Assembly (NCBI GenBank): GCA_965116435.1 | Contig: OZ220686.1 | Coordinates: 2,036,054-2,100,053 of the forward strand | Length of the DNA stretch: 64,000 nt | Direction of reading: 5' to 3' | From: Rhodothermales bacterium | Lineage (GTDB): Bacteria; Bacteroidota; Rhodothermia; Rhodothermales; VXPQ01 | Part shown: positions 1 to 64,000 of the stretch, piece by piece | Position numbering within the stretch: the stretch's first letter is position 1 | How the letters are laid out: the number at the start of each line of letters is the position of its first letter | The notes under the pieces: model-generated | The model's database searches: none | Seen by the model: only the letters and a program-made list of their open reading frames with translations | Told to the model about the DNA's origin: nothing | Made by a program: the position numbers and the translations under genes

Positions 1-1166
1 AAGAACTCGCCAGCCTGGTCGCCCACAACAAGGTGATGGAAACATTCCACACGGAAGTCATCGAAAAGGGGCAATACGATGTGGTAGGCCGTCCTGCGCT
101 TACGAGCATGGAGCATGAAATGGACGGCGGCCTGCGCGCCGTGGTCCGGTTCGGCGTCCGGCCCGACATTACGTTGAAGGATTTGTCCGGCGAAAAGCTC
201 CATCGCCTCACCTTCGAGGTTTCGGACGAAGAAGTGGACCAACGAATGGAATGGCTCCGCAAGAAACACGCCGACCTCGTTCCGGTGGAGGGGGAGGAAA
301 TTACGGAGGATTTTCAGGTCGTCATGGATTCGCAGCGCCTCGACGAGGCCACCAACGTGCCCGTCGTCGGAGAGAAGCAGGAGGACATCGTATTCTTCGT
401 AGACGACGAGCGCCTGGAGAAGAACCTTCGGGAAGCCGTTCTCGGCAAACGGGTCGGAGATACCTGTGTGGTGGAACTTCCCTCCGGAGAAAACGCCGAT
501 GGACCTGTGCAGCGATACCGAATATGGATTCGGGAAACCCGTCGGCGGGACCTCCCCGATTTCGACGATGCGTTCGTGCAACGGATTACGGAGGGCGAAT
601 TCCCCTCTGCGGACACCTGGAAAAGCGCCGTGCGCCAGAGACTCGCCGAAACAAAGAAAGACAATACGGAGGGATTGCTTGCCGAACATATCGTCGAGCG
701 CATGCTGGACTTGCACGACATACCTGTTCCCGAATCGGCGGTGGACCTGCACCTGGACGATTTTTTCGACGATTTTGTAAAACGCTGCGACGGCAAGCTC
801 CCGGAGGATTTCAACCTGCTCACGTATCGGGAGGCGAACCGCAGCCTGGCGGCCCGCCACGCCAAATGGGGTTTGCTCCGCGACGCCTGGATCGAGCAGG
901 AGAAGATCGAAGTCACCGAGGACGACCTGGACGCCTGGTTCGACAAAGCCGTCGAAAGCCACGAGGATATATCCTCCGAAATGCTGCGCCGGCACTACGA
1001 ACGCAACGACGGCCTGGACGATATCCGCGGGCGCATTCTGAGCCGCAAGGTGCTGGACACCCTCATCGACGCGTTCGAAATAGAAGACACGGGCCTGGAA
1101 GACTTCAGAAAACTGTATCCCGGGCCGTCCGCGCAAGACAGCTCCTCCATCCTTACCCCGGCCTGA
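1..1166 (+). CDS. tig: Trigger factor (5' partial)
   Basis: Frame is open from position 3. Trigger-factor-like central and C-terminal regions ([37 protein letters not shown]). Lies directly upstream of clpP. Confidence 0.9.
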
Positions 1167-1249
1167 TCGGCAACGGCTGCGGAACTCTCTTCCGGGGATA
1201 CGGTAGCATGCTTGCTATTAGAACATTCTCATACTTCCTGGATGCCTAC

Positions 1250-1945
1250 ATGGTAGAAGATTTCGTCAAGTTTTCGCGGGACCTTACGATTCCGGAAAGC
1301 ATTTACAGCGGCCCTTTTCGCGAACAATCCATCGCGACCCTCGTGCCGATGGTCGTCGAACAAACGAGCCGGGGCGAGCGCGCCTACGATATTTACAGCC
1401 GACTGCTGAAAGAACGCATCGTCATCGTTGGAACGCCGGTGAACGATCAGATTGCGAACCTTGCGGTTGCGCAGCTCCTGTATCTCGCGAGCGAGGATTC
1501 TGATCGGGACATCAACATGTACATCAACTCGCCGGGGGGGATTATCTACAGCGGGTTGGCGGTGTACGACACCATGCAGTGGGTCAACGCCCCGATCGCT
1601 ACGACCTGCGTGGGCCTCGCCGCCTCGATGGGTGCGATCCTGCTGTCCGCTGGCGCTCCCGGCAAACGCGGCGCCCTGCCCAACTCCCGCATCATGATGC
1701 ACCAACCGCTGGGCGGTGCGCAAGGACAGGCTTCGGATATCGAAATTCAGGCCAAGGAGATTATTCGTCTGAAGCGGTTATTGTACGACATCCTTGCCGC
1801 GCACACGAACAAGTCGGTCGAACAAATCGAACACGACGCCGACCGGGACTACTGGCTCAGCGCCCAGGAAGCCAAGGACTATGGCGTCGTGGACAATGTG
1901 CTGAATCGGCAACAGACCGCCAAGGACGCCGACCCGGGGAAATAA
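1250..1945 (+). CDS. clpP: ATP-dependent Clp protease proteolytic subunit
   Basis: [52 protein letters not shown] at 1250 chosen inside the longer 251..1945 ORF. Confidence 0.97.
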
Positions 1946-1982
1946 GCGAGAAATAAGCGGAAAATAACACGGGAAACAAGCC
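1937..1982 (+). repeat. Degenerate 11-12 bp tandem repeat (GRRAAATAAGC-like, about 4 copies) spanning the clpP stop
   Basis: gggaaataagc gagaaataagc ggaaaataaca cgggaaacaagc. Confidence 0.6.
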
Positions 1983-2015
1983 GAGGGAACCCCGCTGCGG
2001 TTGATATTAAAGGGG

Positions 2016-2049
2016 TCGATATCAACCTATAATCGATATCAACCTATAA
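2016..2049. repeat. Perfect 17-bp tandem duplication TCGATATCAACCTATAA
   Basis: Two adjacent identical copies. GGTTGATAT at about 1999 can pair with ATATCAACC, giving a possible hairpin between convergent clpP and tRNA-Glu. Confidence 0.8.
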
Positions 2050-2072
2050 AAAGAGCCGCCGTAAAACGTTCG

Positions 2073-2145
2073 TACCGCGTACGGGATTCGAACCCGTGTT
2101 ACCAGCGTGAGAGGCTGGCGTCCTGAACCCCTAGACGAACGCGGC
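2073..2145 (-). tRNA. tRNA-Glu (CTC)
   Basis: Reverse complement GCCGCGTTCGTCTAGGGG...CCAGC-CT-CTC-AC-GCTGG...GGTTCGAATCC...ACGCGGTA. CCA not encoded. Confidence 0.96.
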
Positions 2146-2291
2146 AGGCAGATGGCGAAAGCCGAAAAATCATAGCGACAAAATAGCATCGTCGCCCGAT
2201 CATTTGCAACGCAACGATCCCTGAATAGTTTCAGAACGCGGCAGGCCCGCTTTCGCGCGCCGTGCGCCACATCCCTTACATCCTACCCATC

Positions 2292-3368
2292 ATGAACGCT
2301 ACGGTCCTGTCCTTCGTCCGCTCTTTTTTCGCGCCTGTTCGCATGGGCGCGGCCCTTGGTTCCCTCCTCCTGCTTGCCGCATGCGGTTCCGGCGAGGAAA
2401 CATCCGCCCAAACGAGCGAGAGCGAGCCTGAGGGGCAGTATGGCGTTGGCGAACCCCTTTCCGATCCCGCGCTTGCGGTCGTCGTACGCTCTCACCTTGG
2501 CGCGGACACCTTGTTTACGGAGTCGTTCGAGGAGGAAGCGCTGGCTGTGGCGATGCAATACAACATTCTGGACAATGCGGAGGAAATGCGCAGTCTCCGC
2601 ACAAGCATTGTGGAAAGATTCGTATTGCTGGAGCATCTGATTTTGGGCGAAGCGGACAGTCTCGACCTTCTTGCCAGCGAGGCGGACGTAGAGCAACGCA
2701 TGCAGCAGATCATGACGCAATTTCCCAGTGTGGAAGAGTTGCGGCAGGCCCTCGCTGCGGATAACTTGACGGAAGAGGGACTCCGCGAGCAGCTGGCCTA
2801 TGAAATCACGCAGCAAGCGTTGATCACCCATTTTTCGGAGGCTGCCGAAGAACCGGATGCGGAAGCCATCGAGGCGTACATCGAGGAGCGGGCCGAGGAA
2901 GTGCGGGCGTCGCATATTCTGTTCATCCCGCCTCCGGGAGCCACCGAGGCGCAGCACGATTCTACCCGGAGCCGGGCGGAAGCCGTGCTCGACAGCGTGC
3001 GGGCCGGCGCAGATTTCAGGCAGATGGCCTTGTTGCATTCGCAAGGGCCTTCCGGCCCCGGCGGCGGCGATCTGGGCTTTTTTGCTCGGGGAGACATGGT
3101 GGCTCCGTTTGCAGAGGCCGCCTTTGCCCTGAGCGATTCTGGATCCGTAACGAAAGAGCCCGTCAAAACCGACTTCGGGTACCACCTCATCCAGTTGACG
3201 GGACGGCAGGCCGCAACGCCTATGATCCCGTCCGAGGCCCGTCAGAGGATTTTGCAGCAACGCCAGCGCGATGCCGTCCAAGAGGGGATAAACCGGCTCC
3301 GCGCCAGCGCAACCGTGCATATTAATCCAGACGTGGCGGACGTCGATCTGAACGCAACCGTGGAATAA
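2292..3368 (+). CDS. Parvulin-type peptidyl-prolyl isomerase lipoprotein (PrsA/SurA-like)
   Basis: Lipobox LAAC, then VRASHIL, GGDLGFFARGDMVAPF, TDFGYHLI. Start uncertain. Confidence 0.9.
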   Translation: MNATVLSFVRSFFAPVRMGAALGSLLLLAACGSGEETSAQTSESEPEGQYGVGEPLSDPALAVVVRSHLGADTLFTESFEEEALAVAMQYNILDNAEEMRSLRTSIVERFVLLEHLILGEADSLDLLASEADVEQRMQQIMTQFPSVEELRQALAADNLTEEGLREQLAYEITQQALITHFSEAAEEPDAEAIEAYIEERAEEVRASHILFIPPPGATEAQHDSTRSRAEAVLDSVRAGADFRQMALLHSQGPSGPGGGDLGFFARGDMVAPFAEAAFALSDSGSVTKEPVKTDFGYHLIQLTGRQAATPMIPSEARQRILQQRQRDAVQEGINRLRASATVHINPDVADVDLNATVE

Positions 3369-3391
3369 CGCCTCCGGGATACGCGGGTCAA

Positions 3392-3428
3392 GGATGCGCT
3401 GATTACGTCCACTGCGACCAGCGCGTCT
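3392..3428. repeat. 37-bp palindromic repeat unit (solo copy)
   Basis: GGATGCGCTGAT-13 nt-ACCAGCGCGTCT, preceded by TCAA, between convergent genes. Confidence 0.75.
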
Positions 3429-3431
3429 TCT

Positions 3432-4880
3432 CTACAAGGCGTCCATGCCGAATCGCTCGACGGCCTCCAGGGTCTCGCGCACATCGTCCCAGGTCGTCTC
3501 GTGGTTGACGATGCACATTCTGAGCGAAAACCGCTGCCTCAGGCTCGTCGACGACATGAAGGCGCGCTCTTCCCAGAATATGTGCGCAAGCACCTTCTTG
3601 TTGATCTCCGCCAGCGCCTCTTCGTCCAGGTCCTTGTCCCGGGGGTTGAATCGGAAGCACACAATCCCCAGCGTCGCCGAATGCAACATCTCCAGCGTCG
3701 GACGCGAACGGATGTACTCTTCGGCGCGTGCAGCCAGCTCCATCCCTTTCGACACGGCGCGACGGAACGCCGCCATGCCGAACGTCTGAACAGACATCCA
3801 TATTTTCAATGCGCGCACCGAACGGCTCAGTTGCAACCCGCGATTCGAAAAGTTCGGATGGTCCGCGCCCCATATCGTGTCCTGAAGCATGGAGTGCGGA
3901 ATCGCAAATACATGCTCCAGCGTTTTTACGTCCTTCACCAGCAGGCAACCCGCCTCGTACGGCTGGAAGAACCATTTGTGGGCGTCGACCACAATCGAAT
4001 CGGCGCGCTCGATTCCGCGCAAAAGCTCCTTGCCGCGCTCGGTCACCACGGCGAATCCGCCGTACGCGGCATCGACATGGAGCCATATTCCTTCGGCCTC
4101 GCAGTAGTCCGCTATTTCCTCCAGGGGATCGATAGCGCCTGTGCTGCCCGCCCCGCCGTTCGCGCACACCGCGATGGGGGTGCATCCCGCGGCGCGGTCC
4201 GCCGCCACGGTGCGGGCCAGCGCCGCTACATCCAGACGATACTGCTCGTCGCAGGCAATCTTGCGGATACGCTCCGCGCGAACGCCAATGATGCGGGCCG
4301 CGCGAATCTGCGCACTGTGACTCTGATCGCTCATGTACACGGTTGCCCGATCAGGATCTCCAGCGGCCTCCCGCGCCGCTACGAACGCATCAAGACTGGC
4401 CGCCGACCCCCCGCTTGTCAAAAGCCCCCCGGCGCCCTCCGGGTAGCCAAGCCATTGACGAATCCAGTCGATAACCACCAGCTCGAGCTGGCTCGGGCCG
4501 CTTGAGGTTAACCATGTGCACTGGTTCACCTGGTGCCCGGCCACCATAAATTCCGCCAACACCCCTGGCCATGTGGGGGACGAAGGGATAAACCCGAAAA
4601 ACCGAGGGTGATCGTTCCGCGCTGCGAACGGAAGGATGTCGCGGGCCGCCTGCTCGATAACGTCCAGCGCCGGACGGCCCTCCTCGGGCGGAGCCTCCGC
4701 CAGCTGCCGTATGAGTTCCTCCCTGAATTCTCCGTCCCAGGCCGTCTCTTCGGGCAGATTCTCTATCCGCGTCACCACGAGCTCCGCCACCCTGCGCGCC
4801 AGGTCCAGCATCGTCTCGGGCGCCATGGACAGATCGCTGCGCACGCCTGCGTTTGGTCCCGTATTCTTCGGTAGACCCAT
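3432..4880 (-). CDS. PLP-dependent group II (aromatic amino acid) decarboxylase
   Basis: DHPRFFGFIP, GLLTSGGS, WLHVDAAYGG, DAHKW (PLP lysine), RALKIW. Confidence 0.9.
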   Translation of the reverse strand: MGLPKNTGPNAGVRSDLSMAPETMLDLARRVAELVVTRIENLPEETAWDGEFREELIRQLAEAPPEEGRPALDVIEQAARDILPFAARNDHPRFFGFIPSSPTWPGVLAEFMVAGHQVNQCTWLTSSGPSQLELVVIDWIRQWLGYPEGAGGLLTSGGSAASLDAFVAAREAAGDPDRATVYMSDQSHSAQIRAARIIGVRAERIRKIACDEQYRLDVAALARTVAADRAAGCTPIAVCANGGAGSTGAIDPLEEIADYCEAEGIWLHVDAAYGGFAVVTERGKELLRGIERADSIVVDAHKWFFQPYEAGCLLVKDVKTLEHVFAIPHSMLQDTIWGADHPNFSNRGLQLSRSVRALKIWMSVQTFGMAAFRRAVSKGMELAARAEEYIRSRPTLEMLHSATLGIVCFRFNPRDKDLDEEALAEINKKVLAHIFWEERAFMSSTSLRQRFSLRMCIVNHETTWDDVRETLEAVERFGMDAL

Positions 4881-4968
4881 CAGATTCTTTCTGCAACCTG
4901 TTTCCGGCGCGCGATTGTACGGCGCCGACAAGGAGGCCGTACAATCGCACGGCCTCCCTCGAACAGTA

Positions 4969-6327
4969 TTACTTGAGCAGGGTCATCTTTTTCACCGAGA
5001 CGCGCTCGCCGGTGCGCAGGACGTACAGGTACGCGCCGCCGGACAGACCTGTACCGTCGAACGGAATGCTGTACTGGCCTGCCGGTTGCACCCCGTCCGC
5101 CAGTACGCGGACCTCGCGGCCAAGCATGTCATGGACCGTAAGCGTGATGGCCTGCGCCCGCTCCAGCGAAAATTCGATTGTCGTAGAGGGGTTGAAGGGG
5201 TTCGGATAATTTTGCTCCAGCGCAAAGGCTTCGGGAATTTCTCCGTCCAGGGGTTCTACGGACTGTGTAATGTCGTCCTCCGTTCCGTATATGCCGGCGC
5301 CTATGATGGTTACAAACGATGCCGTCATGCCATTGGGGAGCATAAACTCCAGCTCGTGCGCGCGGGCGAAGGAAAACTTTGGAATGTCGACTCTGTCGCT
5401 GTCGTCATCGGGATTGTCGAAATAATACTCGACGAAGGCCCCCTCGTCGCTGTCCATCGCCGCGTCAATAATTTTCGGCAAAATCAGGTCCCCGGTAACG
5501 GCGTCTACGAGGGTACTTGAGGGATTCCGCAACTCGTATCTTTCTGGAAACGCTCCGTGAAAGAACGTGTAGCCGGTGGCGTCCATGAGAAAGAGGTATG
5601 TGGGGCCGTGTCTCCAGTACCCGGTCGTGTCCCGAAATGTCGGCTTTATTTTCAGGATGGCGTCGGTGCCCTCGGTTTCATAGATCTTCAGCAGGTGATC
5701 CAATGCCCCGTTCACGAAGGCCTTCAGGCTTTCCCTGTCCGTTACCTCCCGAGCCGTTACGGCCGGGCGCTCGCCGGGGTCGATCGTTTCTTCCACGAGA
5801 TGGGATTCCTTAATATCAAGGCCGGCGATCAGGATAGCCGGGCTGCCGTCCGGGTTAAAGTACGGTCGCGCATAGCCGTCGTCGTTTTCAAACGTGAACG
5901 CGCCGCCCTTGTCCGACATTTTCGAGGCCGTGGCAATCGCATTGAGCATGTCATCATTGATACGCCTCCCCGACACAAGCAGATCCTTTCCGTGCAGCAC
6001 CACCGTGCCTTCCACGGTTATCGTACTAATGTAGGTGTCGCCGGAAAACCAGTTTCCCTCGCTCGTTAAAATACATCCGATGTATCCGGCCGCCAGCGGG
6101 GAAATGCTGAAAGACAGCGCGTAAGCATAATAATCGTCTACGAATGCCTCCAGCGTGGCATCCCCGCTCTCCACCTGCGCAGCCGTTGTAATGTCCGAGT
6201 CTGGCGCGGGAATGTTTTCCGGTAGCGTGCAGGCTTCATCTGCCTGCGCAAAGGCCGGGGTCACGTTCGAGAGCAGGCAGGCACACGCCAGCAGGCTCGC
6301 GGAAAGTATCGAGAATGCGGTCTTCAT
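4969..6327 (-). CDS. Secreted protein with Cache-like domain(s) and a T9SS type A sorting domain
   Basis: Signal peptide MKTAFSIL...AFAQ. sCache_2-like segment YLFLMDATGYTFFHG...GAFVEYYFDNP. C-terminal ALEQNYPNPFNPSTTIEF...KKMTLLK. Confidence 0.8.
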   Translation of the reverse strand: MKTAFSILSASLLACACLLSNVTPAFAQADEACTLPENIPAPDSDITTAAQVESGDATLEAFVDDYYAYALSFSISPLAAGYIGCILTSEGNWFSGDTYISTITVEGTVVLHGKDLLVSGRRINDDMLNAIATASKMSDKGGAFTFENDDGYARPYFNPDGSPAILIAGLDIKESHLVEETIDPGERPAVTAREVTDRESLKAFVNGALDHLLKIYETEGTDAILKIKPTFRDTTGYWRHGPTYLFLMDATGYTFFHGAFPERYELRNPSSTLVDAVTGDLILPKIIDAAMDSDEGAFVEYYFDNPDDDSDRVDIPKFSFARAHELEFMLPNGMTASFVTIIGAGIYGTEDDITQSVEPLDGEIPEAFALEQNYPNPFNPSTTIEFSLERAQAITLTVHDMLGREVRVLADGVQPAGQYSIPFDGTGLSGGAYLYVLRTGERVSVKKMTLLK

Positions 6328-6539
6328 GGTTCTGTACGCGTTATGTTCGAGGGAAAACAGCCTCTGAAATCCAGACAGTGTACCCGCGTTCGTTGCCTTC
6401 GCCGGGCTGCAGCGCTTCGTTCCGTCTTGCACGTCAGAGTCTTTCGTCGGATAATATATTATCATACGATGTGTATTGTCAAGCGTGGGCGACAAAAAAA
6501 TACATTGTCAGGAGTCTGGCGCCTCTCTGCGCCCGTAAA

Positions 6540-6575
6540 GGATGCGCTGATCAAGCCCACTTCGATCCGCGCTGG
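6540..6575. repeat. Degenerate copy of the 37-bp palindromic unit
   Basis: GGATGCGCTGATCAAGCCCACTTCGATCCGCGCT matches the units at 56292 and 40950. Confidence 0.75.
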
Positions 6576-6630
6576 CTGCGCGCGTGCTCATTACGCGGGG
6601 TCGCCCCCCCCGAGGCGCCTGTTCTGGACC

Positions 6631-7119
6631 TTACCGTAGCGCGTCGCTGTCGTGGCGGCGCATCAGGATGTGTGGGATTCCGACTTCTTCAAAAGGGTCG
6701 CCGACGGTATGAAAACCCAGGGACTGGTAGAACTTCTCCAGATGCAATTGTGCGTGGACAAGGTATTCCCCCAGACCAGCCCGCCGGGCGTCTTCGATAA
6801 CCCAGGCGACCAGCGCCTTGCCATACCCTTTCCCCCGGTATTCTTTCAGCACGGAAAAACGCTCCAGCCTTGCCGTAGGACGCTGTTCGTAGGCTATCAG
6901 GCGCCACCTCGCCGCCGCCATCGGTACGCCGTCCACGGAGCCCAGCACATGACGACTGATCTCTTCGTACTTGTCCCATTCCAGCTCGCACGGACAGTTT
7001 TGCTCGTCAATGAAGACACGGGTGCGAATGGCTTTTACGGCTTGCCATTCCTTGCTGCCTCTGTATGCGATGCACACGGCCATGGAGCCGCTCACCGGGT
7101 CGCGATAAAGGAAAGTCAT
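6631..7119 (-). CDS. GNAT N-acetyltransferase (ElaA/YjcF-like)
   Basis: IRTRVFIDEQ, VLKEYRGKGYG, HAQ...FYQSLGF...FEEVGIPHILM. Confidence 0.9.
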   Translation of the reverse strand: MTFLYRDPVSGSMAVCIAYRGSKEWQAVKAIRTRVFIDEQNCPCELEWDKYEEISRHVLGSVDGVPMAAARWRLIAYEQRPTARLERFSVLKEYRGKGYGKALVAWVIEDARRAGLGEYLVHAQLHLEKFYQSLGFHTVGDPFEEVGIPHILMRRHDSDALR

Positions 7120-7249
7120 GGATTTGCTTAAAAAAATAAGGTGAAACCGGGGGATTCGGCACATTAATGTACCATTTTGGCTAAAATTGTTTCTTTTATG
7201 CCTGCGAAAATATTATGAATGCGCAAAATACTCGAGAAAAAAAGTCCTC

Positions 7250-7296
7250 GCCTTAAAAAATAAAGCGGCCAGGTTCGCCGGTTTATTTTCTAAGGC
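7250..7296. repeat. AT-rich 20-bp inverted repeat (18/20 match, 7-nt loop)
   Basis: GCCTTAAAAAATAAAGCGGC / GCCGGTTTATTTTCTAAGGC. Terminator or operator role not determined. Confidence 0.7.
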
Positions 7297-7459
7297 ACGT
7301 CCTCCGGCGTGCGAGCCAGTCTCTGCCGCAGGGGGTGCCTGGAGGCGCATCGCGGGCGTCGGGAGCGGAGGCCCGCGGCATGGGCTGCGGACGCCGCCGT
7401 CCCGTAGTCAGGGCGTTGCCCGCCGATCTTGTCGCAGTCGTCCGGCGCATCTCCAGCTT

Positions 7460-8050
7460 TCATCGCGTCCATGCTTTAAAGACGCTGCGAAGATGTTCCA
7501 CAAAACGATTGAGCGACCGGTCTACGCGTACAGAACGGTCCATGTTCATCTTCCGGACGATGTCTTCTGCGTATTCAACGCCGCCCAGTATAGGGGATCT
7601 CCCGGTCGCCCGAATTTCTTGGGCAAGGAAGCGTTTGTATCGATTCCTCTCGCATTTTTGATCGGGCGGCGAGCAGCCTTGTCCAAAAACAGCCTTGAAG
7701 GCTGCTCCATCCAGCAGGAGCCATCGCTCTATATGCGGATCGGGAATAGCGTAAACAATCTGCGCGGGGGTGTCTTGCTTTCCCGCCTGTTCGTCCACTT
7801 CTTTTCTACGTTCGTTCAAGCCCTTGCAGTTGGCGTCTGTGGCTACCACGATCAAATCGGGGGAATTGCCCTGCCGTCTGACATCTTCCAGATACCTCCT
7901 GAATTCTCCAACCACTTGGGCATAGCCACCGGTTGCATTGCGCCATTCCGAACGTACCTCAAGTTCGAATTCTTCCGCAATTCGCTTCACGAGCGCACCA
8001 ATGACCAGCCTGTGCGCATCGTCTTCTACAAAAAAGGCGATCTCACGCAT
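7460..8050 (-). CDS. DUF4276/RloB-like (TOPRIM-like) protein
   Basis: N-terminal FFVED, central VVATDAN, P.IERWLLLD. Overlaps the stop of the upstream ATPase. Confidence 0.7.
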   Translation of the reverse strand: MREIAFFVEDDAHRLVIGALVKRIAEEFELEVRSEWRNATGGYAQVVGEFRRYLEDVRRQGNSPDLIVVATDANCKGLNERRKEVDEQAGKQDTPAQIVYAIPDPHIERWLLLDGAAFKAVFGQGCSPPDQKCERNRYKRFLAQEIRATGRSPILGGVEYAEDIVRKMNMDRSVRVDRSLNRFVEHLRSVFKAWTR

Positions 8051-9365
8051 CGAAATCCCCCCGCAACATTCGCTGCGATATCGGCAAGCCGTTTGCGTCG
8101 TCGGAAAACACCTGGTTGATATCCCCGCCTCGCCCCAACGGTCCTATGGGCCCCCAGTTCGATACAGGATCAATCCGGGTTTCGCCATTGCGTCGGCGCA
8201 CGGCAAACAAGGAATCGTACGGAAGCAAGCTGGGCAAAATCGGCGAATGGGTCGTGACAATGTATTGGGTTTGTTGCAGGCTTTGTTGTGTTTTCAGCAG
8301 TTCTGCAATAAGCTGGATGCGCCGTGGATGCACGCCATTCTCCGGCTCCTCGAATCCTGTGAGCGCCGGAGCCTCCCTGGCTCCGGCCAAGGACAATAGG
8401 CCGAGCATACGCAACGTTCCGTCCGAGAGTACGCGGGCGGGCATGGCCACGCCGCCTTCGCGCAAGTGCAGTTCGGCCTCGCCGAAATCGTTCACGCCCA
8501 CATCGATCCCGTCAATGTTCGGCATGAGGGTATGTAGCGCCTTTTCGATACCCTGGAATCGGAATGGGTCCGTAACCTTGAGCGTATTCAGAAAGGCCGC
8601 CAGTTCTTCGCCCATCAAGCCGATGTGGCGCACTTCCTTCACAGGCGTGGCTGCACGCATGCGTTCGCGGGGCTCGAAGTAGAAGAACGACCAGCTTTCC
8701 AGTTCGCGGCGAGCCGCTGTCACATGCGGGTAATGCGGCAGGTAATGCGGCATCGACAAAATACTTCGATCCAGAAAACGATCGTAGTACGTTGGATGCG
8801 CCTGCCCTTCGAGTCGAAGGTATATTTTTTCGCCTTCGCGTCCGAAGAATGGCTTGCGTGTTCCCCTGGGCTCGCCATTGCTGTTCAGGGCAGTCAAGGT
8901 TTCGTCGGCCACGCGGAGGGTACCGGACTTTGGCAACATTTCAACCTCAATGCGGTAACGCAGGTATCGTTCGCGCACTTGTGGAAGCCGTTCCCTGGCG
9001 CGTTCAGAATCCGATGCATCCCGGCCTGGACGACGCATATTTCGTATTTCCTGATTCACGGCGCGCACTACCGAATCCGAAAGATGCAGATCGGCTTCAA
9101 AGGAAAACCTCAGGTCGTCCTTGGCGATCAATTCCTTGAGCCCGCCCTTTCCCATCGTGAATGATTCGAGGGGTTTCCCTCGATACGGCGAAGCAAAGGC
9201 GTCTTTCAGCGTTTTGCTGACGCCGAGCCTGGACAACAACTGCAGGGCGTCAAGAAAATTGCTCTTGCCCGCTGCGTTCGGACCGAAAAGCACGGTAAGG
9301 GGCTTGATGCACACCTCTATATCCAAAAGAGATTTATACCCCGTAATGCGAATACGCTTCAGCAT
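8043..9365 (-). CDS. ABC/SMC-like AAA ATPase (AAA_21/AAA_15-type)
   Basis: ITGYKSL, Walker A GPNAAGKSN, signature LSDGT, Walker B FEEPENGVHP, VTTHSP. Confidence 0.9.
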   Translation of the reverse strand: MLKRIRITGYKSLLDIEVCIKPLTVLFGPNAAGKSNFLDALQLLSRLGVSKTLKDAFASPYRGKPLESFTMGKGGLKELIAKDDLRFSFEADLHLSDSVVRAVNQEIRNMRRPGRDASDSERARERLPQVRERYLRYRIEVEMLPKSGTLRVADETLTALNSNGEPRGTRKPFFGREGEKIYLRLEGQAHPTYYDRFLDRSILSMPHYLPHYPHVTAARRELESWSFFYFEPRERMRAATPVKEVRHIGLMGEELAAFLNTLKVTDPFRFQGIEKALHTLMPNIDGIDVGVNDFGEAELHLREGGVAMPARVLSDGTLRMLGLLSLAGAREAPALTGFEEPENGVHPRRIQLIAELLKTQQSLQQTQYIVTTHSPILPSLLPYDSLFAVRRRNGETRIDPVSNWGPIGPLGRGGDINQVFSDDANGLPISQRMLRGDFDA

Positions 9366-9567
9366 GACATGCCTGTGCTCAGTTTCACTCTGCTGCACCC
9401 CCGCAGCGATCTTGTATAGTACGATATAACGAAGAACATCGCGTACCCCATCTCGGGTTTCCTTCTGCCGGGGACATATTTTCCGTGGAATGCGTTACAC
9501 TTCGACCCCGCATCCATTCCCTGCACGGTCATCGCTCGGCCCGGCCAGCGAGCCGTTTGGCATGGCC

Positions 9568-10728
9568 ATGAAAGGAATCGTCTATCTCGATTACAATGCG
9601 TCCACGCCCGTGGACGAACGGGTCCTGCAGGCCATGCTGCCCTGGTTTCGCGCGCAGTACGGCAATCCGTCCAGCAAAGGGCATCCTCTCGGGTGGACGG
9701 CGGAGGAGGCGTGCGACCAGGCCCGGGAGCGCATGGCCGCCGCCCTGCATGTGGAGCCGGGGGAGATTGTGTTTACTTCCGGCGCTACCGAGGGAGCCAA
9801 TGCGGCCATCAAGGGCGTCGCAGAGGCGTACCGGTCCCGGGGGCGGCACCTCGTTACGGCGCAGACCGAGCACTCGGCCGTTCTGCAGGCGCACCGTGCC
9901 CTGGAGCGAAACGGATACGAGCTTACCTGCCTGCCCGTGGACGCCTGCGGTCGAATTGATCTCGACGCGCTTGAAAACGCCCTGCGCGACGACACGATAC
10001 TTGTTTCCGTAATGTGGGCGAACAACGAGACGGGGGTCATCCAGCCCGTGGAGCGCATTTCGGAAATCACCCGCGCCCGGGGCGTGTTGTTCCTGACGGA
10101 CGCCACGCAGGCGGTGGGCAAGATTCCAGTCCGGGGCGGGCTGGCGGATTTGCTCGTTTGTTCGGCGCACAAGTTTTACGGCCCGAAGGGCGCGGGCGCC
10201 TTGTATGTCCGGCGGCGGGACCCCCGGGTGCGCCTTGCGCCGCTTCTGGACGGCGGCGGCCACGAAAACGGACGCCGTTCGGGTACGCTGAACGTGCCGG
10301 GCGTCGTGGGCATGGGCAAGGCTCTTGAAATCGCTTGCCGGGAGATGGAGGATTTTCGCAAGCGCATGGAGCGTTTGCGGAATCGTCTGGAGCAGCGCTT
10401 GCTCCAGCTTCCCGGGGCCAGGACGAACGCGCCGCCGCAGATTCCTCGTTTGCCGCAAACGTCCAGCATCCGGTTCGAAGGCGTCCGGGGCGCGCATATC
10501 ATGGCGGCCTGCCGCACCCTCGCTTTTTCCGCGGGCAGCGCCTGTTCCAGCGGGAGCGGCAAGCCGAGCCATGTGCTCCGGGCCATGGGCCTGTCCTCCG
10601 AACAAGCCCTGTCCACGCTGCGCCTCAGCCTCGGGCGGTTCACCGCCGAAGACGAGGTAGACCGCGCCGCCGACCAGATTGGAGTCGCCGTCCACGCCGC
10701 CCAGCGCGCGGCCATGCCGTCCGCCTGA
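9568..10728 (+). CDS. iscS: Cysteine desulfurase (IscS/NifS family)
   Basis: YLDYNASTP, FTSGATE, SAHKFYGPKG, RSGTLNVPG, SAGSACSS. Confidence 0.92.
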   Translation: MKGIVYLDYNASTPVDERVLQAMLPWFRAQYGNPSSKGHPLGWTAEEACDQARERMAAALHVEPGEIVFTSGATEGANAAIKGVAEAYRSRGRHLVTAQTEHSAVLQAHRALERNGYELTCLPVDACGRIDLDALENALRDDTILVSVMWANNETGVIQPVERISEITRARGVLFLTDATQAVGKIPVRGGLADLLVCSAHKFYGPKGAGALYVRRRDPRVRLAPLLDGGGHENGRRSGTLNVPGVVGMGKALEIACREMEDFRKRMERLRNRLEQRLLQLPGARTNAPPQIPRLPQTSSIRFEGVRGAHIMAACRTLAFSAGSACSSGSGKPSHVLRAMGLSSEQALSTLRLSLGRFTAEDEVDRAADQIGVAVHAAQRAAMPSA

Positions 10729-10768
10729 CCATTTTCGCCAGAACACATCCTTTGCACCCCTCTTCCGC

Positions 10769-11374
10769 ATGGAATCTATTTCGGGAAACATCGTAAATCG
10801 CGTGGCCCAGAGCGATCTGGTCGTGTTCAACCTGGAGGACCTGTGGGACCATCGGCCCGTCGAGGAATTCGACCTGGCCCCGTTCCTGTTCCAGGAGATC
10901 GTGCTGCGCGAAAAGGACTTCCGGGCCAGCATGAAGGCGCACGACTGGGGGCGCTACGCAGACGGTCATGTGGCGGTCTTTTGCTCGGCGGACGCCATCA
11001 TTCCCACCTGGGCATGGATGCTCGTCGCCTCGAAACTGGAGCCCGTCGCGCGTTCGGTAGCCATGGGCCGCGCAGAAGACCTGATTCGGGAGCGCTTCGC
11101 GCGCACCCTTGAATCCATGGACTGGTCCCCCTACGAAGGCAAGCCCGTGGTGGTCAAGGGATGCGGCAGCGGGGTCGTGCCGCCCGCCGCCTACCTGCTG
11201 GCCACGACCAAATTGCAGCAGGTGGCCGCAAAATTGATGTACGGCGAGCCGTGTTCGTCCGTCCCGCTGTGGCGCAAACCGCGCAACGCGGCGGGAACCC
11301 GGTCCGCCAACCTATCCGACGCGGGAAAGCCCCATGCCCCGGTTTCCGTACGCGGCGTCAAGGTGTCGCCGTAG
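10769..11374 (+). CDS. DUF2480 family protein
   Basis: IVNRVAQSDLVVFNLEDL, LREKDFR, DAIIPTWA, LMYGEPCSSVPLW. Confidence 0.85.
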   Translation: MESISGNIVNRVAQSDLVVFNLEDLWDHRPVEEFDLAPFLFQEIVLREKDFRASMKAHDWGRYADGHVAVFCSADAIIPTWAWMLVASKLEPVARSVAMGRAEDLIRERFARTLESMDWSPYEGKPVVVKGCGSGVVPPAAYLLATTKLQQVAAKLMYGEPCSSVPLWRKPRNAAGTRSANLSDAGKPHAPVSVRGVKVSP

Positions 11375-13411
11375 CGCTGCATGCCCGGGTTCCGTCAGGT
11401 CGGGATCGCGCGAAACGAGGTCGAAAGCGAGGTCGCGGGCCAGCGAAAGGAGTTCCACATCCTCCGGGAGTTCGGCGATTTTCAACGGGGGCAAGCCGCT
11501 TTGCCGGGTGCCGAAAAAGTCGCCCGCCCCGCGAATCTTCAGGTCGGCTTCGCTGATCCGGAAGCCGTCGTTCGTATCCACCATCACCTGCAAGCGCTTG
11601 CGGGCTTCGTTCGTGCATTTGTAGTCCGCCATCAGAATGCAGTAACTCTGTTTCCCGCCCCGCCCGACCCGGCCCCGGAGCTGGTGCAACTGGCTCAATC
11701 CGAAGCGTTCGGCATGCTCTACGATCATGATGGTGGCGTTCGGCACGTCCACGCCCACCTCAATCACCGTCGTAGCCACCAGCGCCTTGAAATCGGCCCG
11801 GCGGAACAGGGTCATGGTGTCTTCTTTTTCGCCCCGCGACATCCGTCCGTGGATCAGCCCTACCTTGTGCGGGGCGAATATCTTCTTCAACTCGGCATAG
11901 CCCGATTCTGCGTCCTTGAGGTCCATCTTTTCGGACTCTTCCACGAGCGGGTAGACGACGTAGCATTGCCTTCCCTTCGCAATCTCTTTCCGCACGAAGT
12001 CGTAGACCTGCTCCCGGCTTTTGTCGAAGCGCAGCGCCGTGCGCACCGGACGCCGTCCCGCGGGCAATTCTTTCATGACGGATACGTCCAGGTCCCCGTA
12101 GAGCGTCAACGCGAGGGAACGGGGGATGGGCGTGGCGGTCATGAGCAGCATGTGCGGGCGGGCGCCCATTTCGAACATGCGGGCGCGCTGCATGACGCCG
12201 AACCGGTGTTGTTCGTCCACGATCGCCAGGCCCAGGCGCCGGAACGCCACATCGTCCTGAATGAGCGCATGCGTCCCGACGGCCATGTTGGCCCGCCCTT
12301 CCGCTATGTCCGCAAGCACCTGGGTACGTTCCGCCTTGGGCAAGCCTCCGACAAGGAGTCGCAGCCGTACGCCGAGGGGGTCCAGGTACTTGCGCAAATT
12401 GGCGTAATGCTGCTCCGCCAGAATTTCCGTAGGCGCCATGAAGGCGCTCTGGTACCCGCTGTCGAGCGCATGCAGCATCGCCGCCACGGCCACCACGGTC
12501 TTGCCGCTGCCCACATCGCCTTGCAGCAGGCGGCGCATCTGCTTTCCGCTCTGCATATCCCGGGCAATATCTTTCAGCGCGGCTTGCTGCGCGCCGGTCA
12601 ATTCAAACGGAAGTCCATCCTCCAGGAACTGCTTTGCGTACGCTCCCGGCGCGTCGAACCGGGGGCCTGCATGCACGATCCGCCGCCGGCGCATGTGCGC
12701 CAGCATGGTTTGAATGGAAAAGAGTTCCTCGAACTTCAGCCGGTGCTTCGCCGCTTCGAGCTCCCGCCGGTCTTCGGGGAAATGGATGGCCCGCAGCGCC
12801 GTAGCGCCGTCCATCAACGCCGCTGCTTCGCACACGTCGGCCGGAAGCGGTTCCGGCAACGCCTCGAGGTTATGTTGGAAAAAACCATGCAAAAGGCGCC
12901 GGAATACGCGGCTGGTCAGGCCTACGCTCGCCAGCGCCGCGCCCCCGGGATACAAGGCAATGATGCGTCCGGTGTCCAGCGATGCGCTGTCCTCGCCCAG
13001 CTTGTCGAAATCCGGGTGCGCCATGGAGAACATGCCGCCATACTGCTGGGGTTTCCCGTGAAACGCCACTCGATCTCCCTTGGCGAACCGTTTCGATATC
13101 CACTGCACGCTCTTGAACCATACGCATTTCATGGCGTGGCCTGCCTCGTCCTGCAGGACCACCTCGAACCGGTATCCCGTGCGTCCCCGCACCGTATTCG
13201 CAAGAATTACTTCGCCCACTACCGTAACCGGAGACGTGCCCGTCCGCAACGCCGAAACCGCAACGACGGACGACCGGTCGAGGTAGCGGCGGGGATAATA
13301 ATGCACCAGGTCGCGCACGGTCTGCACGCCCGCCTCCGCCAGGACCTCCACGCGGCGGCCCGTGATTCCCTGCACGCACTCCACGCCTTGCTCCAGCAGC
13401 CTTATCGACAT
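11312..13411 (-). CDS. recG: ATP-dependent DNA helicase RecG
   Basis: LLQGDVGSGKT, DEQHRFG, MTATPIPR, RFGLSQLHQLRGRVGR, GTRQSG. Confidence 0.97.
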   Translation of the reverse strand: MSIRLLEQGVECVQGITGRRVEVLAEAGVQTVRDLVHYYPRRYLDRSSVVAVSALRTGTSPVTVVGEVILANTVRGRTGYRFEVVLQDEAGHAMKCVWFKSVQWISKRFAKGDRVAFHGKPQQYGGMFSMAHPDFDKLGEDSASLDTGRIIALYPGGAALASVGLTSRVFRRLLHGFFQHNLEALPEPLPADVCEAAALMDGATALRAIHFPEDRRELEAAKHRLKFEELFSIQTMLAHMRRRRIVHAGPRFDAPGAYAKQFLEDGLPFELTGAQQAALKDIARDMQSGKQMRRLLQGDVGSGKTVVAVAAMLHALDSGYQSAFMAPTEILAEQHYANLRKYLDPLGVRLRLLVGGLPKAERTQVLADIAEGRANMAVGTHALIQDDVAFRRLGLAIVDEQHRFGVMQRARMFEMGARPHMLLMTATPIPRSLALTLYGDLDVSVMKELPAGRRPVRTALRFDKSREQVYDFVRKEIAKGRQCYVVYPLVEESEKMDLKDAESGYAELKKIFAPHKVGLIHGRMSRGEKEDTMTLFRRADFKALVATTVIEVGVDVPNATIMIVEHAERFGLSQLHQLRGRVGRGGKQSYCILMADYKCTNEARKRLQVMVDTNDGFRISEADLKIRGAGDFFGTRQSGLPPLKIAELPEDVELLSLARDLAFDLVSRDPDLTEPGHAALRRHLDAAYGNRGMGLSRVG

Positions 13412-13498
13412 GGCGACGGAAATGGGTTCGATACGCTCAATGCCTTCCTTGCATCCCTTGGTCAGAGCCTCCCTTGCTTCGCATGCGCCTGCGGGTCG

Positions 13499-14956
13499 CT
13501 ATTCTGCATCCAGAAGGCGCTCGTCGGCTTGCCACTGGCCCGGCGGACGGAACTGCACGTCCACCGCATCGTCGGCTTCCAGCATTCCGAAAAGCCGGGT
13601 CTGCATTTCGAGAATGCGTTCCTGGTGATCCGGGCTGTTGATGAGGTTGTGCCGCTCGAACGGGTCCTGCTCCAGGTCGTACAATTCATTCATGTCCCAG
13701 ACGCCGTGGTAGAACATGTATTTGTACCGGTCGCCGCGGAGCGCATACACCGTGGGGGTGTGCGGAAAAGGGAATTCCCAGAAGTATTCGTAGGCAAATT
13801 CCGTCCGCCAGTCGGGAAGGGACGCCCCGCCGAGGAGCGGCAGGAACGAGCGACCGTCCATGTGCTCCGGGGTCTGTAGGCCCGCGAGGGTCAGGAACGT
13901 CGGCGCCACATCTATATTCAGGATCATCTGGTCCAGTTCGCTTGCAGGGGCCACATACCCCGGCGCCCAGGCCAGCATGGGTACGCGCATGGATTCCTCG
14001 TACGCATTCCGCTTGTCGATGAGTCCGTGTTCGCCGAACAGAAACCCGTTATCTCCCATGTATACGACCAGGGTTTCGTCCGCAAGGCCCTGTTCTTCCA
14101 GATAATCCAGCACGCGCCCGATGCTGTCGTCCACGCTCAGCAAGGTTTCCGCATACCGGCGGTAGAACTGGTCGTACACCAGATCGCCATGGTACATATG
14201 ATCGACGCCGTGCCAACTGTAGCGCTGCTCCTTGACCCATTTGGGTTTGGAGCGATAGTTTTGCTCCGTATTCGCCATCGTGACGGGATATTCCAGCGGC
14301 GCGTCCGCATACCGGCCCGCATGGCGCTCCGCAGGAATGAACTCGGCGTGCACGGCCTTGTGCGAAAGGTACAGGAAGAACGGGCGGTCCGCCTCCCGGT
14401 CGCCGAGCCATTTAAGGGCATAGTCCGTAAGCAGGTCCGACGTGTGTCCCGTGTGCGGACTCCGCGTCCCGTTCACGTTCAATTCGGGATTCACGTAGAC
14501 GCCTTGTCCCCGGAAACTTACCCAGTAATCGAACCCCGGACGCGGCGCATCGCTGGACGCACCCATGTGCCATTTCCCTACGAACGCGGTCTGATAGCCT
14601 GACTCCTGGAGCATTTCCGGGAAAAAGGCCGTGCCTTCCGGCACCAGCCGCTGATTGTCCACTACGCCGTGGTTGTGCGCGTACTGGCCGGTGAGGATGG
14701 AGGCCCGGCTTGGCGAGCACAACGCCGTGGTCACGAAGGCGTTGCGCAGATGCAGCCCTTCGCGGGCCATGCGATCCATGTTGGGGGTTTCGAGGAAATC
14801 GGGCGCGCGCTCATGGAAGCCCATGAAATCGTACCGATGGTCGTCGCTCAGGATAAACACGACGTTGCGGGGCGCGTCGCCAGACTGCGCTCGGGCAGCC
14901 CGTGCGCCGCCGAAGGCGAGTAGACAGACAAGGCAGGCGTTTGTAAAAAGACGCAT
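13499..14956 (-). CDS. Sulfatase (GlcNAc-6-sulfatase-like), secreted
   Basis: Signal peptide, NVVFILSDD, CSPSRASILTG, GKWH, DKRNAYEES. Confidence 0.92.
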   Translation of the reverse strand: MRLFTNACLVCLLAFGGARAARAQSGDAPRNVVFILSDDHRYDFMGFHERAPDFLETPNMDRMAREGLHLRNAFVTTALCSPSRASILTGQYAHNHGVVDNQRLVPEGTAFFPEMLQESGYQTAFVGKWHMGASSDAPRPGFDYWVSFRGQGVYVNPELNVNGTRSPHTGHTSDLLTDYALKWLGDREADRPFFLYLSHKAVHAEFIPAERHAGRYADAPLEYPVTMANTEQNYRSKPKWVKEQRYSWHGVDHMYHGDLVYDQFYRRYAETLLSVDDSIGRVLDYLEEQGLADETLVVYMGDNGFLFGEHGLIDKRNAYEESMRVPMLAWAPGYVAPASELDQMILNIDVAPTFLTLAGLQTPEHMDGRSFLPLLGGASLPDWRTEFAYEYFWEFPFPHTPTVYALRGDRYKYMFYHGVWDMNELYDLEQDPFERHNLINSPDHQERILEMQTRLFGMLEADDAVDVQFRPPGQWQADERLLDAE

Positions 14957-15241
14957 GGTTTTATGGACAGTCGGGGAATCGGGAAAAGGGGGGGCTTTGT
15001 ACGAAGCGGTTTTGATCCGGGCGCCTCAGAGCATGTGAGAGCGTCCGAGCGCGTCCCGTAAAGATACAAACAGGTTTTTCGTCGGACCACATCCAGCGCC
15101 GCCGCCGGAGCATTGGTGCGCACCGGTACAGAAACAGAATACGATATAAGGAGACAACATAACATGTTTTGATCCGTTCGATGGGGCGGTCGGCGAAGGT
15201 CGTCGGCCCAATGGATAGCGTACGGACCTGTACCTTGCAGC

Positions 15242-17656
15242 ATGCCGGACAAGATACCGTATAGCCTCCCGCGCATCGTGGAAGCGCCTGCGCCCTGCCT
15301 GTTCCTTTTTATTGCGTTTATCGCGCTGATTGCAAGCGGATGCGGCGCGCAGCCTCCTTCCGACCCGACCTGGGTAGGCCGCGAAACGTGCGCCGGATGC
15401 CATGCGGAGGCGGCGCTGGCCTGGAGCGGATCGGATCACGACCGGGCCATGGAAGAGGCTTCGCCGGAAACCGTGCTGGGGGATTTCGACGATGCGGCGT
15501 TCGAGCGTTGCGGCGTCGAAACGCGCTTTTTTCGGGAAGAAGATCGTTTTTTCATCCGGGCGCAGGGGGCCGACGGGGCCATGCAAACCTGGCCGGTCGC
15601 CTACACGTTTGGCTACGAACCCCTCCAGCAATATCTCATTCCGACCGAAAAAGGGCGCTTGCAGGCGTTTACGGTCGCTTGGGATACGGAGGGCGCACGG
15701 TGGTTTTCCTTGTCGGAAGACGAATGCATCGATCCCCCGGACTGGCTGCACTGGACCGGCGGCGGGATGAACTGGAATTATATGTGCGCGGATTGCCATT
15801 CCACCAACCTGCAGCGCCGTTTCAATCTGGCCGAAGGCGCGTACGAGACGGTTTTCGAGGAAATCGATGTGAGTTGCGAAACGTGCCACGGTCCGGGGTC
15901 GGCTCACGTGGACAGGGCCCGGTCCGGGACGTACGATGCGGCCCAATCCGGCCTCGCGGCTCCCTTTGCGACGCCGCACGAACAGGTGGAAACCTGTGCG
16001 CCGTGCCATTCTCGCCGCCGCGTCGCGTACCCGAATCATATCGCAGGCAATGCGTTTCTGGATCATTACAATCCCGATCTCCTGGAGGAGGGGCTGTATT
16101 TCGCCGACGGACAGATACGCGACGAGGTGTATGTGTACGGCTCGTTCGTGCAAAGCCGCATGTATGCAGAGGGCGTGGCGTGCACGGATTGCCACGATCC
16201 ACATACGACCCGGGTGAAGTTCGAAGGGAATGCGTTGTGCGGACAATGCCATGACGTGGCCGTCTACGATACGTTCGAGCACCTCCGGCATCCCGAGGGC
16301 GCGGAAGGTTCGCAATGCGTGGATTGCCATATGCCGGAGCGGACGTATATGGGGGTGGACCCCCGGCGGGATCACGGGTTCAAAATTCCCCGGCCCGATC
16401 TGTCCGACCGGACCGGCGCTCCGAACGCATGCGAGGGGTGTCATGCGGATCGTTCTGCGGAATGGGCCGCCGACCGCATCGCGGATTGGCATGGGCCGGA
16501 CCGCCCGCCTTCGTTCGCGGCGGCGTTCGCCGGGGGGCGGGCGGGCGATCCCGAGGCAGAGCCGGCCTTGGTTCGCCTGACGGAAGACCCTTCCGCCCCG
16601 GACATCGTGCGGGCGACGGCCTTGACCTTGCTGGACGGGTATGCTACGGTGCGGGCTTCGGAAGCGGCGAGGCGGGCGCTGGGGGATGAGGCGGCGCTCG
16701 TGCGGGCGACGGCCGTGCAACGTTTCGGGGCAGGGGAGGGCGCCGATCGCTCGGCGATCCCGCACCTGGAGTCTCTGCTGACCGATCCCGTGCGGCTGGT
16801 GCGGATGGAAGCGGCTCGCGTGCTCGCCCACATGGCGCCGGAGCGTTATGTTCGGGGGGATGCGGACGAAACGGCGGTCGCCTGGCGCCATGCCTTGCAG
16901 GAATATCGGGACGGACAGCACGCCCTGAACGATCAGGCGGCCTCGCATCTGAATCTGGCCATTCTGCACGAGCAGCTTGGGCAGCCGGACTCGGCGGCGG
17001 CGGCCTACCGCACGGCGATCCGCGTGGATTCCCTCTTCGTTCCGGCCTACCTGAACCTGGCCATGCTGCTCAACCGTTTGCGGGATGCGGGTGTGGCGGA
17101 GGGCGTTGGGGCGGGTATGGCGAGCGGAGTTGGCGGCGCGCGGGGTTCGGGCGGTGCGGGGGGGCCGGGCGGCTTCGGTGAGGGGGGTTCGGGTGGTGCG
17201 GGCGGGGCCGGTGATGCGGGTGGCGGGGTTGGCGGCCCGGAGGCGCTGGCCGCCGAAGCGGAGATGGCGTTGCAGGCGGCGGTGCGCCTGGAGCCAGACG
17301 CCGCCGAGGCGCATTACGCGCTGGGGCTGTTCCTGGGGGAAACGCCGGAGGGCCTTGAAGAGGCGGCGGGCCATCTCGAACAGGCGGCGCTGCTGGACGC
17401 CTCCAACGCCCGCATGCAATACAACGCCGGGCTGGCCTACCAGCAACTGGGCCACGCCGAACAGGCAGAACGGTTTTTGTCCCGCGCGCTGGCCATTTCC
17501 CCGAACCATGCGGACTACCTGAACGCCCTAAGCATTTTCCATGCCCAGCAAGAGGCATGGGACCAGGCCCTCGAATACACGGACCGCCTCCTTGCACAAT
17601 ACCCGGACCACCCTGACTTGCTTGAGCGGAGGGTTTGGATTTTGGGGAGGAGGTGA
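15242..17656 (+). CDS. Multiheme (8 CxxCH) c-type cytochrome with HEAT and TPR repeats
   Basis: CAGCH, CADCH, CETCH, CAPCH, CTDCH, CGQCH, CVDCH, CEGCH. Lipobox-like ASGC. Gly-rich insert within the TPR region. Start uncertain. Confidence 0.88.
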   Translation: MPDKIPYSLPRIVEAPAPCLFLFIAFIALIASGCGAQPPSDPTWVGRETCAGCHAEAALAWSGSDHDRAMEEASPETVLGDFDDAAFERCGVETRFFREEDRFFIRAQGADGAMQTWPVAYTFGYEPLQQYLIPTEKGRLQAFTVAWDTEGARWFSLSEDECIDPPDWLHWTGGGMNWNYMCADCHSTNLQRRFNLAEGAYETVFEEIDVSCETCHGPGSAHVDRARSGTYDAAQSGLAAPFATPHEQVETCAPCHSRRRVAYPNHIAGNAFLDHYNPDLLEEGLYFADGQIRDEVYVYGSFVQSRMYAEGVACTDCHDPHTTRVKFEGNALCGQCHDVAVYDTFEHLRHPEGAEGSQCVDCHMPERTYMGVDPRRDHGFKIPRPDLSDRTGAPNACEGCHADRSAEWAADRIADWHGPDRPPSFAAAFAGGRAGDPEAEPALVRLTEDPSAPDIVRATALTLLDGYATVRASEAARRALGDEAALVRATAVQRFGAGEGADRSAIPHLESLLTDPVRLVRMEAARVLAHMAPERYVRGDADETAVAWRHALQEYRDGQHALNDQAASHLNLAILHEQLGQPDSAAAAYRTAIRVDSLFVPAYLNLAMLLNRLRDAGVAEGVGAGMASGVGGARGSGGAGGPGGFGEGGSGGAGGAGDAGGGVGGPEALAAEAEMALQAAVRLEPDAAEAHYALGLFLGETPEGLEEAAGHLEQAALLDASNARMQYNAGLAYQQLGHAEQAERFLSRALAISPNHADYLNALSIFHAQQEAWDQALEYTDRLLAQYPDHPDLLERRVWILGRR

Positions 17657-17680
17657 TTTTTTCGGGAATGATATCCAATA

Positions 17681-19110
17681 CTACACAAAGTGAATTTCTT
17701 TCTGATTTTCCACCTTACCAGTGTAAGGATCACGCATTATGGGCAAGTTCGGTATACGATTGTCAAAGTATTCCTCAATAGACCACAAATTCATTCGATC
17801 AAATGGACGGCCTTGTATCCGTATCTCATTCATTCTGGCGGCTTCCGCGTGTGCGGAATTTGAAGTAATTTTATCAAGCGTAATAAAACAACTTACTGCT
17901 GCTTTTTCACGATCCGCAACACTGTTAAAATCGCGTAGATAACTCAAATTAAACTTGCCACCTTTTACCTGTGATAATGCTATTTTAGAGGGATATTTAT
18001 CTGGTTTCATTGCCAATGTTGCTCGCCCGTCTATACCGCCATCACCAACCTTTACCTTATTCGGAGCAAACCCAGACAAACGAGTTACAGCCCAAGCTTC
18101 AAAATGAAACGGTTCGTCCTTTGCCAATCTACGGGCAGAATCGAAATCAGCGGGAATACCTTTTGTTGGTATATTCTGATTGCGAAGGCGTTTCTCTTTA
18201 ACGAGATCAATGGCTATCGGAGATATATCAACGCCAACCCATTGACGTTTAAGAAGCTGAGCTGCTTCTACAGTTGTACCACAGCCGCAGAATGGATCGA
18301 GGACAACATCTCCTTCGTTGCTTGATGCTTCTATAATTCGTTGAAGTATAGACAGGGGCTTCTGTGTAGGATAACCAAGGCGTTCCTTCGCCTGTGAGTT
18401 CAACTGGGTAAACTTGGGATCACGCAGGTAAGACCATACATCATCAGGCATTATTCCTTCGTCAGGATAGAATATTTTTCCTGCTCCATTTACATGACAT
18501 TTTCGACCATCCGCATCTACTTTGTTATATCGGCGTTCCTTCATTCGACGCGGAACCCTAACCTGTACTCCCACATAATCTTCGGATCGGGAATAAAAGA
18601 ATAATGTATCGTGTTTTCTTCGATAATCCTTCTTTCCACTATTACCCATGTGATAATGCCATATAATCTCATTACGAAAATTTTTTGATCCAAATATACT
18701 ATCCATAACAACCTTGAGATAATGACTTGCTGTCGGATCGCAATGTAAATAAATCGAACCTGTAGGTTTCAGTAGACGATGCATCTGCTCCAACCGCTCC
18801 GCCATATAGGTCAGGTACGCCATCATACCTGACTGCCCTAACACTTGGTACAAACCTTGTATGGCTTTATGGGCAGGACGAGCGACCGCATCGTCAAACT
18901 CACTGTACCGCCTTTCCGCATCCCCATCCCAGTACCATGTATCGTCGAATGCTCGGTATTGAGCCCCCCCCCCGCATCTTGTCCGTACAAGATATTATAG
19001 TTAGCCTTCGAGTTGAAAGGTGGGTCAAGATATATCAGGTCTACAACGTTGGCATTCCATTTACGCATCCAGTCAAGGCAGTCACCGTAATACAGGGTTC
19101 CAGTATCCAT
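17681..19110 (-). pseudogene. N6/N4 DNA methyltransferase fused to an Mrr-like endonuclease domain, frameshifted at a G10 tract
   Basis: First frame: LYYGDCL...DLIYLDPPFNS. Second frame: AQYRAFDDTWYW...GYPTQKP...LDPFCGCGTT...DGGIDG...QVKGG. The break falls at C10 on the + strand, 18964-18973. Confidence 0.9.
18964..18973 (-). repeat. G10 homopolymer tract within the methyltransferase CDS
   Basis: gag-cccccccccc-gcatc on the + strand. Confidence 0.95.
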
Positions 19111-19704
19111 TTTATCTTCGAAGGTTGGTTGTCGGGATGCCCACAGAAGTGGGCTTATAACATACAATATACGAAACACCAAACTAGAAAGCAAATCCGT
19201 ATCAATAATTTTTTTGTGTTTATACATCTTTACTCTTGATGTCATCAATTCTTTATATACTACATATATTTTAAAAATAACTAAATAATCGCAAGAAAAT
19301 GACTATAAAAATACTAAGTAAATAATTTCTAAATTAGTGTTAAGAATTGATTGCAAAATGGGCGAAGAAAAAGGATACGGTACGATGTGTATGAGAAAGT
19401 TATAAAGAATCAGGAGACAAAAGAAAAAGTGTCTACTCCGAAGAATTGAGGAGGGCTATCTGCGTTGCTCCGAAGAAAAAGCGGGAATCGCCGAGAGTAT
19501 AAATCGGGCTGTGTAATATTAGATATAAGTTCTTTGTTATGGGGATTACATACCAAAGAGACCCCAAAATCCTTGCCTACGGTTGCTCCAAATCAGCATA
19601 ATAATCGGCGTTACGCGTACCCGCTGCGCCCACACCGGACCTCCGCTACATCGCCGCTATGGCGCGCTTGCTTATCTCGCTGAGCAGGCCCCCGGGTCCG
19701 GCCC

Positions 19705-20928
19705 CTACTCCATCCCCTCCCCCTCGCTCTCCCGCATTTCTTCCACCTCGACGGTCACGCTCCATTCGGGATGCGTAGCGGGCGCGGTTACCGCGTTGAG
19801 TACCTCGAAAACCAGTTGGTGCCGGAACCCCCGCTCACCCGTTTTTACCTCCACCCAGGTCACGGCGTGCGGATCGAGGACGAGCAGGTCCGTCGCATCG
19901 GCAAAGGTGTATTCCGAACGGTTGCGCAGCATAAACGGCGCATCGGACACGTTCTCGATGGCCACATGGAGCACTGAATTGTCCCTGCCGTACTCGGCGG
20001 CATGGATCGAAAGCGATGCGTCGATGAGCGGCAGTACATGCTCCGGCCTGCCGACCAGAATGTCCTTGTACCACGCCACGGTGCGCCGCATCCGGAGCGC
20101 TTCGGCGATGGCCTCGACAGAACGTTCCGTCGCAAAAACCAGCGTGGACGACCGATGACCGCCGCCAGGCACGTCGAATGTCCAGTCTATCAGCCCGTGA
20201 ATGTCCGACGTGCCGAGAATGGTCAGGTTATGGTCCAGGGCGATCTGGAGCGACTCCTCCGAATACCATTGCTCGTTGACCACTTCAATGCCGTGCAACA
20301 GCCCCTCGTCGATATACTGGCGATGCAGGTCGGTAAGTTCGGCGATCGCGTCCGGTTTTTGGGCCGGGTAACTTGGATGATTCCAGAATACGAACGCCCC
20401 CTGCCGTTCGGCTTCCCGAAGCGCATCGCCGGGGTCCTCCGTCAGCACGGGGTTCACATCCTCCAGAAAGATGGCGTTCATATGGCCCGGCGGCATGGCC
20501 CGCGTAATCTCTGCGCCCCGCAACACGAGGAGCGGCTTGTCCTCCTCGCCCGCCTCTTCTTCCTCCATCTGTTCGCCGTCCGCGTTTTCCTGTGCATTCT
20601 CCACCATTCTTTCGACCACCCGCTCCGCCAGGTCGTAGCTCCGGTTGCGGTCCGGGTGGGGAATGTCTGCGCTATGCGGCTGGTATTCAAGATGATCCGT
20701 AATCGCCAGGCAATCCAGTCCGTCGCGCAGCGCTTCTTCCACCCGGATGTTGGGCCAGACGCTCCCGTCCGAAAACACCGTGTGCGTGTGAAAATCGCAA
20801 ACCAACGTATGGTATCCCGGCACATCCGGAAACTCGATGAGGCGGTGCGCGGCGGCGTCCTCCGCATGCTGCGCCGCCGCAGCCGGAACGATCAGGAAAA
20901 ACAGGAACAGACAGAAAAAGCGTCGCAT
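19705..20928 (-). CDS. PHP-domain phosphoesterase, secreted
   Basis: Signal peptide MRRFFCLF, DFHTHTVFSDG, AITDH, FWNHP, GTSDIHG. Confidence 0.88.
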   Translation of the reverse strand: MRRFFCLFLFFLIVPAAAAQHAEDAAAHRLIEFPDVPGYHTLVCDFHTHTVFSDGSVWPNIRVEEALRDGLDCLAITDHLEYQPHSADIPHPDRNRSYDLAERVVERMVENAQENADGEQMEEEEAGEEDKPLLVLRGAEITRAMPPGHMNAIFLEDVNPVLTEDPGDALREAERQGAFVFWNHPSYPAQKPDAIAELTDLHRQYIDEGLLHGIEVVNEQWYSEESLQIALDHNLTILGTSDIHGLIDWTFDVPGGGHRSSTLVFATERSVEAIAEALRMRRTVAWYKDILVGRPEHVLPLIDASLSIHAAEYGRDNSVLHVAIENVSDAPFMLRNRSEYTFADATDLLVLDPHAVTWVEVKTGERGFRHQLVFEVLNAVTAPATHPEWSVTVEVEEMRESEGEGME

Positions 20929-21038
20929 GGGAATAGGGTGCAGGGTTAGGAGATTATGTAATGATGGCGGGTCCTTGCGGGTTTCGGAATGCAACGAAGC
21001 GCTGCCCGCCGGGTCGGCCCCGTTTTGTTGAAATGTAT

Positions 21039-21090
21039 GGATGTTCTGATTAAGGATACTCTGATTAACTTCGCAAAGATCAGAGTATCT
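21039..21090. repeat. 37-bp palindromic unit (21054-21090) preceded by a 15-bp partial copy
   Basis: GGATGTTCTGATTAA followed by GGATACTCTGAT-TAACTTCGCAAAG-ATCAGAGTATCT. Abuts the DUF3224 stop codon. Confidence 0.8.
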
Positions 21091-21504
21091 TTATTCTGCG
21101 TCTTCCGCGAATGTATAACGCAGGGTGAGCATATGTACGCCGTTCGCCGTACGGCTTATTTCCATTTCGCCCCGAAGCCCGGCCAATTCGCCCGTACCCG
21201 ATCCGGGCACCACATTCCCGAACGAATGCGGCGGCATGTCCGGTCCCATAATGCCTCCGTGCTGCAATACGAACGTGCCGGATCGTCCCGCAAGCACGCC
21301 CGTCACCCGCTCCGAAACGACATAGCCCGCGCCGGCTTTCGGATCGCTCAGCCCGCAAAAAAGTCCTTCGCCTGCGCTTTCCCCGGCGAGCTCTCCCTGA
21401 AATTTCTTCTGGATGGCGACGCGAACGAGCGCGGGACCTTCCGCCGGCTCGTCGCCGGGCGAGGGTTCCCATTTCGTGACGTCAAATGTACATGTGGCTT
21501 CCAT
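21091..21504 (-). CDS. DUF3224 family protein
   Basis: FDVTKWE, KKFQGELAGES, GRSGTFVLQH, VVPGSGTGELAGLRG. Confidence 0.88.
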   Translation of the reverse strand: MEATCTFDVTKWEPSPGDEPAEGPALVRVAIQKKFQGELAGESAGEGLFCGLSDPKAGAGYVVSERVTGVLAGRSGTFVLQHGGIMGPDMPPHSFGNVVPGSGTGELAGLRGEMEISRTANGVHMLTLRYTFAEDAE

Positions 21505-21523
21505 GGCGTGCGTTGGCCAACTA

Positions 21524-21671
21524 TGAGGGGTGGTTCGGGTTCGTCGGACCGCGTTTCCGGGGTTTGAGAGCGCCGGGCCAGCGATCTTGTCCCAATCTAA
21601 CCCATAAGGACATCCCGTGCCCAAACGCACCCGAAGCACCCATAGCCCCGCCTTCAAGGCGAGCGTAGCGC
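21524..21671 (+). mobile_element. IS3-family left-end remnant with truncated orfA
   Basis: AAGGA RBS, then GTG at 21617 giving MPKRTRSTHSPAFKASVA, which resembles IS3 OrfA N-termini (xxRxRRxHSPAFKAKVAL). Possible TG-starting left end at 21524. Confidence 0.65.
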
Positions 21672-21683
21672 CAAGAGTGCCAG

Positions 21684-21815
21684 GAGTGCCGGAGGGCGGC
21701 AAGAGCGCCGGAGGGCGGCAAGAGCGCCGGAGGGCGGCAAGAGCGCCGGAGGGCGGCAGGAGCGCCAAGGGCGGCAAGAGCGCCAGAGAGCGGCAAGAGC
21801 GCCAGAGAGCGGCAA
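21684..21815 (+). repeat. 19-bp minisatellite, 7 copies (GAGCGCCGGAGGGCGGCAA)
   Basis: Seven adjacent units, one 18 bp long, with graded divergence and no spacers. Confidence 0.92.
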
Positions 21816-21866
21816 GATACAACGCCGGAACGATTCCCGTCCCGGCGTCGCCGCATTCCCGGAAAG

Positions 21867-21939
21867 TGGGCCCGGTAGGGTTCGAACCTACGACCAATGG
21901 ATTATGAGTCCACTGCTCTAACCACTGAGCTACGGGCCC
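21867..21939 (-). tRNA. tRNA with CAT anticodon, probably tRNA-Ile2 (lysidine)
   Basis: GGGCCCGTAGCTCAGTGGTTAGAGCAGTGGA-CT-CAT-AA-TCCATTGGTCGTAGGTTCGAACCCTACCGGGCCCA. Resembles Ile2 rather than initiator Met. Confidence 0.9.
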
Positions 21940-22068
21940 GGATTTGTACGGCATACGTTATGGTGCGATACGTATCGTACGTATGGACGTAATCAGCCTG
22001 TCCTGCAGTAGAGACAAGCAGGAAACGGGATCATACCACGATCCGGCCTCTTGTGATCCAGCGCCGCC

Positions 22069-22180
22069 GTACGATCCTGCTATGCGCCAAATGCATTGCG
22101 CAATCAAGGGTATGCTTCAGGCGGTTGGCTACGTCATCTATCTGGTACGATCCCGCTACGCGCCAAATGCATTGCGCAAT
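22069..22180. repeat. 36-bp direct repeat, 2 copies (22069-22104 and 22145-22180)
   Basis: GTACGATCCYGCTAYGCGCCAAATGCATTGCGCAAT, 34/36 identical, 40-bp gap. Copy 2 contains the 3' end of the isomerase gene. Confidence 0.85.
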
Positions 22181-23103
22181 AGCGCCAGACTTGTAGGAAT
22201 CGCCGAGGCGGGGTCTTCGGTCCCCTCGAATTCCAGCGAAACATACCCCCGAAATCCCGCATCGCGCATGATGTTCGCAATGCGGTCGTAATCCAGGTCG
22301 AGCGTATACCATGTGCCGCCGCCGTAATAGGTCTTGGCCTGCACAAGCACTGCGTACGGCGCCAGCATGGCCAGTTTGTCGTACGGGTCCTCCAGAAAAT
22401 TGCCCGTATCGAGGGTTACCTGAAGCCAGGGCGAATCAATGGCGCGCACGATGCGGAGGACTCCTTCGGGCGTCCGTCCGAGTCCCCAGTGATTCTCCAG
22501 CCCCAGCACAACGCCCCGCTCCGCAGCATGCTCGACGCAGGAGCCGATGGCGTCGATGACCCATCCGAACGCCTCCTCGTCCGTATGTCCTTCCAGCGGC
22601 GGTTCGATGCCCCTGTTGGCCATCAAGGCGTCGAACGATTCGCTCGTACCCCAGCGTCCCGTATTGATGCGCATGGTGGGAATCCCCAGCGCGGCGGCGA
22701 TATCAATCTGGTGCTTGGTCCTGTCCACATTCTCCTGGCGCTTCGCCGCATCCGGCGACACGAAGCCCTGATGGGTGGAAAATCCCATCAGGTCCAGGCC
22801 GGATTCAATGGCCTTGCGCTTGAGCATCTGCAGGTGGGCGTTCTCCTCGGACCCCATCTGAATATGGAGAATCTCCACGCCGTCGAAGCCCATGTCCGCG
22901 GCCTGTTCGATGCAGGAAGCGATCGGATAATCCTCCCGGTCTCCGGCGAAACGCCAGAATGAATACGTGGATACGCCGATCCGGTTACCCGGTTTGCGGC
23001 CCAGTTCCGCCATCGGGGCAAGGGCTTGGGCGGGCGCGGCGGCGCCCAGGCCGAGCAGTCCGCTCGCCGCAACGGCGCGACGGACAAAATTTCTACGGTG
23101 CAT
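22156..23103 (-). CDS. Tat-exported sugar phosphate isomerase/epimerase (xylose-isomerase-like TIM barrel)
   Basis: MHRRNFV Tat motif, GFDGVEI, LGLENH, LDTGNF, YVSLEFEG. Confidence 0.88.
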   Translation of the reverse strand: MHRRNFVRRAVAASGLLGLGAAAPAQALAPMAELGRKPGNRIGVSTYSFWRFAGDREDYPIASCIEQAADMGFDGVEILHIQMGSEENAHLQMLKRKAIESGLDLMGFSTHQGFVSPDAAKRQENVDRTKHQIDIAAALGIPTMRINTGRWGTSESFDALMANRGIEPPLEGHTDEEAFGWVIDAIGSCVEHAAERGVVLGLENHWGLGRTPEGVLRIVRAIDSPWLQVTLDTGNFLEDPYDKLAMLAPYAVLVQAKTYYGGGTWYTLDLDYDRIANIMRDAGFRGYVSLEFEGTEDPASAIPTSLALLRNAFGA

Positions 23104-23477
23104 AACGTGTGCTTGTCGTATGGTTCGTGGAATCGGCAACGCCATCGCTACATAGCGTTCACGGATACGTCTTGGATGCGCTCCATGTTCGCATGCCTTG
23201 CGAACACGCCCGCTTTCGGGCCGTTCTGCGTCGCAAGCAACCTCGGCCCTGTCTGCAAAAAATGGGTTAAAAATCTAAATTTCTGGGCATTTGGACGCAT
23301 ATTTCCCTAAATTAGTTAAGAGATTTGTGCTATACAGGCCAAATTATTTGCCCATTGCAAGAATGCGCGGATGACAGTGGACTTGATCCGCGCAGCCTTT
23401 AAGGCATCATGACCGACCGCCGGGCAGATCATTGCGTATCCCGACTCCTCCGCCTCCACAAAACGCCATGAATCGCC

Positions 23478-23954
23478 ATGTATCGAATCGACGACATCGA
23501 TGTCACCATCCTTAATTTGCTGCAGGACAGCGGAAGGATGAAGCGCAACGCCATTGCGGAAATCGTAGGCTTGTCCGTCCCCTCGATCAGCGAGCGTATG
23601 CGCAAACTGGAAGAACGCGGGGTCATCACAGGGTATCACGCCGTGCTTGCGCCCAAGCGATTCCACATTGACATTACCGCGTTTATCCGCATAACCGTGG
23701 ACGGATCCTCAAACTACGACAATTTTGTAAATGAGGCGCTCGTGTACCCGGAAGTCCAGGAGGTGCACTCCATTACCGGGGAAGGAAGCCACCTGCTAAA
23801 GGTGCGCGTGCCGAACACCACAAAACTCGAACAACTCCTCGGGAAGCTTCAGTCGCTGCCCGGGGTGTATAATACCTCAACCAACATTGTGCTGAGCACC
23901 TTCAAGGAATCGAGGCACATCAAGCCGTATACGACCGACATTGCGGAAAATTAA
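23478..23954 (+). CDS. Lrp/AsnC family transcriptional regulator
   Basis: [17 protein letters not shown]...IAEIVGLS...[21 protein letters not shown]. Confidence 0.93.
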
Positions 23955-24024
23955 CCGCCATTTCTTTCGTACTGCGCAAGGCCTGCCACATACCCTACCC
24001 TGCTTCACCAAACAAAAGAACGTT

Positions 24025-26202
24025 ATGTCCAGGCTAATGGATGATTACAACGTAAAAGCCGCGACCAAATTCGTGCCGGGCGCCAAAGCGCCGGTTCTCC
24101 CCATAGACATTGAGGAAATCTTCGGGGAGAATGTTTTCGGCCTGGAGGCCATGAAAAGCCGGCTTCCGAAGTCGGTCTACAAACGGCTTCTGGCCACCAT
24201 CGAAAACAACGAGCCCGTCGATCCGACCGTGGCGGACACCGTGGCGACCGCCATGAAAGAATGGGCCAGAGAACGCGGCGGAACGCACTTTACGCACTGG
24301 TTCCAGCCCCTGACCGGCTCCACCGCCGAAAAGCACGACAGCTTCATTACCCCGAACAAAGGCGGCGGCGCCATTGCGGAATTTTCGGGGAGTAACCTGA
24401 TACAGGGCGAACCGGACGCCTCGAGTTTCCCCAGCGGGGGCTTGCGCGCTACCTTCGAAGCGCGCGGCTATACGGCATGGGATCCCACCTCGCCCGCGTT
24501 CCTCATCGAGAACAAGAACGGCGCCTATATGTCGATTCCCACGGCGTTTACGTCCTGGACCGGCGAGGCGCTGGACTACAAGATTCCGCTGCTGCGCTCT
24601 ATTGCCGCGCTGGATGCGTCCGCCCGGCGCGCCCTGAAATTGTTCGGCGTAAACGACGTGCGGAACGTGTATTCCACGGTCGGCGCCGAGCAGGAATATT
24701 TCCTGATCGACGAGGAATATTATTACCGTCGCCCGGACCTCGTAACGACGGGCCGCACCCTCATCGGCGCCAAGCCGCCCAAGGGACACGAACTGGACGA
24801 TCATTATTTCGGGACCATCGAAGACCGGGTCCTGTCGTGCATGCTCGAAACGGAACGGGAGCTGTACCGCCTCGGGGTGCCCGTCAAAACGCGCCACAAC
24901 GAAGTCGCGCCGAGCCAGTACGAAATCGCGCCGATCTTCGAAAATTCGAACCTGGGCGCCGATCACCAGCACCTGCTCATGCTCATGCTGCAGAAGACGG
25001 CTCGCAAGTACGGCCTCGTCTGCCTGATGCACGAGAAACCGTTCGACGGACTGAACGGATCGGGCAAGCACAACAACTGGTCCATGTCCACGAATACGGG
25101 CTTGAACCTGCTTGATCCGGGGGACGATCCTTCCCATAATTTGCGGTTCCTGTTCTTCTGCGCTGCCGTAATCCGGGCGGTATTCAAGCATCAGGACCTG
25201 CTGCGCATCGCGGTGGCGACCGCCGGCAACGATCATCGGCTGGGCGCCAACGAAGCGCCGCCGGCCATTTTGAGCGTGTTCCTCGGCGAAGCCCTGTACG
25301 ACATCTTCGACAGGATTGCGGAAGGCTCGGCCATGTCGAACAAGGAGGGTGGTTTTCTCGGACTCGGGAGCCCGGTCCTGCCGCACTTGCCGCGCCACTC
25401 GGGCGACCGCAACCGCACGTCTCCGTTCGCGTTCACGGGCAACAAGTTCGAATTCCGCGCCGTCGGGTCCAACCAGACGATCTCGCTTTCGAACACGGTG
25501 CTCAACGTAGCCATGGCGGATGCGCTGGACGACCTGTCCGCAAGCCTGCAAGCCAATCTGGACGGCGGCGCCGCGTTCGAGCAAGCCTTATTAGAGACGC
25601 TTCAGGCATCCACGCTGGAAACGAAAACCATCCTGTTCGAGGGGGACAACTACTCGGCGGAATGGCATGCCGAAGCCGAACGCCGCGGTCTGCTGAACTT
25701 GCCCACGACCGTCGACGCGCTCGAAAGAATGCTCGACGAGAAAAACATAGCGCTCTTCGAAAAGGCGAACGTGCTTTCGGAGAAGGAACTCCGCAGCCGG
25801 CATGAAATCTGGCTTGAGCAGTACGTCATTACGGTCAATATCGAGGCAGAGACCACGCAGGCCATGGCCGAAACGATGGTGCTCCCCGCCGCGGCGAAAT
25901 ATTTCGGGGGCCTGACGAAGAGCCTTACGCAAGCCGCGCAGGTTGGCGTTTCCTCCAGCGGCATGCAGGCGACGGCTTCCGCAACCGGCGCCCTCATCGA
26001 CGAGCTGCGCGAAGCCCTCGATCAGCTGAAGGCGGTGAACATGACGCATATCGAGGACGGACACGCCCACGCCGTGCACATGCGCGACAAGGTCATTCCG
26101 GCGATGGACGCCGTGCGGCTCGCATGCGACAAGCTCGAACGCGTGGTGCCGAACGAATTGTGGCCGGTGCCGACCTACCGGGAAATGCTGTTCATCCGAT
26201 AA
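24025..26202 (+). CDS. Glutamine synthetase type III
   Basis: [66 protein letters not shown]. Confidence 0.96.
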
Positions 26203-26296
26203 GATCGGACAAGGCGTCGGGCCGGATTGCTTGCGTCGCGCGGCGATCCGGCCCGAACGCTTCCGGGCCGTTCCAAACGCCCGAAAACGCCCGAAA

Positions 26297-27457
26297 CTAC
26301 CTGGCGCGGGCGTCTATAGGCACGGCGTCCAGCACGTCGTCGCCATTGACGAGCCATGCGGTTTCGTGCAGGTGCATGCATACGCAGGCATGATTCGGCA
26401 CGAACCGGATGCGGTCTCCCACTTCGAGGGTCGATCCGCCGGGCACGTCGATCCAGGCATGTTCTTCGGAAAGCGCGGCGATGCGGGCATGCGGCAACGG
26501 CTCCATGCGGCGGGCGTCGTACAGCAACTGCCCATAGCCGTCCGTCAGGGCTCCCTGATCCGTTGCGACGGTTTTAGAACCGGCGTCGGCGAACAGCTGC
26601 TCCTTTCCCGAGGCCGTACGCCGTCGACTCACCACGGTGGTCAGCGCCGTAAGCGCACAGTCCTGTAAGGTCGCCGCGCCCAGCGCCGCCTGCATGGCGT
26701 CGTGAAAAATATAGTTGCCGGGGCGAATCTCGGTAATGCGGAATCCTCCGGCCTGCCTGTTTTCGAAGGCATGCATCGTGGGCGTCGAGCCGATGCTTAT
26801 TTCAAAGGAATCCGGGTCCGCAAGCCCTGCCTCCTGCAGGCGCCCGGCAAACCGGAGCATGGCGTCCCGTTCGTGTCGGGCCACACTTCGGAGCGCTTCT
26901 TCCTTGGAGACGCCTTCCGGCGGGCCCTTGTAGACCTGTCCGGCGTGCGTAAGAATTCCGGCGAGACGTATTCCGGGGGATTCGGCGATTGTGCGCGCAA
27001 GCGCCACCGCGCGCGCATCTTCCGGGTCTACGCCACAGCGATGCTGCCCCACATCCACTTCGATCAACACGTCGGCGGGAGCGCGGGCGGGCGCAAAGAA
27101 AGCGGAAGCGGCTTGTGCGCCGGCGACGGTGTCGATACAGAAAGAAACGTCGGCGTGGGTGCGCAAGCTGGCTATGCGCTCCAGTCTGCCCTGCCCGATC
27201 ACAGGATACGCAATGCGTATATCGTCAAAACCGGCGCGTACAAAGCATTCCGCTTCGCCTGTGGTCGCCACGGTAACGCCGCGTGCGCCGGCATCCCGTT
27301 GCATGCGGCCCAGCCGCGTGGACTTGTGCGTTTTGATGTGGGGACGCAAGCGAACTCCCTGCGCGTTGGCGCGGGCCTGCATCGCCGAAATATTCGCCGT
27401 CAGGCGAGACTGCTCGATCAGCAGGCAAGGCGTGGGGAGATCGTTCAGCGCGGTCAT
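26297..27457 (-). CDS. D-threonine aldolase/D-serine deaminase-like PLP enzyme (alanine racemase fold)
   Basis: LPTPCLLI, LRPHIKTHK, EIRPGNYIFHD, LSEEH, PNHAC. Confidence 0.88.
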   Translation of the reverse strand: MTALNDLPTPCLLIEQSRLTANISAMQARANAQGVRLRPHIKTHKSTRLGRMQRDAGARGVTVATTGEAECFVRAGFDDIRIAYPVIGQGRLERIASLRTHADVSFCIDTVAGAQAASAFFAPARAPADVLIEVDVGQHRCGVDPEDARAVALARTIAESPGIRLAGILTHAGQVYKGPPEGVSKEEALRSVARHERDAMLRFAGRLQEAGLADPDSFEISIGSTPTMHAFENRQAGGFRITEIRPGNYIFHDAMQAALGAATLQDCALTALTTVVSRRRTASGKEQLFADAGSKTVATDQGALTDGYGQLLYDARRMEPLPHARIAALSEEHAWIDVPGGSTLEVGDRIRFVPNHACVCMHLHETAWLVNGDDVLDAVPIDARAR

Positions 27458-27883
27458 TTATCCCGCCCCCGTTTTGCCGATGCGTCCCATCGCCACGCGC
27501 AACCGATTGCGGGCGCGCTCAAGCGCCCGGCTGGCGCGCGCCCGGTCGATATCTTCTCCAGTCGATTGCAACCGCTGCAAGGCCCGCTCTTCGGCGGCTT
27601 TCGCCCGCTGCGTATCTATTTCGGAAACCGGCTCGGCCGTGTCCGCAAGCACCGTAACCCGGTTGTCGATGACCTCCAGAAAGCCTCCGCTCGAAGCAAA
27701 AAACACCTGTTCTCCGTGGGCGGACGTAATGCGCACCGCGCCAATATCGAACGCGGCGATCATGGGCGCATGGTTCAAGAGCACCTCGAACGAACCAAAC
27801 CGTCCGGGCGCCTGAACGCCGCGCGCGTCTCCCTGAAAGACACGCCGGTCCGGAGCAACGATTTCAACCTGAAGATGGGCCAT
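27458..27883 (-). CDS. atpC: F1 ATP synthase epsilon subunit
   Basis: VEIVAPDR, LLNHAP, SGGFLEV, ALERARNRL. Confidence 0.95.
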   Translation of the reverse strand: MAHLQVEIVAPDRRVFQGDARGVQAPGRFGSFEVLLNHAPMIAAFDIGAVRITSAHGEQVFFASSGGFLEVIDNRVTVLADTAEPVSEIDTQRAKAAEERALQRLQSTGEDIDRARASRALERARNRLRVAMGRIGKTGAG

Positions 27884-27959
27884 AGGGCTGGGGCGTTATG
27901 CCATCGGGCCGGGCGCCGAATGCCGGAACGCCCGGTGGCGAGCGAACAGGAATCCCTGC

Positions 27960-29531
<1,572 letters not shown>

Positions 29532-29607
29532 TTATAGATCGCAAAGAATGTGCGAAACCGAACGGAAAACGCCCGCCGCTGACGCATAGGGCGACTTGGC
29601 CTGTGTG

Positions 29608-29646
29608 AAAAAAGGAGAGGGGCGGCGCGCCACCCCTCTCCTTTTT
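29608..29646 (-). terminator. Rho-independent (possibly bidirectional) terminator after the TonB-dependent receptor
   Basis: AAAAAGGAGAGGGG...CCCCTCTCCTTTTT stem with T tracts on both strands. Confidence 0.85.
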
Positions 29647-29679
29647 CGTCGTATGGATTCGCTACGTACTGTCCGCGGC

Positions 29680-32565
29680 TTATTTCCAGTCCCACCGGTA
29701 CTTGACGCGCGCGTAGTAGAAGGCCCCGTTGAAGCCGAACGGAGTGAACTGTCCGTACTTGTTGCCCACGCCGTCCGCAGCGCCCGGATATTCCTCCGGA
29801 TAGGTGTTCAGCACGTTCTGCGCCCCGAGCGTAAACATCAGGTAGTCCGTGAACGAATGGGACGCCTCGACGTCGAAGAGCATGCGGGACGGGTAGTTGA
29901 TCGTCTTTTCGGGATTCGACTCGTAGTAGGGCGTTTCGCCGTCGTAGTAGCCGTCCCAGTAACTTCCGCGCACCAGTACGCTTGTTCCGTTCGGGAAGGC
30001 ATGCGTGACGGACACGTTTCCGCGCACGTTGGGCAGCCCTTCTTCAAGGATCCGAATCCGGGTGCCGCTCAGGGTTGCTGGTTCGAACTCGGTGACTTCG
30101 GTGGCCGTCCAGTTCCATGCGGCGCTAAACGTCGTGTTGGAGCCGTTCTGGCCAGATACCCGGTAGGCGCCTACGAGATCCAGGCCGCGCGTACGCGTGG
30201 CGAAGTCGTTGATGAAGAAGCGGAACCGCCGGAGTACGCCGCCAGGCCGAATGATGTTTTCGGCCAGCAGATGCTCGACGTCCGCGGCGCTCAGGGCGAA
30301 GTTCTGGCTCGTCGTGAGCCGATCCGACATGTCGATCTGGAAAAAGTCCGCCGAAATGATCAGGGGACCCTGGTCGAACACGGTCCCGAGGGCGAAGTTG
30401 ACGGATTTTTCGGGTTCCAGCGCTTTTCCGCCATACTCCTCGGCCAGCAACGAGGTCGAGGGTATCGTTCCGTTGTTGGTCAGATCCATGATTTCGGGAT
30501 CGTAGATCGTCGAGATGTTGAAGGCGTTCTGCTGCCCCGGCGTGGGCGCGCGGAACCCTGTGCTGACGCTGGCGCGCAATGCCAACGTCTCGGAGAGACC
30601 ATACCGCCCTGCGATTTTCCCGTTGATCGTCGTGCCGAAGTCCGAAAAATTCTCGATGCGGCCCGCTACGCTGACGTTCCAGTCCTGGACGGGATCCTGA
30701 AATTCAATGTCCGAATAGAGCGCGAAATTGCTTCGGTTCCAGTCGCCCTCCGTAAGGGGGCCGAACCCGGTGAAGCCGTTCGAGCCGGGCGTGAAGCCCT
30801 GCGTTGCAAGCGGTCCTTCGACCCAGGATGCCTGGTCGCCGCGCTCGATCTTGAACGTTTCCTGGCGCCACTCGCCGCCGCCCGCGATGTTGACCTGGTC
30901 GTTAAGCGGGTACGAAAGGTCTACGTTCAGGTTGATTTCCTGCTGGTCGTAAACTCCGGGTTTGAAGTACGGCGTACAGCCCTGGTCGGGAACGTGCGGG
31001 GACGCGCCTTCCTTGCTGCACGGCTGATCGGGCCCCAGCGAAGCGTTGACCGTGTTGTACATGTAGAAGTCCATGTTGGACTTGCCCCAGCTTGCGCTGG
31101 CGTCCCAGCCCAGATCCCCCCGGGTTCCCCGGAGACCCACCAGACCGGAGGCGTCCGTCACGTTCGCGCCGAACTGCGGCGTAAAGCCGCCCGGCAAGAT
31201 TTTCTGGAAGGTGAAGCAATTGGGGTTGTTGAGCACCTCGTTCCAGGCCGCCGTGTCCGACACCACGCCGCCGGAAACGCGGACTTCGGGACAGCCGGCC
31301 GAGCCGTCGAGTACGCCGTCCTCTGCATCCAGCAAATCGCCTACGAGCAGGATGGATTCGTCGTCGGCGTTCGAGGTTCCGTACACGCCGCTGCGGGTGT
31401 TCGGATTACGGAAATAGAACCCGCCTTCGACCTGCTTGCTCACGTAGTTTCCGTGGCCGTAGGCTTCCATGTCTTCGTTGATCGGGTGCCCGGCGTTGAC
31501 CCAAAACTTGACCTCGTTGTTTATTTCGGGCGACCCCCAGATCTGCGCGGGTTCGCGCACGGCGGTATTGCCGGCGTTGACGAGGCTGATCGCGTCGTTG
31601 CGCTGCACGCTGCGGTCGGTGGGAAGGGTGTTGCCGAACTCCCCGGTGAGGTTCAGGAAGCCCTCTGCGCCCAGCGGAAGCCCGACGTTGGCCGAGATGG
31701 TGTACATGTCCCCGTCTCCCGGCAGGGCGCCGCGGTCCACCCGGTTACTCGTGTCTCCCAGAAGGTTTCCGCCCGTCTTGATCGCAACAGATCCGCCGGA
31801 CCGGTCGTCCTTGAGCACGAGATTCATCACTCCCGCGATGGCGTCCGAACCGTACTGGGCCGCCGCGCCGTCGCGCAACACTTCTGCCTGCTCCAGGGCC
31901 AGGCCGGGGATAAGCGCAATATCCGGTCCCTGGGCGCCGTCGGCAAGGCCGTTGCCGTACCAGGTGATGACCGCCGTACGGTGCCGCCGCTTGCCGTTGA
32001 CGAGCACCAGCGTATGGTCGGGAGCCAGGCCGCGCAGATTCGCCGGACGGGCGAAGGTCGCGGCGTCGCTGATGGGCTGCGTGTTCACATTGAACGAGGG
32101 CACCACGTTGCGCAACAGGTTGGCGAAGTCCGTATCCCCCTGATTCACGAAATCGTCGCTGCGAATCACGTCGATGGGCACGGGCGATTCCGTAACCGTC
32201 CGGGGCTGCGAGCGGCTGCCAACCACGGCCAGGCCTGCAAGCAGGATCGTGGTTTCGCTCATGGTTGCGTCAACCCGGGTCGTTTCTCCGTCCATGACGG
32301 TGATTTCCATGGAAACCGGCTCGTACCCGAGCAGGCGAAAATCCAGCATATGGGTTCCCGCAGGCGCCTGGCTGATCGAATAGTTTCCGTCGACGTCGGT
32401 CAGATCGCCGACGTTCAATGCCGTGATGGCCACCTGTACGTCGGGCAGGGCCATGCCGTTGTCGTCGCTCACGGTTCCTTCGATCGTCCCTTGCGCAAAA
32501 AGGGAGACGGGCAAAAACACCAAGAGCGCCAAGGCGGTCAATGCGTATCGTATCTGGTTTTTCAT
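29680..32565 (-). CDS. TonB-dependent receptor with N-terminal CarboxypepD_reg-like domain
   Basis: Signal peptide, GTIEGTVSD, VVGSR, plug motifs RGLAPDHTLVLVNGKR and YGSDAIAGV, aromatic C-terminal beta strand. Confidence 0.93.
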   Translation of the reverse strand: MKNQIRYALTALALLVFLPVSLFAQGTIEGTVSDDNGMALPDVQVAITALNVGDLTDVDGNYSISQAPAGTHMLDFRLLGYEPVSMEITVMDGETTRVDATMSETTILLAGLAVVGSRSQPRTVTESPVPIDVIRSDDFVNQGDTDFANLLRNVVPSFNVNTQPISDAATFARPANLRGLAPDHTLVLVNGKRRHRTAVITWYGNGLADGAQGPDIALIPGLALEQAEVLRDGAAAQYGSDAIAGVMNLVLKDDRSGGSVAIKTGGNLLGDTSNRVDRGALPGDGDMYTISANVGLPLGAEGFLNLTGEFGNTLPTDRSVQRNDAISLVNAGNTAVREPAQIWGSPEINNEVKFWVNAGHPINEDMEAYGHGNYVSKQVEGGFYFRNPNTRSGVYGTSNADDESILLVGDLLDAEDGVLDGSAGCPEVRVSGGVVSDTAAWNEVLNNPNCFTFQKILPGGFTPQFGANVTDASGLVGLRGTRGDLGWDASASWGKSNMDFYMYNTVNASLGPDQPCSKEGASPHVPDQGCTPYFKPGVYDQQEINLNVDLSYPLNDQVNIAGGGEWRQETFKIERGDQASWVEGPLATQGFTPGSNGFTGFGPLTEGDWNRSNFALYSDIEFQDPVQDWNVSVAGRIENFSDFGTTINGKIAGRYGLSETLALRASVSTGFRAPTPGQQNAFNISTIYDPEIMDLTNNGTIPSTSLLAEEYGGKALEPEKSVNFALGTVFDQGPLIISADFFQIDMSDRLTTSQNFALSAADVEHLLAENIIRPGGVLRRFRFFINDFATRTRGLDLVGAYRVSGQNGSNTTFSAAWNWTATEVTEFEPATLSGTRIRILEEGLPNVRGNVSVTHAFPNGTSVLVRGSYWDGYYDGETPYYESNPEKTINYPSRMLFDVEASHSFTDYLMFTLGAQNVLNTYPEEYPGAADGVGNKYGQFTPFGFNGAFYYARVKYRWDWK

Positions 32566-32786
32566 AGTCCAAGGCAAGTTTTCCGGGAGATTTGCAACGA
32601 ACGGCGTCGGACCCGCTTCATGCCTGCATACCAGGATGTTCACGAGATCCCGAGACGCTCTGAGAACCTTTCGGAGCCACAGAGCGCCTTGCGCCCTTCG
32701 AAGTACACAGGACAATGTACTGCACCTTAAACTCTATGTCAAGAAGAAATCTGTTCGAAATGCGATCAGGTTCTTTCTGTGAGGCG

Positions 32787-33830
32787 CTATTTTTCCCCGA
32801 AATGCTCGTAGCCGCCGCGCTCGAGCGGCAAGCGCTGGCCGTCCGCCGTTCGCGCCGTGACGTCGCCGTCCGCCGTGCAGCGCCCGATCACCCGGCACGT
32901 TTCCGCATCCATGCGCGAAACCTCCTCGCGGGACGCCGCGAAAAGCAATTCGTAATCTTCCCCGCCAAACAGCGCGAAGACGGCGGCGTCTTCGCCGAGG
33001 GATTCGGCGGCGGCGTACGTTTCCGGGGCAATGGGCAGCGCCTCCAGAAACAATTCGGCGCCGCACCCGCTGGCGCGGCAGATATGGCGTACGTCCGATC
33101 CGAGGCCGTCCGAAAGGTCGATGAGGGCGTTCGGCCTGGCGCCGCGGGTCGCCCAGTCCCGCACCACGTCCAGGCGGGCGCGCGGGACCAGTTGTCGCTG
33201 AATCACATAGCGGTACGGATCGATATCCGGCGCAAATTCCGCGCCCTTTTCCTGGAGTTTCCGGCGTTGCTCCAGCAGGATCCGGAGTCCGGCGAAGGCG
33301 CCTCCAAGATCGCCCGTCGTACACAACAAGTCTCCGGGAACGGCTCCCCGGCGATGCGCGATAGCCGCCTCGTCCGCCTCGCCCACGACGGTTACGGAAA
33401 TCGTCAGGCGGGCGGCTGCAGTCGTATCGCCGCCCACGACCGTCACGCCGTACAGATCGCACGCCTTCCGTACGCCCCGGTAAAACCCCTCGACCTGCTC
33501 GACGAACATGTTTTCCGGCGCGCCCAGTCCGATCGTCGCATACCGCGGCTCGGCGTTCATGGCGGCAATGTCGCTTACGTTGACAGCCATGGCCTTCGCG
33601 CCGAGGTATTCCATGGGCATGAGGAGGCGGTCGAAATGGACGCCCTCGACCAGCATATCGGTGGCGACGACATGTACGCGTTGTCCGTCGATGCGGTACA
33701 CGGCGGCGTCGTCCGAAATGCCGGTTACGAGCGCTTCGTCGGAAGGCTCGCCGAGAATGCGGCGCATGGCGTCGATCAGCCCAAACTCGCCGTACTCACG
33801 GATGGGCGTCCAGGACGAATCGTTGTGCAT
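32787..33830 (-). CDS. thiL: Thiamine-monophosphate kinase
   Basis: GEFGLI, GISDDAAV, VNVSDIAAM, GGDT, IDLSDGL, GGEDYELLF. Confidence 0.95.
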   Translation of the reverse strand: MHNDSSWTPIREYGEFGLIDAMRRILGEPSDEALVTGISDDAAVYRIDGQRVHVVATDMLVEGVHFDRLLMPMEYLGAKAMAVNVSDIAAMNAEPRYATIGLGAPENMFVEQVEGFYRGVRKACDLYGVTVVGGDTTAAARLTISVTVVGEADEAAIAHRRGAVPGDLLCTTGDLGGAFAGLRILLEQRRKLQEKGAEFAPDIDPYRYVIQRQLVPRARLDVVRDWATRGARPNALIDLSDGLGSDVRHICRASGCGAELFLEALPIAPETYAAAESLGEDAAVFALFGGEDYELLFAASREEVSRMDAETCRVIGRCTADGDVTARTADGQRLPLERGGYEHFGEK

Positions 33831-33846
33831 CGGAGTATCCTCGAAA

Positions 33847-35043
33847 CTACGCGGGAATGCAGAGTTTGCCGAGCGTCGTGCCCCGGGACGCGCCGGTCAC
33901 TGAAGGCAGGTTCGTTTCCGCGCCGTTTATGGCTTCGTGGGCCAGTATGGCGAAGCACAGCGCTTCCTTGGCTTCGGAAGGAATGCCGTATGCTTCGATG
34001 GCCCGGACGGGGATCGGGGCAAACACATGGGCCAGGCGATCCATCAGGAAACGGTTGCGCACCCCGCCGCCGGAAACGATGAGTGCGTCCAGCGCGTGGG
34101 CATGGCGGATGAAACGGGCATAGGCCTGATAGACGGATAGCACGGTCAGCATCGTTCCCGTGGCGAGAATATCTTCCGGATCCGGGCAGTCCATGGCGTC
34201 GCGGCACTGCTGCGCAAGCTGTTCGGCGAACAAGGCGCCGAAATATTCGCGTCCGGTAGATTTGGGCGGCTTCCGGGTAAAATACGCATCTTTCAGCAAG
34301 GCCGCCATGACTCCGTCGTCCGTGCGTCCTGCGGCGGCGCGGCGGCCCTCGTCGTCGTACGGTTCGTTGAACAACATGGCCGCAAGCGCATCGATCGCCA
34401 TGTTGCCCGGCCCCGTGTCGAACGCGAATACGTTGCTTCGATCCGCTCCGGCAGGAAGAATCGTGATGTTGGCGATGCCCCCGAGGTTGAGCAAGCCGCG
34501 CGTTTCCCGTTCGTCGCGGAAACACACATAATCGAAATACGGGACGAGCGGGGCGCCTTGTCCGCCCAGCGCCATGTCCGCCATCCGAAAATCGCCCGCC
34601 ACGGGAACGCGCAGCAGGTTGGCCAGCACCGACGGGTCGCCGACCTGCAACGTGGACATGATTTCCTGGCCGCCGCAATCCGTCGGATACGGCACATGAT
34701 GAATCGTCTGGCCGTGTACGCCCACGAGGTCCAGATCGGATACGGCGTATCTGGACGCGGCGGCGACGCGCTCGACCGATTCGGCGTAGGCATGCGCAAG
34801 GCGGACATTCAACTGGGAAATGTCGAACACGGTCGAATGCACGAGCGTCGAGTTCGCCAGAATAACTCGCCGGAGCGCGTCGGGCCAGGGCGTGTGGTCG
34901 AATCCGAGGATTTCGAATGCGATTTCCTCCCCGGATCCTTCGAGACGGGTCAGTACGGCGTCTACGCCGTCCAGCGACGTGCCGCTCATCAACCCGACCA
35001 CGAGCCGGGATTCCTTGGCCTGCACCTGGCGAAGTCGCTGCAT
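33847..35043 (-). CDS. anmK: Anhydro-N-acetylmuramic acid kinase
   Basis: GLMSGTSLDGVD, HGQT, GGQGAPLVP, NLGGIAN, FDTGPGN. Confidence 0.96.
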   Translation of the reverse strand: MQRLRQVQAKESRLVVGLMSGTSLDGVDAVLTRLEGSGEEIAFEILGFDHTPWPDALRRVILANSTLVHSTVFDISQLNVRLAHAYAESVERVAAASRYAVSDLDLVGVHGQTIHHVPYPTDCGGQEIMSTLQVGDPSVLANLLRVPVAGDFRMADMALGGQGAPLVPYFDYVCFRDERETRGLLNLGGIANITILPAGADRSNVFAFDTGPGNMAIDALAAMLFNEPYDDEGRRAAAGRTDDGVMAALLKDAYFTRKPPKSTGREYFGALFAEQLAQQCRDAMDCPDPEDILATGTMLTVLSVYQAYARFIRHAHALDALIVSGGGVRNRFLMDRLAHVFAPIPVRAIEAYGIPSEAKEALCFAILAHEAINGAETNLPSVTGASRGTTLGKLCIPA

Positions 35044-35049
35044 ACCGGT

Positions 35050-35586
35050 TCAGTCCTCTGCTTCTCTGGATCGCATCTGGAGCGCCTGCTCCCGGAAGGC
35101 CGTCGCTTGTTCGGGGCGCTGTTCGGCCAGCGCGTCGTACATGCGCGCCGCTTCTCCGTACTGTTTCTGCGCGGCGTAAATACCGGCCAGGGTTTCGCTG
35201 GCCACATCGTCGATGTCGATGTCGAGGTCCCGGGAGGGCAGGGAGGGCGCATCAGGGGAGGGAACGATGCGCGCCGACGCCAGACGGGCAATGAGGCTGT
35301 CGATATCTGAAAAGGGGTCCGTTTCCTGCGGCGGCGCATGTACTTTCCGGGCGGCGTTCGCCAGTCCGCGGAACGCCACGGGGCTGGTCGGCGCCAGACG
35401 CACCGCTTCGCGCCAGCCCTGTAGCGCACGGTTCCATGCCCCCAGTTCCTCCTGCGCCCGGGCCCATACGATATGCGCGGCGGCGTATTCCGGCAGTCGG
35501 TCCAGCGTCGCCTCGAGCAACGCGGCCGCCTGTTCGGCGTCGCCCGCCTCAAGACAGGCGACCGCTTGTTGAATATCCGTCGTCAC
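35050..35586 (-). CDS. Tetratricopeptide repeat protein
   Basis: TPR-like helices and C-terminal SETLAGIYAAQ...A...Y..L. GTG start inferred. Confidence 0.75.
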   Translation of the reverse strand: MTTDIQQAVACLEAGDAEQAAALLEATLDRLPEYAAAHIVWARAQEELGAWNRALQGWREAVRLAPTSPVAFRGLANAARKVHAPPQETDPFSDIDSLIARLASARIVPSPDAPSLPSRDLDIDIDDVASETLAGIYAAQKQYGEAARMYDALAEQRPEQATAFREQALQMRSREAED

Positions 35587-35605
35587 AGGCACGAGGCCGA
35601 GGGCC

Positions 35606-37084
35606 TTACTGGATGGATTTTGTACGAGTTTCCCGGAATGTCGCGGTAGCGACCAGCACGAATCCCGCCGCAAAAAGCAGCTGAAAAGCGACGGCGTCCC
35701 ATTGCCCGGTCATCAGAAGATACGCTACGCCCGCCGTTGAATAGACCCCCATGGCGATTTCCAGCGGGTATGCTATGCGAAGCGCCGCCGATCCGCCCGG
35801 ACGGCGGCGCAAACGGCCCGTCGCCGTCCGGTTTCCAGCGGCGACGGTTCCGAACTTGGGCGTACGCACGAACGGCGAGGATATGCCCGCAAACGCTTCG
35901 ACCACCGCAATCGTGTTCCGGATGGACATGCCGACCGTACCGGCCATGAACACCGGAAGGACGCCGAGGCGCCGCGGCCAGTCGGCATACAACCGACGCT
36001 GCGCAAAAACCTGCGCCAGCGCGAACCCGGCGAACCCGATCGATCCCAGCGCCAACCAGCCGAGCCATGCCTCGCTTGGCCCGCCGGCGTGCGTGGCCGC
36101 CTGCATGGGCGCATGCAGCACGCCGGCAAGCAGCACGAAGGGGAACACCAGATGGGCCGTCATATGCAATGTGCCTTGCACCTTTCGGCGGAAGGATTCC
36201 CGGGACGCCCAGAGGGTTCGCAGCAACTTGCGGGCGGTTTCTACGGATCCTTTCGTCCAGCGAAACTGCTGGGTTCGCACGCCTTCGAAGGTGGACGGAA
36301 GTTCGGCGGGCACTTCGACGTCGCCCATGAATTCGATGCTCCATCCCGCCAGCTGCGCTCGGTAGCTCAGGTCGAGGTCCTCGGCAATGGTGTCGGCTTG
36401 CCATCCGCCTGCGTCCACGATGGCCGCGCGGCGCCACACGCCCGCCGTTCCGTTGAAATGCAAAAAGCAGTCGGCGCGGCGGCGGGCCAACTGCTCCACG
36501 GCGAAATGGGTATCCAGCCCCACAGCCTGGATGCGCGTAAGCAGGGATGCATTCTGGTTGAGATGGCCCCATCGCGCTTGCACGGCGCCCAGGCGCTCGC
36601 GGGCGAAGGCGGGCATGAGGCGGCGCAGAAAATCCGGGCGGGGCACGAAATCGGCGTCGAACACGGCCACAAAGTCGCCCTCGGCCTGCGTCAGCCCGTA
36701 GCGCAGGGCCCCGGCCTTGTACCCCTCCCGATTCGGACGACGAAGATGCACGATCCGAACGCCTCGGGAAGCTATGGCGGCCATGCGGCGGGCCACCAGG
36801 CGGGGCGTATCGTCCGTGGAATCGTCCAGCACTTGTATTTCGAACCGGTCCGGCGGATAATCCAGCCGTACGCAGGCGTCGATCAGCCGTTCGACCACGA
36901 GCGGTTCGTTGAAAACGGGCAATTGCACCGTGACGAACGGCCAGACAAACGACCGGTCGGGAGGCGGCGCCGGCGACGGGTCCGGCGCAAGGCGCCCTGC
37001 GCCGGCGGACCGCTTGCACAACCACAGCAGGTTGGCGCCGTACAGCGTCAATACGGCAATCGCTATCGCATACAGAATCGCCAC
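35606..37084 (-). CDS. Glycosyltransferase family 2 (cellulose-synthase-like), membrane
   Basis: VTVQLPVFNE, DDSTD, GYKAGAL, FDADF, AEDLDLS, QQFRW. Confidence 0.92.
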   Translation of the reverse strand: MAILYAIAIAVLTLYGANLLWLCKRSAGAGRLAPDPSPAPPPDRSFVWPFVTVQLPVFNEPLVVERLIDACVRLDYPPDRFEIQVLDDSTDDTPRLVARRMAAIASRGVRIVHLRRPNREGYKAGALRYGLTQAEGDFVAVFDADFVPRPDFLRRLMPAFARERLGAVQARWGHLNQNASLLTRIQAVGLDTHFAVEQLARRRADCFLHFNGTAGVWRRAAIVDAGGWQADTIAEDLDLSYRAQLAGWSIEFMGDVEVPAELPSTFEGVRTQQFRWTKGSVETARKLLRTLWASRESFRRKVQGTLHMTAHLVFPFVLLAGVLHAPMQAATHAGGPSEAWLGWLALGSIGFAGFALAQVFAQRRLYADWPRRLGVLPVFMAGTVGMSIRNTIAVVEAFAGISSPFVRTPKFGTVAAGNRTATGRLRRRPGGSAALRIAYPLEIAMGVYSTAGVAYLLMTGQWDAVAFQLLFAAGFVLVATATFRETRTKSIQ

Positions 37085-37117
37085 GCCGGACAGGGTTTCG
37101 ATAGGATATCTTCTGGA

Positions 37118-37651
37118 CTACCAGTTGGAGGTGGCCGCCTGGAACATGTCGTCGGCGATGTCGTCGAGCGCTTCGGACGCGGCTTCTTCCTCGCCGGTAA
37201 AATCGGACGGATCGTATTCCAGCGACGCGGAGAAACTACGCTCGAAAATCTCCTGGTCCTCCACGCGGTCCGCGTAGCGCGCGGACACCGTAATGGAAAG
37301 CTGGTTCAAGGCGGCCCGGTATTCGCCCCCCACCGCGGCGGGGCGCACGGAATACTGCCGGATTTCTGCGCTGAGCACCACATCGGCTTCCGTTTCGTCG
37401 GTTTCCAGCTCCAGGCGGGTTTGCCGCACGAAGCGCTGGACGAGGCGTTCGGTCAGGAGGCCCCCGAGGTCGGGGATCGGGTTGGACGTAGCGTCTTCCG
37501 CCAGCGGAATGGCGACCGTCCCGAGGTGTTCCGGAATGGAAGCGCCCGTGAAGCTATAATATCCGCAGCCTGTAGACAGCAGGGCGAACGCCGCCGCGAA
37601 GCATGCGGCGGGCATACGCAAGAAAGGATGCAGGCGGCGCCGGGACGTCAC
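37118..37651 (-). CDS. lptE: LptE-like LPS assembly lipoprotein
   Basis: Lipobox LSTGC followed by YSFTGASIP, C-terminal ..NW. GTG start overlaps the upstream stop (GTGA). Confidence 0.8.
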   Translation of the reverse strand: MTSRRRLHPFLRMPAACFAAAFALLSTGCGYYSFTGASIPEHLGTVAIPLAEDATSNPIPDLGGLLTERLVQRFVRQTRLELETDETEADVVLSAEIRQYSVRPAAVGGEYRAALNQLSITVSARYADRVEDQEIFERSFSASLEYDPSDFTGEEEAASEALDDIADDMFQAATSNW

Positions 37652-38952
37652 AAATCCTCCTCGAATTCTTTCAGCTTGCGGTAGAGGGTGCGTTCCGAAA
37701 TGCCGAGCTTTCGCGCCGCTTGACGGCGATTCCCGTTGAATGTCTTGAGGGCGCGCGTGATCAGCCGGCGTTCCGCCTCGGCCAGCGTAGGGAACGTTTC
37801 TTCCTGGGCTTCTTCCAGGGCTTCTTTTTTGGCCTCTTCGTGCGCTTCGGCCATCTCTTCTTCGAGCGCAGCGGGAGGCGGTTCCGGTTCCTGCGCATCC
37901 CGTCCTTCGCCGTCCGGTTCGTCGCTTCGCCATAGGAGCGCATCCGGATCGCTTTCTATTTCGTAGGGCACCTCCTCGATTCGCGGGGGATATGCGTCCG
38001 ATTCGTCCCCGGATACGCCGCCGCGTCGCTTCAGCTCCTCCCACATCCGCCGCACTTGCGAACGCAGTTCGAACAATGCGCGATAGATCATTTCGCGTTC
38101 GCGGGCGTCTATCGAATTTCCGGCCGAGTTGTGCACGACGGGCAACAAGGCCGAACGGTCCTGCTCCGTGCGCACCCCGCGCAGATACGGGCGGATCTCT
38201 TCGGCGGTTACCTCCTTGCTTCGGACAAGCACTTCGATTTGTTCCGCCACATTGCTCAGTTCGCGCACGTTGCCGGGCCAGCGATAGCGCCGGAGCAACT
38301 CGCGGGCGTCGGCGGAAAGCTGCTTCACCGGGCTATCGTACTTCTGTGCAAAGCGCCGCAGAAACGTTTCGAGGAGCGGGAAAATGTCTTCCGGGCGTTG
38401 CCGCAGCGGCGGCATCTCGACGAGCACCGTGCTGAGCCGGTAATACAGGTCCTCCCGAAACCGCCCGGCGCGGACTTCCTGGGCCAGGTCTTTGTTCGTG
38501 GCCGCCACAATGCGCACATCGACCTTGCGGAGCTTCGAGGCGCCGACCCGGGTAAATTCCCCGGATTCCAGCACGCGCAGCAGGCGTACCTGCGCGGCGG
38601 GCGGCATTTCCCCGATTTCGTCCAGGAAGATGGAGCTCCGGTCGGAATCTTCGAAATACCCTGTGCGCCGCTCGACGGCGCCCGTATAGGCTCCTTTCTC
38701 CGCGCCGAACAATTCCGACTCGATGAGCCCTTCCGGGATGGCGCCGCAGTTGACAATGTTGAGCGGATGGTGCCGACGGGCGCTGAGTCCATGAATCGCC
38801 GCGGCGATCAGTTCCTTTCCCGTGCCGCTCTCCCCCTGAATAAGCACGGTGATGTCGGTGCGGGCCACTTGCCGCACGCGGTCTATGACGTTTCGCAACG
38901 CCGCCGACCGGCCTACGATGCCGAAACGCTCCTGTATCGATTCCCGGTCCAT
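37648..38952 (-). CDS. Sigma-54-dependent Fis-family activator without receiver domain
   Basis: GESGTGKE, ESELFG..KGAYTGA, FLDEIGE, WPGNVREL, C-terminal HTH LGISERTLYRK. Confidence 0.93.
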   Translation of the reverse strand: MDRESIQERFGIVGRSAALRNVIDRVRQVARTDITVLIQGESGTGKELIAAAIHGLSARRHHPLNIVNCGAIPEGLIESELFGAEKGAYTGAVERRTGYFEDSDRSSIFLDEIGEMPPAAQVRLLRVLESGEFTRVGASKLRKVDVRIVAATNKDLAQEVRAGRFREDLYYRLSTVLVEMPPLRQRPEDIFPLLETFLRRFAQKYDSPVKQLSADARELLRRYRWPGNVRELSNVAEQIEVLVRSKEVTAEEIRPYLRGVRTEQDRSALLPVVHNSAGNSIDAREREMIYRALFELRSQVRRMWEELKRRGGVSGDESDAYPPRIEEVPYEIESDPDALLWRSDEPDGEGRDAQEPEPPPAALEEEMAEAHEEAKKEALEEAQEETFPTLAEAERRLITRALKTFNGNRRQAARKLGISERTLYRKLKEFEEDL

Positions 38953-38955
38953 CGG

Positions 38956-40479
38956 TTACGCAGCGGCTGTGGCGGCGCATTCGAGCAGGGTCGTGCGGCC
39001 AAGCGGGACGGCCAGGAGCGTGGCGGACGTGCATTCGGTGATGCGCACGCGCACATAGTCGCCCGGCTCGTACGTTTCGCGGTCGAACACGACCATCTTG
39101 TTTGTGTCCGTGCGTCCGCAAAGCTGCCGGGCGCTACGTTTGCTTTCGCCCTCGACGAGCGCCACATGCTCGCGGCCAATCTCTTCGCGGTTTCTCTCCA
39201 GCGAAATGCGCTGCTGCAGGGCGATGATTTCGCCGAGGCGCCGCTTCTTGACGTCGTCGGGAATATCGTCCTGGTACTTCCGGGCCGCATAGGTGTCCGG
39301 GCGCTCGGAATACATGAACGTATAGGCGTAATCGTAGCGCACCTCTTCCATCAGCGAGAGCGTGTCCCGGTGTTGCGCTTCGGTTTCTCCGCAAAAACCG
39401 GCGATAATGTCTGTGGAAAGCGAAAGGCCTGGCGTCAGTGCCCGCGCCCGTTCGACGAGGCGCAGGTATTCGTCCCGGGAATACGTGCGGCGCATGCGTT
39501 CGAGCACCTCCGAATTGCCGTGTTGCACCGGGAGATGGATATAGTTGCACACGTTGGGCCGTTCGCGGTGCACATGCAGCAAATCGTCGCTGCAATCCTT
39601 CGGATGACTGGTCGAATAGCGTATCCGCAGTTCCGGCGAAACGAAACTGATCCGTCGGAGCAATTCGGCGAAATCGACGCGTACGCCATCTTCCTCAAAC
39701 CGATACGAATTCACGTTCTGCCCGAGGACGGTGACTTCCTTGTACCCCGCCTCCGCCAGCTGGGCGCACTCGGAGAGGATGCTGGCCGCCGGACGGCTGC
39801 GCTCGCGCCCTCGCGTGAACGGCACGACGCAGAAGGAACACATGTTGTCGCATCCCCGCATGATGGACACGAATGCCGATACGCCGTTCGTATCGTAGCG
39901 GACCGGCGCAATGTCGGCGTACGTTTCTTCCCGGGAGAGCTGCACGTTGACGGCGGCCTGCCCGGTTTCGTCTGTCTCGTGGAGCAGGCGGGGCAGATCG
40001 CGGTACGCATCCGGCCCCACCACGAGATCGACCAGACGCTCTTCTTCCAGTAACCGGGCGCGCAAGCGCTCGGCCATGCAGCCGAGCACGCCCAGGCGAA
40101 GGGCAGGCGCACCCGATCCGCTGCGGCTCGCCTGTTTGCGCCGCTGGAAATCCCGCAAGCGCCGCCGCACTTTCTGCTCGGCGTTTTCCCGGATGGCGCA
40201 CGTATTCAGCAGCACCACGTCGGCCTCGTCTGCATTGCGGGTGAGGCCGAATCCGTTTTCCCGCAGCACGGACGCCACGATCTCGGAATCCGAAACATTC
40301 ATCTGGCACCCGTACGTCTCGATATACACCCGGCGATACCCCTCGGCTTCCATGGAGGTCCTGCGCGCCTGGTCGAGTTCTTCGGGAGTCCAGGAGGCCC
40401 CGGCACGACCCTTGGCGGAGGGGCGGTCCAGGTCCTCCGTCATGTCGTCCAGAATCTCAAGGTCGGAAATCAGCGGCAT
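38956..40479 (-). CDS. miaB: tRNA-i6A37 methylthiotransferase
   Basis: [28 protein letters not shown] radical SAM motif, C-terminal TRAM domain. Confidence 0.97.
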
Positions 40480-40574
40480 GGCTGTTTTCGGGTGGGGTGG
40501 CGAGGCGGGGAACGTTTGGCGAAAGGCCGCAGAAGCAACGTTTCGATATCTTGGGTAACGCTATCTAACGCGGG

Positions 40575-40647
40575 CTGCCCTGCCAGGATTCGAACCTGGA
40601 ACCCCCTGATCCAGAGTCAGGTGCTCTGCCAATTGAGCTACAGGGCA
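40575..40647 (-). tRNA. tRNA-Gln (CTG)
   Basis: TGCCCTGTAGCTCAATTGGCAGAGCACCTGA-CT-CTG-GA-TCAGG...GGTTCGAATCC...CAGGGCAG. Confidence 0.96.
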
Positions 40648-40670
40648 AGATATTTCAGCAGGATATTTGA

Positions 40671-40693
40671 GCATGCGCTGATCTTTGCGGACG
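40671..40693. repeat. Half copy of the 37-bp unit
   Basis: GCATGCGCTGATCTTTGCGGAC is the reverse complement of the loop plus arm seen at 40816 and 21068. Confidence 0.55.
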
Positions 40694-40800
40694 TACGCGG
40701 AGTATCTTTCCTGCGGCGGCGCGACGTGCATTTTCTCATGCGTCAATGCTTCCGCCCTTCTGCGGTTCCGTTTCCACCCTATATTCACCCGTATATTCAA

Positions 40801-40986
40801 GGATGCTCTGATTAAGTCCGCGAAGATCAGAGGCAGCCAGCGTGCTCCTCGATGCCTCCCGAAGGGCGCTTCACGAAACCGACGACGCAAAACGCCGGGG
40901 TTTCCGATGATTTCAACGATGAAATCATTACAAACGCTATGTGCGTACGTGAAGCGCTGATCGAAGTGGATTTGATCAGTGCATCC
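40801..40986. mobile_element. 186-bp non-autonomous element (MITE/REPIN-like)
   Basis: Terminal IRs GGATGCTCTGATTAA / TTGATCAGTGCATCC. TCAA on both flanks (40797-40800, 40987-40990). Inverted second copy at 56292. Confidence 0.88.
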
Positions 40987-41043
40987 TCAAGATGTCCGCC
41001 GCGTTGCGGGCAAGAATCGGCTACGCCGCGAAACCGAAGCGAC

Positions 41044-42249
41044 ATGACGGATCACGCGCCCCAAAACATGCATCAAAAATGGATGGCGACCTGCCTGGAC
41101 CTGGCCCGGCAAGGAGCCGGACGGGTAAGCCCCAATCCCATGGTCGGCGCCGTGCTCGTCGGGACGGACGGTACGCTGCTTGGCCAGGGGTTGCATCATG
41201 AATATGGCGGGCCTCATGCGGAGGTATACGCCATCCGGGACGCCGAGCGGCGCTACGGCGCCGTAGCGCTGGAGCACGCCACCCTGTATGTCAACCTGGA
41301 ACCGTGTTCGCATCACGGCAACACGCCGCCGTGCGTCGATCTTATTCTGGAAAAACGCATCCCCCGCGTCGTCTTCGGGACGCGCGACCCGTTTCGCGGA
41401 TCCGCCGGCAGCGGCGCGCAGCGTTTGCGCGAGGCGGGGGTTCAGGTTGTGGAGGGGGCGCTGGAGGCCGAATGCAAGCGGCTCAACGAGGCGTTCATGC
41501 ACCACACCCGGACCGGACGGCCTCTTGTTACGCTGAAAATGGCCCAAACGCTCGACGCCCGCATTGCAGGCGCCTCCGGGGCGTCCCAATGGATATCGGG
41601 CGACCTGTCCCGACGGCTGGCGCACCACTGGCGCGCCGAGGCGGACGGCGTCCTTGTGGGCACGGAAACGGCCCGGCAGGACAATCCTTCCCTGACGGTG
41701 CGGCATGTAGAGGGGCGCCATCCCGTACGGATCGTGCTGGACCGGATCGGGCGCCTTCCCGCCGATCTGCATCTGTTCACGGACGCACAGGCCGACAAAA
41801 CGATCGTCGTGGTCGCCGAATCGACGCACATTCCGTACGAGCAGGCGCTGGTCGAACGCGGCGGGCGCGTGCTTCGCATGTCTGTGCGCAACGACGCCTT
41901 GCCGCTCGACCATATGCTCGAAGCGCTGGGGGAACGCGGGGGGCGAGGCGGGCTTCCGATGCAATCGCTGCTTGTCGAAGGAGGCGCTGCGTTGGCCGCC
42001 TCGCTGTTGCGGAAAGATCTGGTGGACCGGCTGTTTCTGTTCATTGCGCCGAAGGCGCTGGGGGCCGGGCCTGTTGCGATCGACGGGATCGGGCGCGAAG
42101 ACCTTGCCGAAGCGCTGACCTTTGCGGAGCATGCCTGGGAATCCGTCGGGGAGGACATGGTGTTCAAGGGATACCGCCGGGCCCTCGATGCGTCGGCGGA
42201 AGATCGCCCCGGGTCATCCGGGTCATCTGGAGCATCCGGGGCATCCTAA
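41044..42249 (+). CDS. ribD: Bifunctional riboflavin deaminase/reductase
   Basis: SPNPMVGAV, HAE, LEPCSHHGNTPPC, SQWISG, DNPSLTVR, LLVEGG. Confidence 0.96.
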   Translation: MTDHAPQNMHQKWMATCLDLARQGAGRVSPNPMVGAVLVGTDGTLLGQGLHHEYGGPHAEVYAIRDAERRYGAVALEHATLYVNLEPCSHHGNTPPCVDLILEKRIPRVVFGTRDPFRGSAGSGAQRLREAGVQVVEGALEAECKRLNEAFMHHTRTGRPLVTLKMAQTLDARIAGASGASQWISGDLSRRLAHHWRAEADGVLVGTETARQDNPSLTVRHVEGRHPVRIVLDRIGRLPADLHLFTDAQADKTIVVVAESTHIPYEQALVERGGRVLRMSVRNDALPLDHMLEALGERGGRGGLPMQSLLVEGGAALAASLLRKDLVDRLFLFIAPKALGAGPVAIDGIGREDLAEALTFAEHAWESVGEDMVFKGYRRALDASAEDRPGSSGSSGASGAS

Positions 42250-42274
42250 GCATTCGGGTCATTCGAGGCATTCG
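42209..42274 (+). repeat. Degenerate 9-bp tandem repeat (about 7 copies) across the ribD stop
   Basis: gggtcatcc gggtcatct ggagcatcc ggggcatcc taagcattc gggtcattc gaggcattc. Confidence 0.75.
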
Positions 42275-42301
42275 CTGCGCCGTAGCACATTCGGGAAGGA
42301 C

Positions 42302-42898
42302 ATGTTCACGGGAATTATTGAGGAAAAAGGGCGTCTTCAGGCCGCCGAACCGACGGAGGGAGGGCGCAAACTGGTCGTGGCGTGCTCGTTTGCCGACGAA
42401 CTGCGGGTGGATCAAAGTGTGGCGGTCAACGGTGTTTGCCTGACCGTAACGGCAGTGGGAGACGGTGTTTTCGAGGCCACCGCCGCGGGCGAAACCTTGT
42501 CCAAAACCACGCTGGGCGCGCTGGCTTCCGGCGCGCCCGTCAACCTCGAACGCGCCCTGAAACCAACCCATCGGCTGGACGGGCATATGGTGCAGGGGCA
42601 TGTGGACGGCACGGGCGAGATCGTTTCCGTCGCGCGGCGAACGGACCGGTTCCTGTGCCGCATTGCGTACGATCCGGCCTGTGCGCACCTGCTTGTTTCC
42701 GCCGGCTCCATCGCCGTGGACGGCATTTCGTTCACCGTGGCGCGCCTGGACGAAACGACCTTTACGGTGTCCGTCATTCCGCATACGCGCACGCTGACCA
42801 ACGCGGGGGCCTGGGAGGCGGGCGACCGCGTCAATCTGGAATACGATCTGATCGGAAAATATATTGCGCGAGGGATGGAAGCCGGGCGAAGCGGGTAG
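42302..42898 (+). CDS. ribE: Riboflavin synthase (alpha chain)
   Basis: MFTGII, SVAVNGVCLT, VNLERAL, GHMVQGHVD. Confidence 0.96.
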   Translation: MFTGIIEEKGRLQAAEPTEGGRKLVVACSFADELRVDQSVAVNGVCLTVTAVGDGVFEATAAGETLSKTTLGALASGAPVNLERALKPTHRLDGHMVQGHVDGTGEIVSVARRTDRFLCRIAYDPACAHLLVSAGSIAVDGISFTVARLDETTFTVSVIPHTRTLTNAGAWEAGDRVNLEYDLIGKYIARGMEAGRSG

Positions 42899-42999
42899 CG
42901 CATCCCGTCAAGTGCAAAGGGGATGGTTCTTCGATATCAGACGGTGTGCGGGCGTGCGGGCGTCCGGAAAACCGTGTACGTGTATGTTCGGACACGGTT

Positions 43000-43904
43000 T
43001 CAGCGCACCGCTTCGTGCACGATCCGGGCGATTCCGGCTCCCGCCCGCGAAGCCGTCTCGTGGTCGGCGAACCCTTCCGTCAGGATGACCAGCACGTACG
43101 GCGAGGCACGCTCTGGATACACGATGGCGGCGTCGTGCACAATGCCCGTAATCCAGCCCGTCTTGTGGGCCACCCGCGTCCCGGGCGGCAAACCCGCCGG
43201 GATCATCTCGTTGAATTCCTGCTTCAGCAGAATGTCCCGCATGGCTTCGCTGGCGGCAGGCGAAACCGCCTCGCCCCGGCGAATGGCGTCGAGCAGCACG
43301 GCCAGGTCCGACGCCGTGGCTGTATTGTTCAGGCCTGTTCGAACGCCTTGATATCTTCTACCCCCCGTAGTACGCGCATGGTTCGGGTTCCCATGCGCTC
43401 CATCGTACGCTGCACGGAATCGGCCCGGACCCGTTCGATCGTCAGGTTCGTGGCGAGATTCGAGGACACCGTGATCATGCGTTCGGCCAAGTCGCGGATG
43501 GGCAACGCGCTGCCGATATGTTCGTAGAGCGCGTCGTCGGAGTCGTCTTCGATCCGAAACGGCGAGCCGTCCGCAATGGACGTAAAACGGTTTTCGACCC
43601 GCAGCGAATCGTTCAGGGAAAACAGGCCCGCGGCGGCTTGCCGGTACACTTCGATCAGCACGGGTGCCTTCATGGTGCTGGCGGCATGAAAGACTCGATC
43701 CCCTTGTATGGCGAGGCGGGCGCCGGTTTCCGGGTCGATCAGGGCGACGGCGATCTCCGCCTCTGGCCAGGCGGACACGAAGGATTCGATCTCGGCTTGC
43801 AGGGCCCCGGCGGAAAAGGACATGGGTGGATCCGGATGGGCGCATCCCGGCGCCGTCACGCACCACGCTGCAACAAGCGCGGACGCAAGCGAAGGGGCGG
43901 ACAT
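43000..43904 (-). pseudogene. Class A beta-lactamase-like serine hydrolase, frameshifted near 43335
   Basis: First frame has ASTMK and SSN...KAFEQ. Second frame continues GLNNTATA...AHKTG. One base is missing at GAACAGGCCTGAAC. Confidence 0.85.
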
Positions 43905-44160
43905 TATTCCCAGTACCTCGTGTCGATTCTGCGTTGCGCCCGCAGCGCTTTGTTGAATTCCTCGGCGTCTTCGGGAGTCCATGTGGCGTACCGCTCCAGG
44001 CGCTCGCGGCGCAGATTCAAGCCCGCAGCATCTCGAAGAAGATGCAATGAAGATGCAATACGGTGCGGTTCAGGCTCTCGTCGCGGGCCGCGCTGATCGC
44101 GCGAAGCCGCCGCAAAAGCTCTGGATCGACATTGCGCAGCGTAATGCGGGATGATGTCAT
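43904..44160 (-). pseudogene. FitA/VapB-like ribbon-helix-helix antitoxin disrupted by an 11-bp duplication
   Basis: Removing one GAAGATGCAAT copy (44038-44059) gives an 81-aa ORF MTSSRITLRNVDPELLRRLR...SLNRTVLHLLRDAAG...WTPEDAEEFNKAL...IDTRYWE. Confidence 0.8.
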
Positions 44161-44216
44161 GGCGTCACTACGGTAAAATAAACGCTTTCGGCGGATGTCT
44201 GTTTCGCTCGCACCCC

Positions 44217-45689
44217 TCAAAAATACTTCTGCACCACCTCCTCGGGTTGCCATTGGTCCGGGGTGCGGACGATGTCTGAGTAGTCGAAATCCATGGGCAT
44301 GCGGGGTTCGGAGGTCAGGGGATGCGGGTCGGCGGCCTCCTGTTGCGCGGACTGGAGGAGCGTCATCAGGCGTTCTTGCTCCTCGGCGTACGCCGGGTCG
44401 TCCGCCAGATTTCGCAACTCGTAGGGGTCCGCCTCAAGGTCGAACAGCTGCGTGTAGTGGATTTTGGGGTACCGGATCAACTTCCATCGATCCTCCACCA
44501 CGGCGCGGTGAAGGTCTTCGTAGGCCAGAAAAAGGCGTTCCCGAAAAGCCGTCTGGTCGCTTTTCCACAAGACGGACAAATCCTGCGCATCCACATTCGC
44601 GGGCGCCTCGACCCCGGCCAGTCCCAGCACGGTGGCGAATAGATCGTGCAGATAGACCAGGGCGTCGGTTTCGCCCTGCGGGATGCCGGGCCCCTGCACG
44701 ACGAGCGGCGTTTTAGCGCTGTGTTCGTACAGATTTTGTTTGCCGAGCAGGCCATGCCGCCCCACGGCCAGGCCGTGATCGGACGCAAATACGACCACGG
44801 TGTTGTCGGTCAGGCCCTGCGCATGCAATGCGCCCAGAATTCGCCCGATTTCCTCGTCCATGTGCGTAATGAGGCCGTAATATTCGGCCAGCTGATCGCG
44901 GATCACGTCCGTGCGGCGAGGCCAGGCGGCAAGCACCTCGTCCCGGACCTTCATGCGCCCGTTATCGAACGGATGCACCGGCATATAATTGGGGGGCAAG
45001 GGCATGTCCGCTCCGGCGTAGTCCGCCGCGTGGTTGGCGGGCGGCGTCCGGGGGTCGTGGGGCACGGTGAAGGACACATAGGCCAGAAAAGGGGCCTCCC
45101 GGTCCGATGCCCCGTAATTCTCCAGAAAATCCACCGCTGCATCGGCGAACAGGGTTGTGGAAAAGCCCTGCATGACAGGCTCCGAAAAGGTCCCGTCGGC
45201 CTGCAAATCCTGTAGCCGGATGCTGAAATGGTTGGCCATGCCGCCAAAGAACACGGCGCGCCCCTCCCCGAAACTGCGTGTAAACGACGAACGGCTTTGG
45301 TGCCATTTGCCCGTGCCGAAGGTCCGGTAGTTCGCTTCCCGAAGGATTTCCGGGAACGTCCGCACGGAATCCAGATTGTCGTAGACATGAAACAGGCTGC
45401 GCCCGCTCATTGTCATGGCCCGGCTGGGTGCGCAAACGGCTCCGTGGTGGGCGCCCATGTTGTAGGCGCGTCGGAACGAATACCCGTCCTCCACGAGCCG
45501 GTCCAGGTTGGGCGTGCGGATATATCCGTTGCCGTATGCGCCGATGGCGTCGGCTTGCAGGTCGTCGGCCAGCAGAAACAGGATATTCGGGGGCGCACTC
45601 TCCGAATCGGCGTCGGAATCCACTGAACAGGCCGAGGCGAAGGCGGCCAGAAACGCGAAAACGCCAAGGCGCAAAAAGGGACGATACAT
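44217..45689 (-). CDS. Sulfatase lipoprotein (choline-sulfatase-like)
   Basis: Lipobox ASAC, NILFLLADD, CAPSR, GKWH, GKQNLYE. Confidence 0.92.
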   Translation of the reverse strand: MYRPFLRLGVFAFLAAFASACSVDSDADSESAPPNILFLLADDLQADAIGAYGNGYIRTPNLDRLVEDGYSFRRAYNMGAHHGAVCAPSRAMTMSGRSLFHVYDNLDSVRTFPEILREANYRTFGTGKWHQSRSSFTRSFGEGRAVFFGGMANHFSIRLQDLQADGTFSEPVMQGFSTTLFADAAVDFLENYGASDREAPFLAYVSFTVPHDPRTPPANHAADYAGADMPLPPNYMPVHPFDNGRMKVRDEVLAAWPRRTDVIRDQLAEYYGLITHMDEEIGRILGALHAQGLTDNTVVVFASDHGLAVGRHGLLGKQNLYEHSAKTPLVVQGPGIPQGETDALVYLHDLFATVLGLAGVEAPANVDAQDLSVLWKSDQTAFRERLFLAYEDLHRAVVEDRWKLIRYPKIHYTQLFDLEADPYELRNLADDPAYAEEQERLMTLLQSAQQEAADPHPLTSEPRMPMDFDYSDIVRTPDQWQPEEVVQKYF

Positions 45690-45807
45690 GGTTGCGATGC
45701 AGTCAGGTCTGGAAAAAGAAACGATGTGTGTGGACATGCGGGGAAGGCAACATACCATTTTCGGGAAATTTCTTCGGAAAAAACCGGGGCGGCGGGCGTT
45801 TTCAGGG

Positions 45808-46824
45808 TCATGTGGTTGCATGGAGGCGGGCGGCGGTCTGGCCTCGCGCCGTGAGGCGATACCGCTGGTTTCGGGCCGTGGGGGATTCGGGGCGCGTCAT
45901 TTCAACCAACCCGGCGTCGAGGGCAGGGTGAATGTAGTTGTTTCGGAATGTCGGTCGGTGGGATAGTCCGATTACAGCCATGAGTTCGCGTGCGGTCCCG
46001 GGGCCGTTTCGCAACGCATTGATTAAACGCACTACTTGGTCGGTTAGATAGTCGCCTTCTTGGTCGGTCGAACGAGAATCCAGGACCGCTCCCAGGATGG
46101 CCTCCAGCATGTAGACGATAAACGGCGTGCTTTCTCCCTGGGCGGAACTGGTCCGGATCGCCTCGTAGTACTCGCTTTGCCGTGCGTACACCAGGCTTTC
46201 CACCGGCACGTCGGCGAACAGCGCTTTCCAGTGCGTCAGGATCAGGGTTTGCCACAGCCTGCCCATTCTCCCGTTGCCGTCCTCGAACGGGTGAATGAAT
46301 TCGAATTCGTAGTGAAACACCGAACTGGCGATCAGCGGATGTGCTTCGGTATTTTCCAGCCACGACAACAGGTTTGACATAAGATGCGGCACCTGGCTGG
46401 GCGGAGGCCCAATATGGTGGACTTGTCCTCCCCCGTATACCCCAATTCCGCATTGTCGATAATGGCCGGGCGCGTCCAGCAATCCCGTCATAAGCATCCG
46501 GTGCGCCGTCAGCAAGTCGTCCGCGCTCGCTGGATTCCACTGCGGAAAGCGATCGTAGACCTTGATGGCGTTGCAGGCTTCCAGGACTTCGCGCAAAGGC
46601 GCAATAACCGGCTTCCCGTCCAGGATGGTCGAGATTTCCTCTTCGGTGAGCGTGTTGCCTTCGATCGCAAGCGACCCCTGAATCGCACGGATGCGGTTGA
46701 TCCGCCGCAGGCGCAGACTCATCGGGACCGCCGCGGCCTCGGCCTGCCCGATCGCCTCGGCAATCCGGGCGACCAGGTTGAGTATGGGCGGGGTAATGCT
46801 GTATGGCGGGACGTCGATCTTCAT
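45808..46824 (-). CDS. Fic family protein (class II) with C-terminal HTH
   Basis: Catalytic motif HPFEDGNGRMGR and N-terminal inhibitory motif SLAIEGN. Confidence 0.93.
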   Translation of the reverse strand: MKIDVPPYSITPPILNLVARIAEAIGQAEAAAVPMSLRLRRINRIRAIQGSLAIEGNTLTEEEISTILDGKPVIAPLREVLEACNAIKVYDRFPQWNPASADDLLTAHRMLMTGLLDAPGHYRQCGIGVYGGGQVHHIGPPPSQVPHLMSNLLSWLENTEAHPLIASSVFHYEFEFIHPFEDGNGRMGRLWQTLILTHWKALFADVPVESLVYARQSEYYEAIRTSSAQGESTPFIVYMLEAILGAVLDSRSTDQEGDYLTDQVVRLINALRNGPGTARELMAVIGLSHRPTFRNNYIHPALDAGLVEMTRPESPTARNQRYRLTARGQTAARLHATT

Positions 46825-46863
46825 ATTCTGATCATACGCTCAAGACTCAAAAAATCTTCTCAA

Positions 46864-46900
46864 GAATGCTCTGATCGAAGTGGAGTTGATCAGTGCATTC
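46864..46900. repeat. 37-bp palindromic unit (solo copy)
   Basis: TCAA-GAATGCTCTGAT-CGAAGTGGAGTTG-ATCAGTGCATTC-TTAA. Confidence 0.85.
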
Positions 46901-46910
46901 TTAACATCGC

Positions 46911-48554
46911 CTACCGCACCGCAATATGCCCCGTGATTCGGCCCAGCAACTTGGCGGCGTACCACCCGGTGCGCTGCTGGAGCGTCTTCGTATCGTCGGG
47001 GCCGGCGAGGCGAAGGCACGTTTCCCCGAGGCGCTCGGCGGCGAAAACGTCTCCTTCGTACGGATTGAAGGCAATCCAGTAGAGGACCTGGATCAATTCG
47101 TCCTCGGGATATGCATTCGCCAAGTGCTCGAATACGGCGTGCGGCGCCCATCGTTCGATTCCGCTCATCTGGTACATGTCCGGAACCGCCGCCACGAACA
47201 GCACATTGCGCGCCCGTTGCACCGGGTCCGCCGCCCAGGCGGGCGGCCATACCTCCAGGTCTTCGAGAATGCACTGCATGGTGGCCTCGATATCGGGGTA
47301 CACAGGCTCGTCCAGGGCGGCCACCGGAGCCTCCAGCCCCTGATCGTAAGGCAGGGCGTCGAACCGGATGTCCCGGTCGATGTCCTCCAGCGTTACTTCT
47401 TCCCACGAATCCGGGTAGTCGATGATCGGCCATGTCGGGGGAGGCGGTTCGGCTTGTTCGCCGGAGGCGGCGGCCGTTTCTTCAGGGGGCGTAGCGACCG
47501 CTGCGGACGCTACGGACGCCCGAGGCACAGCGGACGGTCCCGCCGCTGCATCCGCGGAATCCGCCTCGCTTCCGGGTGTCGCCATCGAATCTGCCGCCGT
47601 TCCGTAGGCGTCGCCGGGATGTTGCGTTTCGGCGGCGGCCATACCCTCCATACCCTCCCTGTCGCTCCTGTCGTCTGCGCCGGTAGCGCGCAGCGCCTCG
47701 GTCAGGGACGCCGCCGCGCCGGTGGACAAGCGTCCGCGAGGCAGCGCATGGCCCGTCGTTTCCGCCAGCACGCCCGCCAACAGCCAACCCGCCAGCGCCG
47801 CCGCCGCCCATGCCTTGCCGTGCGCCGCGCCGCCTCGCTCTCGCGTATCCCATCGAAACATTCTGGCCGAAGCGAGGCATCCCGCCGCGCCGATCAGCAA
47901 CAGGGCCAGCATACTGAATCCCGCGGCGCCCAGTCCGCCCCCATTCACCGTGGCTTGTATCGCCTCGACCGCATAGCGTCCGGGGAAAAAGGCGGACAGA
48001 TGCTGCGCCCAGACCGGCAGGCTTTCGATACGCACCGCCACGCCCCCAATGATCAGCATGGGAAGGAAAACAGACTGCCCGAGGGCTTGTACGGCGGGCA
48101 CCGTATCCGCAAGCATGGCGATGACCAGGCCCAGCCCAAGAAAGGCGAAGGATACGAAGGTGAAGGCGATCCACAGGCCGACCATATGCTCGGGCAAAGG
48201 CGCTCCGACCGCCCAGGCCACGGCAATCTGAAGCACCGCGGCGGTGAGCAACACCAGATACCGCGCCGCCCCCGTCGTCAACACGAGGCGCAGGGTGGAA
48301 ACGGGCGTGGCCCGGTACCGCCGCCAGACGCCCCGCTCCCGCTCGCCCACCATGGAGGTCGGCAGGCCGAAACAGGCTCCGCCCAAGGCGGTCACGGTAA
48401 GCAATTCGCCCATGTGGCCCACGAGCGGAACCGCTTCGTGCCGGTACAGCACCAGAAAAGCCGCCAGAAAAATGAGCGGAAAAAGATAGCCGTAGACGAG
48501 GGCCATCCGGTTTCGGAAATAAAGCCGCAGTTCGATCAGGAAGGCGTACGTCAT
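46911..48554 (-). CDS. ABC-2 type permease with a long C-terminal extension
   Basis: ERERGVWRRYRATP, multiple TM helices, then an Ala-rich linker and an approximately 170-aa soluble domain. Confidence 0.85.
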   Translation of the reverse strand: MTYAFLIELRLYFRNRMALVYGYLFPLIFLAAFLVLYRHEAVPLVGHMGELLTVTALGGACFGLPTSMVGERERGVWRRYRATPVSTLRLVLTTGAARYLVLLTAAVLQIAVAWAVGAPLPEHMVGLWIAFTFVSFAFLGLGLVIAMLADTVPAVQALGQSVFLPMLIIGGVAVRIESLPVWAQHLSAFFPGRYAVEAIQATVNGGGLGAAGFSMLALLLIGAAGCLASARMFRWDTRERGGAAHGKAWAAAALAGWLLAGVLAETTGHALPRGRLSTGAAASLTEALRATGADDRSDREGMEGMAAAETQHPGDAYGTAADSMATPGSEADSADAAAGPSAVPRASVASAAVATPPEETAAASGEQAEPPPPTWPIIDYPDSWEEVTLEDIDRDIRFDALPYDQGLEAPVAALDEPVYPDIEATMQCILEDLEVWPPAWAADPVQRARNVLFVAAVPDMYQMSGIERWAPHAVFEHLANAYPEDELIQVLYWIAFNPYEGDVFAAERLGETCLRLAGPDDTKTLQQRTGWYAAKLLGRITGHIAVR

Positions 48555-49507
48555 GACGAGGCTCCTCCATGCGGTTCGCGGGCCGCATCGTCTTCGTCCT
48601 TCGTCCATTCGACCAGTGCGTCCTCCAGCGTAGCGCGGCGGACATGCAGTTCCACCAGGCTTGCCCCTGCCGCCTCCAGCCGCTCCGAAAGCGCGGCGAG
48701 CACAGCGAATACTCCGTGCGCCTGCTCCGGCCGGAACCGGACCGCGCAGCCCGTCTGTTCCAGATCGCGCAGTCCCTCCATGCCTGCGAATGTAGCGGGC
48801 GGCAGGGGGACGGACGTTTCGAGACGGACCGAAGGCGCCGCATTCAGGCTGCTTGTCAGGTCGCGGGGGGCGCCCTGCGCCACAAGCCTGCCGCGCCGCA
48901 TGATCGCCACCCGGTCGCACAGGGTTTCCGCTTCGTCCATGTAATGCGTCGTGAGCAGCACGGTCCGCCCCTCCGTCTTCATCTCCAGAATGCGCTGATG
49001 CAGGTCGCGGCGCGAACGAGGGTCCAGGCCCGTCGTCGGTTCGTCCAGCAACACCACGTCCGGGCGGTTGACGAACGCCAGCGCCAGCGCCAGCCGGCGG
49101 CGCTGCCCGCCCGACAGCGTATGAAAGGGTGCGTGGGCCTGATCCTCAAGTGCAAACCGCTGCAAGAGAGCGTCGGGGGCGTCCGCCTCGCGGTAAAACG
49201 AACCAAAGAGCCGAAGTGCTTCCCGGGGCGTAATCTTGTCTTGCAAGGCGTTCGTCTGCAGGGCCGCGCCGATGCGCTGCTGCATATCGCGCGGACGGCG
49301 GCGGGCGTCGATTCCGGCTATCCGTACGCTTCCCCGGTCCGGCTGTCGCAACCCCAGCATGCACTCGATCGTGGTGGTTTTGCCCGCCCCGTTCGGCCCC
49401 AGCAGGCCAAAAATCTCGCCCGCCGCAATGTCGAACGAGACGCCGCAGGCGGCGTGCACGCCGCCGTACGCTTTCCAGAGATCATGCACATGCACCCGGG
49501 CGGACAT
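48551..49507 (-). CDS. ABC transporter ATP-binding protein (DrrA-like)
   Basis: GPNGAGKTT, LSGGQ, LLDEPTTGLDP, TTHYM. Confidence 0.95.
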   Translation of the reverse strand: MSARVHVHDLWKAYGGVHAACGVSFDIAAGEIFGLLGPNGAGKTTTIECMLGLRQPDRGSVRIAGIDARRRPRDMQQRIGAALQTNALQDKITPREALRLFGSFYREADAPDALLQRFALEDQAHAPFHTLSGGQRRRLALALAFVNRPDVVLLDEPTTGLDPRSRRDLHQRILEMKTEGRTVLLTTHYMDEAETLCDRVAIMRRGRLVAQGAPRDLTSSLNAAPSVRLETSVPLPPATFAGMEGLRDLEQTGCAVRFRPEQAHGVFAVLAALSERLEAAGASLVELHVRRATLEDALVEWTKDEDDAAREPHGGASS

Positions 49508-49772
49508 CGGCCAGCCGAAGAATGGCGGAAACAGGGAACGAAACGACGCTCCGCTTACCTTCTTTCCCGCCGGGATGTTCTCTACAGGATGCTACAGAAT
49601 GCGACAGGATGCCCTGATGCACGGTGCGGCGGACGCCCATCCCGCCCTCGCAACCCATTGATACTCTCCTTTTTCGTTCGTATCAAGTATGCTGATGCTG
49701 GTTCATCCTGGTTCATCGTGATTCTTCCTGATCCATAGTTTTCCCGCCAACGTATTGCCCCGCAACGAGTTC

Positions 49773-51275
49773 ATGCGTCTCCCGCTCTTTTCGCGCCAGG
49801 TTGCTGCGCTGCTTGCGCCGGTCGTCCTGACCGTCCTGACCGTGTTGGTCGTCGCGACGGCGCCTGTCCCGACCGCGCAGGCGCAGGCGCAGGCGCAGGT
49901 CCCAGTCCAGGCCCCGGCCCCGGACGGCTCGCCCGCACCCCGCCGCGCTCCGAACATCGTTTTCATTCTGGCCGACGACCTTGGCTACGGAGACCTGAGC
50001 GCCTACGGACAAAAACGCTTCGCCACGCCCCGGCTGGACCGCATGGCCGAAGAAGGCGCCCTGTTCACTGCATTTTATGCAGGAAATACGGTGTGCGCCC
50101 CGTCCCGCTGGTCCCTCATGACCGGTGCGCACATGGGGCACGCCTACGTACGGGGAAATGCAGGCGCCTCGCTGCGGGACGAGGACCGGACCCTGCCCCG
50201 GGCGCTGAAACAGGCCGGGTACGCCACGGGCATGTTCGGTAAATGGGGATTGGCCGAAAACGCGGATTCCGGGCTGCCGCATCGGCAGGGGTTCGACGCC
50301 TTCCTCGGGTATGTGCGGCATGTGCACGCGCATTCGCACTATACGGACCATTTGTTCGAAATACAGGACGGACAAACGGTGCGCATCGATGTGGACACGA
50401 CCCGGTACACCCAGGATATTTTCATGGAGGAGGCGCTGGATTTCATGGAGGCGAACCGGGACCGGCCCTTCTTTTTGTACCTGCCGTTTGCCCTTGTCCA
50501 TGCGGAACTGCTCGCGCCGGAGGAGGATATCGCGCCGTTTCGGGACGAAAACGGACGAAGTCGCCTGTTGCCGGACCCGCCTTTCCCCTGTTGCGGCGTC
50601 ATCGGGACGTACCGGGGCCAGCCGACGCCGCACGCCGCGCATGCCGCCATGGTTACCCGCCTGGATCGGGACGTCGGGCGCATTCTGGACCGGATCGACG
50701 AACTGGGCCTTGGCGAGGACACCATCGTGCTATTCACCAGCGACAACGGCCCGCACGGGGAAGGCGGGGCGGACCCGGGCTATTTCGAATCCAACGGCCC
50801 GCTGCGGGGCATCAAGCGGGATTTGTACGAAGGCGGCATTCGCGTCCCGATGATCGCCTGGGGGCCGGGCTACGTGCCGTCCGGGCAGGTCAAGGACCAT
50901 CCCTGGGCCATGTGGGATATTTTTCCCACTCTCGCGGCCTTCGCCGGAGCGGATACCCCGCCCATGGACGGCCTGTCCATGCAGGGCCTGCTCACCGACG
51001 CCGGCCCTGTTCCCGCGCATCGCGCGCTCTACTGGGAGCATCGCAACAACATGGAGCCGAAATATTCCCAGGCCGTGCGGCAGGGAGACTGGAAGCTGCT
51101 GCGCGTGTGGACCCCGGAACGCCAGGTCACCGAACTGTACGACCTGCGCCGCGACATTGGGGAATACCACGATCTCTCCGAACGATATCCCGATGTGGTC
51201 GAGCGCCTGAAGGCCTTGATCGGGGAGGTGCGCGCGGAGCCGGAACTGGACGTGTTCAAGAATCCCTACGAATGA
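49773..51275 (+). CDS. Arylsulfatase-family sulfatase, secreted
   Basis: PNIVFILADDLGYGD, CAPSR, FTSDNGPH, KRDLYEGGIRVP. Confidence 0.92.
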   Translation: MRLPLFSRQVAALLAPVVLTVLTVLVVATAPVPTAQAQAQAQVPVQAPAPDGSPAPRRAPNIVFILADDLGYGDLSAYGQKRFATPRLDRMAEEGALFTAFYAGNTVCAPSRWSLMTGAHMGHAYVRGNAGASLRDEDRTLPRALKQAGYATGMFGKWGLAENADSGLPHRQGFDAFLGYVRHVHAHSHYTDHLFEIQDGQTVRIDVDTTRYTQDIFMEEALDFMEANRDRPFFLYLPFALVHAELLAPEEDIAPFRDENGRSRLLPDPPFPCCGVIGTYRGQPTPHAAHAAMVTRLDRDVGRILDRIDELGLGEDTIVLFTSDNGPHGEGGADPGYFESNGPLRGIKRDLYEGGIRVPMIAWGPGYVPSGQVKDHPWAMWDIFPTLAAFAGADTPPMDGLSMQGLLTDAGPVPAHRALYWEHRNNMEPKYSQAVRQGDWKLLRVWTPERQVTELYDLRRDIGEYHDLSERYPDVVERLKALIGEVRAEPELDVFKNPYE

Positions 51276-51435
51276 CAAACGAAGCCTTTCGCCCGGCGGG
51301 GTCGCGCGGGGCCGCCTTGCTTGCGGCAGGCCTTTCGGGCGCCGTCCAGAGCCGGCGAAAACTCGCGTGGCCCTACGGAAAAGCCCGGGCCGCATGCATT
51401 AACCGGTACAGACTATGAACCTGATCCTGAACATC

Positions 51436-52797
51436 ATGAAGCACAGCGTACGCCTGCCGCTCCTCGCGGCCATGCTCGCGGCGGCGTTTTTCCTGCCTGC
51501 GGGCGTCCTCGGACAAGCGCCGGACGCTCGTCCGAATTTTGTCGTCTTGTTTGCGGACGATCTCGGCTACGGCGATCTGGGCCGATACGGGAATCCGACC
51601 ATTCGCACGCCGCAGCTGGACCGCATGGCGGACGAAGGCGTCCGGCTGACTTCTTTTTACGTAACCGCGGCGGTCTGTACGCCGTCGCGAGCCGGCTTGC
51701 TTACGGGCCGCTATCCCATCCGCCATCTCCCGCACAATCTGGGGCCGGAGTCGCAAAACGGCCTGCCTCTGGACGAAACCCTGATCGGGGAACCGCTCCA
51801 GGAGGACGGCTACCGGACCATGATGATCGGGAAATGGCACCTCGGGCACGCCGAGGACGCGTACATGCCCGTCTCGCGGGGTTTCGACGGGTATTACGGC
51901 TTGCTCTACAGCAACGACATGATTCGCCCGTGGGTGCAGACCGACGTACCGCTGTATATGTTCAGGGACCTGGAGCCGATCCGCCAGCCGCTGAACCAGG
52001 ACACGCTGACCGTGACGTACACGAAAGAAGCCGTTCGTTTCATTGAAGAGGCGGGATCGGAGCCGTTCTTCCTGTATCTCGCGTACGGCATGCCCCATGT
52101 GCCCGTCTACCCGGCGCCGCATCGGGACGGGCGGTCCCGCAAGGGGCGGTACGGCGACGTGATCGAAACCATCGACTGGAGCGTCGGGGAGATTCTGGCT
52201 GCGCTCGAGGCTCGCGGACTGGACGAGCGGACGCTGGTGATCTTTACGAGCGACAACGGGCCGTGGCAGGCCATGCCGCCGCGCATGTTCCAGACCGACA
52301 TGCTGCCGCTGCACGAACCTGTCCAGCCGTGGCACAGCGGATCGGCGGGGCCTTTGCGCGGCTACAAGGGGACGACCTTCGAGGGCGGTTTTCGGGTGCC
52401 GTTCATTGCGCGCTGGCCGGGGCAGATTCCCGCAGGGCGCGTGTCCGCCGACATGCTGTCCTCGCTGGATGTGTTTCCGACCCTGATGGAGGCGGCGGGC
52501 GTTGCGGCGCCGGACGGCCTGGACGGAACCAGCGCGCTTTCGTTCCTGACGACGCGGGCCGTCTCGTCCCCTCGCAACGCATTCTATTATTATCTGGGGG
52601 ACCGGATCGAAGCGGTTCGGGAAGGCCCCTGGAAATTACGGATTGCGCCCGGGTCCGAGGGAGCGCAGGGAGAACCTGCCTTGTACCATCTGGACGAGGA
52701 CCCCGAGGAAAAATACGATCGGGCGGAGATGTACCCGGACCTGGCGGCGCGCTTGCAGGCGGCCATGGAGGCGTTCGATGCGGAGGCGAGGCGGTGA
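51436..52797 (+). CDS. Arylsulfatase A-like sulfatase, secreted
   Basis: PNFVVLFADDLGYGD, CTPSRAGLLTGR, GKWHLG, KGTTFEGG. Alternative start at 51415. Confidence 0.92.
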   Translation: MKHSVRLPLLAAMLAAAFFLPAGVLGQAPDARPNFVVLFADDLGYGDLGRYGNPTIRTPQLDRMADEGVRLTSFYVTAAVCTPSRAGLLTGRYPIRHLPHNLGPESQNGLPLDETLIGEPLQEDGYRTMMIGKWHLGHAEDAYMPVSRGFDGYYGLLYSNDMIRPWVQTDVPLYMFRDLEPIRQPLNQDTLTVTYTKEAVRFIEEAGSEPFFLYLAYGMPHVPVYPAPHRDGRSRKGRYGDVIETIDWSVGEILAALEARGLDERTLVIFTSDNGPWQAMPPRMFQTDMLPLHEPVQPWHSGSAGPLRGYKGTTFEGGFRVPFIARWPGQIPAGRVSADMLSSLDVFPTLMEAAGVAAPDGLDGTSALSFLTTRAVSSPRNAFYYYLGDRIEAVREGPWKLRIAPGSEGAQGEPALYHLDEDPEEKYDRAEMYPDLAARLQAAMEAFDAEARR

Positions 52798-52903
52798 GTT
52801 TGGGAAGGAAGGGGGGGGGGCTGAGTCGCTCTACGCTACTATCGTCCCCGGGGCGAGAGCAACGATAACCTGTTGCTTTGGTACTACAACACAGAATGTC
52901 CGT

Positions 52904-52941
52904 ATCAGGGTGTTGACAACCTGATGTCGCCGGTATATATT
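52904..52941 (+). promoter_or_regulatory. Sigma70-type promoter for tonB with a palindromic site over the -35
   Basis: TTGACA (52913), 17 bp, TATATT (52936). Palindrome ATCAGGGTGT-TG-ACAACCTGAT at 52904-52925. Confidence 0.65.
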
Positions 52942-53020
52942 ATCATATGAAAACCGCCGCCGGAAGGCGGCATGACCCGCCGCAAGTTTCACCTACCTGT
53001 CCAAATTCGGACCATTTCTT

Positions 53021-53683
53021 ATGGCTTTGCACAAGGAAGACCAGTTCAACCTGAAGAACAAATACACGCTTTATATGCAGGCGGGCCTGATCGTCACACT
53101 GGGCATTCTTATCGTTGCTTTCCGCGCCGACTGGTCCAACAAGAGCGATTTCGAGATCGTGCTTCCAGAACAGGAGCAGATCACCATGGAGGAAATTCAG
53201 CAAACGGAGCAAATCGAACAACCCCCGCCGCCGCCGAAGCCGCCCGTCCCCATAGAGGTGCCGAACGATGAAATCCTTGAAGACGACATCCTCGACCTGG
53301 ATGCTTCGCTTGACCTGAATGACGCGCCGGCTATTCTGCCTCCTCCTCCGCCGGTGGAAGAAAAGGAAGAAGAGCCTGAGATATTCGTAATCGTGGAACA
53401 GATGCCCGAGTTGATTGGAGGTTATGCCTCTATAATCAGCGAAGTGAAATATCCTGATATTGCCCGTAGAGCTGGCGTGGAAGGCCGCGTAACCGTGGAA
53501 TTCGTCGTCAACGAACAGGGAAACGTACAGGATGTGGCGGTAAAACCGGGTTATGGCATTGGTGCTGGCTGCGACGAGGAAGCCATCCGCGTTGTGAGCC
53601 AGGCAACGTTTACGCCCGGCAAGCAGCGGGGCAAAGCGGTCAAGGTACGTATGCGAATGCCGATCAACTTCACGTTGAGATAA
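53021..53683 (+). CDS. tonB: Energy transducer TonB
   Basis: N-terminal TM, Pro-rich linker, VEQMPELIGG, YPDIARRAGVEGRV, PGKQRGKAV. Confidence 0.94.
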   Translation: MALHKEDQFNLKNKYTLYMQAGLIVTLGILIVAFRADWSNKSDFEIVLPEQEQITMEEIQQTEQIEQPPPPPKPPVPIEVPNDEILEDDILDLDASLDLNDAPAILPPPPPVEEKEEEPEIFVIVEQMPELIGGYASIISEVKYPDIARRAGVEGRVTVEFVVNEQGNVQDVAVKPGYGIGAGCDEEAIRVVSQATFTPGKQRGKAVKVRMRMPINFTLR

Positions 53684-53853
53684 ACGGCTGAGCCTCCATG
53701 CCCATAGAAAGATTCGTACGGGTATCGTTTTTACGTGCTTGTCCAGCGTACGCACACCTTGGAGGCGTTGTGACAGGCTGGCACGCAGCAAGCGGGTGAT
53801 TTCTCCCGGGGATGGTTCCCGAGTAATGGCCTTCGCCATCCTTACCCCTCACG

Positions 53854-56277
53854 TTAATCCAACCCCACCCCAACCCCCACAACAACCCGCGAACCCGGAA
53901 TATCTTCCGAACCTCCAAGACGGCGCGCGATGTCCAGGCGGAGGGGTGTACCTGCGATCCGGGTTAAAGAAACCCCTATTTCGTGCACGGACCGATCCCC
54001 GCAATATCCTGGGGGCATGCAGAAAAATACGCCCCGGTCCGGCGCCGCAGGCTGCCCCTGGATGCGCCCGTGCGCCCCGAACAGGGCAAGGCCCATGCGT
54101 ACCCGCACCAGCGGCCATAACCGAACCCATTCGAAGGGAAGCGTCGTAAAGTCGTGCCGCCAGAACACGACGGCGTAGCGCATCCCTTGCAAGGGCCGTC
54201 CGTGCAGAGAACGAAACGCATCCTGCCGATTCACCCGAAGGCCATCGAACAATTCGAGTCCGGTATCGAGCAGCGCCGTTCGGTGCGGCGGAAGATCGCC
54301 GAAGGACGTACGCCCCTGTAAACGGATATGCAGGTTTGCGGGCGTCGGGCGATATCTATGCAGGGTGGGCTGCGCCATAGCAATATGTCCGCCCAGCAAG
54401 GTATAGGCCACCTCGCTCGCCAGCCCCCCGGAAGAACCATGCTCCATCCGAAGCGCGGCGGAGCGAATGGCCCGGCCCTCCCGGACGGGCACGGAAAGCG
54501 TGGCGTACGCGGACCGGAACGTACCGTCCCCAATCGCCGGATTGTCCCGAAAATCCTGCGAATACGGCCAGGAACGCGTCGCTTGCCGCGCCGCCGAGGT
54601 TGCTTTCTCCTGCGCAAGGCCCGCCGTGAGGCGCCATCCCCGCCATGCGGTTTCTGCGCCCAGTCCGTACCGGGTTCGGCGAAAATAATCGAAATAATCC
54701 CGCCCTCCGAGGCTGGCCTGCACCGAAACGAGCGCGTCGCCGTACCTGGATCCCACGCCCTGGGGGGCAATGCCCCGGTCGTGCGAAACCCGAAGCAGGC
54801 TGCGGGCGCCAAGCGGGATCGTTAGCGCAGCGTACCTGTGGATCTTCCGTTGCTTGCTCGCCTGGCCCAGGCGCCATGCCAGACGCATGCCGGAAAACAG
54901 GTCCAGTTCGTTGCCGACGCCGCTGAACAGGCCCTCCACCCGATTGTACCGGAACCGAAACCGGTATCCCATGACCAGGGGCCATTGCAGCCGACCGGGC
55001 ATGTCCGGGTCCAGAAATCCGACAAACGACCCCTTGCGTCGTTCGACGGGAAATGCCTCGTCCAGCGTCAACCGGGCGGCGTTCAGGTCGGCCAGCGCGT
55101 CCAGTTCGCGGGCCGTCATGGGCATCAGCACTTGTCCGTATCGAAACGCCGGATCGCGCCAGGGCACGGTTGCCGAGGCAAACTGCTCCGGGGCAACGTC
55201 CATGCGGTGCCCGACGAGCAACGTACGGCGCCGGAACGACACCGTGCGCAGCCGATGCGCATTAACGGCGGTGCGAAGCGTGCCTTCGAGATCGAGGTTG
55301 ACCGGCGCCCAGAAACCGTTGGCTACCTCCCGAAAATGCTGCACGTACCGAACGTTCCAGCCGGACGTGGGCGGGGGAAACGCCACATGCCGCGCCGGAA
55401 AAAGCCGGGCTTCCAGCAAGACGAACTCCTCGTCCAGCACGGATAGTTGCCCGATGAAAGTCGCTTCTTCCTCGCCGATGGGCGAAACGTTCAGGTCGTA
55501 GATGGCGCGCCCGTCCAGCATCCGCTCCGCAGCCACCCGAAAAACGTAGTGTTTCAAGGCGTCGGGGTGGGTCGGCCCGATCATCCGTTGCCCCTGAACG
55601 GTCACGAAATCCTCGTACAGGTTCGCTACGTCGTGCGGGGCGGGCAAGGGCAAGGCCTCGTCCCACGCCCCTGTTCGGCTTACGGCGCTTACCGCAACGC
55701 GGGCGTCGCGCGGCGCACGGGCCGTCCGTCCGGCGTCGCCATACAGCCACAACAGGTCGAACACGGTATCGCTCAAATGCACGATGCGATCTCCGCGCTC
55801 CAGCGTCATGCGGGTCTGGCCCGCCACGCCCAGCGAAGTAATGTCCGCAAACATGCGCTGCTTGCGGCGAATCACTTGCTCCATCAGGCCGGAAGCGAAC
55901 CCCTCGCCCGACACCAGCACTTCTTCCAGCGGAATCACCGTGGGCGTCAGCCGGATAACGAGCGCTTCCGACCTGTCTGCGGGCACGGGAACTGCGCGAG
56001 GAGCATATCCAAGGTGCTGCACGACAAGCGCCTCGGCGCGCACAGGCAATTCGAGTACAAACCGCCCTTCCGCGTTCGTAATGGCGCCGCGCTCCATATC
56101 TTCCGTGAAAACATGCGCTCCGGACAGCACGGCGCCGGTCTCCGCATCCTCCACCACGCCCCCGATGCGCACCTGCGCGGCGGCAGGCCCGGCAGCCAGC
56201 AAGAGCAGAAAGATACAGGATGCCCTGACCAAGTCCACTTCGATCAGCGCTTCGCGTACGCGAGTACAAACCGTCAT
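53854..56277 (-). CDS. Outer-membrane protein with CarboxypepD_reg-like domain (DUF5686-like)
   Basis: Signal peptide, GVVEDAETG...TNAEGRF...LGY, RYNRVEGLF, beta-strand-rich C-terminus. Confidence 0.78.
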   Translation of the reverse strand: MTVCTRVREALIEVDLVRASCIFLLLLAAGPAAAQVRIGGVVEDAETGAVLSGAHVFTEDMERGAITNAEGRFVLELPVRAEALVVQHLGYAPRAVPVPADRSEALVIRLTPTVIPLEEVLVSGEGFASGLMEQVIRRKQRMFADITSLGVAGQTRMTLERGDRIVHLSDTVFDLLWLYGDAGRTARAPRDARVAVSAVSRTGAWDEALPLPAPHDVANLYEDFVTVQGQRMIGPTHPDALKHYVFRVAAERMLDGRAIYDLNVSPIGEEEATFIGQLSVLDEEFVLLEARLFPARHVAFPPPTSGWNVRYVQHFREVANGFWAPVNLDLEGTLRTAVNAHRLRTVSFRRRTLLVGHRMDVAPEQFASATVPWRDPAFRYGQVLMPMTARELDALADLNAARLTLDEAFPVERRKGSFVGFLDPDMPGRLQWPLVMGYRFRFRYNRVEGLFSGVGNELDLFSGMRLAWRLGQASKQRKIHRYAALTIPLGARSLLRVSHDRGIAPQGVGSRYGDALVSVQASLGGRDYFDYFRRTRYGLGAETAWRGWRLTAGLAQEKATSAARQATRSWPYSQDFRDNPAIGDGTFRSAYATLSVPVREGRAIRSAALRMEHGSSGGLASEVAYTLLGGHIAMAQPTLHRYRPTPANLHIRLQGRTSFGDLPPHRTALLDTGLELFDGLRVNRQDAFRSLHGRPLQGMRYAVVFWRHDFTTLPFEWVRLWPLVRVRMGLALFGAHGRIQGQPAAPDRGVFFCMPPGYCGDRSVHEIGVSLTRIAGTPLRLDIARRLGGSEDIPGSRVVVGVGVGLD
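56218..56262. repeat. Partial repeat element inside the 5' end of the 53854-56277 CDS
   Basis: GGATGCCCTGACCAAGTCCACTTCGATCAGCGCTTCGCGTACGC closely matches the start of the 56292 element. Confidence 0.85.
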
Positions 56278-56291
56278 GATTCCATGGTTAA

Positions 56292-56465
56292 GGATGCACT
56301 GATCAAATCCACTTCGATCAGCGCTTCACGTACGCACATAGCGTTTGTAATGATTTCATCGTTAAAATCATCGGAAAACACGGCGTGTTGCGGCGTCGGG
56401 GTTGTGAAGCGCCCTTCGGGGGGCATTGCGAAACGCGCAAAGCCCGGAAACCGGCTGCCGCATCC
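56292..56465. mobile_element. Second, inverted copy of the MITE/REPIN-like element
   Basis: Near-identical to the reverse complement of 40801-40986 over about 135 bp. Ends GGCTGCC-GCATCC with the inner 25-nt hairpin absent. Confidence 0.85.
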
Positions 56466-56593
56466 CAAGGTAGGGTACAGGACACTCTCCTTAACGCAAG
56501 ACGGGCGGGGTTCGTATCATGGACCCAACCCTCTTCGCAAGGGCATTCCTGCTTCCCTGTGGGTATCGCCCGCCGTATTGACCGCCTGATTCG

Positions 56594-58291
56594 ATGCATC
56601 GCAGACATTTTCTGGGCAATCTGGCCGCCGTCGCCGGGCTTGGTGCGGCCGGCGCGTCCCATGCGCTACTCGCCGGCCCCCATCCCCGGGCCCGCGAACG
56701 CCGCGCCGATGTGGTCATTCTCGGCGGCGGCACGGGAGGCGTCGCCGCCGTGCTGGGCGCCTTGCGCAGCGGATACCGGGTGGTCCTGACCGAAGAAACG
56801 GACTGGATCGGCGGACAACTCACCCAGCAGGCGGTCCCTCCGGACGAACATCCCTGGATCGAACAATTCGGCGCGCCCGCCTCGTACCTCGATTTCCGGC
56901 GGCGGGTGCGCGCGTTGTACCGACGGGCCTACCCGCTCGCCGACGGCGCTTCGGACCCGCTTAATCCGGGAAATTGCGGGGTGTCGCTGCTCTGCCACGA
57001 ACCGCGCGCCGCCCTCGCCGTGCTGGAGGAAATGCTGGCTCCCTATGCAAGCAGCGGGCAGCTCGTCGTCTTGCTGGAGCATGTATGCACGGCGGCGAGC
57101 GTGACGGGAGATCGCATCGAATCCGTGCGCGTCCGAGACGAGCGGACGGGAAACGAAACCGAATTGACCGCGCCGTTCTTCATCGACGCGACGGAACTGG
57201 GGGATGTGCTTCCCCTCGCCGGGGTCGAATACGTAACCGGAGCGGAATCCATGGACGAAACCGCCGAGCCGCACGCCCCCGCCGAGCCGCAACCACACAA
57301 CATGCAGGCGGCTACCTGGTGCTTCGCCATGGAGCATGTGGACGGGGCGGACTATGTGGCGGAGCGCCCGCCGGACTACGCCTTCTGGCGCGATTACGTA
57401 CCCGACCTCGCCCCGCCCTGGCCCGGCCCGCTGCTGAGTTTTACCTATAGCCACCCGATCACGCTGGAGCCGCGCACGTTGCCGTTCGATCCGCGCACGA
57501 ACGACGGGGGATGGTGGACCTACCGGCGCCTTATTGATCCGGCCAATTTCGCGCCGGGCACGTATCCGGGCGGCGTTTCGCTGGTCAACTGGCCGCAAAA
57601 CGACTATCTTCCTGGCCATTTCGTAGATGCAGACCCCGAAGAAAACGCCCGGCATCTCGAGGGGGCGCTGCATCTGAGCCGGTCCCTCTTCTACTGGCTG
57701 CAAACGGAAGCGCCCCGGCCCGACGGGGGCGTGGGCTGGCCCGGCTTGCGGCTGCGCGGCGATCTGACCGGCACGCAGCACGGATTCGCCAAGCGGCCCT
57801 ACATTCGGGAAGCCCGCCGCATTCGGGCGGAATTCACGGTGTGCGAACAGCATGTGGGCCTGGAGGCGCGCATGGCGGAAACGGGATTGCCGGAAGGAGA
57901 AGTCACCGCCGCCGCGTTCCCGGATTCCGTGGGCATCGGCAGTTACCGCATCGACCTGCACCCGTCCACAGGCGGGGATAATTACATCGACATTGGATCC
58001 CTGCCGTTCGAAATTCCCCTCGGCGCCTTGCTGCCCGTACGTATGGAGAACCTTCTTCCCGCCGCCAAAAACATCGGTACGACGCACATCACGAACGGGT
58101 GCTACCGCTTGCACCCCGTGGAATGGAATATCGGGGAGGCGGCGGGCCAACTGGCGGCCTTTTGCCTGCACGGGAATCATGCGCCCCGGCATGTCCGGGC
58201 CAACCCGCGCGTGCTGGAAGATTTTCAGCAATCCCTGAGGCGGCAGGGAGTGGAAATCCGCTGGCCCGATCCGGCGAGGCGAGCGAGGTAA
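56594..58291 (+). CDS. Tat-exported FAD-dependent oxidoreductase
   Basis: MHRRHFL Tat motif, ILGGGTGG, FIDATELGD, PYIREARR, RLHPVEWNIGEAAG. Confidence 0.9.
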   Translation: MHRRHFLGNLAAVAGLGAAGASHALLAGPHPRARERRADVVILGGGTGGVAAVLGALRSGYRVVLTEETDWIGGQLTQQAVPPDEHPWIEQFGAPASYLDFRRRVRALYRRAYPLADGASDPLNPGNCGVSLLCHEPRAALAVLEEMLAPYASSGQLVVLLEHVCTAASVTGDRIESVRVRDERTGNETELTAPFFIDATELGDVLPLAGVEYVTGAESMDETAEPHAPAEPQPHNMQAATWCFAMEHVDGADYVAERPPDYAFWRDYVPDLAPPWPGPLLSFTYSHPITLEPRTLPFDPRTNDGGWWTYRRLIDPANFAPGTYPGGVSLVNWPQNDYLPGHFVDADPEENARHLEGALHLSRSLFYWLQTEAPRPDGGVGWPGLRLRGDLTGTQHGFAKRPYIREARRIRAEFTVCEQHVGLEARMAETGLPEGEVTAAAFPDSVGIGSYRIDLHPSTGGDNYIDIGSLPFEIPLGALLPVRMENLLPAAKNIGTTHITNGCYRLHPVEWNIGEAAGQLAAFCLHGNHAPRHVRANPRVLEDFQQSLRRQGVEIRWPDPARRAR

Positions 58292-58426
58292 GGGTGCCGG
58301 CGCGGATGCGACGCGGCAGGAGCCTCTCGAACGCGACCTCTCTTCGGCGCGGGGCTAGACCAGGCCGCCGCCGCACCCATTCAGGGAGGAATCAGACCGA
58401 TGCGCTCTCGACGCTCTCTCGATGCC

Positions 58427-58960
58427 CTATGCCTTGCGTTTATTCAGCAGGAACGCAAAAACAAACGCCAGCAGGAAGGAAATGCCTATGCCTATGAGCA
58501 GCACCGTCAGGTACATTATGGCCGTCTGGAAGACCATATTCGTCAACAAGGGATTCTGTAGTATCGTGGTTTCGTAGACCTGAAACTCTTCCGCCGGCAT
58601 GGCCGCCCGCGCCTCATTCAACTGATGCTCCATATACGTCTGCGTGAAATCGGGGTCGATGACGTTCACGTAGAGGAGATTGTACGCCGCAAAAGCCACC
58701 GCCGGGAGTTCGGTCACGACCACGCCGACCAGCCAGGCTTTCCCGAAGGAGATGGCGCCTTCGGACATCTTGTCCCGATATTCTCTCATCCCGAGCCAGA
58801 TGGGCACGGTGAGCGCAACCACGATCGCCGAATAGCCTATGATTTCGCTCACCTTGAAATCCTCCGGGCCCGGAATGCCCATGACGAGCAGCACGAGGAG
58901 GTTCACGGCAAACAGAATGGCGGCGCCCATTCCGCCATAGTAGAGGAGCATGCGCGTCAT
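58427..58960 (-). CDS. DUF4199-like membrane protein
   Basis: Four TM helices, YRDK..GAISFGKA..G, Y..VIDPDF. Confidence 0.75.
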   Translation of the reverse strand: MTRMLLYYGGMGAAILFAVNLLVLLVMGIPGPEDFKVSEIIGYSAIVVALTVPIWLGMREYRDKMSEGAISFGKAWLVGVVVTELPAVAFAAYNLLYVNVIDPDFTQTYMEHQLNEARAAMPAEEFQVYETTILQNPLLTNMVFQTAIMYLTVLLIGIGISFLLAFVFAFLLNKRKA

Positions 58961-59092
58961 GATTCCCTGCGGGTTTTACGAGAAAATGTTGCGAGGAAGA
59001 AGTGCTGAAAGGTACGGCGAATCGCTCCCGGAATGTACGGGAATTTCTGGATCGAATAGCCGAAAAACGAGTCCGGTGGCTTCGAAAGCGCC

Positions 59093-60241
59093 TCAGATAT
59101 CCTGCAAGAGCCGGGAAGCGGCCACGGCATGAATGCGTTTCGCAAGGGGAAAGCTCTGCGCGCCGGCATGAATCACATCGATCCGCTTCAGATTCAGATC
59201 GTCCAGCGCCGACCGCATAGAGAGCGTCACAGAAGGAGCCGTCGTGCGTTTAATCTCGAAACCGCGCAACCCGGATCCATCCTGCACCACGAGGTCTATC
59301 TCTGCGCCGGCATGCGTTCCCCAGAAATAACATTGTCGATCATCGACCGCAAGGATGCGAATCAGGTTTTCGAGCATGAATCCCTCCCACGATGCGCCGA
59401 CCTTGGGATGCCGCTCCAGTTCCAGATGCGTGGTTACGTGGAGAAAAGAATGCAGAAGTCCAGAATCGCGCAGATAAATTTTCGGCGATTTGACTTGTCG
59501 TTTCCCCAGATTGGCGCTCCAGGGCTTCAAGCTGCGCACCATGAAGGTGGCCTCAAGAATATCCAGATACCGTCGTACGGCGTGATGCGACACCCCGAAA
59601 GCGCGCCCCAACTCCGACCCGTTCCATATCTGGGCGTGATAATGGGCAAGCATAGACCAAAATCGGTCCAGAAGCGCGCTGGAGACTGCAACGCCGAATT
59701 GTGGAATGTCCCGCCCCAGAAAAGTTTGCAAAAAGTCCTTGCGCCAGCGGGCGCTTTCTGTATCGCTTTCCGCCGTGAAAGAACGAGGGAATCCACCCCG
59801 AAGCCAGAGAAGATCGGCCTCGTTTCCAGCGATTTCGGATAGGGAAAACCCGGGAAGTTCATAATAGGCGATGCGGCCGGCAAGGCTTTCGGAACTTTGA
59901 CGAAGCAAATTTGGAGATGCGCTGCCCAGTACCAGAAAACGAGCTGGATTGGGCGAGCGATCGGATAACACCCGAATCGTCGGAAAAATTTCGGGCCGAT
60001 GCTGAATTTCGTCCAGGACCACCAATCCGCGCAAGGGCGAAAGAGCAAGCAAAGGATCGGCGAGGCGGGCTACGTCCGCAGTGGATTCGAGATCGAAGAG
60101 ATGCACAGGTCCGGTTTGCAGGCGGGCAAGTTCCCGGGCCAGGGTTGTCTTGCCTATCTGCCGCGCCCCAAGCAAGGCCACCACCGGATTCCTGGAAATG
60201 AGATGCTTCAGGGCTTTTATATGTGCATCGCGCTGGATCAT
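59093..60241 (-). CDS. AAA_14 ATPase with DUF4143 C-terminal domain
   Basis: GARQIGKTT, LDEIQ, VLGSAS, LRGGFP, KSPKIYLRDSG, EIDL...FEIK. Confidence 0.9.
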   Translation of the reverse strand: MIQRDAHIKALKHLISRNPVVALLGARQIGKTTLARELARLQTGPVHLFDLESTADVARLADPLLALSPLRGLVVLDEIQHRPEIFPTIRVLSDRSPNPARFLVLGSASPNLLRQSSESLAGRIAYYELPGFSLSEIAGNEADLLWLRGGFPRSFTAESDTESARWRKDFLQTFLGRDIPQFGVAVSSALLDRFWSMLAHYHAQIWNGSELGRAFGVSHHAVRRYLDILEATFMVRSLKPWSANLGKRQVKSPKIYLRDSGLLHSFLHVTTHLELERHPKVGASWEGFMLENLIRILAVDDRQCYFWGTHAGAEIDLVVQDGSGLRGFEIKRTTAPSVTLSMRSALDDLNLKRIDVIHAGAQSFPLAKRIHAVAASRLLQDI

Positions 60242-60251
60242 GCATGCAAAA

Positions 60252-60308
60252 TACAAAAACACCTTGAAAATTGGAAGGCGGGCGTCCAATTTTCAAGGTG
60301 TTTTTGTA
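60252..60308. repeat. Perfect 24-bp inverted repeat with 9-nt spacer
   Basis: TACAAAAACACCTTGAAAATTGGA / TCCAATTTTCAAGGTGTTTTTGTA. Confidence 0.92.
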
Positions 60309-60458
60309 GGAGCGGTGCGAGCGGCCCCTGCAAGCGCGGAATCCAGGCGGTCTGTATATCTTTGGAAATCATGGGAAATCGGCGGGCGATTCCTATTTTC
60401 CAGACCGCTTCCAAGCGCAAGCGCCTATATCCTGTATCCTGTCATACGATACGATTCC

Positions 60459-61937
60459 ATGTCCGCCATGCCCGATCTCCCCGAATGTCCCCCGACGGGC
60501 GACCTGGACCCCGAAGCGTTTCGCCGCGCAGGATACGCCGTGACGGACTGGATCGTGGAGTATCTTGCGCATCCGGAACGCTGGTCCGTGCAGCCGGACG
60601 TCGAGCCGGGCGCGCTGCTCGAAAAGTTGCCCCCGGAGGCGCCCGCCCACCCGTCTTCGCAGGAGGACATTCTCGCCGATTTCGAACACACCATCCTGCC
60701 CCATGCGGTGCACTGGAATCACCCCGGTTTCATGGGATACTTCGCCGCCGGGGGGTCTTTCCCGGGCATTCTCGCGGAAACCCTCATCGCCGCGCTGAAC
60801 AACATCGGCTTGTTATGGAGTTCGTCGCCCGCCTTGACCGAGCTGGAGGAAAGAACCTTGCAGTGGCTGGGCCAGCTCCTCGGATTGCCCGCTTCCTGGT
60901 TCGGCATGATTCATGGAACGGCGTCCGCGGCCAGCCTGCACGCCATGATTGCGGCTCGCGAACGGGCGGTCGCCATAGCGGAACAGGCCGGATCGTCGGT
61001 GGACCTGAACCGGCTTGTAATCTATGCATCGGCGCATGCGCATTCGTCCATCGAGAAAACCACGGCGGCGCTGGGCGTCGGGCGCGAAGCCTGCCGCAAG
61101 ATCGAGGTGGACGAACGGTACGCCATGAAGCCCGCCGCGCTCCGGGAAGCCATCGCTTCGGATCGGCGAAACGGTTTCGTCCCCATTGCGGTCGCGGCGA
61201 CGATAGGAACCACGGGGTGCACGGCGGTGGACCCGGTTCCCGCCCTTGCCGAGATCGCCGACGAACACGCGCTCTGGCTGCACATCGATGCGGCCTATGC
61301 GGGCGCCGCCGCCATGCTCCCGGAAATGCGCCATCATTTTGCGGGATGCGAGCGGGCGGACTCGTTCGTGGTTAATCCCCACAAATGGATGTTCGTCCCG
61401 ATGGACCTGACGGCATTCTATACGGCGCACCCGGAATATCTGCGCAAGGCCCTGTCGCTTGTGCCGGAGTACCTGCGGAGCCGCGAATACGACCGGACGG
61501 TCAATTATATGGAATACGCTATCCCGCTGGGGCGCCGGTTTCGGGCTCTGAAACTCTGGTACGTATTGCGCTCGCTGGGCGCCGAGCGCGTGGCCGCCGC
61601 CTTGCGCGAACACATACGCCTGGCCCGATGGCTGGCCGACCAGGTCGATGCTTCTCCGGACTTCGAGCGCATGGCCCCGACGCATTTTTCGCTGGTCTGT
61701 CTGCGGTTTCGGGCGGAAGGGGCCCGCACAGAAGAAACCGACGCCGCCAACGAGCGCCTCCTGCGCGCCGTCAATGCGACCGGCGAGTTTTTCCTGTCCC
61801 ACACCCGGCTTCGCGGGCAGTACGTAATCCGGGTGGCCATAGGGAATCTGCGCACGACCGAGGCGCATGTTCGTCGCCTTTGGGAACGCCTGCAGGAACT
61901 GGCGCCCCGCCATCCGAAGCCTGCGGGCAGACCGTAG
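60459..61937 (+). CDS. Aromatic-L-amino-acid decarboxylase (DDC-like)
   Basis: HWNHPGFMGYF, SSPALTELE, WLHIDAAYAG, NPHKW, IPLGRRFRALKLW. Confidence 0.92.
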   Translation: MSAMPDLPECPPTGDLDPEAFRRAGYAVTDWIVEYLAHPERWSVQPDVEPGALLEKLPPEAPAHPSSQEDILADFEHTILPHAVHWNHPGFMGYFAAGGSFPGILAETLIAALNNIGLLWSSSPALTELEERTLQWLGQLLGLPASWFGMIHGTASAASLHAMIAARERAVAIAEQAGSSVDLNRLVIYASAHAHSSIEKTTAALGVGREACRKIEVDERYAMKPAALREAIASDRRNGFVPIAVAATIGTTGCTAVDPVPALAEIADEHALWLHIDAAYAGAAAMLPEMRHHFAGCERADSFVVNPHKWMFVPMDLTAFYTAHPEYLRKALSLVPEYLRSREYDRTVNYMEYAIPLGRRFRALKLWYVLRSLGAERVAAALREHIRLARWLADQVDASPDFERMAPTHFSLVCLRFRAEGARTEETDAANERLLRAVNATGEFFLSHTRLRGQYVIRVAIGNLRTTEAHVRRLWERLQELAPRHPKPAGRP

Positions 61938-61992
61938 GCTGCCGCCGGATTGCCTCTGCGCAGGACCGGGCCCGCAAGGAGCGACCGGGGAA

Positions 61993-62160
61993 CTATGCAA
62001 TAAATGCATAGAAACAGGCACTTCTATTCATTTTATGCATAGATGGTGGCGCATATTCGTTGTTTTTGGCATGTCCACAGGGCTTGGAGCATGATAGCAT
62101 CAGGTCATTATGCAATTTTTGCATAGAACATGGCATTTCTATTCATTTTATGCATAGATG
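61993..62160. repeat. Two copies of a 53-bp AT-rich palindrome (61993-62045 and 62108-62160)
   Basis: YTATGCAATWWWTGCATAGAA-8 nt-TTCTATTCATTTTATGCATAGATG, twice. Confidence 0.85.
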
Positions 62161-62420
62161 AGATTTTTTCGCTTGCGCGCCGCCGCAGGCCGTCTCGTCC
62201 ATGAATTTCGCTGCCGTCGGGAAAATGCGCCACACAGGGGGCCTGCGCGTTTGCGGGAGGGGAGAGGGGGATTGTCAGGAGAGGCCCGGGCAAATCGGGC
62301 GCGCCCGCGCCCCTTGCGAAAAATTCGGGCTTTTTTGCAGAACCGGAGGGGCCGAATCCTGTATTATGCGCGCATTCGTCGTTCCAATCGACGCCATCCG
62401 TTCACGAAACATCTCCCGCT

Positions 62421-63050
62421 ATGCAGCCCGCTCGTTTTCTGATCCCGATCTTTTTCACCGCCTTTTTGGCCGCCGCATTTCTGCTGAGCGCCGCCATGCC
62501 TGTTGCGCCCGACCGCGCCGAAGTGATCACCTTTCATGCGGACAAGACCCATTCTAACGTCGGGTTCAAGGTGCGCCATCTTGGAATCTCCAACGTGCGC
62601 GGCGCATTCGGCGAGTACGACGCCACCGTACAGTTCGATCCGGAAGACCTGGGTACGCTCTCCGTCGAGGCCACGATTCAGACGAGCAGCATCGATACGG
62701 GCAACGAACGCCGCGACGACCACCTTCGTTCGGACGATTTCTTCAACGCCGAAACCTTCCCGGAACTGCGGTTCGCGAGCAAGGAAGTGCGCAATATCGA
62801 CGGTAGCGAATTCGAACTCGTGGGCGATCTGACCATTCGGGACGTCACGAAGGAGGTCGTGCTGGAGGGCGAATTTCTGGGAATGGGCGCCGGGCGAAAC
62901 GGGCGCAAGGCTGGTTTCGAGGTGCGCGCCCGGATCGACCGCTTCGACTACAACCTGAAATTCGATGCGCTGACGGAAACCGGCGGCCTGGTTGTGGGCA
63001 GCAATGTGGAGATCGTGCTGGACATGGAGCTGGACGAAAAAACAGGCTGA
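62421..63050 (+). CDS. YceI family protein
   Basis: DKTHSNVGFKVRHLG, SIDTGNERRDDHLRSDDFF, GDLTIRDVTK. Confidence 0.94.
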   Translation: MQPARFLIPIFFTAFLAAAFLLSAAMPVAPDRAEVITFHADKTHSNVGFKVRHLGISNVRGAFGEYDATVQFDPEDLGTLSVEATIQTSSIDTGNERRDDHLRSDDFFNAETFPELRFASKEVRNIDGSEFELVGDLTIRDVTKEVVLEGEFLGMGAGRNGRKAGFEVRARIDRFDYNLKFDALTETGGLVVGSNVEIVLDMELDEKTG

Positions 63051-63272
63051 TTCCTCAGGTGATCCGCTGTCGCGTCGGGGACATGAAGGGTGCGAAGCGG
63101 CGGAGGGTCCGGCTGATTCCTCGGGCAATGCGCTTGTCGGGTCGGGGGAATCCCTCGAGTGCCCCCGGCCATTTTGTCGAGAAAAAAGAAAAATCGTGTC
63201 GGGGACTTGCTTTTGTGGGCGCTTTCTGCTAAATAAAAAGCACAGCGCTTTCTTAACCAATCCTTCGAAACG

Positions 63273-63677
63273 ATGCTGAACCTTCTCCATTCGCCTTCTG
63301 TTCGCGGCGCGACCCATGCCGTTGCGCGCATTCTATTCGGCCTTTTGTTCATGCAACACGGCGCCCAGAAACTCTTCGGCGTGCTGGGCGGGGCGGGCGG
63401 CTCCGGCAATGCCGCGGAGCTATTCTCCCTGATGGGCCTTGCCGGCGTAATGGAGTTTTTCGGCGGTTTGCTGGTCGTCGTGGGGCTTTGGACCGCCCCG
63501 GTCGCCGCGCTTCTTGCGCTCCAGATGCTCGTGGCCTATTTCATGGCTCATGCGGGCCAAGGCCTCATGCCGATCGAGAACGGCGGAGAACTCGCACTGC
63601 TGTATATGGCGGCCTTCGCCTTCCTGGCAGTGTCCGGCCCCAGCCCGGCCAGCCTGGACAGGAAGTTGGGGCAATAG
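63273..63677 (+). CDS. DoxX family membrane protein
   Basis: RILFGLLFMQHGAQKLFG, EFFGG, NGGELALLY. Confidence 0.92.
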   Translation: MLNLLHSPSVRGATHAVARILFGLLFMQHGAQKLFGVLGGAGGSGNAAELFSLMGLAGVMEFFGGLLVVVGLWTAPVAALLALQMLVAYFMAHAGQGLMPIENGGELALLYMAAFAFLAVSGPSPASLDRKLGQ

Positions 63678-63728
63678 CGGATTCCACCGTGCGGAACATA
63701 CGCCCGCCGAGGGCAGCGCCTTTCCCCG

Positions 63729-64000
63729 TTACCCTTCAAACGCCACATCCAGCACGGACGCATCGGGGGACGAAGCGCTTCGAACGCCCGTGAACGTTTG
63801 CATGGCGCGATCCGGGTCGCCGATGCGCAGCGTGTAGGAGCCTGCGGCGAACACTCTTGGAGAAAAGGTCGTTCCGGCAATGCGGAGCGTATACACGATC
63901 TCGCCGGACGCCTCGTCGATCACCTGCACGACGGGGTCTTCCATGCCGCGCACCTGTATCTGCGGGAGCCAGGCCGCTGCCTCTCGATCGTAATTGTCTT
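63729..64000 (-). CDS. C-terminal part of a larger protein (5' end outside the window), possibly a PhoD-like phosphatase tail
   Basis: Frame open to the window edge: QDNYDREAAAWLP...PVVQVIDEASGEIVYTLRI. Family recalled from memory only. Confidence 0.5.
   Translation of the reverse strand, partial: DNYDREAAAWLPQIQVRGMEDPVVQVIDEASGEIVYTLRIAGTTFSPRVFAAGSYTLRIGDPDRAMQTFTGVRSASSPDASVLDVAFEG

What the first reader, a model, noticed from the sequence alone, without database searches (positions are those of the whole stretch)
17681..19110. Candidate phase-variable methyltransferase-Mrr fusion switched OFF at a G10 tract
Seen: the gene reads MDTGTLYYGDCL...DPPF...YGQDA, hits ten G's and goes out of frame. 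The conserved continuation (AQYRAFDDTWYW...TQKP...DPFCGCG, then an Mrr-like DGGIDG...QVK domain) is intact in another frame with no other lesion visible. G8 or G11 would restore one protein. The locus is much more AT-rich than its flanks. Known: homopolymer tracts in methyltransferases drive ON/OFF phasevarions in host-adapted pathogens. Inference: a reversible epigenetic or restriction switch in a methylase-nuclease fusion, in a lineage where I know of none.
Basis: partly seen in the sequence, partly recalled or inferred. Interest (0 to 1): 0.8.

Follow-up and report, generated by a model that had tools for sequence, protein, structure and literature searches.

The report
Poly-G switched methylase-nuclease gene, OFF
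A horizontally acquired DNA methylase fused to a nuclease is knocked out of frame by a run of ten G's, in a bacterium whose genome carries dozens of such runs in defence and surface genes, so it is most likely one of many reversible on/off switches rather than a simple dead gene.

Summary
A minus-strand gene starts at 19110, reads 49 codons with a DPPF motif, meets G10 at 18964-18973 and shifts frame. The remaining 427 codons, to the stop at 17681, are open in the -1 frame. G11 or G8 restores one 475-476 aa protein colinear with its homologues. It is a beta-class N6-adenine methyltransferase with a C-terminal Mrr-like PD-(D/E)xK nuclease, sitting in a 1.9 kb AT-rich, strain-variable island.

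The switch reading is supported indirectly. The 3.07 Mb genome has 57 G/C runs of 10 or more, against about 2 expected. They sit in 7 beta-class methylases (two are Type III Mod), 4 Type ISP enzymes and about 20 surface proteins. A distant family member has G10 at the same site. Four other relatives carry poly-G about 115 codons further on. One orthologous Type ISP tract is G13, G12 and G11 in three species.

Direct length variation was not shown. Contigs of 4 runs all read G10, and contigs cannot reveal minority lengths. The closest congener orthologue has an interrupted tract.

In relatives the gene is cargo of an IS1595-type element.

The organism is an uncultured Rhodothermales genus.

This is a new member of a known kind. 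Interest is moderate to high.

The parts
17664..19551 (.). AT-rich, strain-variable island that holds only this gene
   Evidence: GC is 33-48% against 60-74% in the flanks. In 4 runs a 1949-nt contig covers 17633-19581. The flanks also join to other sequence at similar depth after 17666 and before 19552, so a second strain carries other content in this slot. The flank sequences are unique in the genome.
18964..19110 (-). 5' coding piece: 49 codons, MDTG...DPPF...YGQDAGGG
   Evidence: Translation. It is 84% identical, without a gap, to residues 1-49 of P0006.
19015..19026 (-). DPPF, catalytic motif IV of the methyltransferase
   Evidence: Read. The name and role of the motif are established knowledge, recalled.
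18964..18973 (-). G10 homopolymer, the frameshift site (C10 on the + strand)
   Evidence: G11 or G8 restores the frame. It reads G10 with 0 differences in contigs of 4 of 4 runs.
17681..18964 (-). 3' coding piece: 427 codons plus stop, open in the -1 frame
   Evidence: P0001. It has 8000 homologues at E<=1e-3, and the top ones cover 97-100% of it.
18197..18832 (-). Beta-class N6/N4 DNA methyltransferase domain (P0001 residues 45-256), with motif I DPFCGCGT at 18275-18298
   Evidence: PF01555 at 2.5e-44. Fold matches are CcrM Z 10.1, M.MboIIA Z 10.1, M.BceJIV Z 9.7 and M.RsrI Z 9.3.
17816..18085 (-). Mrr-like PD-(D/E)xK nuclease domain (P0001 residues 294-383), with GDGGIDG around 18029-18043 and QVK at 17963-17971
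   Evidence: PF04471 scores 24.9 bits against a cut-off of 21. E289, D308, D312, Q332 and K334 are invariant in 13 of 13 aligned sequences. pLDDT is 84-94 over most of the domain, with one 10-residue block at 67. Fold matches are MspJI Z 8.9, LlaBIII nuclease Z 8.6, AspBHI Z 8.3 and AF1548 Z 8.0.
19111..19551 (-). AT-rich non-coding leader of the island, with hairpin GCCCAC-TTCT-GTGGGC at 19139-19154
   Evidence: There is no transposase remnant. Sigma-70-type promoter scan gave 5 hits against 4.6 expected, which is uninformative.
17664..17675 (+). 12-mer GGGAATGATATC, resembling the IS1595-type terminal repeat, facing inward at the left island boundary
   Evidence: It matches 11 of 12 positions of the terminal repeat GGGAATTATATC of the relative in L028.
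19541..19552 (+). Second repeat-like 12-mer GGGGATTACATA at the right boundary, on the same strand, so not inverted
   Evidence: Its orientation does not fit an intact element end.
15242..17656 (+). Left flank gene: multihaem cytochrome-TPR protein, core chromosome
   Evidence: Pfam. It is syntenic in 4 of 10 congener loci examined.
19705..20994 (-). Right flank gene: DUF5001-domain protein, core chromosome
   Evidence: Pfam. It was found in 10 of 11 congeners.

Best explanation
The gene encodes a single-chain restriction-modification-type enzyme. An N-terminal beta-class N6-adenine DNA methyltransferase supplies sequence recognition. A C-terminal Mrr/FokI-like PD-(D/E)xK domain supplies cleavage.

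The gene arrived by horizontal transfer into a variable chromosomal slot. It probably came as the cargo of an IS1595-type element whose transposase has since been lost.

A Gly-Gly-Gly linker between motif IV and the next helix is encoded by a G run. Slipped-strand mispairing at that run during replication adds or removes a G. That toggles translation between the full 475-476 aa enzyme (G11 or G8) and a 90-aa stub (G10, the majority state here).

The locus is one of about 57 poly-G/C contingency loci in this genome. It is currently OFF.

Shown: the anatomy, the domain identities, the foreign origin, the genome-wide excess of tracts and their gene classes, the tracts in relatives, and between-species length differences at another tract.

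Inferred: that this tract actually changes length in the population, that the enzyme is active when ON, that it methylates adenine, and that the nuclease restricts unmodified DNA.
For: 1. There is one lesion only. G11 gives exact colinearity with the homologues.

2. G/C run lengths in the genome are bimodal: 132 of length 7, 11 of length 8, 5 of length 9, 25 of length 10, 10 of length 11, 11 of length 12, 7 of length 13 and 4 of length 14. Extrapolation predicts about 1.9 runs of 10 or more, and lengths 8-9 are depleted.

3. Of 62 runs of 9 or more, 46 lie in an ORF of at least 250 aa or restore one. These genes group as follows:
- A 16-member family. The 3 of 16 scanned all have Calx-beta plus the T9SS C-terminal sorting domain. 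In 15 of 16 the tract lies within the first 100 codons.
- Four giant Ig/PKD proteins.
- Four Type ISP enzymes.
- Seven beta-class methyltransferases: this one, two MTase-HNH fusions, two Type III Mod (PADLOC 1e-136 and 6e-191), and two more.
Both +1 and -1 corrections occur, so this is not a systematic under-call.

4. In 80 family loci from other genomes, 5 carry G>=9 inside the gene. L020 has G10 at the same codon position as here. L025, L031, L065 and L028 have G11, G9, G9 and G11 about 115 codons after DPPF. All 5, and this gene, fall in one 14-row subclade (SH-aLRT 96). None of the 59 rows outside it has such a tract.

5. An orthologous Type ISP 5' tract is G13 here, G12 in G001 and G11 in G007.

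6. Poly-G richness is shared by 6 of 12 species of the genus. It is near zero in 6 of the 7 other genera of the family searched; the seventh, G017, has 10 overlapping hits.

7. Nuclease motif residues are invariant in 13 of 13 sequences, and the fold matches nuclease domains.
Against: No tract-length heterogeneity was observed. Contigs of 4 of 4 runs (2 samples, 1 study, possibly the assembly's own data) read G10 without a gap. Contigs drop minority variants, so this neither shows nor excludes variation.

The closest relative seen at DNA level, the congener locus L009 (65-70% identical), encodes the same GGG as GGGGGCGGC, which is no long run.

MutS and MutL are present in 12 of 12 genus genomes, so there is no repair-deficient background.

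The island has no transposase and only one correctly oriented terminal-repeat-like end. It could be a decaying relic.

Five of the 6 tract-bearing subclade members are out of frame in their assemblies. Chance alone gives about 0.35, but the pattern also fits decay at a mutational hot spot or homopolymer miscalls in long-read MAGs.

There are no expression, methylome or activity data.
Confidence: 0.6

Rival explanations
1. Plain pseudogene. The gene is a decaying remnant of an IS-borne methylase-nuclease. It lost one G at a mutation-prone run, and the loss is fixed and not selected as a switch. The rest of the frame is intact only because the event is recent.
For: The transposase is absent from the island, and only one end looks like a terminal repeat. 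G10 is uniform in contigs of 4 of 4 runs. The closest congener orthologue lacks the tract. Four of 5 other tract-bearing relatives are also out of frame.
Against: There are 427 open codons in a 40-48% GC gene, with no second lesion. The tract was built by synonymous changes from a GGG-GGC-GGC-type ancestor-like state, in a genome where such runs are about 30-fold over-represented and placed in classic contingency gene classes. A G10/G11 run reverts mechanically at high rate whatever its history.
Confidence: 0.22
2. Assembly or sequencing homopolymer error. The true tract is G11 and the gene is simply intact and ON.
For: Runs of 10 or more are the hardest bases to call. Many related assemblies are long-read MAGs, and 5 of 6 tract-bearing subclade genes appear out of frame.
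Against: De-novo contigs of four runs from two samples all give G10 with 0 gaps at word depths of 25-98. They may not be independent of the assembly. Genome-wide, the needed corrections go both ways (+1 and -1), and many tract genes are in frame.
Confidence: 0.1
3. Leaky expression without mutation. RNA polymerase slippage or -1 ribosomal frameshifting on the G run makes some full-length enzyme from the G10 allele, so the gene is constitutively low rather than OFF.
For: The two frames overlap by exactly one base at the end of the run, which is the geometry needed for -1. Slippage on long homopolymers is established knowledge (recalled, mostly for A/T runs).
Against: No stimulatory structure or slippery heptamer was looked for or seen. 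There are no RNA data. The same logic would have to apply to +1-type OFF genes elsewhere in the genome.
Confidence: 0.05

Closest known systems
Cj0031 of Campylobacter jejuni NCTC11168: a poly-G phase-variable Type IIG restriction-modification enzyme (PMC4889913; search listing and start of abstract seen)
   Same: Methylase and nuclease sit in one polypeptide, and an intragenic poly-G run switches translation ON or OFF. It is one of many poly-G contingency loci in its genome.
   Different: Type IIG enzymes have an N-terminal nuclease and a gamma-class methylase (recalled). Here a beta-class methylase comes first and the Mrr-like nuclease last. The host here is an uncultured Rhodothermales with intact MutS and MutL, not an epsilonproteobacterial pathogen. 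Switching and activity are unproven here.
Type III mod phasevarions of Haemophilus, Neisseria, Helicobacter and Moraxella (recalled; reviews listed, not read)
   Same: A beta-class N6-adenine methyltransferase is switched by a simple repeat in its ORF. This genome also has two Type III Mod genes with G13 and C12 runs.
   Different: Mod works with a separate Res subunit. The repeats are often tetra- or pentanucleotide. Regulon control has been shown there and was not tested here.
Solitary or Type II beta-class N6A methyltransferases M.MboIIA, M.RsrI, CcrM and M.BceJIV
   Same: They give the best sequence matches (1e-15 to 1e-18; profile 4e-29) and the best fold matches (Z 9.3-10.1). The motif order is DPPF then FxGxG.
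   Different: None of them has a C-terminal nuclease domain.
Tethered non-specific PD-(D/E)xK cleavage domains of MspJI, AspBHI, LlaBIII (Type ISP) and FokI, and the Mrr family
   Same: The C-terminal 150 residues share the fold (Z 7.3-8.9) and the D...QxK motif of Mrr (the motif name is recalled).
   Different: In those enzymes the nuclease is tethered to a modification reader, a translocase or a Type IIS binding domain, not to a beta-class methylase. Z values near 8 are only moderately above background.
IS1595-family insertion sequences that carry passenger genes (recalled; one search found no paper linking IS1595 to a methylase passenger)
   Same: In 6 of 80 relatives' loci, a 2.65-3.8 kb unit bounded by terminal inverted repeats holds the transposase plus this gene family.
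   Different: The window's copy has no transposase and at most one recognisable end.

Membership tests
Beta-class N6/N4 DNA methyltransferase (Pfam PF01555) | Profile score above the curated cut-off | tested here: met
   152.3 bits against a cut-off of 26.7, E 2.5e-44.
Beta-class N6/N4 DNA methyltransferase (Pfam PF01555) | Motif IV (D/S)PP(F/Y) lies N-terminal to motif I FxGxG, with D rather than S for adenine-N6 (rule recalled) | tested here: met
   DPPF is at codons 29-32 of the 5' piece. DPFCGCGT is at P0001 residues 223-230. This holds only if the two frames are joined.
Beta-class N6/N4 DNA methyltransferase (Pfam PF01555) | Methyltransferase fold | tested here: met
   CcrM and M.MboIIA at Z 10.1, M.RsrI at Z 9.3, over model residues 2-272. 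pLDDT of this domain is only moderate.
Mrr-like restriction endonuclease domain (Pfam PF04471) | Profile score above the curated cut-off | tested here: met
   24.9 bits against a cut-off of 21, E 2.3e-5. The margin is narrow. Many homologues also carry the precomputed PF04471 hit.
Mrr-like restriction endonuclease domain (Pfam PF04471) | Conserved acidic and lysine catalytic residues (E...D...QxK) | tested here: met
   E289, D308/D312, Q332 and K334 are invariant in 13 of 13 sequences.
Mrr-like restriction endonuclease domain (Pfam PF04471) | PD-(D/E)xK fold | tested here: met
   MspJI Z 8.9, LlaBIII Z 8.6 (rmsd 2.7 over 114 residues), AspBHI Z 8.3 and AF1548 Z 8.0. Z near 8 is moderate. Sequence searches of PDB found nothing for this domain.
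Mrr-like restriction endonuclease domain (Pfam PF04471) | DNA cleavage activity, and whether it depends on modification | not testable with these tools
   This needs the purified in-frame enzyme.
Simple-repeat contingency (phase-variable) locus | A homopolymer long enough to slip lies inside the ORF, and its length alone decides the frame | tested here: met
   G10 is at codons 46-49 of about 476. G11 or G8 restores the frame, and there is no other lesion.
Simple-repeat contingency (phase-variable) locus | Tract-length polymorphism within a population or between close isolates | tested here: inconclusive
   Contigs of 4 of 4 runs read G10, and contigs cannot show minorities. A metagenome pattern scan for other lengths gave 0 matches.
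Simple-repeat contingency (phase-variable) locus | Tract present in orthologues or relatives | tested here: inconclusive
   It is present at the same site in L020 and at a second site in 4 subclade relatives. It is absent from the closest congener orthologue L009 and from L021 and L024.
Simple-repeat contingency (phase-variable) locus | Genome-wide over-representation of such tracts in surface and restriction-modification genes | tested here: met
   57 runs of 10 or more against about 2 expected.
Phasevarion (phase-variable methylase controlling a regulon) | Methylation-dependent change in expression of other genes | not testable with these tools
   No methylome or transcriptome data were available.
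Type IIG restriction-modification enzyme | N-terminal PD-(D/E)xK nuclease followed by a gamma-class methylase and target-recognition domain (recalled) | tested here: not met
   The domain order here is beta-class methylase then nuclease. PADLOC matches only MTase_II and MTase_III models over residues 45-272, with no REase_MTase_IIG hit among the best 25 of 54 families shown.
IS1595-family element with passenger gene | DDE_Tnp_IS1595 transposase next to the gene, within terminal inverted repeats | tested here: not met
   There is no transposase in window 16000-21500. One inward-facing repeat-like 12-mer lies at 17664, and the one at 19541 has the wrong orientation. The feature is met in relatives: transposase in 7 of 80 loci and terminal repeats in 6 of those 7.

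The most novel reading that the evidence does not exclude
An uncultured Rhodothermales genus runs a Campylobacter-style 'phasome' of about 57 poly-G/C switches. They cover Type III, Type ISP, methylase-HNH and methylase-Mrr restriction enzymes and T9SS surface proteins, and mismatch repair is intact.

Within it, the methylase-Mrr gene belongs to a subclade of insertion-sequence cargo genes that have evolved their own hypermutable ON/OFF tract at least twice, at two different sites. That would make it a mobile, self-silencing single-chain restriction-modification module. It can be carried at no cost when OFF, and can protect or addict its host when ON.
Probability: 0.3. Interest if true: 0.75.

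Novelty: new member of a known kind. Interest (0 to 1): 0.6.

Why it matters
Repeat-driven phase variation of restriction-modification genes has been studied almost only in host-adapted pathogens.

Here the full signature appears in an uncultured marine-type Rhodothermales genus known only from metagenome-assembled genomes. The signature has three parts:
- a bimodal tract-length distribution;
- tracts at the 5' ends of defence and surface genes;
- tract lengths that differ between species.

If reads confirm switching, population-level heterogeneity in phage defence and in the methylome would be a normal strategy of environmental or symbiotic bacteria. Homopolymer 'frameshifts' in such MAGs should then not be discarded as pseudogenes or polished away.

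The gene family (beta-class methylase plus Mrr-like nuclease, at least 8000 members across many phyla) has no characterised member that I could find. Its link to IS1595-type elements gives a concrete route for its spread.

Tried and rejected
- **Loss of mismatch repair as the cause of tract instability.** Rejected. MutL_C and MutS_I are present in 12 of 12 genus genomes.
- **The 11-nt inverted repeat 17637-17647 / 19562-19572 as element ends.** Rejected. Both arms lie in flanks shared with the second strain. The left arm is inside the cytochrome gene's coding sequence. About 0.8 such pairs are expected by chance (my estimate).
- **Boundary sequences repeated elsewhere in the genome.** Not so. 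They are unique.
- **Promoter and terminator scan of 17500-19750.** Five promoter-like sites against 4.6 expected, and 0 terminators. Uninformative, and the scan does not cover Bacteroidota-type promoters.
- **Sequence search of PDB with the nuclease domain alone.** 0 hits. The profile of the whole family hit only methylases.
- **Read evidence.** Read laying gave contigs only, so tract lengths could not be tabulated. Cover and depth there say nothing about minority alleles.
- **Metagenome scans.** The pattern scan for the tract flanks with 8-13 bases between gave 0 matches. The protein scan gave only two 36%-identical loci.
- **Exact-G10 counts in five other family hosts.** 2-7 per genome, which is not informative.
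- **Conserved partner gene.** Apart from the transposase (7 of 80 loci), no neighbour cluster recurred in more than 3 loci. Clusters with 8-58 loci were overlapping frames of the family gene itself.
- **Literature.** Eight full-text searches and term look-ups in PMC11410982 and PMC2831843 were run. They found nothing on poly-G phase variation in Rhodothermales or sponge symbionts. They also found nothing on an N6_N4_Mtase-Mrr_cat fusion or on IS1595 with a methylase passenger.
- **The search of earlier findings.** Closed.
- **The tree.** It used the quick method only, because the careful search did not finish. Fourteen of 81 loci were dropped because my motif-based cutter failed or the piece was under 250 aa. 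DNA, and so tract status, is unknown for P0004, P0006, P0007 and P0008.
Full report
**1. The observation**

On the minus strand an ORF starts at ATG 19110 and reads MDTGTLYYGDCLDWMRKWNANVVDLIYLDPPFNSKANYNILYGQDAGGG. The last four codons, GCG GGG GGG GGG, contain a run of exactly ten G's at 18964-18973. In that frame translation ends after 90 codons at 18838-18840.

The frame that starts with the last G of the run is open for 427 codons to TAG at 17681-17683. One more G, or two fewer, fuses the two frames.

The 5' piece matches residues 1-49 of homologue P0006 without a gap (41 of 49 identical). The 3' piece covers 97-100% of homologues that are 460-550 aa long. Those homologues read ..Q(D/E)xGGGAQ(Y/F)RAFDDTWYW. 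G11 is therefore the length that reproduces the family's spacing, and there is no second lesion.

GC is 33-48% over about 17660-19600 and 60-74% outside.

**2. What the protein is**

Pfam gives N6_N4_Mtase at 2.5e-44 and Mrr_cat at 2.3e-5, which is 24.9 bits against a cut-off of 21. The order DPPF then FxGxG is that of beta-class enzymes. The Asp in DPPF, and the best solved relatives (M.MboIIA, M.RsrI, CcrM, M.BceJIV), point to N6-adenine methylation. The motif rule is recalled.

An AlphaFold model of the unaltered 427-aa piece, built with a 13-sequence alignment, has mean pLDDT 69.5. Most blocks of the C-terminal domain score 84-94, with one 10-residue block at 67. A search of about 48,000 PDB representatives split the model in two:
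- Residues 2-272 match beta-class adenine methylases at Z 9.3-10.1.
- Residues 260-416 match PD-(D/E)xK cleavage domains: MspJI at Z 8.9, the Type ISP enzyme LlaBIII at Z 8.6 (rmsd 2.7 over 114 residues), AspBHI at Z 8.3, AF1548 at Z 8.0 and FokI at Z 7.3.

These Z values are moderate, but the matches are consistently nucleases. E289, D308, D312, Q332 and K334 are invariant in 13 of 13 aligned family members.

PADLOC recognises only the methylase part, as MTase_II at 8e-54. The best 25 of 54 matched families shown are all methylase models, and no shown model reaches the nuclease part.

The family is very large and taxonomically wide. All 8000 scored candidates passed E<=1e-3. In GTDB genomes, 595 of 600 pattern hits were confirmed, spread over Poribacteria, Gemmatimonadota, Rhodothermales, Chloroflexota, Proteobacteria, Acidobacteriota and others. 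I found no characterised member.

**3. The organism and the island**

The window lies in a single-contig genome of 3,069,934 bp with 60.3% GC.

Its ATP synthase beta subunit is 96-98% identical to those of a cluster of unnamed MAG proteins, one of which is titled 'Bacteroidetes bacterium SB0662_bin_6'. It is 88% identical to a 'Rhodothermales bacterium' and 82% identical to Rhodocaloribacter. The many T9SS sorting domains agree with that placement. The organism is therefore an uncultured genus of Rhodothermales.

The flanking genes are core genes: a multihaem cytochrome-TPR protein and a DUF5001 protein. In ten congeners the slot between them, or next to the DUF5001 gene, holds something different each time:
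- an AAA_14-DUF4143 ATPase, scanned in two loci, with similar ORFs seen in three more;
- a Dam-like methylase with two unknown ORFs;
- an IS3-type transposase;
- other content.

In the four sequencing runs that hold the island (two samples, one study), the island is a separate 1949-nt contig. Its flanks also continue into a different sequence at comparable depth, marked by an A>C difference at 17630. A second strain with other cargo in the same slot therefore coexists in those samples.

**4. Is the G10 real?**

Contigs of all four runs cover the tract with 0 differences and 0 gaps, at word depths of 25-98. That argues against a simple assembly slip. However, the runs may be the assembly's own data, and contigs suppress minority variants. 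The key test, which is per-read length variation, could not be run.

**5. Genome-wide context**

This changes the weight of the finding. G/C runs number 132 at length 7, 11 at length 8 and 5 at length 9. They then rise to 25, 10, 11, 7 and 4 at lengths 10-14. A log-linear fit of lengths 3-7 predicts about 34, 7 and 1.9 for lengths 8, 9 and 10 or more. Three 5th-order Markov simulations gave 3-5 runs of 10 or more. Long runs are therefore about 30-fold enriched, while 8-mers are depleted.

Of 62 runs of 9 or more, 46 lie in an ORF of at least 250 aa or restore one when changed by one base. These genes cluster as follows:
- A 16-member family. The 3 of 16 scanned all have Calx-beta plus the T9SS sorting domain. 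In 15 of 16 the tract is within the first 100 codons.
- Four giant Ig/PKD proteins.
- Four Type ISP restriction-modification enzymes. One gave the full domain set and one gave weak hits.
- Seven beta-class methylases: this gene; two methylase-HNH fusions with C10 and C9; two Type III Mod genes (PADLOC 1e-136 and 6e-191) with C12 and G13; and two more with C14.

Some are in frame and some are not, and both +1 and -1 changes would be needed. This is the gene repertoire and tract geometry of the classic contingency-locus organisms.

Counts of overlapping G10 words are high in 6 of 12 species of the genus (95-298). They are low in the other six (0-18). They are near zero in 6 of the 7 other genera of the family searched; the seventh, G017, has 10.

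At one orthologous Type ISP gene the 5' tract is G13 here, G12 in G001 and G11 in G007. MutS and MutL are present throughout the genus.

**6. Relatives of this gene**

The closest DNA I could see is the congener locus L009, which is 65-70% identical and identical in protein to P0005. It encodes the same Gly-Gly-Gly as GGGGGCGGC, so it has no long run and is intact.

Among 80 family loci from other genomes, five have G>=9 inside the gene:
- L020 has G10 at the very same position (..SGEGGG|DAQYRAF..) and is out of frame there.
- L025 (G11), L031 (G9) and L065 (G9) have a run about 115 codons after DPPF, before FRNEIVW, and are out of frame there.
- L028 has G11 near that second site and is in frame.

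In a quick maximum-likelihood tree of 73 rows (14 of 81 loci were dropped by my cutter), these five loci, this gene and its congener relatives form one 14-row subclade with SH-aLRT 96. None of the 59 rows outside has such a run. Kin are not independent, so I read this as at least two origins at two sites, not as a statistic.

**7. Mobile-element link**

In 7 of 80 loci an IS1595-family transposase lies immediately upstream in the same orientation (PF12762 at 1e-37 to 1e-39). All five tract-bearing loci are among them.

In 6 of those 7, terminal inverted repeats beginning GGGAATTATA.. (GGGGCTTATAG in L024) bound a 2.65-3.8 kb unit holding the transposase plus this gene. L025 has a perfect 28-nt pair.

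The window's island has no transposase. It does have a repeat-like 12-mer exactly at each independently defined boundary:
- 17664-17675 faces inward and matches L028's repeat at 11 of 12 positions.
- 19541-19552 is on the same strand, so the pair is not inverted.

I read the island as a probable remnant of such an element, and this is not proven.

**8. Mechanism and verdict**

Most likely (0.6): this is a single-chain methylase-nuclease of foreign, insertion-sequence-borne origin. Its expression is toggled by slipped-strand changes in a G run that encodes a Gly linker. It is currently OFF in the majority of cells, and it is one of about 57 such switches.

Rivals:
- a recent, unselected pseudogene in a decaying element (0.22);
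- a homopolymer miscall, with the gene really ON (0.1);
- slippage-based leaky expression (0.05).

The closest known system is the poly-G-switched Type IIG enzyme Cj0031 of Campylobacter (PMC4889913; listing and abstract start only). The concept is the same, but the domain architecture and lineage differ.

I class the finding as a new member of a known kind. Its interest is raised by the genome-wide phasome in a non-pathogen lineage and by the insertion-sequence link.

Noticed in passing
whole genome G000 (window = C1:2036054-2100053); inside the window also 52811-52820: There are 57 G/C homopolymers of 10-14 nt genome-wide, with a dip at lengths 8-9. A second G10 in the window (52811-52820) lies between two convergent ORFs (51415-52797 + and 52943-53839 -), so it is intergenic.
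   Followed up: partly
L025:1761-4497; also L020, L024, L028, L031, L065: IS1595-family units bounded by terminal inverted repeats (28-nt perfect in L025). Each carries the transposase, the methylase-Mrr gene and, in L025, a small basic ORF after it.
   Followed up: partly
G000:C1:26210-27415 and 3068094-3069314: Two paralogous beta-class methylase-HNH nuclease fusions, about 28 kb apart across the contig ends. Both are out of frame at a C10 or C9 run about 115 nt upstream of DPPF. An IS1595 transposase remnant lies at 28019-28141.
   Followed up: partly
G000:C1:1996645-2000065: An IS1595-like transposase (1996718-1997641) lies next to another beta-class methylase (1998936-1999715). A 13-nt inverted repeat sits at the outer ends. 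This may be another cargo-bearing element.
   Followed up: no
window 17600-17666 and 19552-19600 (runs X1-X4): A second, co-occurring strain shares the flanks (A>C at 17630) but carries different AT-rich sequence in the slot, at similar depth.
   Followed up: partly
L131-L140 (congener loci): The slot next to the DUF5001 gene is a hot spot. It holds an AAA_14-DUF4143 ATPase in several species, a Dam-like methylase plus two unknown ORFs in G004, and an IS3-type transposase in G002.
   Followed up: partly
L142:193-232 (G000:C1:585692-585731) and dozens of other places: A repeat of about 37 nt is scattered in many copies over G000 and its congeners G003, G008 and G010. It looks like a REP-like element.
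   Followed up: no
window 19139-19154 (- strand): A perfect hairpin, GCCCAC-TTCT-GTGGGC, lies 29 nt upstream of the methylase start codon.
   Followed up: no
window 21866-21939 (- strand): A tRNA-Met gene lies 2.3 kb from the island. It is not adjacent to it.
   Followed up: no
one search hit list: One contig of 3,950,614 bp encodes at least seven different members of this family (P0014, P0028, P0036, P0054, P0076, P0109, all 50-57% identical to the query). This fits spread by a mobile element.
   Followed up: no

Follow-up and report, generated by a model that had tools for sequence, protein, structure and literature searches.

Probable orphan IS5-type MITEs in a Rhodothermales genome and the origin of their 37-bp palindromes

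Upstream of ribD in a Rhodothermales genome there is a 186-bp element with TCAA on both sides, whose two ends resemble 37-bp hairpins that also occur alone at other positions in the 64,000 nucleotides analysed here (the window). The locus raises the questions of what moved the element, and of whether the 37-bp palindromes are mobile units in their own right or are what remains of something longer. A sequence-only reading took the repeats to be a non-autonomous family with IS5-group affinities and some likeness to REPINs, and suggested that a 37-bp end might be a minimal mobile unit. The units that it listed, the 186-bp element, the TCAA flanks, the central palindrome and an inverted copy are all present in the window sequence (Table 1).

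Copies in the window and in the genome

The arm motif GGATGCNCTGAT occurs 37 times in the window with two or fewer mismatches, compared to 20.7 expected, and none of 100 shuffled sequences reached this number. An idealised perfect unit (a 12-bp arm, 10–16 nt, and a 12-bp arm) has no exact match in the window, and all of the window copies thus have arm mismatches. Two of the solos are good palindromes, with single-strand DNA folds of -9.7 kcal/mol (z -4.7) for 46864–46900 and -9.6 kcal/mol (z -6.7) for 21054–21090, the latter with GGATAC arms. The two end units of the 186-bp element fold at -6.3 kcal/mol (z -2.05) on the left, where pairing of the hairpin arm is limited to 7 bp, and at -8.9 kcal/mol (z -4.0) on the right. 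The window copies are all intergenic and the neighbouring genes are supported by Pfam, the supported neighbours being miaB-like, tRNA-Gln, ribD, Fic, ABC-2, a CarboxypepD_reg protein and an FAD oxidoreductase.

Table 1. Members of the repeat family and their component parts in the window
Feature	Position	Strand	Basis or remarks
186-bp element	40801..40986	-	deletion derivative of 253-bp MITE
Target duplication TCAA	40797..40800 (left), 40987..40990 (right)		sequence; single TCAA at G008/G010 empty sites
Left-end unit of 186-bp element	40801..40838	+	terminal repeat, TAAGTCCGCGAAG, degenerate inverted inner arm
Right-end unit of 186-bp element	40950..40986	-	terminal repeat, CAAATCCACTTCG, inner arm (minus-strand reading)
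Internal AT-rich palindrome ATGATTTCA-ACGA-TGAAATCAT	40907..40928		sequence
Degenerate solo adjoining tRNA-Gln	40671..40706		motif search
37-bp solo palindrome in spacer of ABC-2 permease and Fic genes	46864..46900		GAATGC arms; flanks TCAA, TTAA
52-bp insertion (15-bp partial terminal repeat and 37-bp solo)	21039..21090		flanks GTAT, TTAT
Degenerate solo filling 63-bp spacer of convergent genes	3392..3428		sequence
Degenerate solo	6540..6576		sequence
74-bp truncated copy (right-end unit and ~37 bp)	56218..56291	+	ends at TTAA, abuts 56292..56465
174-bp inverted copy	56292..56465	+	two further deletions

The window belongs to a genome (G000) assembled as a single contig of 3.07 Mb with 60% G+C. 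A BLAST census with one full copy identifies 193 loci, with both loop types among the solos, distributed evenly round the chromosome and covering 25.4 kb (0.83% of the genome). When each arm is paired with the nearest inverted arm genome-wide, the pairs fall into sharp size classes: 59 are 36–38 bp apart (the solos), 60 are 249–257 bp apart (the full copies), and there are three at 186 bp, four at 57 bp and four at 155–168 bp; from these classes we conclude that the master form is 253 bp. The full copies (61 in this comparison) have a mean pairwise identity of 92.4% and a maximum of 99.2%, and no two of them are identical. At each end of the master is a ~19-bp terminal repeat (GGATGCNCTGATYAARTCC), followed by 6 nt and a degenerate inverted copy of the first 12 nt, and it is this inverted copy that gives each MITE end the look of a hairpin; only one of the two arms of a unit has the full 19-nt repeat. 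The different loops that had been seen on the two units of the 186-bp element each go with one end of the full element, and a loop in reverse complement is a unit in the opposite orientation, nothing more. Twenty solos in the genome match the exact pattern, whereas the same pattern read backwards has no match.

Alignment to a full copy shows that the 186-bp element is the 253-bp master with 67 bp of internal sequence removed and GCTG(C) microhomology at the junction; two further 186-bp copies elsewhere in the genome have the identical junction. The two-ended element is a deletion derivative and not the basic form. The end with the CAAATCC loop sits at 40986, so that the minus strand of the window corresponds to the strand that folds in the full copies (see below). 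In the inverted copy at 56292–56465 one of the two additional deletions is internal and the other removes precisely the left-end stem-loop, joining GCTGCC to GCATCC, and the flanks of this copy are unmatched (TTAA versus CAAG). Most of the conserved core is deleted from both the 186-bp and the 174-bp copies. The centre of the internal palindrome is TTAA or TTGAA in full copies, like the preferred target.

Among copies of at least 140 bp, 83 of 84 lie outside genes as predicted by a crude codon-usage gene caller. A test of intergenic location by open frames was dropped as useless at 60% G+C, where open frames of 150 codons or more cover 97% of the genome. The copies are not biased in orientation with respect to the flanking genes: in tandem spacers 23 point the same way and 24 the opposite way, and convergent spacers contain 19 and divergent spacers 17. 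The smallest recognisable members are 22-bp 'zero-loop' palindromes in which two 12-nt termini overlap by 2 nt (e.g. G000:C1:314300-314321, and about 1389-1410 of L233 in G010). We also note a 2.2-kb duplication with 96.7% identity (G000:C1:576697-578902 and 1898479-1900684), each copy of which ends at a solo, the loops of the two solos being different. Four public sequencing runs, all from one study, contain the region, but their short-read contigs stop at copies of the repeat and are thus silent on variants in presence, absence or size.

Target duplications, empty sites and a probable parent insertion sequence

Exact 4-bp duplications flank 28 of the 60 full copies (mean 2.35 and maximum 8 in shuffled pairings), 18 of the 59 solos (mean 1.3 and maximum 6) and five of the 13 intermediates, and flanking repeats of 3 or 5 bp are nearly absent. 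The duplicated sequences are varied (TAAA, TTAA, CTAA, CATG, TCGA and others), are 77% A+T, and follow a YWWR rule.

Empty orthologous sites were sought, and were found for both the 186-bp element and the 52-bp insertion that includes a solo. Upstream of ribD the element is absent from all ten congeners with readable sequence, in which a ~50-nt box ending in ...CCGTATATTCA is followed directly by the congener's own leader; in G008 and G010 the sequence is ...TATATTCAACC, with a single TCAA. The 52-bp insertion sits immediately after the stop codon of the neighbouring gene, and the site is uninterrupted in G001, G007 and G003; the other seven congeners are unalignable at the junction and some have other family members nearby. 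G003 lacks the solo at 3392 and has a spacer of 11 nt at the matching position. Loss of Fic/ABC-2 synteny in the congeners makes the site of the solo at 46864 uninformative for presence or absence.

Two of these regions have other features of note. The ~50-nt box upstream of ribD (TTCTCATGCGTCAATGCTTCC...CCGTATATTCA, window 40729–40795) is kept in all ten of the congeners read and may be a promoter or leader; the 186-bp copy is placed between it and the ribD start, and there is no Rfam match to an FMN riboswitch in the window. At the spot beside tRNA-Gln (40671–40706), a perfect solo with the other type of loop is present in G003 (L131), and in G004 a contig ends inside a longer copy (L132). 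This spot may be a hot spot, or a single old insertion that has been remodelled.

No transposase for the family is encoded in the window, as had been remarked, and the absence extends to the whole genome. We searched it with profiles PF01609, PF13586, PF01797 and PF00665, and the first three of these, which include DDE_Tnp_1 and Y1, have no match. With the G003 transposase (below) as query, the best tblastn match in this genome has an E value of 0.66, and a DNA search of it with the corresponding insertion sequence gives only a single 44-bp match. The rve-type transposases that are present belong to an unrelated element of 1045 bp and were rejected as a source; this element has TGT...ACA ends and two identical copies (G000:C1:252599-253643 and 1270118-1271162), and no other insertion sequence was seen to be perfectly repeated in the genome.

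A transposase flanked by the same ends is found in two congeners. A PF01609 search of the genus identified an IS5-family insertion sequence, present as 13 copies (1171 bp) in G003 and 14 copies (1181 bp) in G002, with ends GGATACTCTGATCAATCC and GGATACTCTGATT(T/A)A..., and exact 4-bp duplications at 11 of the 17 copies that have both ends. Its transposase is 315 aa long, matches NF033581 (transpos_IS5_4, IS5 family) at 334 bits, and contains both PF01609 and PF05598; a scan of the genome collection revealed fragments of a transposase of this type in two more congeners. The terminal repeats of the MITEs in the window's genome have GGATGC where the insertion sequence has GGATAC, and the GGATAC form is present exactly in the window solo at 21054 and in the MITEs of most congeners. 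The termini co-vary within each copy (at terminal position 5, AU in 36 and GC in 11). The MITE is present in all 11 congeners at 76–84% identity, and in none of seven other genera of the family.

The full element thus has ends matching those of the insertion sequence, the same duplication length, a size of 253 bp, many copies, an interior unrelated to the insertion sequence and no transposase coding capacity, as expected of a type II MITE, which shares only its terminal repeats with the autonomous element. With IS5-group ends and an IS5-group target rule but no enzyme, the family in this genome is an orphan, and the MITE copies were presumably mobilised in trans by the transposase of the congeners. 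Taken jointly with the explanation for the solos that follows, it is very likely that the repeats are one family of IS5-type type II MITEs whose transposase survives only in congeners. This bears out the sequence-only reading of a non-autonomous IS5-group family with 4-bp targets, given the YWWR-like duplications and the IS5-family parent in two congeners.

A second IS5-family element, in G001, G007 and G008, was considered as a parent and set aside because its ends differ. It has (T)AGGGCCTGTTAACACTA ends and a T run in the middle of its reading frame (L020, G008:C1:634780-638154; L022; L027), and in G008 it is inserted within the end of a family member. The draft genomes of G007 and G001 have many copies of the MITE core with identical model scores and no cognate transposase was found in them, which could reflect either recent mobilisation or loss of the insertion sequence from draft assemblies. 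A search of a plasmid collection in distant mode with the 186-bp element gave no match.

Origin of the 37-bp solos

The genome contains a graded series of deletion forms with microhomology at their junctions. The four 57-bp copies have two different crossover points, showing that the same deletion has recurred. In the commonest class of left-loop solos (7 of 18) the bases are those expected if the two outer repeats of the MITE were joined, and exact duplications are present in six of these seven. In the commonest class of right-loop solos (13 of 38) they are those of the right-end hairpin of the MITE itself, with the terminus restored, and duplications are kept in two of the 13; this class does not represent a simple crossover product, since crossover in the 5-bp ATCAG core does not predict it. 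There are 20 exact-pattern solos in this genome compared to 0–7 in ten congeners, and up to three loci have an identical 37-mer.

Comparison of two sister species, G008 and G010, provides a more direct view of how these sites change. Flanks are 84–92% identical between the two, and we examined ten of their 12 exact-pattern solos (six of seven in G010, four of five in G008), nine of which are informative; the exception is G008 solo L246, for which the G010 region is rearranged. In five instances the sister species has no element, three of these being precise empty sites with duplications of TTTA or CCAG; two solos are shared, in one instance the element is larger in the sister, and in one it is smaller. 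At one site a 110-bp form flanked by TATA duplications in one of the species is matched by a remnant of 22 bp in its sister. A second example is L242/L254, where one species has a ~128-bp element between copies of a 12-bp direct repeat (GATCAGAGTATC) and its sister has a clean 37-bp solo, and a third is L249/L260, where there is a solo in one and a ~9-bp remnant in the other. Because elements change size in place at orthologous sites, the solos need not have moved as solos, and the five of nine sites that are empty in the sister fit direct insertion of a solo as well as they fit insertion and then collapse. In one of the shared solos (L244:401-437 in G010, L256 in G008) the 13-nt loop is inverted between the sister species, which could mean that the loop flipped inside the palindrome or that a unit was inserted again at this site.

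A simple scheme is that a DDE transposase acting in trans would cut elements and paste them into YWWR sites with a 4-bp staggered cut, as the 4-bp duplications suggest, and that with the transposase lost here the orphan copies would drift and shrink. Deletions between short direct repeats within the element would generate the 186-, 155–158- and 57-bp forms, and a deletion between the outer repeat of one end and the inner arm of the other would leave a solo palindrome of exactly 37 bp retaining the original duplication. Further loss from solos would then give 22-bp and smaller remnants. Most solos would accordingly be collapse products, arising in place or during gap repair, and not self-transposing units; collapse in place is probably their main source.

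The idea that the 37-bp palindrome is a minimal mobile unit, with back-to-back terminal repeats moved by an IS5-type transposase and the 253-bp element a composite that captured DNA, has several observations in its favour. Exact 4-bp duplications at 18 of 59 solos, where 1.3 are expected, are readily explained by it, as are the lineage-specific solos L240, L241 and L243 with their precise empty sister sites and the 37-mer found unaltered at up to three loci; the inner arms of the MITE resemble decayed terminal repeats, and the commonest right-loop class differs from the simple crossover product. However, none of these events needs movement of a solo, and insertion of a longer copy with subsequent collapse explains each site equally. 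Collapse is observed directly at three orthologous sites, deletions are recurrent at microhomologies, and the full 19-nt repeat is on only one of the two arms. Moreover, transposase-bound ends that are 37 bp apart are hard to bring together on one duplex. We therefore regard a minimal mobile unit as unlikely, and the probability left over by this reading and by collapse in place we assign to a mixture of the two, with solos arising by both collapse and their own movement.

Other explanations fare less well. Many short intergenic imperfect palindromes, some of them paired, are what would be seen if REP/REPIN-like sequences were spread by a RAYT (Y1) transposase, or if these were palindrome-associated elements of the IS200/IS605 type, but Y1_Tnp (PF01797), which is matched in 6 of 14 control genomes, has no match in this one, single-strand Y1 transposition does not produce the variable 4-bp duplications or the precise empty sites, and the ends match those of a DDE element of the IS5 family. 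The kinship to REPINs and RAYTs raised by the sequence-only reading is thus not upheld, with no Y1 transposase and real target duplications, and such an origin seems extremely improbable. Alternatively, the units could have a host function, as regulatory hairpins or small RNA genes (for example terminators or protein-binding sites), and owe their spread to duplication and not to transposition; the units fold stably, one of them fills a 63-bp convergent spacer, and the full element has a covarying fold. This too is very improbable, given the target duplications and empty sites, the lack of orientation bias relative to flanking genes, and the lack of any terminator-like or sigma-70-like site found in the element. 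Collapse of longer MITE copies is the reading that we prefer for the solos.

The covarying core and relationships to known repeats

Alignments of the MITE, first with one copy from each of ten species and then with 50 copies drawn from 12 species, show far stronger conservation in its right half than in its left. GTCATTCCTCATT and CTTCGTCATTCCTTGCCAGCG hardly vary, and changes in the predicted internal helices are compensated in the pairing partner (e.g. UA 31 / GC 15; CG 27 / AU 17; UA 30 / CG 18; GC 35 / CG 6 / AU 4). At 42 internal pairs, counted with the terminal repeats left out, 97.2% of cells are paired, compared to 92.1% in 500 shuffles and 35–50% when partners are slid by 1–3 columns. 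Changes on both sides are present at 16 pairs (7.0 shuffled, 3–7 slid) and in 92 cells (26 shuffled, 4–13 slid), and none of the 500 shuffles reached the observed value for any of the three counts. There are 193 G-U pairs versus 18 A-C cells, which indicates better folding of the strand that starts at the CAAATCC end than of its complement; this excess is partly built in, as the structure was predicted on that strand. For the four best helices the numbers are 62 and 17, with 49 of the 62 at one invariant pair. In a 107-nt 3′ domain a hairpin lies between two invariant GUCAUUCCU stretches, and two invariant GTCATTCCT stretches flank a small hairpin (e.g. L005:30-228, G000:C1:234260-234458). We considered GTCATTCCT as a shared transposase site, but it is absent from the parent insertion sequence and this role is not obvious.

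A covariance model of the 107-nt domain finds matches in this genome and in all ten congeners searched, and in none of 140 other genomes of the order; the fold occurs in hundreds of copies across this one uncultured genus. Rfam, which was also checked, has no match for the family: the only Rfam matches in the window are three tRNAs, and the best for a full MITE copy has an E value of 2.9. A scan of a full copy identified no sigma-70-like promoter and no intrinsic terminator. From the modelled fold, it is possible, if somewhat doubtful, that the full MITE carries a strand-specific structured RNA of ~200 nt kept by selection, which would be a new class aiding either persistence of the element or the host; the 37-bp palindromes would then be the remains after loss of the RNA cargo. 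Alternatively, conservation of the core may result from selection on the DNA for transposition, or its pairing from DNA-level conversion between inverted arms, which would also keep complementarity; persistent G-T positions mildly disfavour conversion.

Several known repeats are similar in some respects. REPINs and REPs are 20–40-bp palindromes, single or in inverted pairs, that are intergenic, confined to one lineage and associated with RAYT transposases. The palindromes here are alike in size and arrangement, but there is no RAYT gene, and there are target duplications and DDE-type ends. Correia, ERIC, RUP and BOX are MITEs with stably folding transcripts, in which the fold derives mostly from the palindromy of the element itself, unlike the internal helices described here, which are apart from the terminal repeats and show compensatory changes across 12 species. 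MITE transcripts with stable secondary structure are noted in a review (PMC10969869).

The closest likenesses (PMC4596501) include BrickBuilt and MITE293/700 of Porphyromonas gingivalis and the Neisseria ATR (ISNme1), IS5-family type II MITEs that, like those here, are non-autonomous, intergenic and multicopy and share only terminal repeats with IS5-family insertion sequences; the Porphyromonas MITEs, as here, belong to Bacteroidota-related hosts. As described there, however, these MITEs have a resident insertion sequence, variable duplications and a minisatellite interior, whereas here the genome and most congeners lack the insertion sequence, the duplications have a regular length of 4 bp, the ends are near-hairpins, which theirs are not, and the interior is a covarying fold. 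The review PMC10969869 describes QMITE1 and QMITE2 of Coxiella burnetii, which range from full length down to 39 bp, with truncated copies that are more REP-like than MITE-like. Decay of a MITE into short palindromes is common to both systems, although relative to that description there is here one discrete product (37 bp, with two terminal repeats) in ~59 copies, which often retain the duplications, collapse can be followed between sister species at orthologous sites, and the parent family is different. A literature search of main texts identified no account of the family, nor of any MITE from this lineage. This is a real, well-defined repeat family of an established kind, set apart by hairpin-like ends that collapse into discrete 37-bp palindromes, by orphan status in most of the genus and by a covarying fold.

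For annotation, the family accounts for ~0.8% of the genome and marks places where short-read assemblies break. Should the covarying core prove to be a real RNA, it would add a rare example of structural selection on the interior of a MITE. The genus holds all stages of the process: an active insertion sequence (in G002 and G003), orphan MITEs, a deletion series, REP-like 37-bp palindromes and near-erased remnants. As orthologous sites show the transitions directly, the origin of short palindromic repeats from transposons is testable within one clade.
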